From: Narcine bancroftii
Lineage: Eukaryota
Length of the DNA: 64,000 nt
NCBI RefSeq assembly: GCF_036971445.1
Contig: NC_091477.1
Span: 101,680,001-101,744,000, forward strand
Direction: 5' to 3'
Under the pieces are notes generated by a model. It was given only the letters and a program-made list of their open reading frames with translations, searched no databases and was not told the DNA's origin. Position numbers and translations under genes: made by a program. Of this stretch, positions 1 through 64,000 are shown in pieces. How positions within the stretch are numbered: the stretch's first letter is position 1; every line of letters begins with the position of its first letter.

Positions 1-597
1 TTGCATAGTCTGGAAAAACTGCCATCACAGCACTACCATAACCCTGATGGTGCCAAATTATTGCTTTTACTATACCAGCTTCAATTTTGAGGGCACTGCT
101 TCTCTACTGCATCATTCAAGGCTCTGTGACCACCAAGGACCCACTGTTGGATTCCAGGATTCTTAAACTGAATGATTAACTGGTATGTATGACATTCCGG
201 ATGGGAATTGTAGGGAATGGGTTTATGCCGGCAAAATCCAGTCTGTGTTTTCTTCCTGACTAATTGTGGAAGACTTCCACTGAGCTCCATTCCTATCACA
301 AATCTCTTTAAGTTGCCAGCACACAAGTTTAGTGTTCCATGTTAAACAATACAATATTTTAATCAGAACTCTTGTTACCTCAACAAATTTCAATTTGTAC
401 ATCATCACAACTGGTCCACAGCACATGCTATTTTGAAGGCGCCCACCCCTCTGCTCGAGATCATCTGGATCAAAAGAAAACCTATGTTTTTCATTGACTA
501 CAGCTGAGCCATCCAAAGAAAGGAATCCGATGACTCTTTGTTCCTCTGCAATTAGATCCTTGACCCTCTTCATCTGAACCCAATCACTGTGGTTCAC

Positions 598-1460
598 AAT
601 ATCACATTCTCCTTGCTGACCATCAACACCAGGGGTGCCTCAAGGCTGCAAACCAAATGTGGCTCCAACGCAACTGAAAAATTCATTGTCGATACCAACG
701 CTGTTGGCCAAATAACTGAAAATGATGAGTCAGAATACAGAAAGATTGAGAATCTGGTTGGGTGATGCCAAAACAATCTTGTTCTCAATGTCACCAACAC
801 CAAAGAACTTATTTTGATTTTAGGAAGGGGAGGTAGAGGAGCCACAGATGGTGTGGGTTAGTATGTTCAAGTTCATGGGAGCCCAATATTGCAGAAGACC
901 TCACCTGAAGCCAGAACAACAATGCCACGCACTCAAAGCCCAAACACCTTAGAGTCTGAACAGATTTTGGATATTGTCGAATACTCAATCAAACTTTCCA
1001 CAGGTGCACTGTGGAAAGTATACTAACTCGTTTGCATCACAGCCTGGTTTGCTAATTTGTGTGTCTAGGAACACAGATGGTTGTAGAGGATAACAAACAT
1101 AGCCAGGACCATCATAGGCTCTGACCTTCCACCCTCTGAAGACACCTATGTGAGGCAATGCCTCAAGAAAGTAACCAAGATCTTAAAGGACTAACATTCC
1201 CCTGGTCAAAACCTCTTCTCAATGCAATAGAAGTACAGAAACATGAAGGTTTAAGAAGTTTTTTTTTCCAAATGGCAAGCAGGCTTTTGAACCTCTGCCT
1301 GTTACACTAATCAAGACTGCTCTGACATCACAAGAAGACTCTCTGCACTATGGTACCTCTTTTAACTTTATTTAATGTACACAGCTGAAGTTGTTTTTTT
1401 TAAATGAAGTACCTATTTGGCCTCAGCAAGCAAGAATTTTGGCCATATGTTCATTGTGTA
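598..1460 (+). mobile_element. Degenerate Rex1/Babar-type LINE 3' fragment
   Basis: Decayed RT motifs (LTINTG-PQG, NLVLNVTNTKELI-DFRK) and the same 3' layout as the other copies in the window; many stops. Confidence 0.7.
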
Positions 1461-1829
1461 TGACAAACTCACTATCATTTAAAATGTTCTTATACATTTG
1501 CGAAGGCGGGATTCAAAACAGGTAAATAAATTTAGTTAAATTGAGATAAATTAAATTAAGGAAACCACTCAGTACAATTGTAATGGCATGTAATCAAATG
1601 AAATAACAACATTGTATTTTCAAACCTAGTGGTAAGCATAACTGGTGTCACTAACTAATATCTTGCAGATTTTATTTGATCTAGCAAAAATTCACCAGCC
1701 CACCAGAATACTTCTATTATAGATTTGGATCAAAGAAGGATTTTGACATCTCTACTCTGCCAACACCACAAGAACATCACTGGCATGCTGAATAATCCTG
1801 TGTAGAAAATTTCAATTTATACGAAACCT

Positions 1830-2145
1830 TTAACAGAATATTCCAAAGTACTTTACAGCTAATAAACTGCTTTTGAAGTTAAATTACTGTTGTAAAGTAC
1901 AAAAAAAAGTGTTACAGACTGTGAACAGAAAGTTCCCACAAAAAAAAAGCCATATGATATGTTGAACAGATGATCAGTTTTGGCCAGAATATCAGAGATA
2001 ACCTCCCAACTCCACATCATAACAGTGCCAGATGTTTGCTGTTTCAGTGAAAAGTGAGCATCCTGACAGTGCAGCACACCGTCAACAGTATTGGCTTAGA
2101 TTTCTGTGCTGTGTCTCTGGAGCTCAACTCAGCCATTGTGTGTCA
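1830..2145 (-). mobile_element. Old SINE fragment, DeuSINE-like core
   Basis: gacagtgcagcac...tagatttctgtgct...tctctggag resembles the Deu-domain SINE core as recalled; a similar copy lies at 22520-22840. Confidence 0.45.
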
Positions 2146-2899
2146 AAGAATGGAACTAAAGTGAATTTTGCAAAAACTGAATCAAACATAAACTCTTCAC
2201 TAAGATTCAGAAAGAGGAACAAGTAATTCAACGAGTAACTGACTGCCATCCTTCGGATTGCAGTGCAGGGAAGCAAGTCAAAGAAGAGATGGAGTGCTAA
2301 TGAAAAAGTGACCATTACAGTTCTTTTTTTAAAAGACATGATATACATTGAGCTAAGATGACACAAGGCTCAAATGTAAGTGCGCATGTGTAAGACGGAC
2401 ATTTATGCATTGCATTTCCTTCACATCACCGTAGTTCTGAACAGCAAGATTTTTAAAACTGCTTTTTCATGATGTTAAACAGGCCACCTATCATTTATCC
2501 CATTGATACAAGCAGACAATAATTCAACAGTACTATATAAAGAAAATGATATCATGTCACTATCTGGCTAGTATTCTATTCTCACAACTCCAAAGAAAAA
2601 AATGATTAGCTGATTATTTCTCATTTTTCCTGAATGTAACCTTCCCTTCTCAGTTAAGTCACTAAATGTGGAAAAAGCCACTGAAGCCACCACACGAGTG
2701 CAACGGTAACAAAAGCAAGGCAAGCATCCTGAATGATACTTAAACATTACTAAAACAGCAATGCTATCAACCTCCTTGTCTGAAAGCATTGGCTCCTTAT
2801 AACAATTTACTTCCATTTCGATGGACCTCCTCCTCGCTGGGGCCTCAAGGCTGTAAGCTAAGTTCTCCATTCTATTCTGTAGATACCCACAAATGCTTA

Positions 2900-3810
2900 G
2901 CCTATTTCATCTCCAACACAAATTTGCTGACAACTCCACCATTGTTGGTCAAATAACAGGTAATAAAAGGTCAAGAGTATAGGATGGAGATTGAGAATCA
3001 GGTTGTATAGTGTCAGATCTAAAAATTGCTCTCAGTGTGTAGGACCAAAAAGCTGATTGTGGACTTTAGGAAGGGGAACCCAAGGAACCTTTCACCTTTC
3101 CTCAATGGGAGGACAGTAGTGAAGAAAGTTAGCAGATTCATGTTCCTTCTTTTCAGGCTAGCACATCAAGGCAACCATGAAGAAGAAGAAGGCACACTAA
3201 TGCCTCTACTTTCCAAGAAACCAGAGACGATTCAGCATGCTGTTGAATACTGTATGCGTACACTTCTATAGGCGTACTGTGAAAGGAATATTGACTGGAA
3301 ACTTCAGTGCCGTGGAATGCGGAAATAAGTAGCAAACCTAGCCAAGTCCATTGTGGGCACAAATCTCCACATGAGGCATCAACATGATGGCATCTACATT
3401 AAATGCTGCCTCAAGAATACAGCCAACATTGCAAAAGTCTCCCACTATCCTGGCTATGTTCTCTTCTTGCTGCTCCCTTCATGAAGTCTGGCACCTCTAG
3501 TTTCAAGAACAGATCTTCTCCAACAGATGTCAGTCTCTTGAACTTCCCCATACTAGTCTAACAACAACATTATAACACTTCTCCAAGACCACCAAAGATC
3601 TGTCTGCACCACCATCAGAACAGTTTTGCATTACCAACCAAATGTAAATATCTATTTTTTTCTTTGTTCACTTATACATTTTCTTCCTTTCTTTTACATT
3701 TTTTTGTCTCTGTGGCATCATTATATATTATGCATTTGGAAAGTTGCAGCATGAACAACTTCCATTGCATCCCACAATGTACTTATGTATAAGACTTAAT
3801 TCACTCATTT
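2900..3810 (+). mobile_element. Degenerate Rex1/Babar-type LINE 3' fragment
   Basis: KFADNSTIVGQI and KTKKLIVDFRK motifs; ORF track 3026-3271. Confidence 0.7.
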
Positions 3811-4069
3811 ATTTACCATTCATTCACAGATTCATTCAGAGTTAAACATCACAGAAATAGGCCCCTCAGCCCAATTTGTTCAAAGCAATCAAGATACCAA
3901 TCTACACTGATCCTTTTGTAAAAGTTGTTCTTACGCAGGTGATCAGAGAACGGGTATTTTCTGCATTTACAACAATTTCAAATGAATTTGAATTGTCAAT
4001 TAAATTGACAATTCAAAAATGAGAAAACTTCACCATTGCATGTTATTAAACATCTGAGGGCTACACACT

Positions 4070-5130
4070 GATGCCACTAGGAGAGCTGCTGCCTCAATGC
4101 TCCGATGATTTTGGTTCATTCTTGACCTCTACTGTCTGCAGAGTTTACACTTCTCTCTACAATTGTTTATTGTGATTCTCCAGTTTCTTTCCACATCCCA
4201 AGACTTGAAGGTTGCTAGGTTAATTGGCCACTATATATTGGTCTCATGTGTATAGAGGGTTTTTATGCACAAAAGCCACGTTATCGCCTGCTCGCGTTTC
4301 AAAAAAAAGAGACAAATTTACCATTTATGCTGCAAACTGAAAAGGCAGATTGCACAGTCCTTTTGCGCAGCCCAGAGCAATGTCCCAGCTTCCCAGGCCA
4401 AAAGGGGGTGAGATGTATAGCACAGCAGCACCCACCCTGTGACAGCCCCACTCCTTTCCTCCTCCATTCCCCTCCCTCTCTCTTCCTTTCCCCCTTTCCT
4501 CTTACCCAATCTCCCCCCATCAGCCCCACACCGATCCCACTGCCCCGCTCCATCCTGACAGCCCCACCTTCCCATTGCCTGACAGCCTCGCTATTGAGAA
4601 CCCCGCCATCCCACTCCCTTCCTCCTCCATTCCCCTCCCTTCCTCATTCCTCTTGCCCCATCTCCCCTCTATTAGCCCCACACCGATCCCGCTGTCCCTG
4701 TGCCTGACAGGCCCGTCACCCCGCTGCCTAACAGTCCTATCAGACGCGGGGCAGCATGGAGGCACACAGACTGAGAGCTCCACCGTCCACTCTGTGCCAG
4801 CACAATGGGGCAACGGGGCTGTCAGTGTGATGTCGACCATCTTACCCTCCTGTCTGGAGCCATTTTCAGTGGCAATCCTTTTACGCAGAAGGTGGAGTGT
4901 CTTCATTCCACCCCTGACCCTACCACCATTGGTGGTGATTGGATCGCCAATCCACCTTTGGACCTTTTATGCAGGTAAGTGGAGCGTCTTAAAGGCAGGG
5001 GAAACCTGCCTTTTATAGCTAATGTTCACTATAAAAGGGCCTTATGAGTGGTAGAATGTGGGGAAGTTGATGGAAGTGTCAGGACAATATAAAAAGGATT
5101 AGTGCAAATAGGTGGCTAATAGGTTTCTCG
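4070..5130 (+). mobile_element. V-SINE-like element split by a ~790-bp insert (4256-5043)
   Basis: gctgctgcctca...ctccagtttctttccacatccca...aggttaattggccac before 4255; SINE-like sequence resumes at 5044 (tgagtggtagaatgtgggg). Confidence 0.55.
4256..5043. mobile_element. Non-autonomous DNA-transposon-like insert with an internal C-rich duplication
   Basis: Imperfect terminal inverted match (agggtttttatg / tataaaagggcct); agccccacaccgatccc unit occurs at ~4522 and ~4674. Confidence 0.4.
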
Positions 5131-5639
5131 CCCCAACACATTGTGATGATGGTCCTTATTCATTTTGAATAAAAGAGACGCTGTCTATTCAGCAACACCT
5201 CAAAGGGAAAGGAAAAGTAGAGTAATAAATTCAGTTGACAGATCTACCAGCAAATCAGGAATAAGAAATGGTCAGAGGTACAACCATCCAACTTGGTGAG
5301 AATAGAGAGAGAAAAAGGAAAAAAAACACTAAGTAATCATCCAGTCAGCTATAACAGGGAAGGAAGTATGCCTAATGAGAGGAAACAAGAGTCATCTGAA
5401 TCCCAGAACTAGTCAAGATCAGGAACCTGCCCAGGAAAAGATCAATTGAAAAGTGTGGATTTTTTTTTTAAACTTTTCTTATTCTCAAGAAAGACTGTAG
5501 TATCTGCATGTATTAAACAAAGAAGATCAACGATCAATTTCAATCCATAGAATTATGAAAGTGTTAGCTGATCAGTCTTGGGTAAATTATCCTAATTTTA
5601 ATCATAAGGTTCCACGTTTATGGTACTGAAACCCAAGAG

Positions 5640-5825
5640 CCTGCAAATCCTGGAATCTTGAGTGAAGGAAAGGCTGGAAGGACTCAGCAGGTCAGACAGC
5701 ATCCTTGAAGAGAAATGGCCAGTTAACACTTTGTCAATCCTGACCCAAAACATTTGTCTCTGCAAAGGATCCCAACCTGACCTGCTAAGCCCCTCCAGCT
5801 TCCCTTTGTTTAATTCTGCAATATG
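5640..5825. mobile_element. Penelope-like terminal remnant in inverted (hairpin) arrangement
   Basis: gctggaaggactcagcaggtcag faces ctgacctgctaagcccctccagc. Confidence 0.55.
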
Positions 5826-6273
5826 CTCTAGTGCACATTTCTGCTGAGTGAAACCAAGGGCAACTGCTCTAATAATACCCCAGTTTCAGAAACTAAGGTA
5901 GAACAAAGTTTTTAATGTTTAGACTGGATTTATTTTATATTGGGCGACTTCTATGGTTACAGGAAGTAAAACTTGTAAATAAGAAAATCTGAAATATAAT
6001 TCAACAAGTAATGCTGTTATATATGGTTAAATTATATCAATTCCCAAAGAATTTAAAATGTTTATTTCTTGGTTCTATGTGAACTTTCTTGTTACCTACA
6101 ATCCCAGTTAAGGGACCATGAAACTCAGTTTCCACCCACATAATTAAACATTTCAATTTTGGGGATTTTTTTTAAATTTAAGTTAACTACTGAAGAATTT
6201 TGTTATCCATTAATACTTTCACCAAAGTAATTCAACAGGATCTAACAGTGAAATATGTCCTCTATTGTCTTAC

Positions 6274-7141
6274 TTTGCACATGGTCAGTATTGGCTTTCT
6301 CCAAATGAGTAGGTTCCAAGTCCTGAAGTGCAGCACCTTTGTTGACCAGGCAAACTCCACCTGAACAATGTGTTACATCCGAGCATACATCAGTTTTACC
6401 CTTGCTCTTTCTTCGATTTCTCTTTTTATTATTCTGCATAACCATCTCATTAATCATCTGTACATCATGTTCAGTTCTCACTGTACCAACTCTTTGAATA
6501 CAATTGTCCAAAGATTCCTTAAGCTGTGGCAATGCAAATTGAAAGCAATGATTATCAGTACTTGTCGCTGATTTTGCTAATTCTTTGTGACTCTCCTCAA
6601 GTGTCTTTGGATGCAAAGATGAAGACTTTCCTTCTTTGAATATTACTTCATTTCCAAACTCAGGACTTCCACCCTGGCTGCTGGTGGTATCTCTTTGCTT
6701 GGTTTGCTTTTGCTTTGTCAATCTGAGCTGCTGTTTCTTCTGAGAGTCTGGCATGACAATCTCATCAGCATCGCCAGTGTTTTCCACATTATTAAGAGAC
6801 ATGTTTGGAAATAGGGAAGCATAGTCAATATCCACAGCTGATGGAGAGTGACTGTGTTTTGTATTTCCTCCCAGACTTTGTTGATAATTATTAATATCCT
6901 TTTGTTGCTCCACATCTGCGACTGAAGGACTTTCATCAGCCTCGGCAGTAGTTCCACTTCCATCATTTCTGTCAATATGATTAACCAGATGAGAAAAACG
7001 GTTTAGATATGCTCTAAACCTACCACTGCAGTGCTGGTTTACCAGCTTAGAATAAGCATTTTTTGGTGTACCGTAAGTCTTGCCACAATATCTTGCATCG
7101 TAAGAAGAATGCTCTTCCTTTGTTTGTCCTGAATGATCCAT
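6274..7141 (-). CDS. DIS3L2: Probable first coding exon of DIS3-like exonuclease 2 (289 codons + 1 nt, long low-complexity N-terminus)
   Basis: Open 299-codon frame. Acceptor tttttgcag at 7180-7181 (exon starts 7179), in-frame stop just upstream of ATG 7141, donor AAA|gtaaga after 6274 (phase 1). Head-to-head with NPPC, same strand as COPS7B, as for DIS3L2 in other gnathostomes. The KNAYSKLVNQHCSGRFRAYL motif recalls fish DIS3L2 N-termini (from memory). No catalytic exon is in the window. Confidence 0.7.
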
Positions 7142-7269
7142 TTGGTGACGTTAATAGTCATAAAAGACACCAAATAAAGCTGCAAAAACATATATAAATA
7201 TAAAAACTCATGTTAGATATAGCATTAGCATTATCCATAAAATTAAACATTTGGTATTTAAAAGTTTTT

Positions 7270-8040
7270 AAATAATTCACCAAAGAATGGAAGCGCTGCC
7301 AGAGCTACTGCAACAGCAGCCCTGTTCCTGGTGCAGACACAGGGTTCTACCACCCAGTCTTACTGCCGACGGCCTGTTAAATGAATCAAAAGGGTTTTAT
7401 TTTAAAAATCCTGTGACCACGGCGCCTGTATTCAGTATCAGGCTCAAAGGGTCGCAGACTCTGGGGTAAGCAGCGGACTGGCGGAGGGCACCAGTAATGG
7501 GGAGAATACCTCACATTGAAAAGGAGAAGCACAGGAAATGACCCGAAGGACAGTGACCATGGCAGCAGTCCAGCGAGGGGCTCCGCTGCTGAAGGCAGCG
7601 AGCTGTTGGAGACTTTGTCGGCAATGAAGCCACACAGTCTGCATGCTGCTGACCACTTGAGTTCAAAAGACTCACACAAGGCTGCTGGAGACGAGCTCAT
7701 GAGAACTAGGTATTGGAATTGGGATTCAAAAGGACGACAAGAAGGACTCCTGAAGGCCCCAGGGTGGTGAAGACTTCTTCATCATGTTGGACATTTGGAT
7801 CTGGAGCTTGGGTTGGAGATGGTTTGAAATGAATTGGAATCTTGTACTGCTGCAGAAGCACTGGAAGCAAATCCTAGACACACGGTGACTTTAAGGGGAT
7901 TCTCTTTTGCTTCTCTTTCTCTGATTATAAGGGGTGCAAAGCAATGCTACTGGTAATCTTTGTCTGCCTTATAATAGACTAAAGGCAATTTTGAGAAATA
8001 TTATACCTCTGTTTTATTACATGCTGATAAATAGTATCTG
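7270..8040 (+). repeat. Unclassified interspersed repeat with a LINE-like 3' tail
   Basis: GC-richer, CpG-decayed body ending in tgtctgcctta...ttattacatgctgataaa, similar to Rex-type tails. Confidence 0.35.
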
Positions 8041-8254
8041 ATCATGTTAAAATAGTTCAATACAACAATGCCATTTTATTCAATACATAATCATGTTGAT
8101 TCAAAATATCTTGGCTTTGAAAATGTGCATCTTTTGTTTTGTGATGTTTGTAACACATTTCTAAAGTCAAGGCAATAAGGATCATTGACAAAACCTGCTC
8201 TTTTCAAACTAAATTCAAAATTCAAAGGCAGTCTAATAAAGAAGGAACATGGGT

Positions 8255-9700
8255 ATATACACGACACAGATGTTGGAATCTGGAGCAACAATTAATCTGC
8301 TGGAGGAACTCAGTGGGTTGAACATCATCAGTGAGAGAAAAAGAATTGTTGCCTTTTTGGGCCAGAACCCTTTATATTCTTCATCAAGACAAAGTCCAGA
8401 TGGGAGATAGTAATAATATAGACAAGGGAGGGGGGGGGGGGGTAGGGTTGGGCAGGGAATGGTGGACATAGGTGACCTATTTGGAGGGGTGTAGCATGGC
8501 AGACAGAGGCAATTGATTGACAGGTGCCAGACAAGAATCAAGAGGGCAAAATGGATAGGGAGGAAAATGTCATACAGTGTGGAGCAGAATGATGAGCAGA
8601 GACAGAGGCTGCCAGTACTAGCATCTGATGAGAAGGTGAGAATAGTGCTATTATGAAAGCAGATGGGAAGACCTAGTCCTAAAAAGGAGAGGGGAAAAAA
8701 TCCAGAGGAAATGTGGATGGAAGAGGATGGAACAAGAGAGAGAGAGGGGTATGAGAATGGGTTTGGGAGCTGGGGTAATGGGGAAAGTACTGACATAGGT
8801 GGGAAGGGTGAGAAGACTCATTACCTGAAATTAGAAAATACCACTGGACTGTAGACTAGTGAGGTGGAATATGAGGTGTTGTTTCTCTTGTTTGTCATGT
8901 GTCCAATCTAGCAATGGAGAAGGCCAAGGCTAGATATGTCAATTTGGGAATGGTGGGGGTGTGGGGGGGTAGTTGAATTGAAGGAAACTAAGATGCTGGG
9001 ATGGTCATTGTTGATGGGAGTGCAGATGTTCTGCGGAACGTTACCCATGTCTCCACTTGGTTCCATCCATGTCATGTTGGGAGCACCAGGTAGGGTTATC
9101 TAAACTATTTCTGACACTTCTCCCCATTTCTAGATCTCCATTTCTCCATCTCAAGAGACAAGCTATATACTAATATTTACTGCATTTTTGCTTCTAAGGC
9201 TGCTACTCCTCCCATCTGTCACCTGCCATTCCTTTCTCCTCATTTCATTGTTTCCACTCTCAAGATGAGGCTCTCCATTCCAGGATGTGTGAATTACACT
9301 GCTTTTTTTAAAAAAAGGATTGTGGCTTACTTTCCCCTATAGTCAATACAGAAAGGGAAGCCAGATTCCCCACCATCACCAATCACATCTATCCACTCCC
9401 CACTCATTTCCACTCCCTTCATGACTCATTTGTCCACTCATCCCTCACCACTATGGCTGAAACCATAGGAGTTTCAACAATTGCTCTTTTACCTTCTCCC
9501 TCACCACCACCCAGAGACAGAAACAACCTTTCCAGATGAGATAAAGATTCACATGCACCTCCTCTAACTTCATCTACTGCATTCAGTCCTCCCAATTGGC
9601 CTCCTTGACATCTGTGAAACCAAACACTCTCTTGAGGACTTTCACAAAGCATCTGCACTCTATCTATGATGGCTATCTTGAGCCAGTTGCCCCAATGAAT
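8255..9700. mobile_element. Penelope-like element relic (two oppositely oriented parts)
   Basis: gctggaggaactcag terminal motif, purine-rich tract, and a GIY-YIG-like decayed segment near 9550-9690. Confidence 0.55.
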
Positions 9701-11400
9701 TCATCCAACAATTGGTTTCTTGGTTAAAAATGATAATATTGATTCCCCTGAACTTGGTCATTTTAATATTGATATCTTGTGTTTGTAACAGCTCCCGGTG
9801 TATTGCAATGGGTAGCAGTGGAGGACTTAGTAGTCAAAATGGGAGCTGGATATCTGAAAATATTTGCAAGGCAATGGAGAGAGGGCAATTTACTCAATAT
9901 GCCAAATGGTCTCCAGTACCTGCATGTTAACTTTCTGTAAATCATATGCAAGGATATTCAGGTCACCAAATACCATCATCTCCCATTCTAACATTCAAAA
10001 CATATTTGGCTTCTCTATTTACCTTTGAAACTGCATAATTTCAAGATCTGTTACTCCATCTGCCATATTCTTCCTTGCTCAAATTTAGTTGCATCTCTTT
10101 TCAATCTTCTTGTTTATGGTTTACTTATGCACCTAAAATCATATAGGAAACAGAATTCATAGGATGGTGTTTATTCTCTGCAAGACCAGAGCACCTGACA
10201 CAGTTCCTTATCGAGACTGCTTGAGTACCCAGGGAAAGTTACAAAGAACTATCCTGGGCATATGAATCACTTGAATCAAAATAAGACCCACAAGAACAAC
10301 TGATTTACCCTTCACTTTACCTTAATTCAACTCCAACCACACAATCCCACCTCTCTGACCATGTACAACCCCAGAGTAACCAAAGATCAGGAAACATGTG
10401 TCTAAACTGCAGTCAAATCAAATAATTGAAGATAGGCCGCAACCTATCAAAAGACAACAGACTCCAAGGTAATAGAGTTTACCAGCAACTCAAAGCAAGG
10501 TAACATCAACTCATCTTAAGTAGCACTGGACAATTTTAATGCTGCTGTGGATATGAAACCCAGCAAATGTTTTAAAATTTATTTTCAACTTTATGTTGCA
10601 TTCACTGAAGCAAAGAAAACTTCTGATAGAAAAATGAAGCAATTCAGCACATTGTTCTGTGTTGAACAAATAAAAGATACCTAACCTAATTCCATCTATC
10701 ATGTTTGATCCATAACCTGCAGGTCAAATTTCTTAAAGCATGCAAGATGAAGTTAAATGTGAAGAGGGCATCTATCTCCTACTCTTTCAGATATTAAATT
10801 CCATACCCAAAGCATCCTCCTGGGAAAACATTTTTTTCCCCTTATCTTCTCTCCACTCTTTTCAATCACTTCAGACATATGCCCAATTTTTGACCCTGTG
10901 ACGGGAAACACAAAACTATGGAGGACCCACATTTTATACGCATAATGTTGTCTACCCCCAACCTCATCATTTCCAAAGAAATTAGCAACAGCTAATCTAA
11001 TTTTTACTTCATAATTACAATTTTGCAGTCAGGGCAACATCCTCAAATTTGCACCCTTACCAGCAGAATTGTCGTAATACAGGGATAAGAGCTGTTCATT
11101 GTACTGGAGTTCGACAAGCATGACCTATCCTTAATAAAATTTTGCTGGCTATTCAATAGCTTTCAAAGTGAAAGTTGACATTGTCTTATAAAAGACAAAA
11201 TCTGCAGATGCCATAAATCTGAAATAAAGTGCTACAAGAGAATGGAAAAAAAAATCAGACAGCATCTGCAGAGAGAATCATCTGGGGCCTTTCAATAGAA
11301 CTGGAAAAGCAAGAAACAGACTACCTGATCTGCAGAGTTTTCCCAACGCTTTTTTTAAAATTTGGATTCTTAGATTTCAGCTGCAAATACATTTCAACAT

Positions 11401-11641
11401 TGTGATAGTACAGATCTATCACCAATATACACAGTGTATATAGTTACAGTATCTAGACTGTGCTTACAGCAATTGGCTGAGAGCTAAGCCACGCTTACTG
11501 TCTGGGCCTTAAAGGGTTGTGTCCCTAGCCAGGTCGGATCATTCCAGACTGGTCGGCCACCTGTGAAGAGCTCCTGTCTTTTGCTGATAAAAGCCTTGGT
11601 TTGGATCAACAAGTCTTTGATTCTTTCGACGAGCTCTACCA
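11401..11641 (+). mobile_element. Solo LTR (Gypsy-like), 241 bp
   Basis: TG...CA ends; flanking duplication ACAT at 11397-11400 and 11642-11645; TATA-like cttaaag and polyA-like gataaaa inside. Confidence 0.75.
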
Positions 11642-11939
11642 ACATCTATCTAATTGTTCAGTCATTGACTTTCAATAGGGCTGTATGCAAATAAACTGAT
11701 TTGGATGTGCTACTTTCTATTTTTATGTTACAAATGACATGGTCCTCCAAGTTTATTTTGCACTGTCAAACCAATTTGTTCAACATCTCCCTGAAGCAGG
11801 AACACGACTGGCATGGCATCACAATATGAAAGAGAACATATTTCCAGAGACTTTTGTCAAGTGCACGTTCATTTCCTAAAGGAGGGCTTGAACAAAGTCA
11901 CGGAACTGAACCCCTGACACATGATTAACTTTCGGTGAC

Positions 11940-12700
11940 AAGGGTGGAGAAGGACGTTTCGACCAGCGGTCCACGTTTCAGTCTGGAGGGCAGGGATGGG
12001 AATCCAGGACCGGGCCGGTGTCAGGCCGCAGCACCAGCTCTTCCTCCCGGGCCTCTTGAATGATGCGACATCCCTTCATCTGGGCTGCAGAACAAACAGC
12101 CGGAGGCCGGGCAATGGAGGCCGCGCGGCCCGGGCCCGACCTCCGCCTCTCCATCCCCCGAGCACAACCCCCCACTACGACTTGCGGCTCCTCCAACTTA
12201 CACGGGACGCAGCGGCCGCACCGCCTTCCAACGGCTCTCCAATCGCGTCCACCTCGAGACACCATCCGGGACATGTGGAAGCGGAAGGGAATGGGAGGCG
12301 AGCCCGATGCATTGTGGGAACCATGTTCCTTTCTCGTGGTCACCCCGGTGCCTTGAACAATAAGGGCGCTCGGGCCATGCGGACCGAGGGATACTTTCTC
12401 GTGGTGTGGCAATTAACCCTCATGTTGCCGCATTGTTTCCGAGGTGATTGTTGGGATGTTCAAGGCCGCCTTAGTTACATTATTCAAGAGGTCGAATTAT
12501 TTTGACAACGACCAATCATTGGCGCCACCTTGGACAGCAACTGCCTGGACGATCAAGCGGCCAATAGGCGTGGCGGCATCAAAATAAATATGAGCTTTGG
12601 ACAGGACATGCGATAGGTGCTAATAGAGGGAAACGTTACCAATGGCCTTCCTTTACGTCATCCCAGCGATTTCCTCCTTCATTTTTGGAAATGCATAAAT
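11940..12700 (-). promoter_or_regulatory. CpG-island promoter, probably of DIS3L2
   Basis: High GC and CpG; CCAAT at 12512, 12561 and 12639; tandem ETS-like GGAAGCGGAAG at ~12277; GC-box-like ggcgtggc; CRE-like TTACGTCA at 12653-12660. Confidence 0.75.
12202..12290 (-). other. DIS3L2: Candidate non-coding exon 1 of DIS3L2 (5' limit uncertain)
   Basis: Consensus donor gtaagt on the minus strand at 12201-12196 inside the CpG island. Confidence 0.55.
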
Positions 12701-14419
12701 AGCAGAAGAGATCCACACTGATGCACAAAATAATCCGGCTCAGAACGCGACCCTAATTTGGTCAATGATGACCACTCTCGTTTCTACTCGTTTTGTATTC
12801 CATCATATTTTGCATCAAGTGAAACAGTTGTGGGTGTGCGCTGATTTCGTAAAACGCTCAATACAAGGTCAAGAAGATGACATTTTCACACTATTAGCCT
12901 GGTGCTAACCTGTAACAAAGCCGGAGTAAAACAAGAAATGTTTCTGCATGCTATGGCGAGATTTCCCTGGAATTGGACAATGATCCAGTGTGAAATTTGA
13001 TGCTATTTCCATGAATTACAAACAATGTGACACTAGTTCAGTGTCATGACGACATGAACAGCGATGAATCCAAGGACTGGATTTCCAATGTTACCCAGAG
13101 CCCGCAGGTTTTAACGATTCGAAATGTGTACATATATTGTCGAAATTACCTTCCCTTTTACGTTTAATTCGCGTCACCTAAATGCCGACATGATGTGGAA
13201 GTGCGCGTTCTCAAGAAATTATCTTCTCCTTCACAAAATGCTATGAACCCCATGTTACTGAAGTTATGCTATAAACTTCAGTTGAACAGAAGTTAAGGCA
13301 ACATTATTTTATAAATACTCTGTGGGCACCTGAGGCATAATGACTTATGAAACAAAGAATGATGAAAATATATAATCAGTTCACGGTGGGATCGCAGCGT
13401 ACTTATCTACAACGTGACTCAATGGAATCAGCCAGAGAACGTGAAGTATTGGTGTCATGTCCAAGGTTGACTAGAAAGTAGAATGTGATTTATTCTTCAA
13501 ATGTACCAATCGGAACGGAAGAAAATGTTAAACCATTTTCAGCATATCACATCCAGCGAAATGTTCGAAAATCCGAAAATAGCATCATGTCGTTGATCCG
13601 TTCTTCTGGGATCATTGCAATGGTAAACGGTAAAGGTTCCATTTTTGTTACGTAATACTACATTTAGAACGTAACATACATGAAATTCTTTCACTTTGTC
13701 TACTGTAGGGAAGGCAGGGAGTCCTCACTTTGTCCAGCGCCCCTCACAGAAATGGGCCCATGTTTGCTCCAATATCAAACGATTTAAATAGGCCACAAAG
13801 AAATGAAGGAATTAAGCTATTTGTGACTTTTAGAAACATGTGTCTATGCAAATATCCCCTGAAGCTTCTTCGAGAGATGCTTGTTCATGTTCTAAATTTT
13901 GTACAAACTGACTTTGACAAAATCAATGGTATCTTCATTCTTCTCGGGAGGCTTAATGGGATCTCTGAAATATAATGTATGGTGCGCTCTTGTAAACCAA
14001 ATAATATCCACAACCTCAGAACTATTGATAGGAATTGGACAAAGATCCGAGTGGGAAGTTAATATTAAAACAGGAAAGGTAGAGGTCAAACCCAGGTGTT
14101 TTAATATGTGCATAAATCGGAAAGTTATGAAATGCCACATTTTTGTTTTAATCTGTTGGAAAACCAATTGTTTGTAGAGTACCGCACCAGATTTGTAATA
14201 AATTTTACACGTTACACTACAACACTAAAACAAACCATTAAAAATGTAACAGTAGTATCGAAGATAATTGTTATTATTCGCTAATCTTAAGGATTCGATG
14301 CTTCCAGCGCAGACCACTATTGCATAAGTCAAGCGGGTTTGTTTTTGCGCCGCCCAACAATCAAGTCGCAGAATCCATGAAAATGAGTAGTGGCAGTGGG
14401 ATATGGAAGTTCTGAATGA

Positions 14420-14600
14420 ACATTTATAGATTATCCATGAGGATGAAAGGTAAGGAAACAAAGAGAAGGGTTTCCGCAGGTCAGGCAGCATTCATCGGGG
14501 AGAAATAGAGAGTCAACGTTTCGGTTGGGACCTTGTTTCGAGACGAAGGTGGAGAGGGGAAGATGGCAGGCATGAAAGGTTTGCGAGAAGGCAGAGACCT
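14420..14600 (-). mobile_element. Penelope-like terminal fragment
   Basis: gcaggtcaggcagcat...gtcaacgtttcgg motif; CpGs retained. Confidence 0.55.
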
Positions 14601-16994
14601 ACATTAACAGATGTTTTGTGCTCAGAAAACCAACACCAACATTGTCGAGGAAATTGGTATAACATCGGAAGAGGGGAAGAAATCAAATAAGGACATTAAG
14701 TGAACATGCAAACAAGTAAAAATTCAGAAGGATTGCAAAAGCGTGCCGCACATTTCAAACAACCGCAACGAATTTCAAGGCAAATCAGGAATGGAAGGTC
14801 CACAGTCAATCTTTACAGTAGCTTTTTAAAAAAAAAACATTTGTAACGGATTTCTGAAATTAACTCAGTATTACAATAACCTCTATACGAAAGGAGTATT
14901 TTTTTTTAACTTTCCCTTTTTTCTAACTATCGCTTGAGTTGAATTTGGCGTTTCCGGCTGAACCTGCGCATACTTCAAAGTATACAAACGAAGAAATACC
15001 AACATTATGTTTACTTTTAATCCTAAAAAGAAATATAATTTAAAAAAAATATTTTCCGGACCGTTATGTTCACAAAATTAAAGCGATTCACTTGGCTGGG
15101 TCTGAAGACTTTCAGAATAGGTGACTGGGCTGAAGTAGTGGTCCATGGATTCCAATTTAGATGCTCGAATTTATAAGCCTTGTACCTCACTCTCCATGCA
15201 TACTCCCAGAAACTTGAACACAACCTAAATATTTAGAAAATCAAACCACAGGTTCCCAGGATTGAAACATGCGGACACGCCTGCCCGTGGGCCTTTGAAA
15301 CAAAGCAGAATACTTCTCCCATAAAAAGATCTGAAACCTATCGAAGTTGTCGGGCATTTAGGTAGAACACGTGGGAAATGGCGAAAGACCCTACCACAAA
15401 TATAACCGACCTAAACGCAAGTCCATACAGTTTATGTTTGAGATTTTTTTTAGAACCGTTAACAATTGGGTTGATTCAATAAAAATACGATGTAACACGG
15501 ATATTTTGCCTAAGATTCGCGGTGAAACATTCTTTCCTATCAGGAATTCTGGCAGGGAGTGTACTCAACTATTACCCAATTTTCTCCGCGTATGGATAAT
15601 ATAATCGTTACATTCCTTCGAGAGGAAATATCTATAATTATGATTGTGAAAACGATTCTGTGATTATACAGAACCCCATTTCACACGTTAGTTAGCAATT
15701 CACAGGAAATCTAAATTATTTAAATAAGTCATTTATACCATTAAAATGTTGTACCATTATGAATGAAGTATGTACTGAAGGCTGAGGAAGTCTCCCAGCT
15801 CTACGAACTTGCACTTCGGTGACAGTGGGCCATATATTGATTATATCGATCATTCTTTCAGCAATTTTTTGTATTTTGCATCATCAATTAATTTTGATTT
15901 AGGTTACATACACGTTTTAATCAGATACAGTACTTCATTACGTGTTTTACAGAACATTTGTTACGACTCAGTTTCTCAATCCTCAAATAATTAATTTGAA
16001 GGGACTAAGCATCGAACCGACATAAATGTATGAAATCTTTACGTTCACATTCTAAGCCATCGCCAGTGTTTTCGTTGTTGCATCATAAATGCATGGCATC
16101 ATCCATAAAATCTTATAGCTCTATGTTTTATGCAGAGAGATTAAAATAATTTAGTTTCTCAAAATGTGAACATTGCAACTTTTACAGCTCAACCACTAAA
16201 GCGAATCTTTCAAAGTAGTGCGTTGTTATTTCTTATGAGGTTTTTGAAGTGTCAGAATTACTTCCAACTCTATGAGTTAATATCCACTTTTGTCAGGAAT
16301 AAATTGTTTTGCCCGTTGGCCATTACATAAATTTTCTAAAAGATGAAAAATTTATACCGACATTATCACATCTGAACTCCAATTCTCCAACTCCAATTCA
16401 GTGTTAGCTTTTAACTATTCATGAACTTCGGAGCACGGCCGTCGCGCTGAAAATAAAAGTATTTAAAATATAGGTCGTTTTAAATAACGCGAATATTTGA
16501 TTGCGGTCTTGCTATTTGGCCCGGATATTTTCGCAATACCGTGTTCGCACGTCGTGAGCTCGGAATTAGAGAAACAAAATATTCACCGTGCGTCATGTTC
16601 AACGGTATCTCCAGACATTAAAGCACATTTTCTTATTTTTCAATTGTTTGTGCGAAGGCACAAAAGGCTCGAATGGAGCTACCAAAGGGTAAGACATATG
16701 GTTTGTTGGACGTCAAGGATAAACACCCAATCAAAATAACACCCATCCTGTATCTTGTCTTTTTGCAGGCATCAGTGCTCATTCAATTAATACAAATACC
16801 CGTTCCTTGCTCTTAACTGTAAAATGGACAGTGGTTTCGCTTGGTGAGCACACTCTTTAATTGCTTGGCCTTTTGATTCACTCTTGGAGAAATATCAAAG
16901 TTTCCATGTTGACCATAGCTGCTTCCACTAAAGGAACATCAAAAATAGTGATGTAAAAACGGGAAAGGAAGAAAAAAAGGCTGGGCTTGTCCTT

Positions 16995-17060
16995 CCTCTG
17001 ATTGTTCCCAGCAAGTTCCAAAAGGAGACGCTTGGTGACGTCATTTCATCTTATAAAATG
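16995..17060 (+). promoter_or_regulatory. NPPC proximal promoter: perfect CRE and TATA box
   Basis: TGACGTCA at 17036-17043, TATAAAA at 17052-17058, ~130 bp upstream of the ATG; degenerate inverted CCAAT (ctgattgt) at ~16998. Confidence 0.85.
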
Positions 17061-17185
17061 ATGGGAAAGCAGTGGAGAAAACAGCAGACCACTCTTGATC
17101 TACAGGCAGACGGAACTCCAAACGTAACCAAACAATTTTAATTTGAAATATCTAGGTGCAGAATCCGCTACGGTGGAAAACAAGA

Positions 17186-17278
17186 ATGAACATCTCTTCT
17201 TCGCTTATAGTTTCTGGACTATTCCTGGTTCTGCTGTCCACAAAGACGGAGGCAAAATCCTTGACTCAGCCACAGCAA
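17186..17278 (+). CDS. NPPC: C-type natriuretic peptide precursor (CNP4/NPPC type), coding exon 1: signal peptide
   Basis: MNISSSLIVSGLFLVLLSTKTEAKSLTQPQQ followed by donor gtaagt (phase 0); hydrophobic core and EAK cleavage context match fish CNP4 leaders (EAKPLTQAQQ). Confidence 0.9.
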
Positions 17279-17780
17279 GTAAGTTTATGAAGTCTGTTCG
17301 GACAAGGCAGAACCATGCATCGATTCGCGTGTCCAATCGACGCTACTAAATCATTTGTGTCATTTGTCGCAACCCTTCTCCACCTTTAAAATTTGAATGC
17401 CTCTCCCACGACTTTTATTCATGTTCTGTGTTAAATAAAGTTATATCTGTAAATATGCCGAATGGGACATCCATCGACAATGAATGTCCTGTACTTGTCC
17501 AGTTGTAAGCAGTTCCTTCTCTGTCCGCTATTGTGTTTCATTTTGCGAATTCTTTTTTTTAAATACAGTGCTTAATTTTACAGATTAACAAATGCATCCC
17601 ATCCAGTTTATTTATTTCAAATGACATCAGGTTGAATGCCTCAGACGATATCCAGAAATGCCCGTGCATTTATGAAATATGCAGCTGTAATAGTGTATGG
17701 GATGGTAAACGATGTTCTAACATGTGTTGCGATTCCATGTACTATGACAAAAGATTCTCTAATTCCAGTTTCTTTTACAG

Positions 17781-18017
17781 GCTGCTATGCATTTATTGGG
17801 TGAAGAATTCACCGGGATTTTTTCCTCAGAGGAGAACGGTAAGATTCCAAATGTGAACGCGAAAGTACGGTCCATTCGAGGCCTCAACATTGAGAGCGGA
17901 TCAAAGAGCTCTTTGAGTTGGCGTATCAAGAACCGCAGAAAAAACTCCAAGAAGAAAAAAGGCTGTTTCCGACTTAAAATGGACAAAATAGGAGCCATGA
18001 GTAAACTTGGTTGCTAG
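17781..18017 (+). CDS. NPPC: C-type natriuretic peptide precursor, coding exon 2 (prosegment and 17-residue ring)
   Basis: Acceptor ttcttttacag at 17780; LLGEEF motif, RSIR furin-type site, GCFRLKMDKIGAMSKLGC-stop with no C-terminal tail (the CNP hallmark); donor gtaagt at 18038, 20 nt after the stop; lies between DIS3L2 and COPS7B. Confidence 0.93.
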   Translation, partial: AAMHLLGEEFTGIFSSEENGKIPNVNAKVRSIRGLNIESGSKSSLSWRIKNRRKNSKKKKGCFRLKMDKIGAMSKLGC

Positions 18018-18421
18018 ATCTGCGACTCCTAGCGACGGTAAGTGTCTTGCGAACACTGCTCGAATTCGCTTGATTGACTTTATTGGTGATTTACGAGCAT
18101 AAACTTTCGCTTATCTCCGCCCATTGCGTAACATGACCACCGAGCTCACCGTGGCAGCCACCCCCCCCCCCCACCAATCCAGACTTTCTCTTATTGCGAT
18201 GACTTCATCTATCGTTAGAACAGAGAGACGTAGTCTTTTAAAAATAAATGCGCCTGCTTTCGACAGCTAAGCAAGTTTTTTTTTCCTTCACCCAATTCGG
18301 GTTGTAGTAAAATTGACCTGTAGCAGCGGCTGCGTGAAGTCACCCACCACGAAAATTAATTCCCATTGAAGTATCTTCTCATTTACTGCCAAACTAACAA
18401 TCACTTATTATCACTTCGTAG

Positions 18422-18810
18422 GACACCGGGCTGCCGATGGGTTCCAAAAACTATTCGTGTGTCTTACTGTCTCGCTCAAAATAAGAAAACGACGCAGTTT
18501 CTCCCGGTACGAAGAATCACATTTACCAGCGGCTTTTAGAAGGGTGATGGGGCATGTTGTTGCTTTCAGAAATTGTTTATTTCATTTCTGCATAAATGTA
18601 TTTATGTTTAAACTATCTATATCATTATAAAAGAAAGATATTTATAAAAGTTTATTTATGTGACAAACTGAACAACAGATGGTTAAAGTAGAATTTGTAA
18701 CATTTGTGCTATAGCGAATCCGTGTTAAATTGCATTTCACGAAAGTCCGAAAAGTCTCTTTATTTATTACAGTCCGTGCAATACAAAATTTAAAAAAAAT
18801 AATGGTGGCA
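18422..18810 (+). other. NPPC: Candidate NPPC 3'-UTR exon with AU-rich elements
   Basis: Acceptor cacttcgtag at 18421; several (T)TATTTAT motifs at 18600-18770; AATACA at ~18780 followed by a GT/T-rich tract. Confidence 0.55.
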
Positions 18811-20619
18811 GTTTTTGTTTTGCATTGTCTTGGAGTGTTCGTTTAATTTCAGCATGAGGAACGTTTCATCCAGCGCGATTTTACTGGGATCTTTTTTTCT
18901 CCATCGGATTTCATATAAAAATACAGTGGTGGGGAGCTCCAGTGTTTCCTTCAAACAAGCTCAGTGCGGTGCCCCCCTCCCCTCCCCTCCCCTCCCCCCA
19001 ACTCACCACTGCCTCCACCCCAGCTCCCACACGCACACAGCGACAATGGTTCGCTTGCACCCCTTCGCAGAACCGCTTGCCTCCTCTCTTCACAATACAA
19101 AATGTTAAGAGCAGCGTCCGTTTAAGGGTAGGCAGAGTGGAATATGAATGTTTTCGAATAGTCCAAGTAATTGTGCAGGGAAAGGTAAACTCGTATTCCG
19201 TTTTCGATGTGGTCAGCAAATTGTTACCAGGGTCCTTTCCACTGAGGGCGGATTAAGGTCTCCTCTGTGACACCTCGCCAAGAGAGAGTAAAAGTAGATA
19301 TTGCTTCCAATCTAATAATGTAGCGTTTTGAAATAGACTTCTCCGCGAACTAAATTCACAATTCACTTTCCAATCAGGTATTGAGGACGAAAAAGCAACT
19401 TTACATTTTTTAAAAAATATACGACGTCTTGATTTAATTTTTAATCTACCAGTATCTGAAACTCAGGAGCTGCAAGGGAAGATTTTTTTTAAAAATTCTT
19501 ATTGGTTCAAATTCAAACCAGTTAAAGGTTGATCCAACCAGCTTTACAAAAAGATAAGCGATAAATAATATCTTATTATTCAGTTCACATTGGGGAAAAC
19601 AATAGAATGAGCGCGTGTTCAATACAATTTTACACTGGCTGTAAATTACACACAGCAACATATGCATTTGAAACATACATGAATTCGATTATATGAATTG
19701 GATTAGTGTAACAAACGAGTGCCCAATTGTTTTGAAAAACAGACATTCTGTTCTGCGGCAAACCACCACATCTAACATATTTATTTAGGCATGCTTATGG
19801 CACATATACTGCATGCAATACAGGTTTGTACTTTGTAAGGCCTTTCATCAAAAAAAAGTTTCGAACGCCCCAGGTTAATAATGGGCTTTAGAAGCAGGTT
19901 GATTTATTCGCAGCATGGTTCCACAAAGAAATGTGATAGTTATCAGCTGCGTTGAGATATCGCGGGTAACCCGCTATGTTCAAAACAGTCTATGGGCTCT
20001 CTCTCTCTCATCCACCCACTCCATCGCCCGAAACCCGTCACTCCTCCCAATCCCGCCGCTGCAGTGTTGGTCAGGCAGCTTTTAAAACAGCGATCCCATT
20101 TTCCATTACCTTTTGCTTTGATCGCTTTCCTCTTGTGGTCTCTAGTTCGACGCTGATTCTCATTCAACCGGCTGTAATTGATCATATTTCTCTGTCATTC
20201 TCATGGGTAGCATCCAATTTCTTCCAACATTCGCATTCTCCATCCAATTTTCAACCGCGGCATGTTTAAAGCCACGGTGAGTTCATCATTTCTGGACCTG
20301 TGCAAGGTGGAACATAAGCGAGCTTCTGGGCCGAGTCCCGAAGCACGGTCAAAGCAACGTGAAATTATTAACAGAAACTCTAGGAAAATATTTAGCAAGC
20401 CAGGAAACATCTGTTGAAAGAGAAAGGATCTGGGAAAGAGGGAAAAAAAACGAGTTAGCAATCAGTTGTAGAGTGGGGGGGGGGGGGGGTAACAGATTGG
20501 AAAGCAACTAATGTCCAATATGACCAAAAGAGTTAACGTGGCAGCTATTAGCAATTTGAATTATGTTGTTCATAGCAAGGCCACAGGACATCTCAGCAAA
20601 TTATACTTGTAGAACCATT

Positions 20620-21700
20620 ATAGCAACAACAGGACAGAAACTGGCCTTTGGCTCATCTAGTTCATGCCAAACTATTTTTCCACCAACTCTCATTGACCTG
20701 AATCAAAACCTTTGCCCTCCATATCCCTGTCCAAATTCCTCTTAAATGTTGAAATTGAACCCACATCCACTGGCAGCTTGTTTTCCACTCTCACTAGCTT
20801 TAACTGACGAAGTTCCCCTTAATGTTCCCCTCAAATATTTCACCTTTCACCCTTGACCATTGTCTTATTATTCTTGTCTCATCCAGCCTCAGTGATAAAA
20901 GCCTACTTGCATTTTCCTGTCTGCGCCTCTCATAATGTTGTGTACCTCTATCGAATCTCTTCTCATTTTCAGATGCTCAATGGAATAAAGTCTATCCAAC
21001 CTTCTGCTATAACTCAGTTCCTCAAGTCCTGGCAACATCTTTGTATATTTTCTCTGCACTCTATCAACCATATTGATATCTTTCCTGTAGAAAGGTGACC
21101 AAAACTGCACACAATACTCCAAATTTGGACTTATGTCTTATACAACACCATAGCATTCCAACTCCTATACTCAATATTTGATTTATGGCAAATGTGCCAA
21201 AAAGAGCTTTATGTCTCTATCTACTGGTGATTCCACTTTCAAGGAATGATGTATCTGTATTTCCAAATACCTCTGCTCTACCTCTCTGCTTACCATGCAA
21301 GACCTACCCTGGTTTGTCCTTTGAAAGGGCAACATTTTACACTAGTCTGCATTAAATTCCATCTACTATTTTGCAACCCATTTTCCCAGTTGGTCCAAGA
21401 CCCACTGCAAGCTTTGAAAGCTTTCTTCACTATTTGCTACATCTCTAACGTTAGTGTCATCTGCAAATCTGCTGATCCAATATACCATAGCACATTATCA
21501 TTCAACTCGTTGATATAGCTGACAAACAACAATGGACCCAGCACTAGTAGAATCCCTGAGGCAGACCACTAGTCACAGGCCTCCAGTCAGAGAGACAATC
21601 ATCCACTCCAACTCTGGCTTCTCCCGTTATAGCCAATGTCTAATCCAATTTACTACCTTATCCTGGATACCATGTAGGACCTTGTCAAAGGCCATGAATG
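20620..21700 (-). mobile_element. CR1-type LINE 3' fragment
   Basis: EYCVQFWSPFYRKDI..ERVQR-like frame (20889-21122), a typical CR1 ORF2 C-terminus. Confidence 0.85.
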
Positions 21701-22519
21701 CTGTTGGGGATATGAGTTCCATAACTTAGATCCAGTGGTGAAGTAGTTCTGACAATTTGTTTCCAAACTGGTATAGTTCAGTAGTACTCAATCTTGTACT
21801 TTCCACTCACATACAGCATTAAGTAATTCCTTACTAACTGCAGAGCACCTATGACATCTCATGTTTGCAGACTCTGATTGTTAAGGACAGTTTCAAATCA
21901 TGGTGGAATGGGAAAAAAAATGCAGAAAACCAAGGCCATGATGTTAATTGAAATGAGATAACAAATATGAAAATGTTTTTATTTGCACGATTACTATTTA
22001 TTACTTGACCATTTAGATTTTGAAATCTTAGACAAAATCTTCCATTAGTTCATAACCTGGGTTAAAATATCAAGTATAAAGTTCAATTGAATATACAAAT
22101 AGTATGCTAATCATTGTGGATTAACAATAGAATCAACTTCTGTCGCATACCCACTCAATTCCATCATAGTTTCCAGAACAGATTTTAAACAATTTCAGTA
22201 TTGTATCTTTTTTAATGAGCCTGTTTGCTGATGAGCTTTACAAATGCCACTGTGTATGAACACTACAATTTAAAATTGCCAGCAGATAATTGATTCATGT
22301 GAAATGAAACCATCTACAGAAAAGGGATTTATGTATATGCTCAAAACTCATGCATTCCATGGGCCAACAGGATGGCATGTAGACACCAGTTATAAAAAGA
22401 ATCCTTGTAACAATTGTCAAAAAATTGCTATGTTCAATTTTTTTTCCAGAAGAAAGTTTAATCAGAGTTCATATGTGTAGGGCTTGGCAAAACAGCACTA
22501 TTCATTCCAATACATTCAT

Positions 22520-22840
22520 AATTATGTAATTTTTATGACCTCAGGAAGCTCCAAAGTGCTTTAAAATCATTTATGTACTTCAAAGAAGTGCCATTCCTGC
22601 TTATCAGACCACCACAGCCAATTTTCAAACATATGTTCACAATCAGTAGAGATCAGATTTTTTAAATTTAAATAAATATTGGCGAAGATACTTGGGTTAA
22701 TTCCCATGCACTTTTGCTTTGGAATCTATGCATCCACCAGAGAAGATGGAATGTCTCTGTACTGCATCCTTTGCAGCCTAGAGTTTGGCTTGAATTCCTA
22801 ACCTTCCAATGAGAAGACGACTACCACTGAGTCACTGAAG
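22520..22840 (-). mobile_element. Old SINE fragment, DeuSINE-like
   Basis: Same motif order as 1830-2145 (caaagtgcttt...tactgca...agcctaga...accactgagtcac). Confidence 0.4.
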
Positions 22841-23569
22841 GAAATAAAAACATGAAATCAGAATGCACCAGCCAAAACTTGTGAGAAAATTATCGTGAGA
22901 AGCTCTTGAATGATTTGAATCTGGATGCTGCAGATACTGTCCCAATATTGTTAGGCAGCATGTTCCAGGATTTTGACACTGGAATGATGAGAGATTCGTG
23001 ACAAACTTTTTACGGCATGAAACTTGGATGAAAATGTTTTTATAGTTTTCTTTTACCTTGTGAATGGTAGAAGCCCTGGTTTACCAGATGCGGTTGAAGA
23101 ATCATTGACAAGTTTCTGGAGTGCATATGATCAGTAGTGCTCACGGCCAGTATGCCTTTGGAGGCAGTGAATGTCAATCGTGATGTATGGGTTGCCATCA
23201 GGCAGACTAAATCACTTGAGAAAATGTTGAAGGTCTTTGACTATTGCTGGAGTTGCATTCATCCATGCAGTTAGAGAGCTTCTCTTGTGTACATTTTAAA
23301 TGGTAGGAAAGCTGGCAAATCAGATGAGTCATTTAAGGTAGAATGCCCAACTTCTATTCTGTGGCAAATCTAGTTAAGTTCTTCATCAATGTTGATGGTG
23401 AAAGATTTGACCCTTGTAATGGCACGGGAGACAGTTACATTCTCTGGTTAAAGATAGTTATTGTCTGACACGTGATATGAATGCAATGCACTATACTAAT
23501 TACCTTTTCCTCTCAACTACATGGATGCAACCTGGATGACAAGAACACCCACATAAGCATTTTGTCAAT

Positions 23570-24435
23570 TCAACATTATTACTGACCATGGGAAGAAGCT
23601 GTTCCTCCACCCTCGTGGTTCTGGCTCTGATACTCCTGTATCTCTTCTCCAACAGGAGCAGCTGAAAGATGCTGTGTGTGGGTGGAAATGGCCTCAGTAA
23701 TTTTGCACACCCTCTTCAGATGATCATGGTAGATCACATTGTGGGGGGAGGAAGACTCCAGTGATCCTCTCTGCCATTCTTATGGTCCTGTGGATTGACC
23801 TCTGAGCCATTACTCTGCAACAACCGACCACACGGTGATACAGTCAGTCAGGACACTCTCAATAGAGCTCCTATAGAAGCTTGACATAATGGACAGCTTC
23901 AGTCTTCTCAGGAAGGGCAGTCGCTGTTGCCCCTTCCTGATGAGTGAGATGCTGAGTGTCCACAATAAGTCATTAGTTAAGTGAGCTCCAAGGAACTCTG
24001 TAGTCTCCACTACAGAGTAGTTGATGTGTAATGGAAGGTAGTCATTCCTGGTTCTCCTTAAGTCCATGATCATCTTATTCGTCTTGTCCGCTCAGATTGT
24101 TACTCTCACATCATTTCATGAAGTTTTCCACCTCTTCTCTGTCGTGCGACTCATCATTGTTGCTGATGAGGCCAAATACTGTTGGGTCATCTGTAAACTT
24201 GATGACACTGTTGAAGCAGGATCTGGCAATGCAGACATGGGTCAGAGGAGGGGACAAGCTGAGCAGTGCGTGACAGTAGGGGTGGACTGAGCATGCTGGG
24301 AGTTCCGTGCTGCTGCCAGTTGAAATGAGTGCCAAAAACTACCAGAATCAAGACCACAAGAGAAACCACGTCCTTTCGGCACTCACTTCATCTGGCAGCA
24401 GCATGGATAAGAGTGGGCTGAGCACACAGTCCTGC
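23570..24435 (-). mobile_element. Rex1/Babar-type LINE fragment
   Basis: IKFTDDPTVFGLISNNDES and KGQQRLPFLRRLK motifs. Confidence 0.8.
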
Positions 24436-24469
24436 TCCTCTGACACAGGGGCACCTAAAGTTGGCATAT

Positions 24470-26320
24470 TTATCCTCTTATCTGTTCCCTCTACACTCAC
24501 GATCAAATTGGCAAGTTCAGCTCCAAAGCAATCTGTAAATTCACACATACCATCATTGTGGGATGAATAATTGGACATAATGAGTCAGAAGACAGGTTGG
24601 AGATTGACAATCTGATTAGGTGGTGCTGGAACAACAATCTTGCTCTCAACCTCAACAAGAGCAAGGAGCTTATTGTGGATTTTAGGAAGGAGAGGCTGAA
24701 TCACAGCACACCTATATTCATTGACTGGATGGAGTTGTTTCATGTGAGTCCTCATATCAGAGGACACCCGCTGGAGCCAAGCACATAGAAGCACCTGTGA
24801 AAAAGGCACATCAACACCTCTACTTTCTAAGAAGTCTGTAGATTTGGCCTGTCATAAAATATTCTATCAAACGTCTACAGGGGTACTGTGAAAAAATGCT
24901 GACTGGCTGCATCATGGCCTGGATTAGTAACTCAAGTGCCCAGGAATGCAGAGTTTACAGAAGTAGCAAACATAATCAGATTAATCATAGGCTCTGACTT
25001 CCATTGGTGACACTGTGTAATTGGATCCTTGATTTTCTCACCTCCAGATCACAATCAGTGTGGATTGGTAAGAAGAACATCTCCTCCACAAACCCCATCA
25101 GTCCTGGAGCACCACAGGGCTGCTCTCTAAGCACCCTGCTCTATGCTCTACTCATTTTACATCTATGACTGTGTGGCTCACTACACCACCACCATCTACA
25201 AATTTGCTGACAATACCTTGGTGGTGGATTGTATATAAAAGGGTGATGAGTCAGCATATAGGAGGGAGATTGTTGTTGGTGCATTATTCAGCCAAGTTTT
25301 CAATCTCACACTCAATGTCATCAAAATCAAGGACTTCGGAAGGGAAAACCAGAGGTGTACAAACCAGTGATCATTGGGTTCAAGGTGGAGAGGGTGAGCA
25401 AATTGAAATTCTTGAGAATCATGATCTTGGAGGATCTTTCCTGGACTCAACACACTAATGGCATTGTGAAGAAAGCATATCATCACCTCTACTTCCTTAG
25501 GAGTATGTGGAGGTTTGGCATGACATCAGAAACCATGACAAATTTCTACAGATGAATGGAAAAAAATGTGCTGACTGGCTGCATCAAAGTCTGGTATGGG
25601 GACACCAATACTGATGAGCATAAAGCCCTGCAAAATGTAGTGGACACAGCGCAGGACGTCACACCAGAGAATGTTGCCATCGGAGAGCTGCAGCAATCAA
25701 GGATCCACACCACCCAGGACACGCTCTGTTCTTGCTGCAACTATCAGGAAAGAGGTCTAGGTGCCACAAGACCCACACCATCAGGAACAGCTGTTACCCC
25801 TCCACCATCAAACTCCTCAACAATAAACTCAACCAGGGACTCATTTAAGGACTCATATTTTGGTCTTTATTGTTTTCCCTCTCTGTTTTGCAATTAATTC
25901 ATTTACATGTGTACATAGTGCAAAAAAAACTTTACACAATCAATAAGTGGTAATTCTGCATCGCCCACAGGGAAAAGAATCTCAGGATTGTAAAGTGATG
26001 CTATGTATATACTCTGACAATAAATCTGAAATCTGAGATGCCGTCTCAAGAAGCCGACTGGCACCATGAATGACCCCCATCACCCTGGTCACAACCTCTT
26101 CTCACTGCTACCTTCAGGAAGAAGGTATAGAAGCCTCTGGGTTCAACTATATGATAGCTATCAGGCTCTTGATCCTTCCCGAATGCCCAATCATAAACTA
26201 TTCCAGCACCATAAAAACACCTGTCTGCACTAATAAAAAGCCTTTTCTTTCTTGCACAACAGTAACTGTGAAGGTTTATGATCTATCTTTTAGATTATAC
26301 AGAAAAAGAAAATAAATATA
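24470..26320 (+). mobile_element. Rex1/Babar-type LINE interrupted by a second copy (25010-26037)
   Basis: WCWNNNLALNLNKSKELIVDFRK; host breaks at ~25005 and resumes at ~26038; the inner copy ends in aataaatctgaaatctga. Confidence 0.75.
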
Positions 26321-26327
26321 TCTGACT

Positions 26328-26390
26328 GAAGATTTATGAAGGGGGTAAAAAGTCCACGTCAGCTGCAGGCTCGTTTGTGGCTGACAAGTC
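26328..26390 (-). mobile_element. 63-bp fragment of the RTE LINE 3' end
   Basis: Near-identical to the reverse complement of ~30184-30246. Confidence 0.85.
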
Positions 26391-26400
26391 ACAAACTATA

Positions 26401-26512
26401 CTTTGTATAGCAATGATAAAGCTACATAACCAATGTTTCATTTTGCTCATACCTTGATGAAGGTCTCAGACGCGAAACATTGGTTATGTAGCTTTATCAT
26501 TGCTATATAAAG
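26401..26512. repeat. 39-bp inverted repeat (1 mismatch, 34-nt spacer) from a Penelope-like end
   Basis: 26401-26439 versus 26474-26512; followed by gtgacctgctgaatttctcca. Confidence 0.85.
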
Positions 26513-27129
26513 GACACTCTGTGACCTGCTGAATTTCTCCAACAATAAGGATGATTGATGTGTTTAGAGTTTCCAAACTTCATGCATAAAAATACACACT
26601 GTAAGAGCATGAAGATATGCAATCAATTCCACATATACCATATTGTTGAAGTCAGCTTACAAAGCAATCTACTTTCCATAAACATCACAATATTAAGCTA
26701 ATGATGAAATGAATAAATCCTTGAAAAATTTCACAGGCAAATATTTTCTAATATCTTAATTTCCATTACAAGTAACATCCTAAGTTACTCCAGGATAACA
26801 TCCTAAAATTTCTTGTCACAATCATTTCAAGATTTGATTCTTGTTATGCTCCTATCTTTTGAACATACCATGTTTACAATTATCTATAATTCCTTTATAA
26901 TTGGACTAGTAACTGGTTTTGTTTTACAATATATCCATATAGAACATCTCTACGATGTATTGATGTCGTGCTTTAATCAACAATGCCTTAGACCAGCACA
27001 TCCTATTCTTAGGTTCTCACCTGAATCCATCTAAGAATCATGTTACCTTTGCTATTATAAATTTATCCCATTTTGCAGTTATAAGTTACTTTTGAAAAAA
27101 AGAAATCAGGTCAATAAGGTGCATGCAAG

Positions 27130-27530
27130 TAAAAGTAAACACAAAACCTGCAGCTGCATGGGTCTAGTACAGTGCACTAAAGTACTGGAGAAACTCAGCA
27201 GCTCATACATCATTCATAGAAACCAAAACACAGTTGATGTTTTGGGCCAGAACCCTTCTTCAGGAGTGCTGAAAACCAGGCAGACACTTGAATAAAAAGG
27301 CGAGGAGGGGTAGGAGCAGGGAATGGGAGGAGCACAAGCTAACAGGTAATAGGCAGATGCAGATGCAAGGGAGAAAAGACAAAGAAGCTAAGAAATTATA
27401 TTGGGAGAGGGTAACAGGCTAAAAAAGATTGTGCTCTGATTAAAGGAAGAGGAATGAGGGAAAGGGGGGGGGGGAAATCAGAGAGGGAAATTGGAGGTCA
27501 ACATTGATATAATCTGGTTGGAGACTGCAT
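27130..27530 (-). mobile_element. Penelope-like terminal fragment
   Basis: ctggagaaactcagcag...gggccagaacccttcttcagg followed by a purine-rich tract. Confidence 0.6.
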
Positions 27531-28587
27531 GCTTGTTTTGCCCTCAGCTTCATCAACCGTTCCCATGCACACTGTTTATTATTTCTTCTTGGAGATCAGA
27601 TTCCTGAATGATCAATGACCCAAAGACCTGCCTTCCTTTGACTTTTCGTGCACTATTTTTATTTATTGTTGTAGGGTGGTTTATATGAATATTTACAGTG
27701 TGATGCTACTGAAAATTAACAAATTTTGTGACTTGTTTTTGACAAAATATTCTGATGTTTGTAACATAATTTTATTTACCAGTTTCTTACTGTTATTGCT
27801 GCTGCAATTTTACTCCTCAATGAGCCATGTGTGTCATTTTATTGATGTCAAATCTCTTTAATGTCAATCACAGGATGTACTTACATAGTCTGTTTCAGGG
27901 ACCAAATTGTCTCGTGCTCAGGAGATTATTAAATAATACCCATCATCAAGAGGTGTGGGTGTCTGAAAAAGAAGAAACAAGCTGAGAGAATCGCACATTT
28001 TTAGGGTATAATTTCAGATTTTGGGTCCTTTCAATTGGAAGGTGTGCATTTAATTTGATGCAGGGAATAAAAACTCAGCCTATGTCACCTCTTTATCTCA
28101 AGCCCTCCAAACCCAGCAACATCCTAGTGAATCTCCTCTTCACCCTTTTCAGTCCATTGATATCCTTCCTATAGCTGGGTATCCAGTACTGCATACAATT
28201 TTAAGTGTGGTCTCAGCAACACCTTGTATAGTTGAATCATGAGGTTCCAAGTTTTGTATTCAATACCTTGCCCAATGAGGTAAACATGCCAAATGCCGCC
28301 TTCACCACCTTATCCACCTGAGTTAGCACTTTCAAAGAGCTGTGCACCTGTACCCCTCAATATCTGTTGTAGAATAGTCTCCAGGCATCTATTATTCATC
28401 ATGCAAGTCCTGTCTTGGTTTGATTTACTAAAGTGCAACAGCTTATATTGATCAGAATTGAATTCCATTTGCCACTTCTTGGACCATCTTCCCAACTGAT
28501 CTAGATCCAGTTGTAAATGTAGATATACTTCCCCACTGTCCACATCACCACCAATGTTGGTGTCATCCAAAATGTAATATTTGCATT

Positions 28588-30274
28588 AACTGCATGAGTT
28601 TTTCAAGCTTTGTTGGGACCAAGGAAAACTGCCTAAGGATCTTCGTGATGCCACCATCATCACCCTGTACAAAAACAAAGGCGAGAAATCAGACTGCTCA
28701 AACAACAGGGGAATCACGTTGCTCTCCATTGCAGGCAAAATCTTTGCTAGGATTCTACTAAATAGAATAATACCTAGTGTCGCCGAGAATATTCTCCCAG
28801 AATCACAGTGCGGCTTTTGCGCAAACAGAGGAACTACTGACATGGTCTTTGCCCTCAGACAGCTCCAAGAAAAGTGCAGAGAACAAAACAAAGGACTCTA
28901 CATCACCTTTGTTGACCTCACCAAAGCCTTCGACACCGTGAGCAGGAAAGGGCTTTGGCAAATACTAGAGCGCATCGGATGTCCCCCAAAGTTCCTCAAC
29001 ATGATTATCCAACTGCACGAAAACCAACAAGGTCGGGTCAGATACAGCAATGAGCTCTCTGAACCCTTCTCCATTAACAATGGCGTGAAGCAAGGCTGTG
29101 TTCTCGCACCAACCCTCTTTTCAATCTTCTTCAGCATGATGCTGAACCAAGCCATGAAAGACCCCAACAATGAAGACGCTGTTTACATCCAGTACCGCAC
29201 GGATGGCAGTCTCTTCAATCTGAGGCGCCTGCAAGCTCACACCAAGACACAAGAGCAACTTGTCCGTGAACTACTCTTTGCAGACGATGCCGCTTTAGTT
29301 GCCCATTCAGAGCCAGCTCTTCAGCGCTTGACGTCCTGCTTTGCGGAAACTGCCAAAATGTTTGGCCTGGAAGTCAGCCTGAAGAAAACTGAGGTCCTCC
29401 ATCAGCCAGCTCCCCACCATGACTACCAGCCCCCCCACATCTCCATCGGGCACACAAAACTCAAAACGGTCAACCAGTTTACCTATCTCAGCTGCAACAT
29501 TTCATCAGATGCAAGGATCGACAATGAGATAGACAACAGACTCGCCAAGGCAAATAGCGCCTTTGGAAGACTACACAAAAGAGTCTGGAAAAACAACCAA
29601 CTGAAAAACCTCACAAAGATAAGCGTATACAGAGCCGTTGTCATACCCACACTCCTGTTCGGCTCCGAATCATGGGTCCTCTACCGGCATCACCTACGGC
29701 TCCTAGAACGCTTCCACCAGCGTTGTCTCCGCTCCATCCTCAACATCCATTGGAGCGCTTTCATCCCTAACGTCGAAGTACTCGAGATGGCAGAGGTCGA
29801 CAGCATCGAGTCCACGCTGCTGAAGATCCAGCTGCGCTGGATGGGTCACGTCTCCAGAATGGAGGACCATCGCCTTCCCAAGATCATGTTATATGGCGAG
29901 CTCTCCACTGGCCACCGTGACAGAGGTGCACCAAAGAAAAGGTACAAGGACTGCCTAAAGAAATCTCTTGGTGCCTGCCACATTGACCACCGCCAGTGGG
30001 CTGATAACGCCTCAAACCGTGCATCTTGGCGCCTCACAGTTTGGCGGGCAGCAACCTCCTTTGAAGAAGATTGCAGAGCCCACCTCACTGACAAAAGGCA
30101 AAGGAGGAAAAACCCAACACCCAACCCCAACCAACCAATTTTCCCCTGCAACCGCTGCAACCGTGTCTGCCTGTCCCGCATCGGACTTGTCAGCCACAAA
30201 TGAGCCTGCAGCTGACGTGGACTTTTTACCCCCTCCATAAATCTTCGTCCGCGAAGCCAAGCCAAAGAAAAAAA
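28588..30274 (+). mobile_element. Young 5'-truncated RTE-clade LINE
   Basis: Uninterrupted RT frame from ~28590; short 3' UTR ending gccaagccaaagaaaaaaa; CpGs largely retained. Confidence 0.93.
28719..30203 (+). CDS. RTE LINE ORF remnant: reverse transcriptase and C-terminal zinc finger (no endonuclease, no true start codon)
   Basis: PESQCGF, FVDLTKAFDTV, GVKQGCVLAPTLF, LLFADD, QLRWMGHVSRM, CNRC...H motifs. Confidence 0.9.
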   Translation: MLSIAGKIFARILLNRIIPSVAENILPESQCGFCANRGTTDMVFALRQLQEKCREQNKGLYITFVDLTKAFDTVSRKGLWQILERIGCPPKFLNMIIQLHENQQGRVRYSNELSEPFSINNGVKQGCVLAPTLFSIFFSMMLNQAMKDPNNEDAVYIQYRTDGSLFNLRRLQAHTKTQEQLVRELLFADDAALVAHSEPALQRLTSCFAETAKMFGLEVSLKKTEVLHQPAPHHDYQPPHISIGHTKLKTVNQFTYLSCNISSDARIDNEIDNRLAKANSAFGRLHKRVWKNNQLKNLTKISVYRAVVIPTLLFGSESWVLYRHHLRLLERFHQRCLRSILNIHWSAFIPNVEVLEMAEVDSIESTLLKIQLRWMGHVSRMEDHRLPKIMLYGELSTGHRDRGAPKKRYKDCLKKSLGACHIDHRQWADNASNRASWRLTVWRAATSFEEDCRAHLTDKRQRRKNPTPNPNQPIFPCNRCNRVCLSRIGLVSHK

Positions 30275-31819
30275 TATTGCTCTGCAAATCATTAACGTGG
30301 ATGACAAATAACAGTAGACCTAGTACAGACTGTTGTGGCCCACCAGTCTTAGTCCTCCAATCAGAAAAACATCCCTCCACTACTAGCCTCCATCCACCAA
30401 GCCAGTTTTAAATTCAATGGGCCAGGTTCCCTTGGACCTCAAATGATCCAACCTTCCACACCAACTTCCCATACAAGATCTCTCAACAGCTATGCCAAAT
30501 TCTACAAGTACAATATCCACAACCCAGCTCTCATCTTGGTCACTTCTTCATCAGATTTGTGAGGCAAACCCATGACAACGACCTCTAATCTGTCCCTAAC
30601 CAAATGCTGGTGGTTCCCCTCCAACAATTTTTCCAGCCACTGTCATCAAGCTCACAAGCCTGTCATTGCCTTTGTGCCCTTGTTAAATTATGGGACACAA
30701 GCCACCCTCCAGTTTCTCAGCACTCTACCCATGGCCAAAGATGTACACATCTCCTCAAGGGCCTCCACAGTTTATTCTCACAAGGTACGAGGATGCACTT
30801 CATCAGGGCCTGATTATTTGTCCAGTTTAATACAATCCAAGTCTGCCAAAACCTGCTAGTTCCGATATGGTTCACTCATTTCCTTCAGTCTGTTGGCTTG
30901 CATGATCTTCTCCAGAGGGAATAGAAATATTTATTCAAAACACCCACCACCATCTCCTATGGCTCCACACAGACAATTTTATGATTTTTACTAGGACCAT
31001 CTCTCTCACTAACCACCCTTTTACAGTCAATATCGTAGAATGTCTCAGGATTTTCCTTTATCCTGCCTGTCAACTCCATCTCATGTCCTCCTCTTGCCAT
31101 TCTAATTTCCCTCTTGGGCATACTCCTCCACTTGTAGTCATCCAGAGTTGTTTGCCCTGGACCATTTAAATCTGACATGCATCTCCCAAGCTAATTCACA
31201 CCTTGAGTTCATCTTCCTTACCCATTACACCTCTTGCATTGAAATAAGTGCAGTTTAAACTAGGGGTCTTTCCTTTCTCTGCCACACTATCGATCTGGTC
31301 TATACAGTTGCAAAATTTGAGTATGGTATTGGCCCCCACCTTCTCATCTTTGTTCTGGGCCCCAGTCCCTTGTCAATCTATCTTGAACCTTACCAATTAA
31401 CTCCATAAAATCTACCTGGCAGAATATTGGTCTCCCACCTGTTCAGATGCAACCCATTCCTCTTGCATCAGTCACTTCTGCCCAAGAGGAGATTCCAGTG
31501 ATCCAAGAACCTGAATCTCCATCCCCTGCACCAGCTCCCCGCCACACATTTATCTGATATGGTGGGTAGGCAAGGTGGGTACAAAAATGGCAGATATAAT
31601 TTAATTCTGGTAACTTGAGAGGATTAATAAAATTAAGGTATACAATTAATAGTAGGATTGGAGCAAATATAATCACATTGGTGTACATATCCAAAAACTT
31701 TAGAAGTGGCAGAACAGACATGGTTGTTGCATAAAGGGATACTTACCTTCATTATTCAGTGGAATACTAGACGAAATAGGTTATTGTATAATTATACTAA
31801 ACATTATTCACACTACAAG

Positions 31820-33000
31820 GACAAAAGAGATGGCAGATTTTGGAATCTGGATCAAGAAATAACTGAATCAACTCCACAGGTCAAGCAGCAACTGTGGAGC
31901 AAAAGGTGTAAACCAATACTTCAGTTTGCGACTGTGTATCAGGACTAAAAGGAAAGATCGTCAGTATAGTACTATACAGGAGGGATAGAAGCTGCTACAA
32001 GATAGGTGGAATAATTTAAGGAGTGGATGATGGCTAGATTGAGCCAGGTTGGGACGGAGGCTGGCAGGAGGAACCCCACCAATAGATTGATGGGCAGATA
32101 GAACCAAGGCAGGAAGGGGCATGGAAGAGATGAACAAAAGAGGAAGAAAACTAAGTAGACAGGTGAATATATGTAAAAGAATACCAAAGGCATGGTTATC
32201 TGAAATTCAAGTTCAAATATTGCATTTGATGTAACCCAAGTAGAATGCAAGATGCTGTTCTTCCAATTTATGTTTGATCTCCCCATAATGGAGAAGGGAG
32301 AGGTCAAACACATCAGTGTGGGAGTGTAAACTGACATGCAATCAGTAGCTCAAGTTAGCTATGAGGGACAATATACAGATGATCTGTAAAATGGTTGCAT
32401 AGCCTACCTACCTTTGGTTTCACCAATATGGTAGGCCACAACATAAGCATTGAATGTAGCAAGCCAGGTGGAAAAGGTGCAGGTAAACCACTGCTGATGT
32501 CCCTGAATGGCAATGAAAGATTGAGATGTATAAAACTATGAGGGGGAGACAGTGAGAAACATTTCCTTTTACAGAAGTATTCATGTCCTGAGAGCATGGG
32601 TGGTAGGTGAGATAATTACCCTCAACATTCCAGTATTTAGACAAACATGTGAAGCCTATCAGGCAAGTGCTGGAAAATAAAATTAGCGTAGAAAGCAGTC
32701 TAATAACCAGCACAGACACATTAGGCTGAAGACCTGTTCTATGTTGCACCCAACATTGTTGGAGATAACTTCAATTCTTCTGGGCTGCATGTTGGATAAC
32801 CTGATTATAGAGGGGTAATATAGAGCTGAATGATATTGGCTACATGTGGAAAGTGAACCTGTACATTTAGATGTTGTCATTAAGGAGGGACATATAAATA
32901 AGTAATGGTGTGTCAGCAGTAGATAGCTGGTTGGGGAGATAAACAAATGTTAGTCCATAAAGAAAGGCTGCTGCAGATGAATCAATGACCGCAGAAAAAT
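31820..33000 (-). mobile_element. Highly decayed Penelope-like element
   Basis: Terminal motif at 31830-31950, purine-rich tract, GIY-YIG-like RL..F.DHL segment. Confidence 0.45.
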
Positions 33001-33294
33001 AGAACCAATGTAATACAAACCCATCCATCTTGATTAAGGACACCAGTCCTCCCTTATTCTTTCCATGAAAACAGAATCTTCTGTTCAAAAGGTGAGAACT
33101 TGCAAGCATTGAAAACAACAACCATATTTTTGGAATCAAACTAGTATGATTACCTATTCATAAATTTATGCTTCAAATTGCATTCTTGTGTTTTTAAAGT
33201 TAGCAACTTTAGTTTGAGAAGTTCCATTCAAAGTAAGTTTTTGAAATATTCATGTATTGTCAAAGACACAATTAAATAAAGAACCCTGATATTG

Positions 33295-33541
33295 TTTATT
33301 AATCTTAATGTGGTTTTGAGCAATCATACTTCTTTGAAGTGCATTAGTTTGAGACTGCACACATGAGATGCGAGCAAAAGTATTTTATAGAACACGTTAT
33401 TAATTTCCCCTGAACATCTTTTCAGAACTGACCAACTCTAGAAATTCTTTAACCTCTGCAGACCACCTTCTGTCATTCTGCCTACAGCCATACCATTTTG
33501 GCTTTTCACTCACTGAAGGGAATAATTCTCAAAGCTTTATT
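33295..33541 (-). terminator. Candidate COPS7B polyadenylation signals
   Basis: AATAAA on the minus strand at 33541-33536 and 33300-33295, downstream of the stop. Confidence 0.4.
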
Positions 33542-33783
33542 GTATACACATCACTTCAGAAGTTAGTTTGCAACTAGTCCCATTTAATAAGAAAAGCTGA
33601 TTCAGTAGTCACCTGAGATTCCTACTAAAAAATCTATATATTACAAAAAGATTTCAAATGCACAGGAAAAGTTATTTAAATCTTTTTCAAGTGTTGTTTA
33701 TGAGAAGCATTGCACTGTTCATTATATTTTCATTTCTTCTCAAATTTCTTAGAAGCACTGAATAATCTTGCCAAAACACCATC

Positions 33784-33942
33784 CTAATGACGACTCGATG
33801 ATAAACTCTTAGCTTTTGATAATTTCTTTGCGGTTGAGCGTTGTTCAACGAGTTGTGGAGTGTCACGATCCATGGGATGCTGATCAGGATCTTGAGTAGA
33901 GGTAGAAGCTGTTGCTTTTAAGGTCTTCTTTATATTTGCCAC
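33784..33942 (-). CDS. COPS7B: COP9 signalosome subunit 7b, last coding exon
   Basis: VANIKKTLKATASTS...KSLSSSRH*; acceptor ttttaaag; the SSRH end is 7B-like; the six exons sum to 795 nt = 264 aa + stop. Confidence 0.93.
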   Translation of the reverse strand: MANIKKTLKATASTSTQDPDQHPMDRDTPQLVEQRSTAKKLSKAKSLSSSRH

Positions 33943-34562
33943 CTTTAAAATACAAATTATAATTTTCAAATATTCCCACAGAGAGGCAAGGAACCAATCT
34001 GAACAAGGGAGCATTTAAACTAGTTCAAATTTTATAGTAAAACAGTCCCTTGTGCAACTTGGTCCTAATATTAGAACCAATAATCTTCATATTGTCAGAT
34101 GCAATAATACTCTTTTTAATGTTTATCCATTTATGTTAATGATGCATCTTTGTACTTTGACCATCTCTCTGTGAATTTCTGTTCTTTATCTCTGATAACC
34201 CTTCTACATCACAATATATTCAATTCAATATACTCAATCTATTAAGCCATTAAAGCCTCAATTATAGTAAATCAAGATATTTTTACCAGGAGAGATCCAC
34301 ATTGGAGAGACAGACAATGGTGGAAATACTCAGCAAGTTAGACAGCAGGTATGGAGAGAGAAATAGGGATAATGTTTCATTTTGAAACATTAACCCTGTT
34401 TCTTTCTCCCCTCCCCCTCCCCCTCCCCCACCCCATCTGTGTAGTTCTAGCATTTCATGTTTCAACACGAATAGACAAAGTATTCAGTGTTCTATTATAT
34501 AATCGGGGCATGAAAGGTGTCAGACCAATTCAATTACTTTAAAAATGCAGGCACTGTTAAAA

Positions 34563-35155
34563 GGGCAGCATGGTTAGTGTAGTGGTAAGCACAATGTTAA
34601 TACAGTACCAGCAACCTAGATTCATTTCCACCACGGCATATTTTCCCCATGTTTGTGTGGGTTTCCTCCACATTCCAAAGATTTTAAAGTAATTTTTATT
34701 CATTTTTCACATCCTCAAGTTTATGCTCGAGGTTCCCTAATGTGTACAAACCATTGTGCACAAGAATCTTTTAAAAAAATTTTTGTCACATGGTCATGTA
34801 TTTTTTTCCTTTCCTACTTGTTCAATAAGAATGATTTCCCATTTATCTGTCTATTCTGGAATCAGAAGCCACTGTTATGCTCAGAGGAAAGCTTAGTTTT
34901 CTTTTCTTCTCACATAACAAATATTGGTGTTTTTTTTTAGAAGTGTAGTCAGTGGAGAGAAGTACAGAAGAAACCAACCAACCAACCTCGATTACTTCAC
35001 AGGAAAGGGGGGCCCATAAAATTTGAGCATAGTCTGAAGGGGGCCAAAGTCAAAAAAGGTCAGGAATGGCTGGATTAATTGGTGACATGGGCATATTTTG
35101 GCGATGGGGGCTTGTGGGTTGAAAGGGCCTGTTACCATGCTGTATGGAGGCATTT
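34563..35155 (+). mobile_element. V-SINE-like element with an internal hAT-like MITE relic
   Basis: tRNA-like head ggttagtgtagtggtaagc, gtgggtttcctccacattccaaag core, tail gaaagggcctgttaccatgctgt; insert ends aaaaaggtcaggaatggctg. Confidence 0.55.
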
Positions 35156-35169
35156 AAAAAATTTAAAAT

Positions 35170-35515
35170 GATTAGAGTACAGATAGAGTTGACATGAAGA
35201 GGCTTTTTCCTTTAAGGAGGAGATACAAACAAGAGGATACAAGTTGAGAGTTTGGGGGAAAAAGTTTAGAGAAAGCATGAGTGTGGACTTCTTTTCTCAG
35301 AGTGGTGGGTGTGTGAAACGAGCTTCCAGACGAAGTGACAGAGGCAAGCTCGATATTAGCATTTAAGGAGAAGTTGGATATGTATATCAATGGGAAAGGA
35401 ACAGAGGGTTACGGGTTAAGTGTAGGTTGGTGGGGTTAGGTGGGAGTAAGTGTTCGGCGTGGACTAGAAGGGCCACGTTGGCCTGTTTTTGTGCTGCAAT
35501 TGTTCTATGGTTATT
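35170..35515 (+). mobile_element. CR1 LINE 3' end
   Basis: ttttctcagagtggtgggtgtgtgaaacgagcttcca...ggcctgtttttgtgctg tail. Confidence 0.75.
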
Positions 35516-35774
35516 ATCTATACATTTCTAAGTAGATGCCTGCACCATTTCTTAAATTAAGGGAATTTATCTCCAAAAATTGTACAGAAAAATTTAATGG
35601 TTACCAAAACTATTACAAGTTTGATTTCAGAAAGCATGTGATACAGTTGTCTGTTATACAGTCTGTTATAAATTTCCTGTTCAGAATCAGTCTTTCACAT
35701 TAAATTATACAGGATCTGTGAACATACAATTAACGCATTGAAGAATCCTATTACAGTTTGTCTCCAAAACTCAC

Positions 35775-35880
35775 CTCAGTTTCTACTTGATGCTGAGTTT
35801 TTGTGTGACCCTCTTTGTATTGATTTACATGGAGGACTTGTTGTTCAATCCCCAGCAGAACTGCTTGACAACAATCACAC
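35775..35880 (-). CDS. COPS7B: COPS7B coding exon 5 (106 nt)
   Basis: (W)[35 protein letters not shown]; acceptor ttcctttacag, donor gtgagt. Confidence 0.93.
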
Positions 35881-36613
35881 CTGTAAAGGAACAGAAAAAT
35901 TGATGGCAAAGTGACCTTATCCACAAAGCCATCAGACATAAGCTTTTTAAAAAAAGGTTACGATAACTAACAAATACATTTTCAATTATTCGTGTTAATC
36001 TGGAGAACAGAATGCAATTATAGTCCCATAAATTGCATTAAAAAACAAATTTAAGGCTGTAAAAGCTACACAACACAAATATACATTAGGTAAACTGAAT
36101 CCTCTTGTAATACATCTTAGATTGAGGATAGGGTCTAAAAGTTCATATCAAGCATACGTGGTTTAATTCTACTCTTGGTCCAACACTTTTGAAATTAACA
36201 CATAATAAATGTTGAATATATACTTCATGATGCCATTTTTAAATAGATGAATTTTAACTGGAACAAAAACCTGATATTGCCCTTAGTTGATTTACTTTTT
36301 CCATAAAAAAAACAAATAAGTTGAAATAATCAGGAAGGGGAGTACATTTATCCAATTTTATTTTTGGGAAGGAAAAATTAAAATTGCAGACTCTTGATCA
36401 GATACTTAATTTTGTTTTGAACCATAATAATCCATGGTTTAAGCTTAGTGCGCTCATTTCTAATATCAGCAGGCATGCGAAACAAACTTCATGATTGCAA
36501 GAATGTATCACAAAGACACAGACTTATCCTTAGAGGTTTTCCAATTGTTCTAGAGTATTTTTTTTAAAAAAAATCACAATTAAAGAATATTATTAATTTA
36601 AAAAAACACTTGC

Positions 36614-36816
36614 CATTCCTGGAGAGTTTTAACAATGTTGCTGATATCTTGCTTTTGCAGATCTCTGCCGATGCAAAAGTCAATCTCAAGCAGCTGATTT
36701 CGCTGATCGAGTTTGCCTTGTATTATATCGGTATAAATTGCTTCAATAATTAAATCCTCCAATTCTCTGAGATTTTTTATATCGAGGTCTTTCAAAAGCA
36801 CAGAATATGGAATGCA
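36614..36816 (-). CDS. COPS7B: COPS7B coding exon 4 (203 nt, PCI domain), GC donor
   Basis: [52 protein letters not shown]...LQE(W); acceptor ctttgcag; the frame joins the next exon only through TG|gcaagt. Confidence 0.93.
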
Positions 36817-38887
36817 CTGCAAAGTTTTAAAAAGTAGCTATTAGCAATTGCTTGAAAATGAGCATTTTTAAAATACAGATCTTGTTATCCCAATGGAATG
36901 GACAAAAATAATGCTTTTCAATCAAATCCAAAATTCAATAAATGAGGATATTTGCAAAACATCAAATCAAAGCTGGAAACAATATATGGCTTTTCTATTG
37001 CAATCTATATAAAAATTGTAATCATTAGTGCTCTCAAAAACCAAAATGCAAAACAAAAACCCACACAAATGGCAGTCTCAGGTACAAAATAAGCATATGA
37101 GCTGCTCTTATATTAAAATATTGTTATGTGAGCAGTTCCATTGAAGAGGTCAAACTAAAATGAAATTAGAGAAAACAATCGTTGAACAGCGAGGTTAAGT
37201 AAAATTCCTCCACTTTAACAAAACATGTGAACAAGTTGAAATTTTTTAAAAAAATGGTTATTTTTAAATCAGCAGTGACCTTTAGAAATATTAACTACAA
37301 AAGAAGTAAAATGTGAATTCAGAATTATTGGAAGAAAAATTTATTGTTCCAAAACTATTACCATTATTCTCATTCAAACATTAAATTTAATTTCATATTC
37401 TTAAATAATCCAAAAGATAATATATCTGGCACATTGTGTGTGATTTTCATTTATTTGATTCTTTGTCTGAGCAGGCCCCGTCATTTCTTGAGATTAGAAG
37501 AATGAAAGGCAATCTCATTAAAATGTTACAATGAGCTGTTTACCCCGAGTAGAGCATTTACTCAGAGAAAGTTGTCTCAACCTAAAAAGTCAAATTGAGT
37601 TGAGAAGCCATTTCTTCATTAGGAAGGTTGTAAATGCAAGGAGATCCCTAGCCTCAAGGGATGAGCATGATCATTTAAAAAATATATATTCAAGACACAT
37701 CTTTGTTTTATTGCCAAGGAATTAAAGGAACTGGGTTCAGGATTAAAAAGTAGAGTTGTTTTTGAAGTTCAACTGTAATCTCATTGAACGGTGCAACAGG
37801 TTTAATTGGAATTATCGTTTATTTCAACTTTTGTTCATACATAAATAACTTCAAACTCTATTTATGACTCAATAAAAGTCCAAGGATATTACAAAATTTT
37901 CCATTCCCAAGCCACAGTTTTAAAAGATTATTAGTTCATAATGCATTTCAGACAATCAGCTTCAGTATTATTAAATCAACATGTTTTAAACGTTAACCTT
38001 TCCACTAAAGCACTTTCTATTCCTTTCCAATAATGTGCCAGAGTCCCAATTTTAGAAAAGTAATAACACAATAATTTTCACTTTTCCCGCCAAAGATTTT
38101 GTAGGCATGAATTAGTTGATGGTGCAGAAGCTACCTTAAAATGTTGTACCATTACCATTATGAATTTTGTTTAATTCAACCAATTCAATTTCTAAAAAAG
38201 ACAGGAACCAAGGACATTTTTCAATCCCTTCAATTTGAATGTAAAGCTAAACCCAAGAGACAAAATGATGATCTTGCATCCACATCATTACTAGGTATCA
38301 CTGGAACATTCTTTATTTTGAAAAACTGAAACAGTAATTAACAAACAAAAGCAACAATGCAACTGTTCCAATGCAACATCTCAGTGAAGGATAACAATAA
38401 TTTTTAAAAAGCTCACAGAAATTGTCACCTTTCTTATTTACCAGCTGAAAGACTATTTTGAAAAGATCTCCCAAAAATACAATGGTTGTGTGTAGATAAA
38501 AATGACGAGAAAATGCATGCTTCTCTAAAGCATGAAAGAATACCTGTCGCCTGTTAAGTACAACATATTTGACAATGAAAACAGCCAAAGATCCACCAAG
38601 CAGTAAGCAATGAGATAATTTCAAATATTTCCATGTTCATCAAAATTAGCTATGGGTTTCTGCGCATCTTATATTTACTTGTTGCAACAACAACAGTTGA
38701 ATATAATTGGTGGCAATGTTTAATATGAAAAAGGATTATGTAAACAACATTCACAAATTCAATTGAGCTCATACAAAATAGTTGGGCTACAAAACTACAA
38801 TTGAGATTATTTTTAAAAAATCACTCTATGACAATGTATCCTGGACACCTAGCATGTATGTGCAAACAAAATCTAAAGTACCGGTAC

Positions 38888-38976
38888 CTTCATTCTTGCA
38901 GCCAAGCTTACTATGGTGAGATGTTTCAGCTTGTTCTTCTGAGCTAATGTTAATTCAGGCAGATTCCCCTTATTTG
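38888..38976 (-). CDS. COPS7B: COPS7B coding exon 3 (89 nt)
   Basis: (A)[29 protein letters not shown]; acceptor tgtttag, donor AAG|gtaccg. Confidence 0.93.
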
Positions 38977-39559
38977 CTAAACAACAGAAAATATGTAATT
39001 CTAGAAAGAACCTTTAAATTAAAGCAAGAATCACACATAGCTCAAATCTGATTGTGTATTACCATTTTGCCAAAGGAACTTGTGCCTTGATCAGGATTTG
39101 AGAAATTCCCCAAAGTCTATTTAATTACTCAAATCAATAAAGACATTTATGTTATTGTAAATAAAAAGAAACACTCCTATTAAAAATGCTCTATTGTTCA
39201 TAGTCAACTTTCAACAGTGAATTAATTACATTTGCATAGCAACTAATAGAAAAATGACCATAGGAAATATAACTGATGATCATGAATGCTGAAACCTACA
39301 ACCTGCAGAATCAGAATCAGAATGAAGGTGCAATTTCACACTTGCTTTTAAATAAAACTACATAAATGATCTGGGTTAATTTCCTAATGGAAAAATCAAA
39401 ATTTCTGATGCAATTCTTAAGCATGATTAAACTCAGCAATGTTTTCACACAGGTGAAATTAACTAAAAAATGAACAATAGTTTGAAGTTAAGCATTTCAC
39501 ACAATGGAATTAAAGCAGGCAAGTAGAAAAGGTGTTCATGTCACAGGAATGATAAACCG

Positions 39560-39885
39560 AGATTAAATTACTTCACTAACAATTCAGGGACATGGACTAT
39601 AACCCAAGAGTTCAAATCCTACCATTCAGGTGCAAATTTTATTTTGTAATACAATACTGAAATGGCTATTAAAGTAATGGATTGTGTAAAAAAAATTGTT
39701 CATTAACATCTTTAAAGGGAACTTGTTTTCCTTACTCACCCTGATCTATAAAAGATTCCAGGCCAACAGTGTACAACTCTTCTGCTCCATGAAATGGCCT
39801 GGGGCTATCAACTCAATACTAATAAGAGAGATCAATAAGAAATGCAGGCCTTACCAGAGATACTCACATCTCATGAATGATGACA
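39560..39885 (+). mobile_element. Old tRNA-derived SINE relic
   Basis: B-box-like gagttcaaatcct; tail ...cacatctcatgaatga. Confidence 0.45.
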
Positions 39886-40989
39886 AGGAAACTCTTAGTG
39901 GCTTGATTACAGAGGACAACAAAGATTTGCTTCCTGAACACTTTTGGGTGTAGTTTGTGGATTTTGGGCTGCTGATCACAAAAATCACCATAAAAATTTC
40001 CTTCCACATACCGTTTTTTAAAAAATATAACCTATTTTTGTGATTTCCTGTCATATTTTAAGTCTACTTCAAGCCTACAAAACCACAAAGTACAACCCAT
40101 CTGAAAATTCATTTTCTGCATTCGCACTTGGACTCCTTCCCTGCTGATCTCGGAGCAGTCAGTTACGAACATGGTGAAAGGTTTCACCAGGACATTGCAA
40201 CCATGGAAAGGCGGCATCAGGGCAACTGGAATCCATCAATGCTGGCTGACTATTGTTGGACACTGACATGAGAGGCATCAGATGCTGAGTACAAAAGAAA
40301 ATCAGTGGCAAAACATTTTTAGGTCACTTGAACTAATGCAATTTGTCAGCATCATTATGTGATTAAACATGCTAAATTCAATAGAAGTTAATTTAATATT
40401 TCTCCAACTTCCTACATGATATAACAAATCTAAAATTGTGTGTTCAGATTGAAGTTGTCTGCCATAATCCCAATTTTATTTCAGGAAGCAAACCTTCTGA
40501 AAAAATTTGTTGTTCAGTGTTATTGATTATGGATATTGCAACTACTGCAGCTACTACAGCAATAAGCTGCCACAATGGAGATGATGATTTCAACAAATAT
40601 TTGAATTGTGGCCAAAATTATTCTACTTCCATTTAAATTTCAGATTATAGCTGAATAAGTTACAAGTCTATCAACCTAAAATTAGAGAATTCTGGTAATT
40701 TGTGGGCTATGTGCAATCCTTTGTCTATTGGAATGACTCAGGTGGGCAAAAGAAAAATCCTTTGGCTGAGTAACAGGTAATAAAAATATAATGGCTCTAA
40801 TTTCAGCAAAGCAACAAAATCAAGAGACAGGAAAGGACAGCAAAGAAAAGCAAAAACATGAGAAAGAAATAGAATAAAAGAATGAGCTCCTTATGGGAAA
40901 GGAACAGAAGTACATGAGTAGACATTCTATAAAAAAAAATAATCAGAGGGAAAGGAAGGTATCAGTAAGCAGTAAATGTCAATACAGTT

Positions 40990-43810
40990 TTTTTTTAAAC
41001 TTTATTTAAGATTTTATAACATGAATAACATATAGGATTACATTTAAAAAAATTAAGAATAATCAAATTACAATACAGTATCAGTAATCTAAATAAACTA
41101 TACCCTCCCCAATAATTATTACACATTAATAACCCAACTCAAATTAGTCCAACCCCCCCTTCCCCCCAAAATAAAGAGTGAATAAAGTTAATAATATGTG
41201 AGAAAAAAGAACCCACTTACAAAAAAAGAACAAAAGCATAACCGATTAAAATACTAACAAAAAGAAAAGTAATTAATACTAAGATATCAGACTTAAAAAA
41301 CATATTTAAATCAAACTTAAATGCATATATTTAACAAATGGAGTTAAGATGAAACATATATTTAACTCAAACTTAATATAAAAAATTAGTAAAGTTAGTA
41401 ACATCTATCAAAAATTCTTAAATAATCAATTCTTTAAAAAAATTGTAGCATGAAAAAAATGAAAAAAAAACTTTCTCTATAGAGATAAACCTTCACCAAA
41501 TATCAAATAACTTCACATCTATCATCATATTAGTCACATAAACCACCATCTTAAAACAAAATTCAAACCTCATTAAGCAATGTACAATTCAATTTTAGTA
41601 CTCTTCCACCATTTTTCTCTTTTACTCTTGAATAGTTATCCAATGAAAGCTCCAATACCATATTTAAATATCCCCAATCATTACGTTAAAATTCAGATAT
41701 CCTAATAATAAAAACACATCTACAACGAAATCTATATCTTCAACAAATGGAGCATAAACCACAAATAAAATTCAAGCCTCATTAAGAATTGTACAATTCA
41801 ATTTATAACTTTCACCATTATTCCCTTCGTTCTATAACTAAAATAGCAAAATAATATACACCAGAATTACCACTCCTTTCACCTTAAAATTAAAGAAAAA
41901 ATATAAAAAAAACTTATCCATCCCATTCACATTTAAATTTCAAATATTCTTTATCTACTGAATAAACTTTACAAAAAAAACATCAATTTTTAGTTTTTTA
42001 AACAATCAAATACTTTCTTATGCTTTTTTTTATATTTAAACAAAAAAAAACCCTTCACTCTTTAATCTAATAATACAAAAAAAAAGGAAAAAAAGAAACA
42101 GGTAGGCTAAAAATACCCCCTCCCGTCTAAACCGCGCAATGCGGTAACTCCCAAAAAAAATGGGTGTGAGATAACGTCACACGTAGCAGATGACTTTCAG
42201 GAAATAGTGCCTATCCAGTTCTCTCCCCCAACTCTCACTTCATCTTAAACTAACATCATCATTATTTAATATCCCTTTTTTTTAAGCTCCAACTGCCGAG
42301 TCACCATTACAACCATTCCTTCTTGGAGCACGACTCTTTTCTTCCATCTCTTGTCTCCTTAGAGATCGCGGCGGACTATGTCTCTGTTGAAACTGAGTAA
42401 TTGGCAGCTCTTGAGCAAATGCTATAGCTTCCTTTGGAGAATCAAAGAACTTTGGTTGGCAACCATCTTGGAAAACCTTCAAAACAGCTGGATATCTAAA
42501 GGTTGCCTTGTAACCTATCTTCCACAACAACTCTTTAGCAGGATTGAATTCCCGTCGTTGGAACATAACTTCTTGACTCAAATCCGCATAGAAGAAAACT
42601 CGATTATTTTGAATCATCAAGGGTGATTTTCTCTGTTGTGCATTTCTAATAGCCACTCGTAAAATAATTTCTCTATCGTAATAATTCAAGCAACGAACCA
42701 AAACAGGTCTTGGACTTTGACCTGAAATAGGTCTTCTACGCAAGGCTCTGTGAGCACGTTCCAGTATTATACCTTCCGGGAAATGTTCTTGACCCAGCAC
42801 CTGCGGAAAACATTCAGTAAAAAATTTTCTTGGGTCTGGTCCCTCCATACCTTCCGGCAAACCAATAATCTTTATATTGTTTAGTCTGGATTGGTTTTCC
42901 AAATAATCAATCTTTTTAACCAAATTTTTATTTTGAGTTTATAAGTCTTCGACCATTTTGGTCACATCAAAAACTTGATCCCGTATTTCGTCTATATCTT
43001 CTTCACACGAATTAAATTTATCTCTCACTTCAAGCTTAAAAGCTCCAAACTCAGCCATCTGTTGAGAATGTATTTTCACCAGAGTATTACACCTAGTACC
43101 AAGTTCAGTCATAATCTTGGATAATCCCTGCATTGTATAAGATCATTTAGATTCAAGATTCACAAAAATCTTTTCAATTGGAAGAGATTTTGGCTCAACA
43201 AATTCCTGCTTCTTCTGCATAACCAAAGAATCTTCTGTTCCTTCCTTCATTCTGTTTGCCTTCCTTGTAGTATGACTGCGTGTGGAAACCCCAGCCACAG
43301 CCTCTCCAGCAATGACTGGAGGACGCTGGCCGGGGTTTTCCCCAGTCCATAATGTATTAAGTTCTCCCAGTACATCAAGTTGTATAGGTTTTTCTATCTC
43401 AAGAGATGCAGTTTGCAGCGCCATCTCTACAGTTGACAAATGCCTTTGAGTAACTCTTTGTTCTAAAGGCTGTTTGGCGCCCTCTTTAGGAGGCTCTACC
43501 GATGTAATATAGAGCTCTACATCCGAACACTACCTCTCTCCTGCGATCCATTTCATGCTGAGTCCCGGTGTCTTTCCTGTAGGTAGGCTCCAAAACTTGA
43601 ACTTTTGGAAAATGTAGTTTTTTGATGATCTGTTGTCATTTTTTTTGCTCTTTTCCACCAATTGTACCATCATAAGTTAAATTAACAGCACTGAAATTAT
43701 CTAAACTTTTAAAGAATTTTAACGGGCATTTCTAGACAAAACAATAAGATAGAGTCAGGAGAGGACTGGAAGGCACGTCTGATCCTTACGCCATCTTGCC
43801 ACGCCCCCCT
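40990..43810 (-). mobile_element. L1-clade element encoding ORF1 only (HAL1-like), full length, 15-bp TSD
   Basis: 5' end GGGGGCGTGGCAAGATGGCG, L1 ORF1 motifs, AATAAA + poly(A) at ~40990-41010; TSD aatgtcaatacagtt at 40975-40989 and 43811-43825. Confidence 0.88.
42282..43670 (-). pseudogene. L1 ORF1p (coiled coil, RRM, CTD) with in-frame stops
   Basis: LENQSRLNNIKIIGLPEG, LERAHR, PRPVLVR, FFYADLS, FRYPAVLKV; three ORF-track pieces share one frame, split by stops at 43143 and 42939. Confidence 0.85.
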
Positions 43811-44439
43811 AATGTCAATACAGTTGATGTGAAATTGGTTTGGATGAAACAAAATAAATTCTGAGGGGGAAAAAAAATCTAGGTGAGACCAGTAGGTCTC
43901 AGTGTTGCCACTAGGCAGTACAACACATAAATGGCATGCAAGAAGGGATTTTGATTATCAAGGGAAACTTTCATCTGCATATTGATTTGATTAAATCGAA
44001 CTGGAAATGGAATACATAAGGATTGCTTCTCAGTGCAATGTCGCAGTACCTCCCCAAGAATGAGCAATTTTAGATTCTGTTTTGTGTGAGGAGGTGGGTT
44101 TAGTAAAAAAAATCCTGTTGCTAATCATCTTCACAGCATGATAGAATAACTGGCACAGTTTAACTTGGTTAGTCTAAATAAGTGTAATTACCAAGGAAAA
44201 AGTAAAAATTATCCAGAATGAACTGGGAAAATATGCTAAAGAAAAGGACAAAGGGTGAGTTACCTAAATATCAACCTCTGCTACTACAAAAAATTCAGTG
44301 GAATGTAACCCAGTTAGGAGGAACTCGATGAGAAAAGTGAACCATCTGTAGTTAACAGGGATGATCAAGGAAAATATTAAAAAGTATTAGAAGTTGCAAA
44401 AGCCAGAAAATTGGGAATTTTCCTGACTCAGCAAGGTGC

Positions 44440-45030
44440 AAGAAACAAAAACAAAAATTGCTGGAGAACCTCAGCAAGTCAAACAGCATCCTTTATGAAG
44501 CAAAAGTAGAAATACATAACTGACACTTTGGCCTTGAGCCCTTCATCAAGGTAGGAGAGAATACCAGCAGGCATCCGAACAAAATGGTAGGAGGGGAGGG
44601 AGGGGTGGCAAAGGCAGGAGATGATAGGTGGAAAAAGGAGGGAGGGTACAGCAGCAATGAAGTGAAGGAGGGATGACTGAGTGGGTAAGGGGGAAGGGAG
44701 GGGAGAACTGGAAAGACAGGAAAGGGGGAAGGGAAAGAAGAGGCAAGCAAGTTTAGCAGAAAGCAGAGAATTAAATGTTAATGCCATCTCGCTGGATAGT
44801 GCCTCGACGAAAAATAAGGTGTTGTTCCTCCAATCTGCGGGTGGTCAGAGTGGAATAGTACAGAAGACCATGGACAAATATCCCATCCTGATACTCTCAT
44901 ACCTTGCTGAAGGGCTCAAGCCCAAAATGTCAGTTATGTATTTCTAATACATTAAGGACCCAGTTTGAACTACTGAGCTTCTCCAGAATTTTGGGTTATT
45001 ACTTCAATCACTGTCTACAGATTTTCATGA
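44440..45030. mobile_element. Penelope-like end with an inverted partial terminal repeat
   Basis: 44510-44555 is the reverse complement (few mismatches) of 44899-44944. Confidence 0.7.
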
Positions 45031-45239
45031 TTTACACGGAGCAAGGAACCTGGTTACAAGAGAAAAATGGCAACCAGTATCAAAACCAAACAGCAATATG
45101 GATAAACAAAAAGGAAGACCATAGCAAAGTACAGGACATCTTGAGAGTAAGATTAGAGAACAAAGAATAAAAATGGCAAATAATTTTAACTAATACCATA
45201 TATTTGGGCAAATAAGTCAAGTTTTGAATCCCTCAAAAA

Positions 45240-46125
45240 TGTTAGGGGTGGGGGGACAATGTATGCCAGATACAAAAATACCTGCTGGGAATTTTATTTT
45301 AGGTTTAAGTTTGCACTTGAAGATTACCTTGGGTTTTTTAAAAAAAAACTTTGTCCCATCAGCCATGCACGATAACACCACCGTAAACCTGGTCCTTTCA
45401 TGGGCTGTACTTCTGGACTGCAGTTTTCACATCTTTACATTCCACTGTTCTTTTGCCTATCATGTCAAAAATTATGAGGGTTTCGTCCAATGCAAACTGA
45501 TGTTTCTGCCAGTTATGTATAATAAATGGTGTAAACTTATAACTTTATGATCAAGATCTTTTGTTAGTTTCTGATCAATTTTTTTAATGCAATACCAGCT
45601 TTTTCCAGTTCATGAAACAGTTGCACCAGCCCACTGTAGCTTCAAAATCGTTACTGCATCTGGGTGCGACTTTGCCCATTTCAGTGCAAATGCTCTTATT
45701 TTATTTCACATGATTATGTTCGTGCACCCATGCTGTGACGTGATTTTTTTTGCAACCCTGGCTAATGAAAGGGTCCTCTTCTCATCAAACATTGCTTTTT
45801 TGGTAATTTTTCTAAAACTATCTTTCTTTCTCCAAGCTCATATCAACTTCTCATACATTTCAAATTTTCTTGCAGTATCATTGTTGCTGGACTTCTTGGC
45901 CATTTCTATAGATTTTAACTTGAAACTTGCTTCATACTTTTGTCATTTTGCTTGAGGCTCCATGATAACAACCACCCTCAGGCAATGCCCAACAGCTCAG
46001 CCATCATAATTTTTTTTTGGGGGGGGTGACTTATACACCTGATACATGATAAAACGATGAAAATTAGGCTGAAAATGGGGACCTGACTTATCTGAAGGTC
46101 GACTTATATGCCAAAAAATACTTTG
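45240..46125 (-). mobile_element. pogo/Tc2-like DNA transposon relic
   Basis: KYEASFKLK..A Brinker-like DBD, FEATVGW..FM CENP-B HTH, DET..FD, HERTRFTVVLSCMADGTK; TIR-like gtattttttggcatataagtcgac at 46120. Confidence 0.75.
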
Positions 46126-46139
46126 CATCAATCTGCATA

Positions 46140-47580
46140 ATGGAAAACATTTGCAAATATCCCAAAGATAACTAAAAAGCTATTTTCAAATAGCAAGGAA
46201 ACCCAAAACAATCACCATTATTTGGGTCAAGGTACTGGAAAAATACTAATGGGAATAAAGGAGGACAATTAATGAGGACACAACTGCCCACATCAAAGCA
46301 TCTTAAAGAAAGTGGCTGCAGAGATAGCGACATTATTGAAGCTTTGCAAATCTCACTGTTTATGAGATTTCAAGATAAATACATGAGTATGTGAGGAATA
46401 GAGAAATAAGTTTTTAATGTGCAAGAAGAGCTTAGTTTAATTTGGTATCATGTTTTGCATGGACATTTAATGAAATCAAACCAATTGACGTGATTTTACA
46501 AGAGAAATTTGACATTTGTTAAGCCTGCATTCTTTAAGGTTGTGACAAGCAGAATTGATAGAGGAAAACCAATGGATATAATGTACATAAATCCTCAACT
46601 TTTGATGGGGCTACATCCCAGCCCTCCCATCATAAGTCAAAAAAAATTATGTTGATAAAGAGCAATAGGATCAGATTGGGGACAGATACTGCACTGTCGG
46701 GAGACACTGAACATCATAGCAAAGCCAAAATTCAAAGTACAATATGGATTAGAACCATCATAACTTTGAAAAATTGTAAGTCGGGGACTATCTATATATG
46801 GATTTCCAGAAGGTATTTGATAAGGTGTTACATAAAAGATTGGTACATAAGGGAATAGCTCACAGAAAAAGGAAGTATGTTAACATGGTTTGGTGACCAT
46901 CACACAAAAGTGAGTCTGAAGAAATTAGGCTTTTGCATGCTGGAAGGATATACCAATCAATCAACTTGGATAGGGTCAGAGACTGGAAGAATAAAAGTTT
47001 GCCAATGACACGAAAATAGATGGGGGAGGGGAAAGAACATGCCACGGTGAGTATATCTGAACTCTGCAAATGGATACAGATAAGTTAAGTGCCTGGGCAA
47101 AATCTTGAAATTTTACTAGCAAAATCAGAATTTATTGTCATGAATTTGTTGTTTTTCAGCTGCATTACAGTGCAAATATTTCTATAAACCATATTTCAAA
47201 ATAAATACAAAATGCAAGGTCCTGCACCTCAGTCGATGAGAAGTCTGAATGGAGAAAAATTACAAATCAGTGGAGATGATCAGAGATGAGGGATGATCAT
47301 ATTAAAATATACAACTAGCACAACAGAGTAAATATTCCTCTGTTGGAATTTCAATAAGACAAAATATTATGAGCTAAGAATACACTTATTTACTTGCAGA
47401 TGGTGAATCTTTGGAATTCCCTACCCCAGAGAGCTGTGAAGGATAGATCTCTGGATGAAATGTGTGTTTTTAGGCTGAATTGCCACAAAAAGAGGATTTG
47501 AAGCCGAGGCAGAAGAGCCAGGAATTATAGTAAATGGCATGGTAGATACCTATTCCTGCTTCTATTTCGTGGTCTTCTGT
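46140..47580 (+). mobile_element. Fragmented CR1-type LINE relics
   Basis: gatggtgaatctttggaattccctaccccagagagctgtg and cctattcctgcttctattt tail motifs. Confidence 0.5.
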
Positions 47581-50500
47581 AATATAGGATCGATCATGTC
47601 TGATCTGTACCTCCATTCCATTTATTAACTTTAATCCATATCCCTCAACTTTCCCTCTCATTTTACATTTATCAGCACTATATCCTCTTAAAAATCAATA
47701 TATTCTTGAATAACATGTCTAAAACTGAGTGATACTTCAATAGGGCCCAAGTCAAGCCTTACAGACAAAGGCATTATTTTCATTTTTTTTTTAAACTTCA
47801 AATTCTTTTCTAGTCAAGTCCAAAACACTTTTTTGTCTGATTTCATCCATGTGGACAAGCTTTTGGCTACATCATTTCACTGATATTTATGGGCAACAGC
47901 TGAGGTAGAATGCAATGAGAAGTATCGCTTATGTTACCTGGTGACAAGAGTGCTCTTCTATAATCATTTCTCTTATCTCAAAGCCAATTTCCAATTTACG
48001 TTGTAAAGTTGTTTCTAATTCTATTCCTATTTGCTGATAAAATCCAGTACAAAAATTTTTCAAATGCCTTTTTGGAAATCTAGTCAACATTCATGGACAA
48101 TTCCTTTGCCACCATCATATTAGTGAACGTCAGACAATTTATCAGAATATTTCCTTTCCAGGAATCCATGCAGATTTTGACCAGCATTCTACAAACTTTT
48201 GGGCAACTGATGCTTGACTGATTGGCTGTTTTATATCACCCTCCATTCTGTCATAATGACAAATTCTTGAATTTTTTGACACTACGAACGAAGGGCTCCA
48301 GAGCCATTTAAGGAGATATTTTGCAATGACCAGACTTTGATCAAAAATATTGATTAAGAGCAGCATATTAACTGAGGAGAAAGAGATGGGGAATGAATTC
48401 CATTGGATTAAAGCAACTGATGGCATGGTCACCAGTGGTTTGACAATGGGCATTGTAAACCAGAGAACTTGTGTATTCACACGATTGTAGGGCAAGAAGG
48501 TAGAGGGATGCAACAAAGGGCTTGAACACCAGGGTGAGGAATATAAAAGTGAGACATGAGAGAAGTGGGAATCTGGACAGTTCAGTGAACAAGGGGCAAA
48601 TGAAGTGGAATTAGTTACAATTTAGACTTTAGAATTTTATGGGAGATGGATGGTGAAAGGATTAAGTCATCTGAAGTTAACATTATTAGTGTGATAGTTG
48701 CATTTTTTCCAAGCCAATAGCAAAATTACCAAAACAAGAATTTTTTTTTGTAAAAAAAAATTGATACAACCATATTCTTTACCAGAAAAAAAATGTAAAA
48801 ATCTTTAACAACAACATTCAACTCATGAATAGATTTTGGCTACTTAAGTTTCATAGAGTTATTTTGCAAAAAAAAACATGATTAGCACAAAATGGATACC
48901 AATCGGTCTAAAATTAACTCTGGGGAAAAAAGATACAGGAATAAGAAGTGTTAATCAAGTTAAAAAATTAATTGATAAATTATAATTAAAAGCGAAGCTG
49001 AAATTACAGCCTGATGCCCTTCAAGGGTAATTTTGTAATGATTTTTTTTTAATTGACTATTCTAGTTCTGGAAGTTCATGAACATTCATGCAAAACTGAC
49101 TTCAGCTATGAAAAACCATTCCCAAAGATCATCAATATATAAAGATTATAATACAGCTTTTTCTACATATCAATGCCATCAAAATATTTTCTATCAGAAC
49201 AGAAACTTATTATTAGGACAGATGTCAAATACTGTTATACCACTAATGATAACTCTACACATTTCTTTAGAAGTACACTCAACTTATTTGCGTTGGTTTC
49301 GGAGTTTACTTGACAAAAAAAAATTGCTATTTATCATAAATTACAGATGACCAGATCTGGTTGTAGTTGTCTAGCATTTTACAAATATGAATTTCACCGT
49401 TGATCTTTAATTCATCGATGAATGCTGAACATGGGATGCTTACAAAATCTAGATTGCCTCTGCTGAACACAGATGTACACAGTCAGAAATATACATGTCC
49501 AAATTAGACATCCCACTAGTGAAAACTTAATAAAAATAATAATCATAATAAAAAAACTTGAGGCAGGAAACATGGCAAATATACAGAATTTAGAGGGCAG
49601 ATATTGTTACTTTGAAACAATGAACACTGCTATGTTGTGTAAATAACAGAAAAGATTATTATCCATCTTATAGGTGCTGCCTTGAGCTGAACTGCTCATA
49701 TGCTTTGCTCTTATAATACATTGGAACTTTCTGCTCCTCAAATCATATCATGAACTCTGAACCACACCTGTATTAAAAGAGGAACAAAATATAGTTGCAA
49801 ATTTGAATTTATGATACAATTTTTTAAAAATCAATAATTCAGCATTGGATTCATTTTATAACCAAGATTCTTGTTTACATTCAATTAACTGAAGCTGGTT
49901 TTGAATAAAAGAGCACAATAAATGAAACAAATAGAAATTGTTAATTTCTACTCAAGATTAGCCTAAAGTGGAAGAGTTTAACCATGGCAAGAACTCTCTC
50001 TAACTCGCGTATCATTTAAGTTTCTGCAGATTTAAAAGTTAAAATAAATAAATAAATAGTGATCACCAAAAATCAAATAGCTGATAGAAAACTTTGTCCC
50101 CAACATTTGGATCTTGGTTTTGCAAAGGCCAAAATCATCAATAATATTTTAAAGAGATAAGCATCTTTTATGTCCTATAACATAAAATCTCATGTGTCAT
50201 GGTGTAAAGCAGTACATATGCAGCAAAATTAATGGAATTCCATAAACTGAATCAAGATGGCACAGATGGAGTCAACAATTATTCAATATTCAACCCAAGG
50301 ATGAAAAGTCAGATATTCTGCAGCACAGATCAGATTTGTCACAAAAAACTGAAGGATCAGGGTGCAAGCTGCTCCATGCTGGAAAGAGTCAGGTAATCAA
50401 GCTGGGAGCTTTACGGACTGAAAAATGAATTTCTCTGAGAAATTTTCCCATTATTAACGAAAGTGCTATAATGATATACAAGTTGTTCTGCTATCCCTCA

Positions 50501-53500
50501 GCTCATGATCTGGGTTTGATACTGACCATTGGTTCCATCTTTGGAAGTTTCAGGTTCTTCCTGTGACCAATGTGTTTTTCATGAATTCTCCAGCTTCTAT
50601 GTACTTTATTTGGCTACTACAAATTACTTCATGTGTAGATGGGTGGCAGAAGAAACATGGGTATGTAAAAGAGAATAGACTACAGAAAAATAGTGGGATA
50701 AACAAGATTGTTCTGTAGCCAGACACATTGTGACAAAGAAATATGAACATGAGAAACTAGCAATATTGGGAGACTTATTAAAAAAAAATCTGTACAGGGA
50801 AAGGGAAGACAAAAAGAAAACCAAAGAAAAACTTATTTCTCATTCTGAAACAAATATTTTATTTTACTCCCTCTCTGATGATGCCCCCAGATCTGATGAA
50901 CATTTTACACCAGACAGGTAAAGGAAGATTAGTCAGCAGAAAACACAACTGGAAAATGAACATTTGAATTCCAGTTTCAGCTCTATTCTGGTAATAACAG
51001 GAGTTAATGAATTTATTGAAGCTCCATCTGAACTAACCTAACAAAAGGATAAATTTGTAGAAACAAATTTATACCAGTAAACTTGGAAATAAATCAGAAC
51101 TTTAAATGGAAAGTAAATGGGAAGGGAAATAACAGGAGTGAACAAGAACTACTAAAATATCAAACTCACAATATTGGGAAATGTATTGAGTAGGCAGAAT
51201 TTGTGACTCAGCAGCACCATCACTGACTTAGCTGGATTTCCTGAAAAACACAGCTGCAGGCTTAGGTAACAAACACGAGGCAACATTCAGAAGTAACTCC
51301 CTCAAAGCTTCAACATAACCCACAAGGTTTTGTTTTGTTCTTTTCTCTTTACTGAATGGCAATGCCTAACAGAGAAAATGACAGATCCAGCACAGACAAT
51401 TTAAGTAGTCATTAGAAAATGTGAATGATACAGAAACAGCATAAAACCGTCAGTATCTCCAGCTGTGCTGATGTTAAATTCAATTAGATCTGATCTGTAT
51501 CATAACTATTTACCATTAAAAGGTTGTTCTCAAATTGTTGACGTGGACTTGGGCAGAACAGGATTTTACATTCCAATTCTTTGGATGAAAATGTTTCAGA
51601 TCATTTCTGATTTTCCTGACTCTAGAATTATATTGTAGTTCTTGGAGTAGAAATCTTTTTATTTAAAAAAAAAACATTAATAACTTTGGTGAGCACTTGG
51701 CAGAACATTTTGGAGCTGGTATGATCTGTGGCACTGGTACACTGGGCTATGGTGCGAAACACAAGACAAAATAAATCCAGTCAACCCATTTCTGAAAATT
51801 GCCCAGATTTTAATCACAGAAGGTACATCTCAGTGAGCCTATCAGTGTACTATTCATCAAGCAAATTTTCCTCATAGTTGAAGTTTAAATTTAATAAGAC
51901 TTCCAAAACCACTCATAAGCACGAGAGCAAATATTACCCCAAACTTTCTGCAGAACAATTTTAACAACAAGAGGAGGCACGTGCCAGCAGTCAGTACATC
52001 AAATGAAGCTGTAAAATCTGCTGACAGGAAAGTCATTAAAAGAGACAATTAGCCTGTGACTATAGAGACAGACTGGGTGAAACAAAGCCACAAAGTTACC
52101 ATAATTGCCAGTTTAATTGGACAGTGTAGCTGCAACATCCAACAACAGATTATGCAATAACTTTAAAAAATTCTTGAATGGTTCAGTTACTACAGCTCAA
52201 GACACTAATAGGGGGAAATAATAAGCGGCATCTGCCTTAAACAGGAACCTGTCAGATCAATGGAACCATCCAAGAAAAGATATCATAGCTATTCAACAAT
52301 AACATCATAGGGCTCAACTTATGATCTGCCCAAACAACAAAGCAACTGGTCATTTCACATCTTTCATCCAGGGTGGACAGAAAATTATCATTGAAAGGAA
52401 AGGGAAGAGGTGGAGACCTTAATATCAAGGCAGTATTTGATGAAATACAACAATGAGAATTCTAAAACTGCTGAAAGGAAAACCCTTACTTGTGGAACAT
52501 GTAGATGGCAGAAACTAACCAGACCAATTACTAAGACTGCTTTTTGAGATTGTCGCATCAGTATCCATTGCACATTGGAGTTCAGTGGATTTAGTCAGTC
52601 AATGTCATAATAAGTTTTGGAATAAATGAGAACAAGTTGTATTTCATAAATAATATGAGGCTTAGAAAATAGATAAAAGGAGCAATTTAATTAAATATGC
52701 CAGAAATGAATATGGTCTTGCAGGAAGGAAGACTAAGAGGATGGGGAGAGGATAGGAAACAACGAACAATGTCTGGGAGTTATTGGAATAAACACTGGTA
52801 TTTCCTTGCATTTGTAGTCTTAAAATGGCTAGATCAGCACAGTGGTGTGTGGATTGTCAGACTGTTTCCCTGCCAACTGTCCAACTTGTTCCCTTGTCAT
52901 TCTACTGGGAGCTGAAATCTTCCAGACAGGTGGACCTGACCATTCAAACAACACTGGAATTTGGTGAACAAAAATAAAATGCTGAAAATAAATCAGCAAA
53001 TTATGGAATATCTATGGGTAAAAAAAACAGTTAACATTTCAGGACACCTCACCTAGGTTTCAGATTTCCAGGATCTGTTTTAAATTTGGTAAATAATACC
53101 CATTTAATTTGCTCAAAATACCACTCAAGGCAGCTGAGGAGCTTTGCATATACAGGTATAATTTAAAGATGACAGCAGCTGGCCCTAAATTGTTTTGTTA
53201 CATACAAACTTCCATTGATCCCAGATGATTTACATAAAAATCCCAATAAAGCTTTGCAGCTATGTCCCAAAGTAGGTTGGGGATTGCTATGTGGCTGTAC
53301 TGATTTCACCCCGAGGACACGTGAAAAATACCAACAAATGTGAAATGAAGATAGAAACATCAGTGCACATGTGGAAACTGACCATGTGACCCACTCATGC
53401 TGATGCATACCAAGTGACATGCTGTGAGATAACTGAAGAGAAGCGTAGGTATGGACAAATTAATTTAAGATTGAAAAGATTATTAACATTAAATTTGTAA

Positions 53501-54296
53501 CTAATTGCAAAAGTGCTTGGGGCTCAAATTTGCAGTTTGCAATAAAACAATTGACCTCAAAAAATATTCCCAGCATGATCGAGCCATCTCTATGGCAAGA
53601 ACTTTGAATTGCAAGTGCTTTGCTACTGTAAAAGACAGTTCAAATCACTGGTGCCCGGCATCTACATCAAATTTAGCAGCCAGTGACATTAAAGAATTTT
53701 TACAGAGAGCACAACTTGCACTTAATAAAAAGTGGGATTAGGCGTATGATAAAGATAGTTTGATTTCATGAATATTTTATATTCTATTTTCAATTTACAA
53801 TACAAAAGGATTGTGCAGAATTAGTTATTTTAAAACCAGACAAGTTGCTAAACAATAACAATTAATTTAGTTTGTGATTAAAAACTCATAGGTCCTTTGC
53901 AATGAATTGTAAAATTGGCAGGGTATTTTGAAGAACTCCCAGTTTCCAGATTTCCTCAGGGAAGAATCACTGAAAAACCTGACTATTTGGTGTTGAACTG
54001 CAGATCCCCACCCAACAAAATCCTCAATTCCCCATCACCCTCTCTAAAAGATTACTGGAACGTAAAAATCAGAAAATGCTTGCCTGCAAGTTGCTATTTA
54101 AAGTGAAGTTTCAAAGAAGAAACAGAAATAATTTCATACTGGTAGCAAAGAAAAAAAAACCAGGAAAAGTACAATCAAAAAAGGTAAATGACATACAATT
54201 GCTCAAACTAATTATCTCCATATGTGCTGCAACTTCTACAATAAGTATTTTGGAGAAATAAATTTATGGAACAGAAAATATATAACTATTTCTTAC

Positions 54297-54372
54297 CTAA
54301 ATAATCAGAATATGTTCCATATGCAAATAGGTTCAACAATTCAAAATAGGCAGCATGTGATCCATTAGCCAG
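54297..54372 (-). CDS. COPS7B: COPS7B coding exon 2 (76 nt)
   Basis: LANGSHAAYFELLNLFAYGTYSDYL; acceptor cttcccag, donor G|gtaaga. Confidence 0.94.
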
Positions 54373-54552
54373 CTGGGAAGCAACACACAAAGATCACAAA
54401 GTTAAAAACACTATTTTAAAATTGGAAATCTACAATTTTAAAAGTCAGACAAAAATAATTTATTCAAATTTAAAGCTTAACTTCTTAGTAATACTCTGAA
54501 ACTAATGTTCAATATTGTATAAAACCCATCGACACAAATCTCAAATTTTCTT

Positions 54553-54740
54553 TGAGGTTTAGACTAGCAGGGGAGTAGCTACGTCATATACCCTAGACCA
54601 GAGGAGCAGTCCTCTTCTAGGGGGCCATCATCTGCAACAAGGCGCTGAGCTGTGAGGGAAGGGTGACACCCACCTAGCCAGCCAGATCAGCAGAATTATC
54701 CCAAGCGATCGCAGTGTCACAGCCAGATCGACCTCATACC
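54553..54740 (-). pseudogene. 3'-truncated 7SK snRNA retrocopy with 18-bp TSD
   Basis: Minus strand reads ggtatgaggtcgatctggctgtgaca...gctgatctggctggctaggtgggtgtc...agggtata..gtagct.ctcccctgctag, matching vertebrate 7SK blocks in order; TSD at 54535-54552 and 54741-54758. Confidence 0.88.
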
Positions 54741-55514
54741 CAAATCTCAAGTTTTCTTAGTTCAATACAAAGCTTTTGCAAACAACCACTGCAAAATTAC
54801 TTTGCCCATAGGATGAATAAAATTGATTTGATGAAAACTGACATTCTTTCATTCAAAAGAAATTTTCACATTAAATGAAAGAGATTTTTACTTTGGTGCA
54901 CCTCATGTCAGGGTTACATTTTGTCATGTTGACCAGATAATTAGGATTCCATCTTCATACTATCAAACAATTTAAAAGTGAGCAATTCACAAATAATCTC
55001 AGTTTTATGCCATTTCTCATACGATGCAAGAGGTGACCAATATTCATTAATTGCCACGCCTCGGTCACTTTAATCCATCACCACTGATCACATACTGAGT
55101 GAATTCCAAATTTTGGAACACTGAATGCCATGTGTATTTACAATGGCCAAATAAAATTAAAAACAAAAATAAATTGTAATTTTAAGAATGCATATTGATC
55201 ACAATTATGAGCACATTAGACTTCATACATCTTACTGAGAACATAGAAATATCATTATCTTTTCTTTAAATGTGCCCCCCACCAGGTTACAATTGAAAAC
55301 CTGAAGTGATTTAAAAATCTGATTTCTCTCATTTCTGCTATTTGTAAATTTTCTATTCTACAATCCTGCTCTATTTTGTTTATTTTCTGTTTTTCTGCTT
55401 TGTTAATTAACCTTTTATTTCAAATTTAATTATATCCATTTTACAACTCAAAGTTTCAAGTCCAACCATTTCATGCTTCCCCCACCCCCCAACCAAAATT
55501 GTTAAAAAATAAAA

Positions 55515-55938
55515 GGGCCACCAATACCTCTGAGCAGAAAGCCTTCCAAAAGGTAGTGGACACAGCCCAGTACATCAGAGGCAAACCTCTCCCCACCATT
55601 GAGAAAATCTACATGGAACACTGCCATCAGAGATCAGCAGCAATTATCAAGGATCCACACCAACCAGGACACATTCTGTTCTCACTGCTGCCATTAGGAA
55701 ACAGGTATAGGTGCCACAAGACGTACCACTAGGTTCAGGAACAGTTGCTTATCCTCTACCATCAGACTCCTAAACAACAAACTCTATCAAGATTCAAGTT
55801 TCCAAGAGGTTGATTTAAGGACTCTTAATTTGTACATCATTTATTATTGAAATTTTCAGTTCTGCACAATTAGTTCACATTTCTTTGTTTAAATTTCTCC
55901 TTTGCATCCGTATCTTTGAGTACAGTTTTTTTTGCACT
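55515..55938 (+). mobile_element. Rex1/Babar-type LINE 3' fragment
   Basis: QKVVDTAQYI.GKPLP..IIKDPHQPGHILFSLLP.G.RYR. Confidence 0.8.
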
Positions 55939-56320
55939 GTGTGCTCGGATGCCCTAATCAGTGACGCACAGTTGCCAGCAGTGGGTGTTACCACTGGAGC
56001 CATCAATCAACTGAATGTTTATGATCTTTGCTTCGGTTGAGATCGAAGTTTTGTGAGTCTTGTGTTTGTTTAGTGTCCAAGTTTTTCTGTGGGCTGGTTG
56101 GAAATATAACTTAGACTTTAATTATATATGTTATATTTAGGCTATGGAATTTATTAGTTTTACACTGTTATAGAAATTTGCATAGTAACCAGTGGGCATT
56201 GTTATAAAAGGGGGATTTTGAATTAAAGTTTGAAGGTGAATTTTTGTTAATAAATAAATTGTTCATCTTTACCCCTGTGTGATATCCCTTCTTTATGGTT
56301 GCTGGTTTAATCTTGTAACA
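55939..56320 (+). mobile_element. Possible partial LTR
   Basis: AATAAA at ~56248 and an LTR-type end ...gtaaca; no matching 5' end or TSD found. Confidence 0.3.
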
Positions 56321-56399
56321 AACATTATGACAGGCATAAATAGAATGGATAGCCAGAATCCAAATCCCATTGTAGGAATTTCCAAAACTAAAAGCATGG

Positions 56400-57535
56400 G
56401 TTTGTGAAAGACAGGAGATTTAAAGGGGATTTGAATAGTTAATAAAGAGTTGTTAGCATCTTGGAGGAAGTGATGGAGGCTGGAACAGTAACATTCAAGA
56501 GGCATCTGAGCAGTTACATAAGAAATACATAGAGGAACAGTGAATTAATGCAGGTGTTAGGTTAGTTTAGACAAGCACAATGGTCAGCACATACTCTGTG
56601 GGCTAATGGGCCTGTTTCTATTCGACAAAACTCATACAACTCAATGACTTTATATTAATAACATGGAGGAAGAAACAAATGTATGGTAGCCAAATTTGTG
56701 AATGACACAAAAAAAATTGGAAGGAAGCTAAGCTGCAGAGGATTTTAATAATTTAAAGAAAAATATTGACAGTATAAGTGAGTGATCAAAATGTTAATAA
56801 ATGAAGTACAATAGAGCAAAGTATAAAGCTGTTCATTTTGGAGGGAAGAGGAAATGAACAGTATTATTTTAAAAATATCAAAACGACAGAATTAATGAAT
56901 TTTGAACATCCGTGCATGAAACAGAAAGCTCGCACACAACTGCAGCATGTAATGGGAAAGTCTAATAGAAAGTTGGCTCTCATCTCAAAGGGATAGAAGT
57001 ATAAAAGGAGGGACATCTTACCACAATTGTAGAGTACAAGTGAGACCACATATAGATTACTTTGAACAATTTTGGTCTTCCTTTTAAAGGAAAGATACGA
57101 TTTAATTGGAGGTGCTTCAATTCCCACAATGATTCCAGTTGTGAAATGGTTGTCCTGCAGGAGAGGTTAAAATGGTTGCAACTCTACACAGTGGAATTTA
57201 GAAGAATGAGGAGCAATCTTATTGAAACATACAAGATTCTTGGGGACTATACTGTGTAAATGCTGAGAGGATGTTTTCTCTCATGGGAGAGCCCAGAGCC
57301 AAAGGGCATGATTGCAGAATAAAGGGGCACATATTTAAAGACAGAAATGAGAAAGAATTTCTTCACCCAGAAAATGCCTTGCCACACAGAAGTGTAGATA
57401 TCCTGGGGTATATTTAAGGCCAAGTGAGGCTTTGCAACAGCAAGAAAATCAAGAATTATGGAAAAATGATTGGTAAATGAATCCAAGGATCAATGCATCA
57501 AGTGAGAGTTAGAATGGCATCTCTAGTGTTCTTAT
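56400..57535 (+). mobile_element. CR1-type LINE relics
   Basis: LEFRRMR..LIETYKIL-like frame at 57190-57240 and a CR1 3' region. Confidence 0.65.
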
Positions 57536-58328
57536 GTTTTGTGGCCTTGTAGAATACTCACATCATATCTCTAGGAAAACTATTGGCACAGAAACCATGT
57601 CTAGTTTTAACTTGAGAAGTACAAAACACAAGGATCACATATCATTATTAGATAATAACTAATTTGTTTCACTTATGCCAATTTTCTTTATCCCTGGAAA
57701 CCTACCTCAATGTGTGAGCTAGTTTCTTTTATTTTGTGAAAGACTTCACTGAACTTGCATCCACTGACTTTCAGGCAGTTCATTCAAGATCATAACCTCC
57801 ACACAAAAAATACCCAATCTTTTAAATGGTTATTTTATAAATAACTTTAAATTTGTGGCCTCTGGTTATGTGTGGGCTACTGCTAATTGAAACAATTTCC
57901 CTCCATCAAAAACTGTTATTACATTTTGTAGTCTTTTAACATTCCCTTCACTCTTTCTGCTCTGAAGAAAACAATTACATCTTCTCTGGTTGTATTTTAG
58001 TCTCAGGTTACCAAAAAATTGGAAATACTTTGTGACAATAATATGGCATGGCAGAATTGAACTCAAGTCTCATGCTTTCCCAAGTTACTTCTTTAGGAAG
58101 CTTGGTTGATTATAAGCAAATGATAATTTGAAATAATCTTACAAAATAAAAAGATTAAACATAGCGTTTAATATTTTTGCTCAATTTTTCCACTGTAAAA
58201 GATCTTACATAAATTATTTAACAAAATATTCATCATAATGCTTGAGAGGTAAACATGTTAAAAAATTGTTGCAGTCTTCTACATGCTACATTTATGACCA
58301 CTCAAGGTAATTCACCATTCGTTCTTAC

Positions 58329-58490
58329 CTCCTGTATATTAGGCGTTTCTAGAAGTTCGCCAAATACAAAAACTCCAGGAGCTTCCAAAACTTGGTTAAT
58401 AAGGGTAGTTAATGCTGATCCTTTGGCATTTCTAGATAACAAAATGAACTGTTCCAAAGGGTGACTTGCAGATTTTGATTCACTTGCCAT
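58329..58490 (-). CDS. COPS7B: COPS7B coding exon 1 (162 nt); exon begins at 58507
   Basis: [54 protein letters not shown]; acceptor gctttacag, donor GAG|gtaaga. The upstream non-coding exon and promoter were not found in the window. Confidence 0.95.
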
Positions 58491-58984
58491 TGTTCAAAGG
58501 AGATTCACTGTAAAGCAAAGGAAAAAAAAACAATTTTAGATTTACTGTGGTTAAAAAGAGAATATTTTATATCAAGTAAAATTATGTTTATAAATGGAGC
58601 TCCTCTGAGTTACTGTACTCTGTCCTAATTTAACTTGCAATAATTAAGACTGAAACACCAACTTTTAAACATTAAAAGTTCAGTTGATTACAAGAGAAAA
58701 AAAAGAACTACAGACACCAGAATTCTGGGTGAACAAAGAAGCAGGAAGGACTCAGCAAGTCTGGCAACATCCATGGAGAAAAATGATCAGTCAACATTTC
58801 AGGTGAAGACCTTTTAGCGAGAAAGTAATCTCGTATACACTGAATACAATTTTAGAAAAAAAATGAACAGCTCAATCTCTGACATTTTTCTTCTAAGTCC
58901 AGAGAGGCTAATTATGGAGCATAACAACTCCTCTCTCAGAAAGAACTGGGAACCACTTTAATTGGTCTATTGTCGCAAGAGATC

Positions 58985-60060
58985 AATAGCATACACCATC
59001 ATTCTGACCCACCAAATGATGCTAAATCACCTGGATAACAAGAATAACCACTTCAGGGTATTGTTCATTGACTACAGCTCTGCACTTAACATCATCATGC
59101 AAAACTAAGGGATCACCTCTTCCTTGCTGACCATCAAACAGGGGCATCCCAAGCCATGTGATTAGTCCCCTGCTCTACACCCTGTACACTCATGTCTGTA
59201 TAGCCAAGATCAGCTCCAATGCAATCTACAAATTTTCAGATAGTACTATTGTTGTTGGCTGAATAACTGGAAATGATGAGTCACAATGAAGGATGGAGAT
59301 AGAGAATCCAGTTGGGTGGTGCAAGAACAACAATTTTGCTCTCAACATCACCGAGACCAATGAGCTTATCATTCAATTTAGGAAAGAGGCTGAGGGACTA
59401 CAAGGTGGAGAGAGTTAGCATCTTCAGGTACCTTAGGTGTCCATATTTCAGAAGATGTCTCCTACAGCCAGCACACCAAGGCAAACATTAGAAAGGCACA
59501 CAAACGCATCTACCTGTGAGGAAATTTGAAATACCATCGAAAACTCTATCCAACCTCTCTAGGTGCACTATGGAAAGTATACTGACTGGCTACATCACAT
59601 TTTGATTGGTAACTCTAGTGCACAGGCACACAGGTTGCAAAAATAGCCAAGTCAATAGGTTCTCATCCACTAAAGATATCAATATGAGACACATCATAAA
59701 GGACCACCATCACCTCTTCTCACTGCTACCTATGGGAAAAAGGTGCAGATGCCTGATGTCCAGTACCTCCTGATTCAAGAACAGTTTCTTCCACACCCTC
59801 CCCCCCCCTACCCAAATATAGCTATCAGGCTCTTGAACCTCCCCCAAGGCACTAATCATAAACTACAAAGAGAGCACAAAAAGAACAATTTTGTTTCTTA
59901 CAGTATGGTAACAGTAAAAATTCTCTTTTGTATTTATTATCCATCTTCAATGTAATGTTTGTAGTTTTTTTTTAAAAAATTAAGTACCTGTTCAGCTGCA
60001 GCCAGTAAAAATTTTGGTGTGTTTGTAAATTTTACTATGTATTTAACAAAAACTTATTAT
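58985..60060 (+). mobile_element. Degenerate Rex1/Babar-type LINE
   Basis: HLDNKN..RVLFIDYSSA, SPLLYTLYTH motifs. Confidence 0.75.
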
Positions 60061-60339
60061 TAATGTGCCAAGCAAATTATTGGAAAATCAAATTATATAA
60101 TAAAGGAAAATAAAACAGAAAATACTTGGAATATTAAAACTGGAGTATAATTTTGCAGCTAGATGTTCCTTGCTTTTTCACATCAATTGCAGTTTGAATT
60201 CTGAAATTCCAATGTAAACCAGTCACATTTGCAAAGGCAAGTAAATCAAGGGGAAAAATTGATGAAAGCATAGATGTTCAGAGTACATAAAGGATGTTAC
60301 AGAAATAACTACTGAAATGCAATGAAATCAGAGCTACAA

Positions 60340-61110
60340 AGTTCAGATTTATTGTCTGAGTACATGCATGACATCACACAACCCTCAGATTCTTTTTTCC
60401 TGCGGACGAGGCTGAATTACCACTCACTGGTAGTGCTAAAAAATGTACATGGCATATACATGTAAACAATAAAGAAATGTAAACAGATGGTGAATATAAA
60501 CAACTGCAATGCAGAGAGAATAAAAACAAAATCAATAAAGTGCACGAGTCCTTAAATGAGTCCATGATTGAATTGCTTGTTGATGAGACTGACAGTGGAG
60601 GGGTAGCAGCTGTTCCTGAACCTGGTGGTGTGGGTCTTGTGCCATCTATACCTCTTTCCTGATTGCAGCAGCAAGAACAGTGTATGCAGGATGAAATGGA
60701 TCTTTGATTGCTGCTGCCCTCCAACGGCAGCGTGCCCTGTAGATGTGGGGAAGGTTTTGCCTGTGATGTCCTGGGTTGTGTCCACTACCTTTTGGAAGGC
60801 TTTATGTTCAGGGGTATTGGTGTTCCCATACCAGACCATGATGCAGCCGATCAGCACACTTTCCTCCATACCTCTGTAGAAATTTACCAGGGTTTCTGGT
60901 GTCATACCAAACCTCTGCAAATTCCTGAGGAAGTAGAGGCGCTGCCATGCTTTCTTCATGATGCCTCCGAGATAGTGACTCCCAAGAACTTAAATTGGCT
61001 CACCCTCTCCACCTCTGATCCCCCAATGATCACCAGATTGCATACCTCTGGCTTTCCTTTCTAATCAGCTCATTAGGTTTGGTGACACTGAGTGCAAGGT
61101 TGTTGGTTCA
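60340..61110 (-). mobile_element. Rex1/Babar-type LINE 3' fragment
   Basis: KKAWQRLYFLRNL..FG..PETLVNFYR..ESVL.GCI.VWYG; tail aataaatctgaac; same family as 25010-26037. Confidence 0.85.
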
Positions 61111-61469
61111 ATCATTGAACCATTTTTTTGTTATTGCTGCTCTTTTTCAGTCACTCGAGTCAGAGATGGAAGGCATCGTTTCAGAAATGTATAGGATCAT
61201 TGTTATATTCCACCAAAATATATATTGTGTGTGGCTGTGCAAGTAATATATGTAAAACAAACATGGGGGAAATTTAACACAGATGTGAGAAACTTGTCTT
61301 TATTCTGCTATGCATCTTTTGGGAAACCAGAGGGGAAATCCTTAATCGTGACATTGATTGTAGGAGGATCTGATGAGAGAATAGTTTTATGGGATGAGCC
61401 AAGACAAATAAGGCACTTAAATAGAATGTTTGATTCCAATTGGCTGTGACATCAAATAAAATGAGACCT

Positions 61470-63125
61470 CACTTGGAGTAATATTAGCATTTTTGGGCTC
61501 CTCATTTAAGAGAGGAAGTGCTGATGTTGGAGAGGGTTCAGAGGAGATTCACAAGGATGATTCCAGGAATGAAAGGGCTCACACATCATCTAAGGAGTGT
61601 TTGACAGTTCTTGACCTGTACTCATTGAAATTGGAATTTGGTTGGGGGGGTGGGGGGAATCTCGTTCAATAATTTTGAATGTTGAAAGATGTGGACAGAG
61701 AATCGGAATTTATTGTCATGAACATGTCATGAAATTCTTTGTTTTGCAGCAGGATTACAGTGCAAATATTGTTCAAAGTATATTTTAAAAACAAATAAAT
61801 TTAGTCCAAAGATAAGAAGTGGAGCCTGTGGTTCATCGTCCGTTCAGAAATCTGATGGCAGAAGCTATCCTTGTGGCACTGGGTGTTCATCTTCAAGCAT
61901 CTGTACCTCCTTCCAGCAGCAGTGTGAAGAGTGCATGGCCTGGATGGTGAGGGTCCCAGATGAAAGACACTCCCTCTTGTAGATGTCCTCAATGGAATGA
62001 AGACAGATACCTGAATGCCGTTAGCCGAGTTCACAACTCTATAGTTTTTTTTCATGACTGTGCATTTGTATCTTCATACCAGACAGTGATGCAATCGGTT
62101 AGAAAGTCCTCATTGGTGCACCTGCAGAAATTTGCAAAACTCCTTGGTGATGTATCACATTTCCTCAAACTCCTCACAAAATGTAGTTGCTGGTGAGCCT
62201 TCTTTATGAAGGCATCGACATTGAGGCTCCAAGACAGATCTTCAGATATATTTACACCCAGGAATTTGAAGTTCTTAACCCTTTCTACTACTGACCTCTC
62301 GATGAGGACTGGTTCATTTTCTCCTGATTTCTCCCTCCTGTAGTCAGCCTTTCCCCTCTTCATAATCAGCTCCTTGGTTTTTCTAACGTTAAGTACAAGG
62401 TTGCTACTGTGACACCATTCAACTAGCTGATCTAGTTTGCTCCTGTCCGCTTCCTCATTGCAGTCTGTGATTCTGCTGACTGTGGTGTCATCGTCAAATT
62501 TGTAGACAGTATTTGATTTATGCCTAGCCACACAGTCATGAGTGTAGAGCAAGCAGTGCAGTGGGCTAAGCGCGCATCTTTGAGGGGCACTTGTGTTGAT
62601 CATCAGTGAGGAGACATTGTTTCTGCTTTGTATCGTCTGTGATCTTCTAACAAGGAATTCAAGAATCCAGTTGCAGAGGCCCAAGCTTTCAAGATTGGGG
62701 ACCAGTAGTGAGGGTACTTTGGTGTTGAAAGTTGAGCTACAGTCAATGAAGAATAGACTGATGTACCTGTTGCTGTGTCTGGATGATCCAGAGTGGAGGA
62801 GATGGAGGAAAGGTTGTTTTCCATAGTGAGACAGTCTAGGACAAGAGGGCACAAGTTCAGGATTGAAGGGCGTCTGATTAGAACAGAGATGCTAAGGAAT
62901 TTCTTTAGCCAAAGGATGGTAAATCTGTGGAATTTGTTGCCAGACAATTGTGGAGGTTGCCATTGGATGTATTTAAGGCAGAGATTGATAGGTCCTTGAT
63001 TAGCCAGGGCATCAAAGATTATGGGGAGAAGGCTGGGCAGTGGGACTAAGTGGGAAAATGCATCAGCTCATGATCAAATGATGGGCAGTCTCAATGAGCA
63101 GAATAGCTTTGCCTTATGGTCTTTT
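61470..63125 (+). mobile_element. CR1 LINE 3' end split by a Rex1/Babar insertion
   Basis: LERVQRRFTRMIPGMKG before 61700 resumes at ~62795 with RLFSIVRQSRTRGHKFRI..RNFFSQRMVNLWNLLP. Confidence 0.8.
61701..62795 (-). mobile_element. Rex1/Babar-type LINE fragment nested in CR1
   Basis: LCNWILEFL, YTHDCVA, YKFDDDTTV, FKFLGVNISEDLSW, KKAHQQLHFVRSL. Confidence 0.85.
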
Positions 63126-63669
63126 ACAATGGCATTTTCCTAGCTGTGGCAAATTTTAGCCCAGTATCATCACAATACTTTTAAAAATTGTTTCCAATAT
63201 ATGAGCATTAGTAAATTTTCCTGCTGATTCATTGACATTTTAACCAATACATTCAGTCTGGACAAAGAATTGAATAATAACGCCAATCATTCTGCAAAAC
63301 AAATAATAGCTGAGAGAGACAGCATAGAAACAAGCTCCTCTGTGCTTTCTTGTGCTATTGCTTCATTAGCTTGTATGTTTCCCTTCTGTCTTGCAATACT
63401 TTTATGCCGATCATCAACCATTTAATTACATTTATCTTACACTAATCTATTTTCCCCCCACTAGTTTTCTTTTAGTAGTTATAACCATGCTTTTTAAAGT
63501 GGTTGATTCCAAAAAATAAAGCGTATAATATAAAACTGCCTTTTTTCAAAGGCCTCATCAAGAATGAACCAATTTCATTTGCTGGATCCCTAAATAATAG
63601 ATTATCTGTGCACGTATTACTTTATTTCATGCCTCATAAGAATCCTTTCAACTTTTCAACTGTCTAATT

Positions 63670-64000
63670 AATTTTTTTGAATATTTTATTTAAATTCAAC
63701 ACATGTATTAATACAACATATACCAATCTTATAACACACACCCTATACCCCTCCCACACCTTCCCCCCAAAAATAACCCCAGAAAAGAGAACTAAAAAGT
63801 AAAAAACAGAAATTAAAGAAAAGTTAGAAATAAAGAATATAGCTGGTTATTAAAATTCCCATAGTTTCAACAAACTTGTACCTTGACAAAACATATCAAT
63901 TAATTAATTGACTCCAAGGAGTTAATAAGGTCCTCAAAGGTCTAATGGATGTCTTTTATAAATTAATACCTACAATTTGTAAATATAAGTACCAAATCTT
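63670..64000 (-). mobile_element. L1-clade LINE 3' end (continues past the window edge)
   Basis: AATAAA + A-tail on the minus strand, T/G-rich UTR, KIWYLYLQ-like ORF2 terminus at the edge. Confidence 0.55.

Follow-up and report, generated by a model that had tools for sequence, protein, structure and literature searches.

Among natriuretic hormones, C-type natriuretic peptide (CNP) shows the strongest conservation, and its analogues are short-stature drugs. A 64,000-nucleotide stretch of contig NC_091477.1 of the electric ray Narcine bancroftii (the window, from the first letter of which coordinates are counted unless another locus is named) holds a gene of this type whose ring was predicted to be highly divergent and cationic. 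This locus raises the question of whether such a gene is genuine and in use, to which CNP it corresponds, and what a peptide with such a ring might do.

Gene structure, transcription and sequence accuracy

The window gene is the NPPC/CNP4 gene of the ray, with three exons and a 109-residue precursor. Its parts are as follows.

17036-17043 (+): CRE-like element TGACGTCA, from a motif scan; its role is only putative
17052-17058 (+): TATA box TATAAAA, from a motif scan
17142..17278 (+): exon 1, to the limit of the transcript contigs; coding part 17186-17278
17279..17780 (+): intron 1, phase 0, GT-AG; joint 17278>17781 in contigs of runs X5, X6 and X7
17781..18037 (+): exon 2, with pro-segment, predicted furin site, basic extension, ring, stop (18015-18017) and 20 nt of 3' UTR
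18038..18421 (+): intron 2, GT-AG, within the 3' UTR; second joint in X5, X6 and X7
18422..18780 (+): non-coding exon 3, in which ATTTA occurs five times (motif scan and contigs)

The ATG at 17186, the donor at 17279 and a phase-0 join to the acceptor at 17780 give the 109-residue precursor with a hydrophobic N-terminus. The coding part of exon 1 comprises 31 codons for a predicted signal peptide (hydropathy peak, 2.9) and the first part of the pro-segment, and was identical to CNP4 of the shark Heptranchias at 20 of 30 positions. The CRE-like 8-mer also precedes the CNP3a paralogue (L001).

Four of 12 listed runs, one DNA run (X1) and three RNA-type runs (three samples from one study), were compared at the locus. 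The DNA contig covered the whole locus with zero substitutions and one additional C in an intronic C-run. Intron 1 and the 3' UTR intron were exactly spliced out in contigs from all three RNA-type runs, the joint 17278>17781 was missing from the DNA run, and the coding exons had no differing letters in the contigs of any of the four runs. These spliced contigs without differing letters indicate that the gene is transcribed and spliced, and they rule out an assembly error as the source of the ring. None of the listed runs is recorded as RNA, and the basis for transcription is the spliced joints; the contigs inform on splicing, not on level, tissue or start site. Assembly error was thus ruled out by one DNA run, possibly the assembly's own source, and three RNA-type runs from one other study. 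Nonsense-mediated decay through the 3' UTR intron is unlikely, because the junction lies only 20 nt beyond the stop. Four runs of three other organisms had a word overlap of 6-11% with the locus, a word match only that was not counted as evidence. The original prediction described the promoter, signal peptide, splice sites, both cysteines and stop as intact, and all were confirmed by motif scan, hydropathy and GT-AG borders; its concerns about assembly error and expression were answered by the agreement of the contigs with the assembly in the coding exons and by the spliced contigs in 3/3 RNA-type runs.

Three other open frames were observed in the window. A single-copy frame of 302 codons at 6245-7150 (-), with no Pfam family above cut-off, may be one exon of a gene not yet annotated between NPPC and DIS3L2. 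A 537-codon LINE reverse-transcriptase frame (Pfam RVT_1) lies at 28590-30200 (+), and we take the frame at 42285-42938 (-) to resemble LINE ORF1.

Orthology and natriuretic paralogues

Synteny and a tree bear out the predicted CNP4/NPPC orthology. The minus strand carries DIS3L2 ~195 kb upstream of the window gene and a COPS7 exon ~19 kb downstream of it.

36601..36837 (-): exon-containing frame of a COPS7-type gene, the synteny marker; Pfam PCI 37.8 bits, weak CSN7a helix I, by which COPS7A and COPS7B are not separable

We take the order and orientation DIS3L2-NPPC-COPS7B to be those of the human NPPC neighbourhood; human NPPC presumably has the same gene neighbours as the ray gene and, like it, a non-coding third exon. 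PDE6D-family matches were also observed 4.3 Mb from the window gene.

A 41-row tree placed the window gene with elasmobranch CNP4 (90/80, an open fork) and kept it apart from the CNP3 clade (99/96). Because the ray branch is long, the exact elasmobranch placement is unsure; CNP1 and CNP2 references did not form part of the tree. The window locus was the best match of a shark CNP4 query of the genome, and neither this query nor a Pfam search found a second conserved CNP4 copy there.

Four natriuretic genes in the genome exceeded the Pfam cut-off, each with the second cysteine as its last residue. Two of them, L001 and L002, are a tandem CNP3a/CNP3b pair ~9 kb apart (G000:C5:155.29-155.30 Mb) with canonical rings, and the spliced L002 was identical to an annotated Narcine bancroftii protein. 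The fourth gene (L003:1339-1587; G000:C5:201.228 Mb) is apparently intact, with a candidate exon 1 at L042:5784-5873. Its ring has Met6, Lys14 and Phe15, the first two in common with the window gene; its branch is very long, and no close relative was among the protein matches listed. We assume that it resembles teleost CNP2. Arg8 is kept in both CNP3 genes and in L003. An intronless GPCR frame, presumably resembling a cysteinyl-leukotriene receptor, was observed ~7 kb from L003 (L043:7021-8028, -).

No ray, skate or chimaera CNP4 protein was among the matches listed in the protein searches, which for a shark-CNP4 profile were the best 120 of 162; CNP3 proteins of these groups, nine named batoid genera included, were present in the same protein collection. 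On a shark-only profile, ray CNP4 would reach 91.5 bits, more than the level of the best 120 of 162, and the ray protein itself was not retrieved from the collection (exon 2 query, 42-137 residues). Searches with exon 2 alone gave no batoid orthologue candidates; a representative library yielded two matches, from a caecilian and a shark, and no batoid; and a metagenome scan gave a single 23-residue match outside the ring, which was treated as chance. The missing batoid CNP4 may reflect loss, divergence, missed annotation or the 42 matches beyond the best 120 of 162. Shark CNP4 proteins are already in RefSeq. We found no paper on elasmobranch or ray CNP4 that describes the ray gene in the literature searched, the scope of which did not extend to most subscription comparative-endocrinology journals.

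The ring and its rarity

Translation confirmed the ring as predicted: 17940-18017 (+) encodes KNSKKKKG, the ring and a TAG.

17964..18014 (+): 17-residue ring CFRLKMDKIGAMSKLGC (translation, ring comparison)
17970-17972 (+): ring Arg3
17979-17981 (+): ring Met6
17985-17987 (+): ring Lys8
18003-18005 (+): ring Lys14

It is the sole such ring in the six-frame translation of the window, and the gene scored 31.7 bits against Pfam ANP (PF00212; cut-off, 27). The gene has the C-type mark, absence of a C-terminal tail, as the TAG directly follows the second cysteine codon. Ring length and tail absence are common to mammalian NPPC (CNP-53, CNP-22), and mammalian CNP (PDB 1JDP chain H) was the best solved-structure match of the ray ring. 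The ray ring differs from mammalian CNP by Arg3, Met6, Lys8, Ala11 and Lys14, and the ray genome differs by its three further CNP genes.

The ring was compared with 233 rings out of 235 fetched proteins, a survey biased to canonical rings because the word-filtered searches were seeded with CNP rings. Position 3 was Gly in 233/233 rings (Arg in the ray) and position 8 was Arg in 232/233 (Lys in the ray). Position 6 was Leu in 232/233 and Met in none, the ray having Met. Position 14, Lys in the ray, was Gly in 213/233 and otherwise Asp (11), Ser (4), Asn (4) or Arg (1); several CNPs of sharks and skates have Asp, Ser or Asn there, a stingray CNP3b has Arg, and L003 also has Lys. The ray ring holds four K/R; 220 of the fetched rings hold two and 12 hold three. 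Nine of the ten positions that are invariant across the 233 rings are retained in the ray. Gly3 to Arg and Arg8 to Lys are therefore exceptional, whereas Gly14 to Lys falls at a site that tolerates change in cartilaginous fish. The prediction of three near-invariant changes accordingly held for positions 3 and 8 and not for position 14, and, of the sites whose variants it wished to see sought in relatives, position 14 varies and positions 3 and 8 are fixed or nearly so. Its remark that Leu to Met occurs in other natriuretic peptides was right for L003, although Met6 is rarer among CNPs than implied.

Arg3, Lys8 and Lys14 break the mammalian ring consensus Gly3/Arg8/Gly14 as reported in PMC9502559, with the remaining consensus positions kept. 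This breach leaves the gene in the natriuretic family, because venom members break the consensus too. One of these, the K-ring of the krait natriuretic peptide (KNP), is a natural ring with non-glycine residues at 3 and 14 and altered pharmacology (PMC9502559, PMC7285919). It has Asp rather than Arg or Lys at these positions, keeps Arg8, carries a long tail and acts on prey NPR-A, whereas ray CNP4 is an endogenous orthologue that shows no hint of use in venom.

The ray ring differs from that of shark CNP4 at 5 of 17 positions (3, 4, 6, 8 and 14). At position 4 the ray has Leu, the bony-vertebrate type. As a separate observation, 11 of the 12 shark CNP4 rings (P0027, P0031, P0052, P0056, P0099 and others) have a BNP-type Arg4, the bony-vertebrate rows being mostly Leu; from these residues, sharks might use CNP4 on NPR-A.

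The basic extension and predicted processing

Shark CNP4 (Heptranchias perlo XP_067850742.1; Scyliorhinus canicula XP_038672508.1) has a signal peptide, LLGEE pro-motif, R-x-x-R site, basic extension and tail-less ring in common with the ray precursor, and the Heptranchias protein was 55% identical to it over 107 columns. By this alignment the CNP-53-type R-x-x-R motif is present in the ray, and cleavage there is predicted.

17868..17879 (+): R-S-I-R, predicted furin site; aligns with the R-x-x-R upstream of CNP-53 in orthologues
17880..18014 (+): predicted 45-residue CNP-53 equivalent; 14 K/R, 2 D/E, net +12

The shark long form has 53 residues, and the ray form is shorter by an in-frame loss of ~8 residues, by which the basic cluster is compressed. 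The dibasic region of the 22-residue form is shortened: the G-x-S-K-G lead-in of CNP-22 is replaced by a four-lysine run preceding Gly-Cys. Ray forms of 18, 20 or 25 residues are conceivable from the basic runs.

The last 31 residues of ray CNP4 contain 13 K/R and one acidic residue (Asp), as predicted, and the matching 31 residues contain 9-11 K/R in 12 shark CNP4 proteins and 8 in the listed bony-vertebrate CNP4 rows. The cationic character is thus present and mostly inherited, and the tail appears largely ancestral. Net charge of the long form was +12 in the ray and +8 to +11 in orthologues (catshark, +11), counted over 44-51 residues because the script cut several rows at a later R-x-x-R. 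The ray peptide has four overlapping BX7B motifs, and each of the four orthologues counted has one. Changes that gain K/R were 7 of 18 in the mature part and 1 of 21 elsewhere (p=0.015), an enrichment that is only suggestive given a hand count, an ambiguous alignment stretch and A-rich sequence there (37% vs 27%).

Evolutionary rate

The terminal branch was 0.59 for ray CNP4, as against 0.026 for ray CNP3a and 0.24 for CNP3b; shark CNP4 tips did not exceed 0.14, and the ray branch was at least four times longer than any of them. A generally fast lineage was ruled out, since CNP3a is identical to that of Trygonorrhina at 125 of 131 positions. In relative-rate counts against Heptranchias, exon 1 showed no acceleration (4:4 and 4:3) and the basic extension strong acceleration (10:2 and 11:1). 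The pro-segment gave 8:0 with a Polyodon outgroup (p=0.008) and 5:1 with Erpetoichthys (not significant), and the ring gave 4:1 against sharks (p=0.38, not significant). Identity to Heptranchias was 12/17 in the ring and 27/60 in the remainder of exon 2 (p=0.10, not significant). The acceleration is gene-specific and covers all of exon 2.

In a neutral simulation (20,000 runs per setting, without indels, which would lower the percentages), the frame stayed open and nine or more of the 10 core positions survived in 0.1% of runs at 45% identity, 0.6% at 55% and 2.7% at 65%. The ring core is thus kept beyond neutral expectation, indicating that purifying selection on it continues, or did until recently. 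Neutral decay rarely leaves 9 of 10 core positions, and this result and the splicing support the original view that the gene is not simply decaying. However, acceleration of the pro-segment, which is discarded, makes partial relaxation under paralogue redundancy a serious rival.

Receptors

Three receptor genes were compared by their first coding exons, all of which are open. That of NPR-C (L044) is well conserved, with 216 bits to 1JDN; that of an NPR-A-like gene (L045) scored 241 bits to rat NPR-A; and that of a third gene (L046:1411-2022, -), 200 kb from NPR-C, scored 181 bits and lacks the cysteine at rat position 164. By elimination, we take L046 to be NPR-B. The residue corresponding to Asp62 of rat NPR-A and Glu55 of human NPR-B is Gln in the putative ray NPR-B and Glu in the putative ray NPR-A. 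A docking study reports that NPR-A Asp62 and NPR-B Glu55 contact ring Arg8 (PMC9699598). The Gln is a lead only, the ray being the one elasmobranch whose NPR-B was compared, and the CNP3 genes and L003 still keep Arg8. As a side observation, 15 or more ANF-receptor-domain exons are densely clustered at G000:C21:119.9-120.7 Mb and likely belong to V2R/OlfC-type chemoreceptors.

Discussion

The ray gene is real, expressed, orthologous to NPPC/CNP4 and divergent at two positions that matter; its cationic character and third substitution are less special. We tentatively favor, at a probability of about 0.45, that this single expressed NPPC/CNP4 gene encodes a likely secreted, lower-potency, matrix-retained local agonist of NPR-B. 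By homology, the precursor would be secreted and the disulphide ring closed. A furin-type cut at R-S-I-R would release the 45-residue basic cyclic peptide, possibly trimmed at basic runs. NPR-B would be the target, as the tail is absent and Leu4-Lys5 are kept. Potency would be reduced, changes at ring positions 3, 8 and 14 lowering guanylyl-cyclase receptor potency in other natriuretic peptides: NPR-A potency reportedly falls, but is not lost, with G3D or G14D (PMC9502559, PMC7285919), and His at ring position 8 is reported to accompany lower potency (PMC10095932). These published data concern NPR-A with Asp or His substitutions, and the ray case concerns NPR-B with Arg or Lys. The basic clusters may hold the peptide on glycosaminoglycans as they do CNP analogues; cartilage retention of one analogue has been credited to basic clusters and BX7B motifs, both of which occur in CNP-53 (PMC6386482). 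The basic cluster that would bind matrix is, as a feature of CNP-53, ancestral. Lowered potency at the changed ring sites and basic-cluster retention in other peptides favor a weaker, locally retained guanylyl-cyclase agonist, so weak NPR-B agonism with matrix binding appears the most plausible of the roles originally suggested. The two CNP3 genes with canonical rings would supply high-potency signalling, freeing CNP4 to drift or retune. Against this reading, acceleration of the pro-segment fits loosened constraint as well as retuning, and a net charge of +12 is only slightly above the +11 of catshark.

The main rival is relaxed selection, which we consider somewhat unlikely: three other CNP genes would make CNP4 partly dispensable, and it would be drifting, transcribed and of little specific function. 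The faster change of the pro-segment and basic extension with the in-frame loss, the length of the terminal branch beside those of the CNP3 genes, and the lack of any CNP4 from rays or skates in the best 120 of 162 matches to the shark profile, in a collection with batoid CNP3 well represented, all fit such drift. Zebrafish nppc4 (CNP-4) is reported to be likewise the most divergent of four CNPs amid redundant paralogues, its ring being 76% identical to human, although it has gained a C-terminal extension (PMC10454581). Yet the frame has stayed open and the ring core and both cysteines are retained, beyond neutral expectation; exon 1 shows no acceleration; conservative replacements account for two of the ring changes; and the batoid absence may be an effect of missed annotation or the remaining 42 matches, the ray protein itself also being unretrieved. 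At the other extreme, selection may have redirected ray NPPC to a matrix-tethered ligand of new receptor selectivity, matched by a receptor change such as the Gln of the putative NPR-B, which we judge unlikely.

A different receptor is less probable still. A shift to NPR-A would suit a genome that has an NPR-A gene and no tailed ANP/BNP-type ligand: the four natriuretic genes above the Pfam cut-off are all tail-less, the NPR-A-like gene exists, Met6 is reported among the ANP residues important for NPR-A (PMC10095932), and the Arg4 of 11/12 shark CNP4 is as in BNP (PMC9502559). The ray peptide, however, has the CNP-type Leu4 and no tail, and its positions 3, 8 and 14 are altered in ways reported to reduce NPR-A potency, so that elasmobranch CNP4 having moved to serve NPR-A is improbable. 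Equally improbable is an NPR-C-biased ligand or osteocrin-like decoy that extends the life of the canonical CNPs. The ray ring retains Phe2, Asp7, Ile9 and Met12, and the NPR-C exon is well conserved. Osteocrin and cANF, however, keep the Phe-Gly and Asp-Arg pairs, both altered in the ray, and decoy function needs no disulphide ring, yet the ray keeps its ring. Both cysteines are present, and the Pfam scan of the window protein gave no Musclin match; a genome Pfam search for osteocrin gave no candidate, but its control was silent as well. Although CNP Phe7 and Met17 (ring positions 2 and 12) are reported to occupy NPR-C pockets (PMC13674804), the NPR-C bias originally proposed is poorly supported, because ring Arg8, which binding to NPR-C and to NPR-A is reported to require (PMC10095932), is altered in the ray. 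A host-defence peptide evolved from a hormone gene, also proposed originally, is very unlikely. Net charge, +12 over 45 residues, is the one ray property that speaks for it, and human BNP, not CNP, is cited as antimicrobial at 36 uM (PMC6026938, citing earlier work). The charge is mostly ancestral, however, the helical hydrophobic moment is 0.34 as against 0.73 in shark orthologues, the conserved portion is the receptor-binding core, and growth of P. aeruginosa is reported to be unaffected by CNP up to 1 uM (PMC6026938).

The gene indicates that rays do possess NPPC, of which the searched protein collection returned no batoid member among the matches listed. If the peptide is merely weak and redundant, its interest would be restricted to comparative endocrinology. 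If redirection by selection were true, endogenous vertebrate CNP signalling would proceed without the Phe-Gly and Asp-Arg pairs, providing a natural test of NPR-B requirements. An expressed orthologue without Gly3 and Arg8 and with the rest of the core retained is a structure-activity probe for NPR-B and NPR-C.
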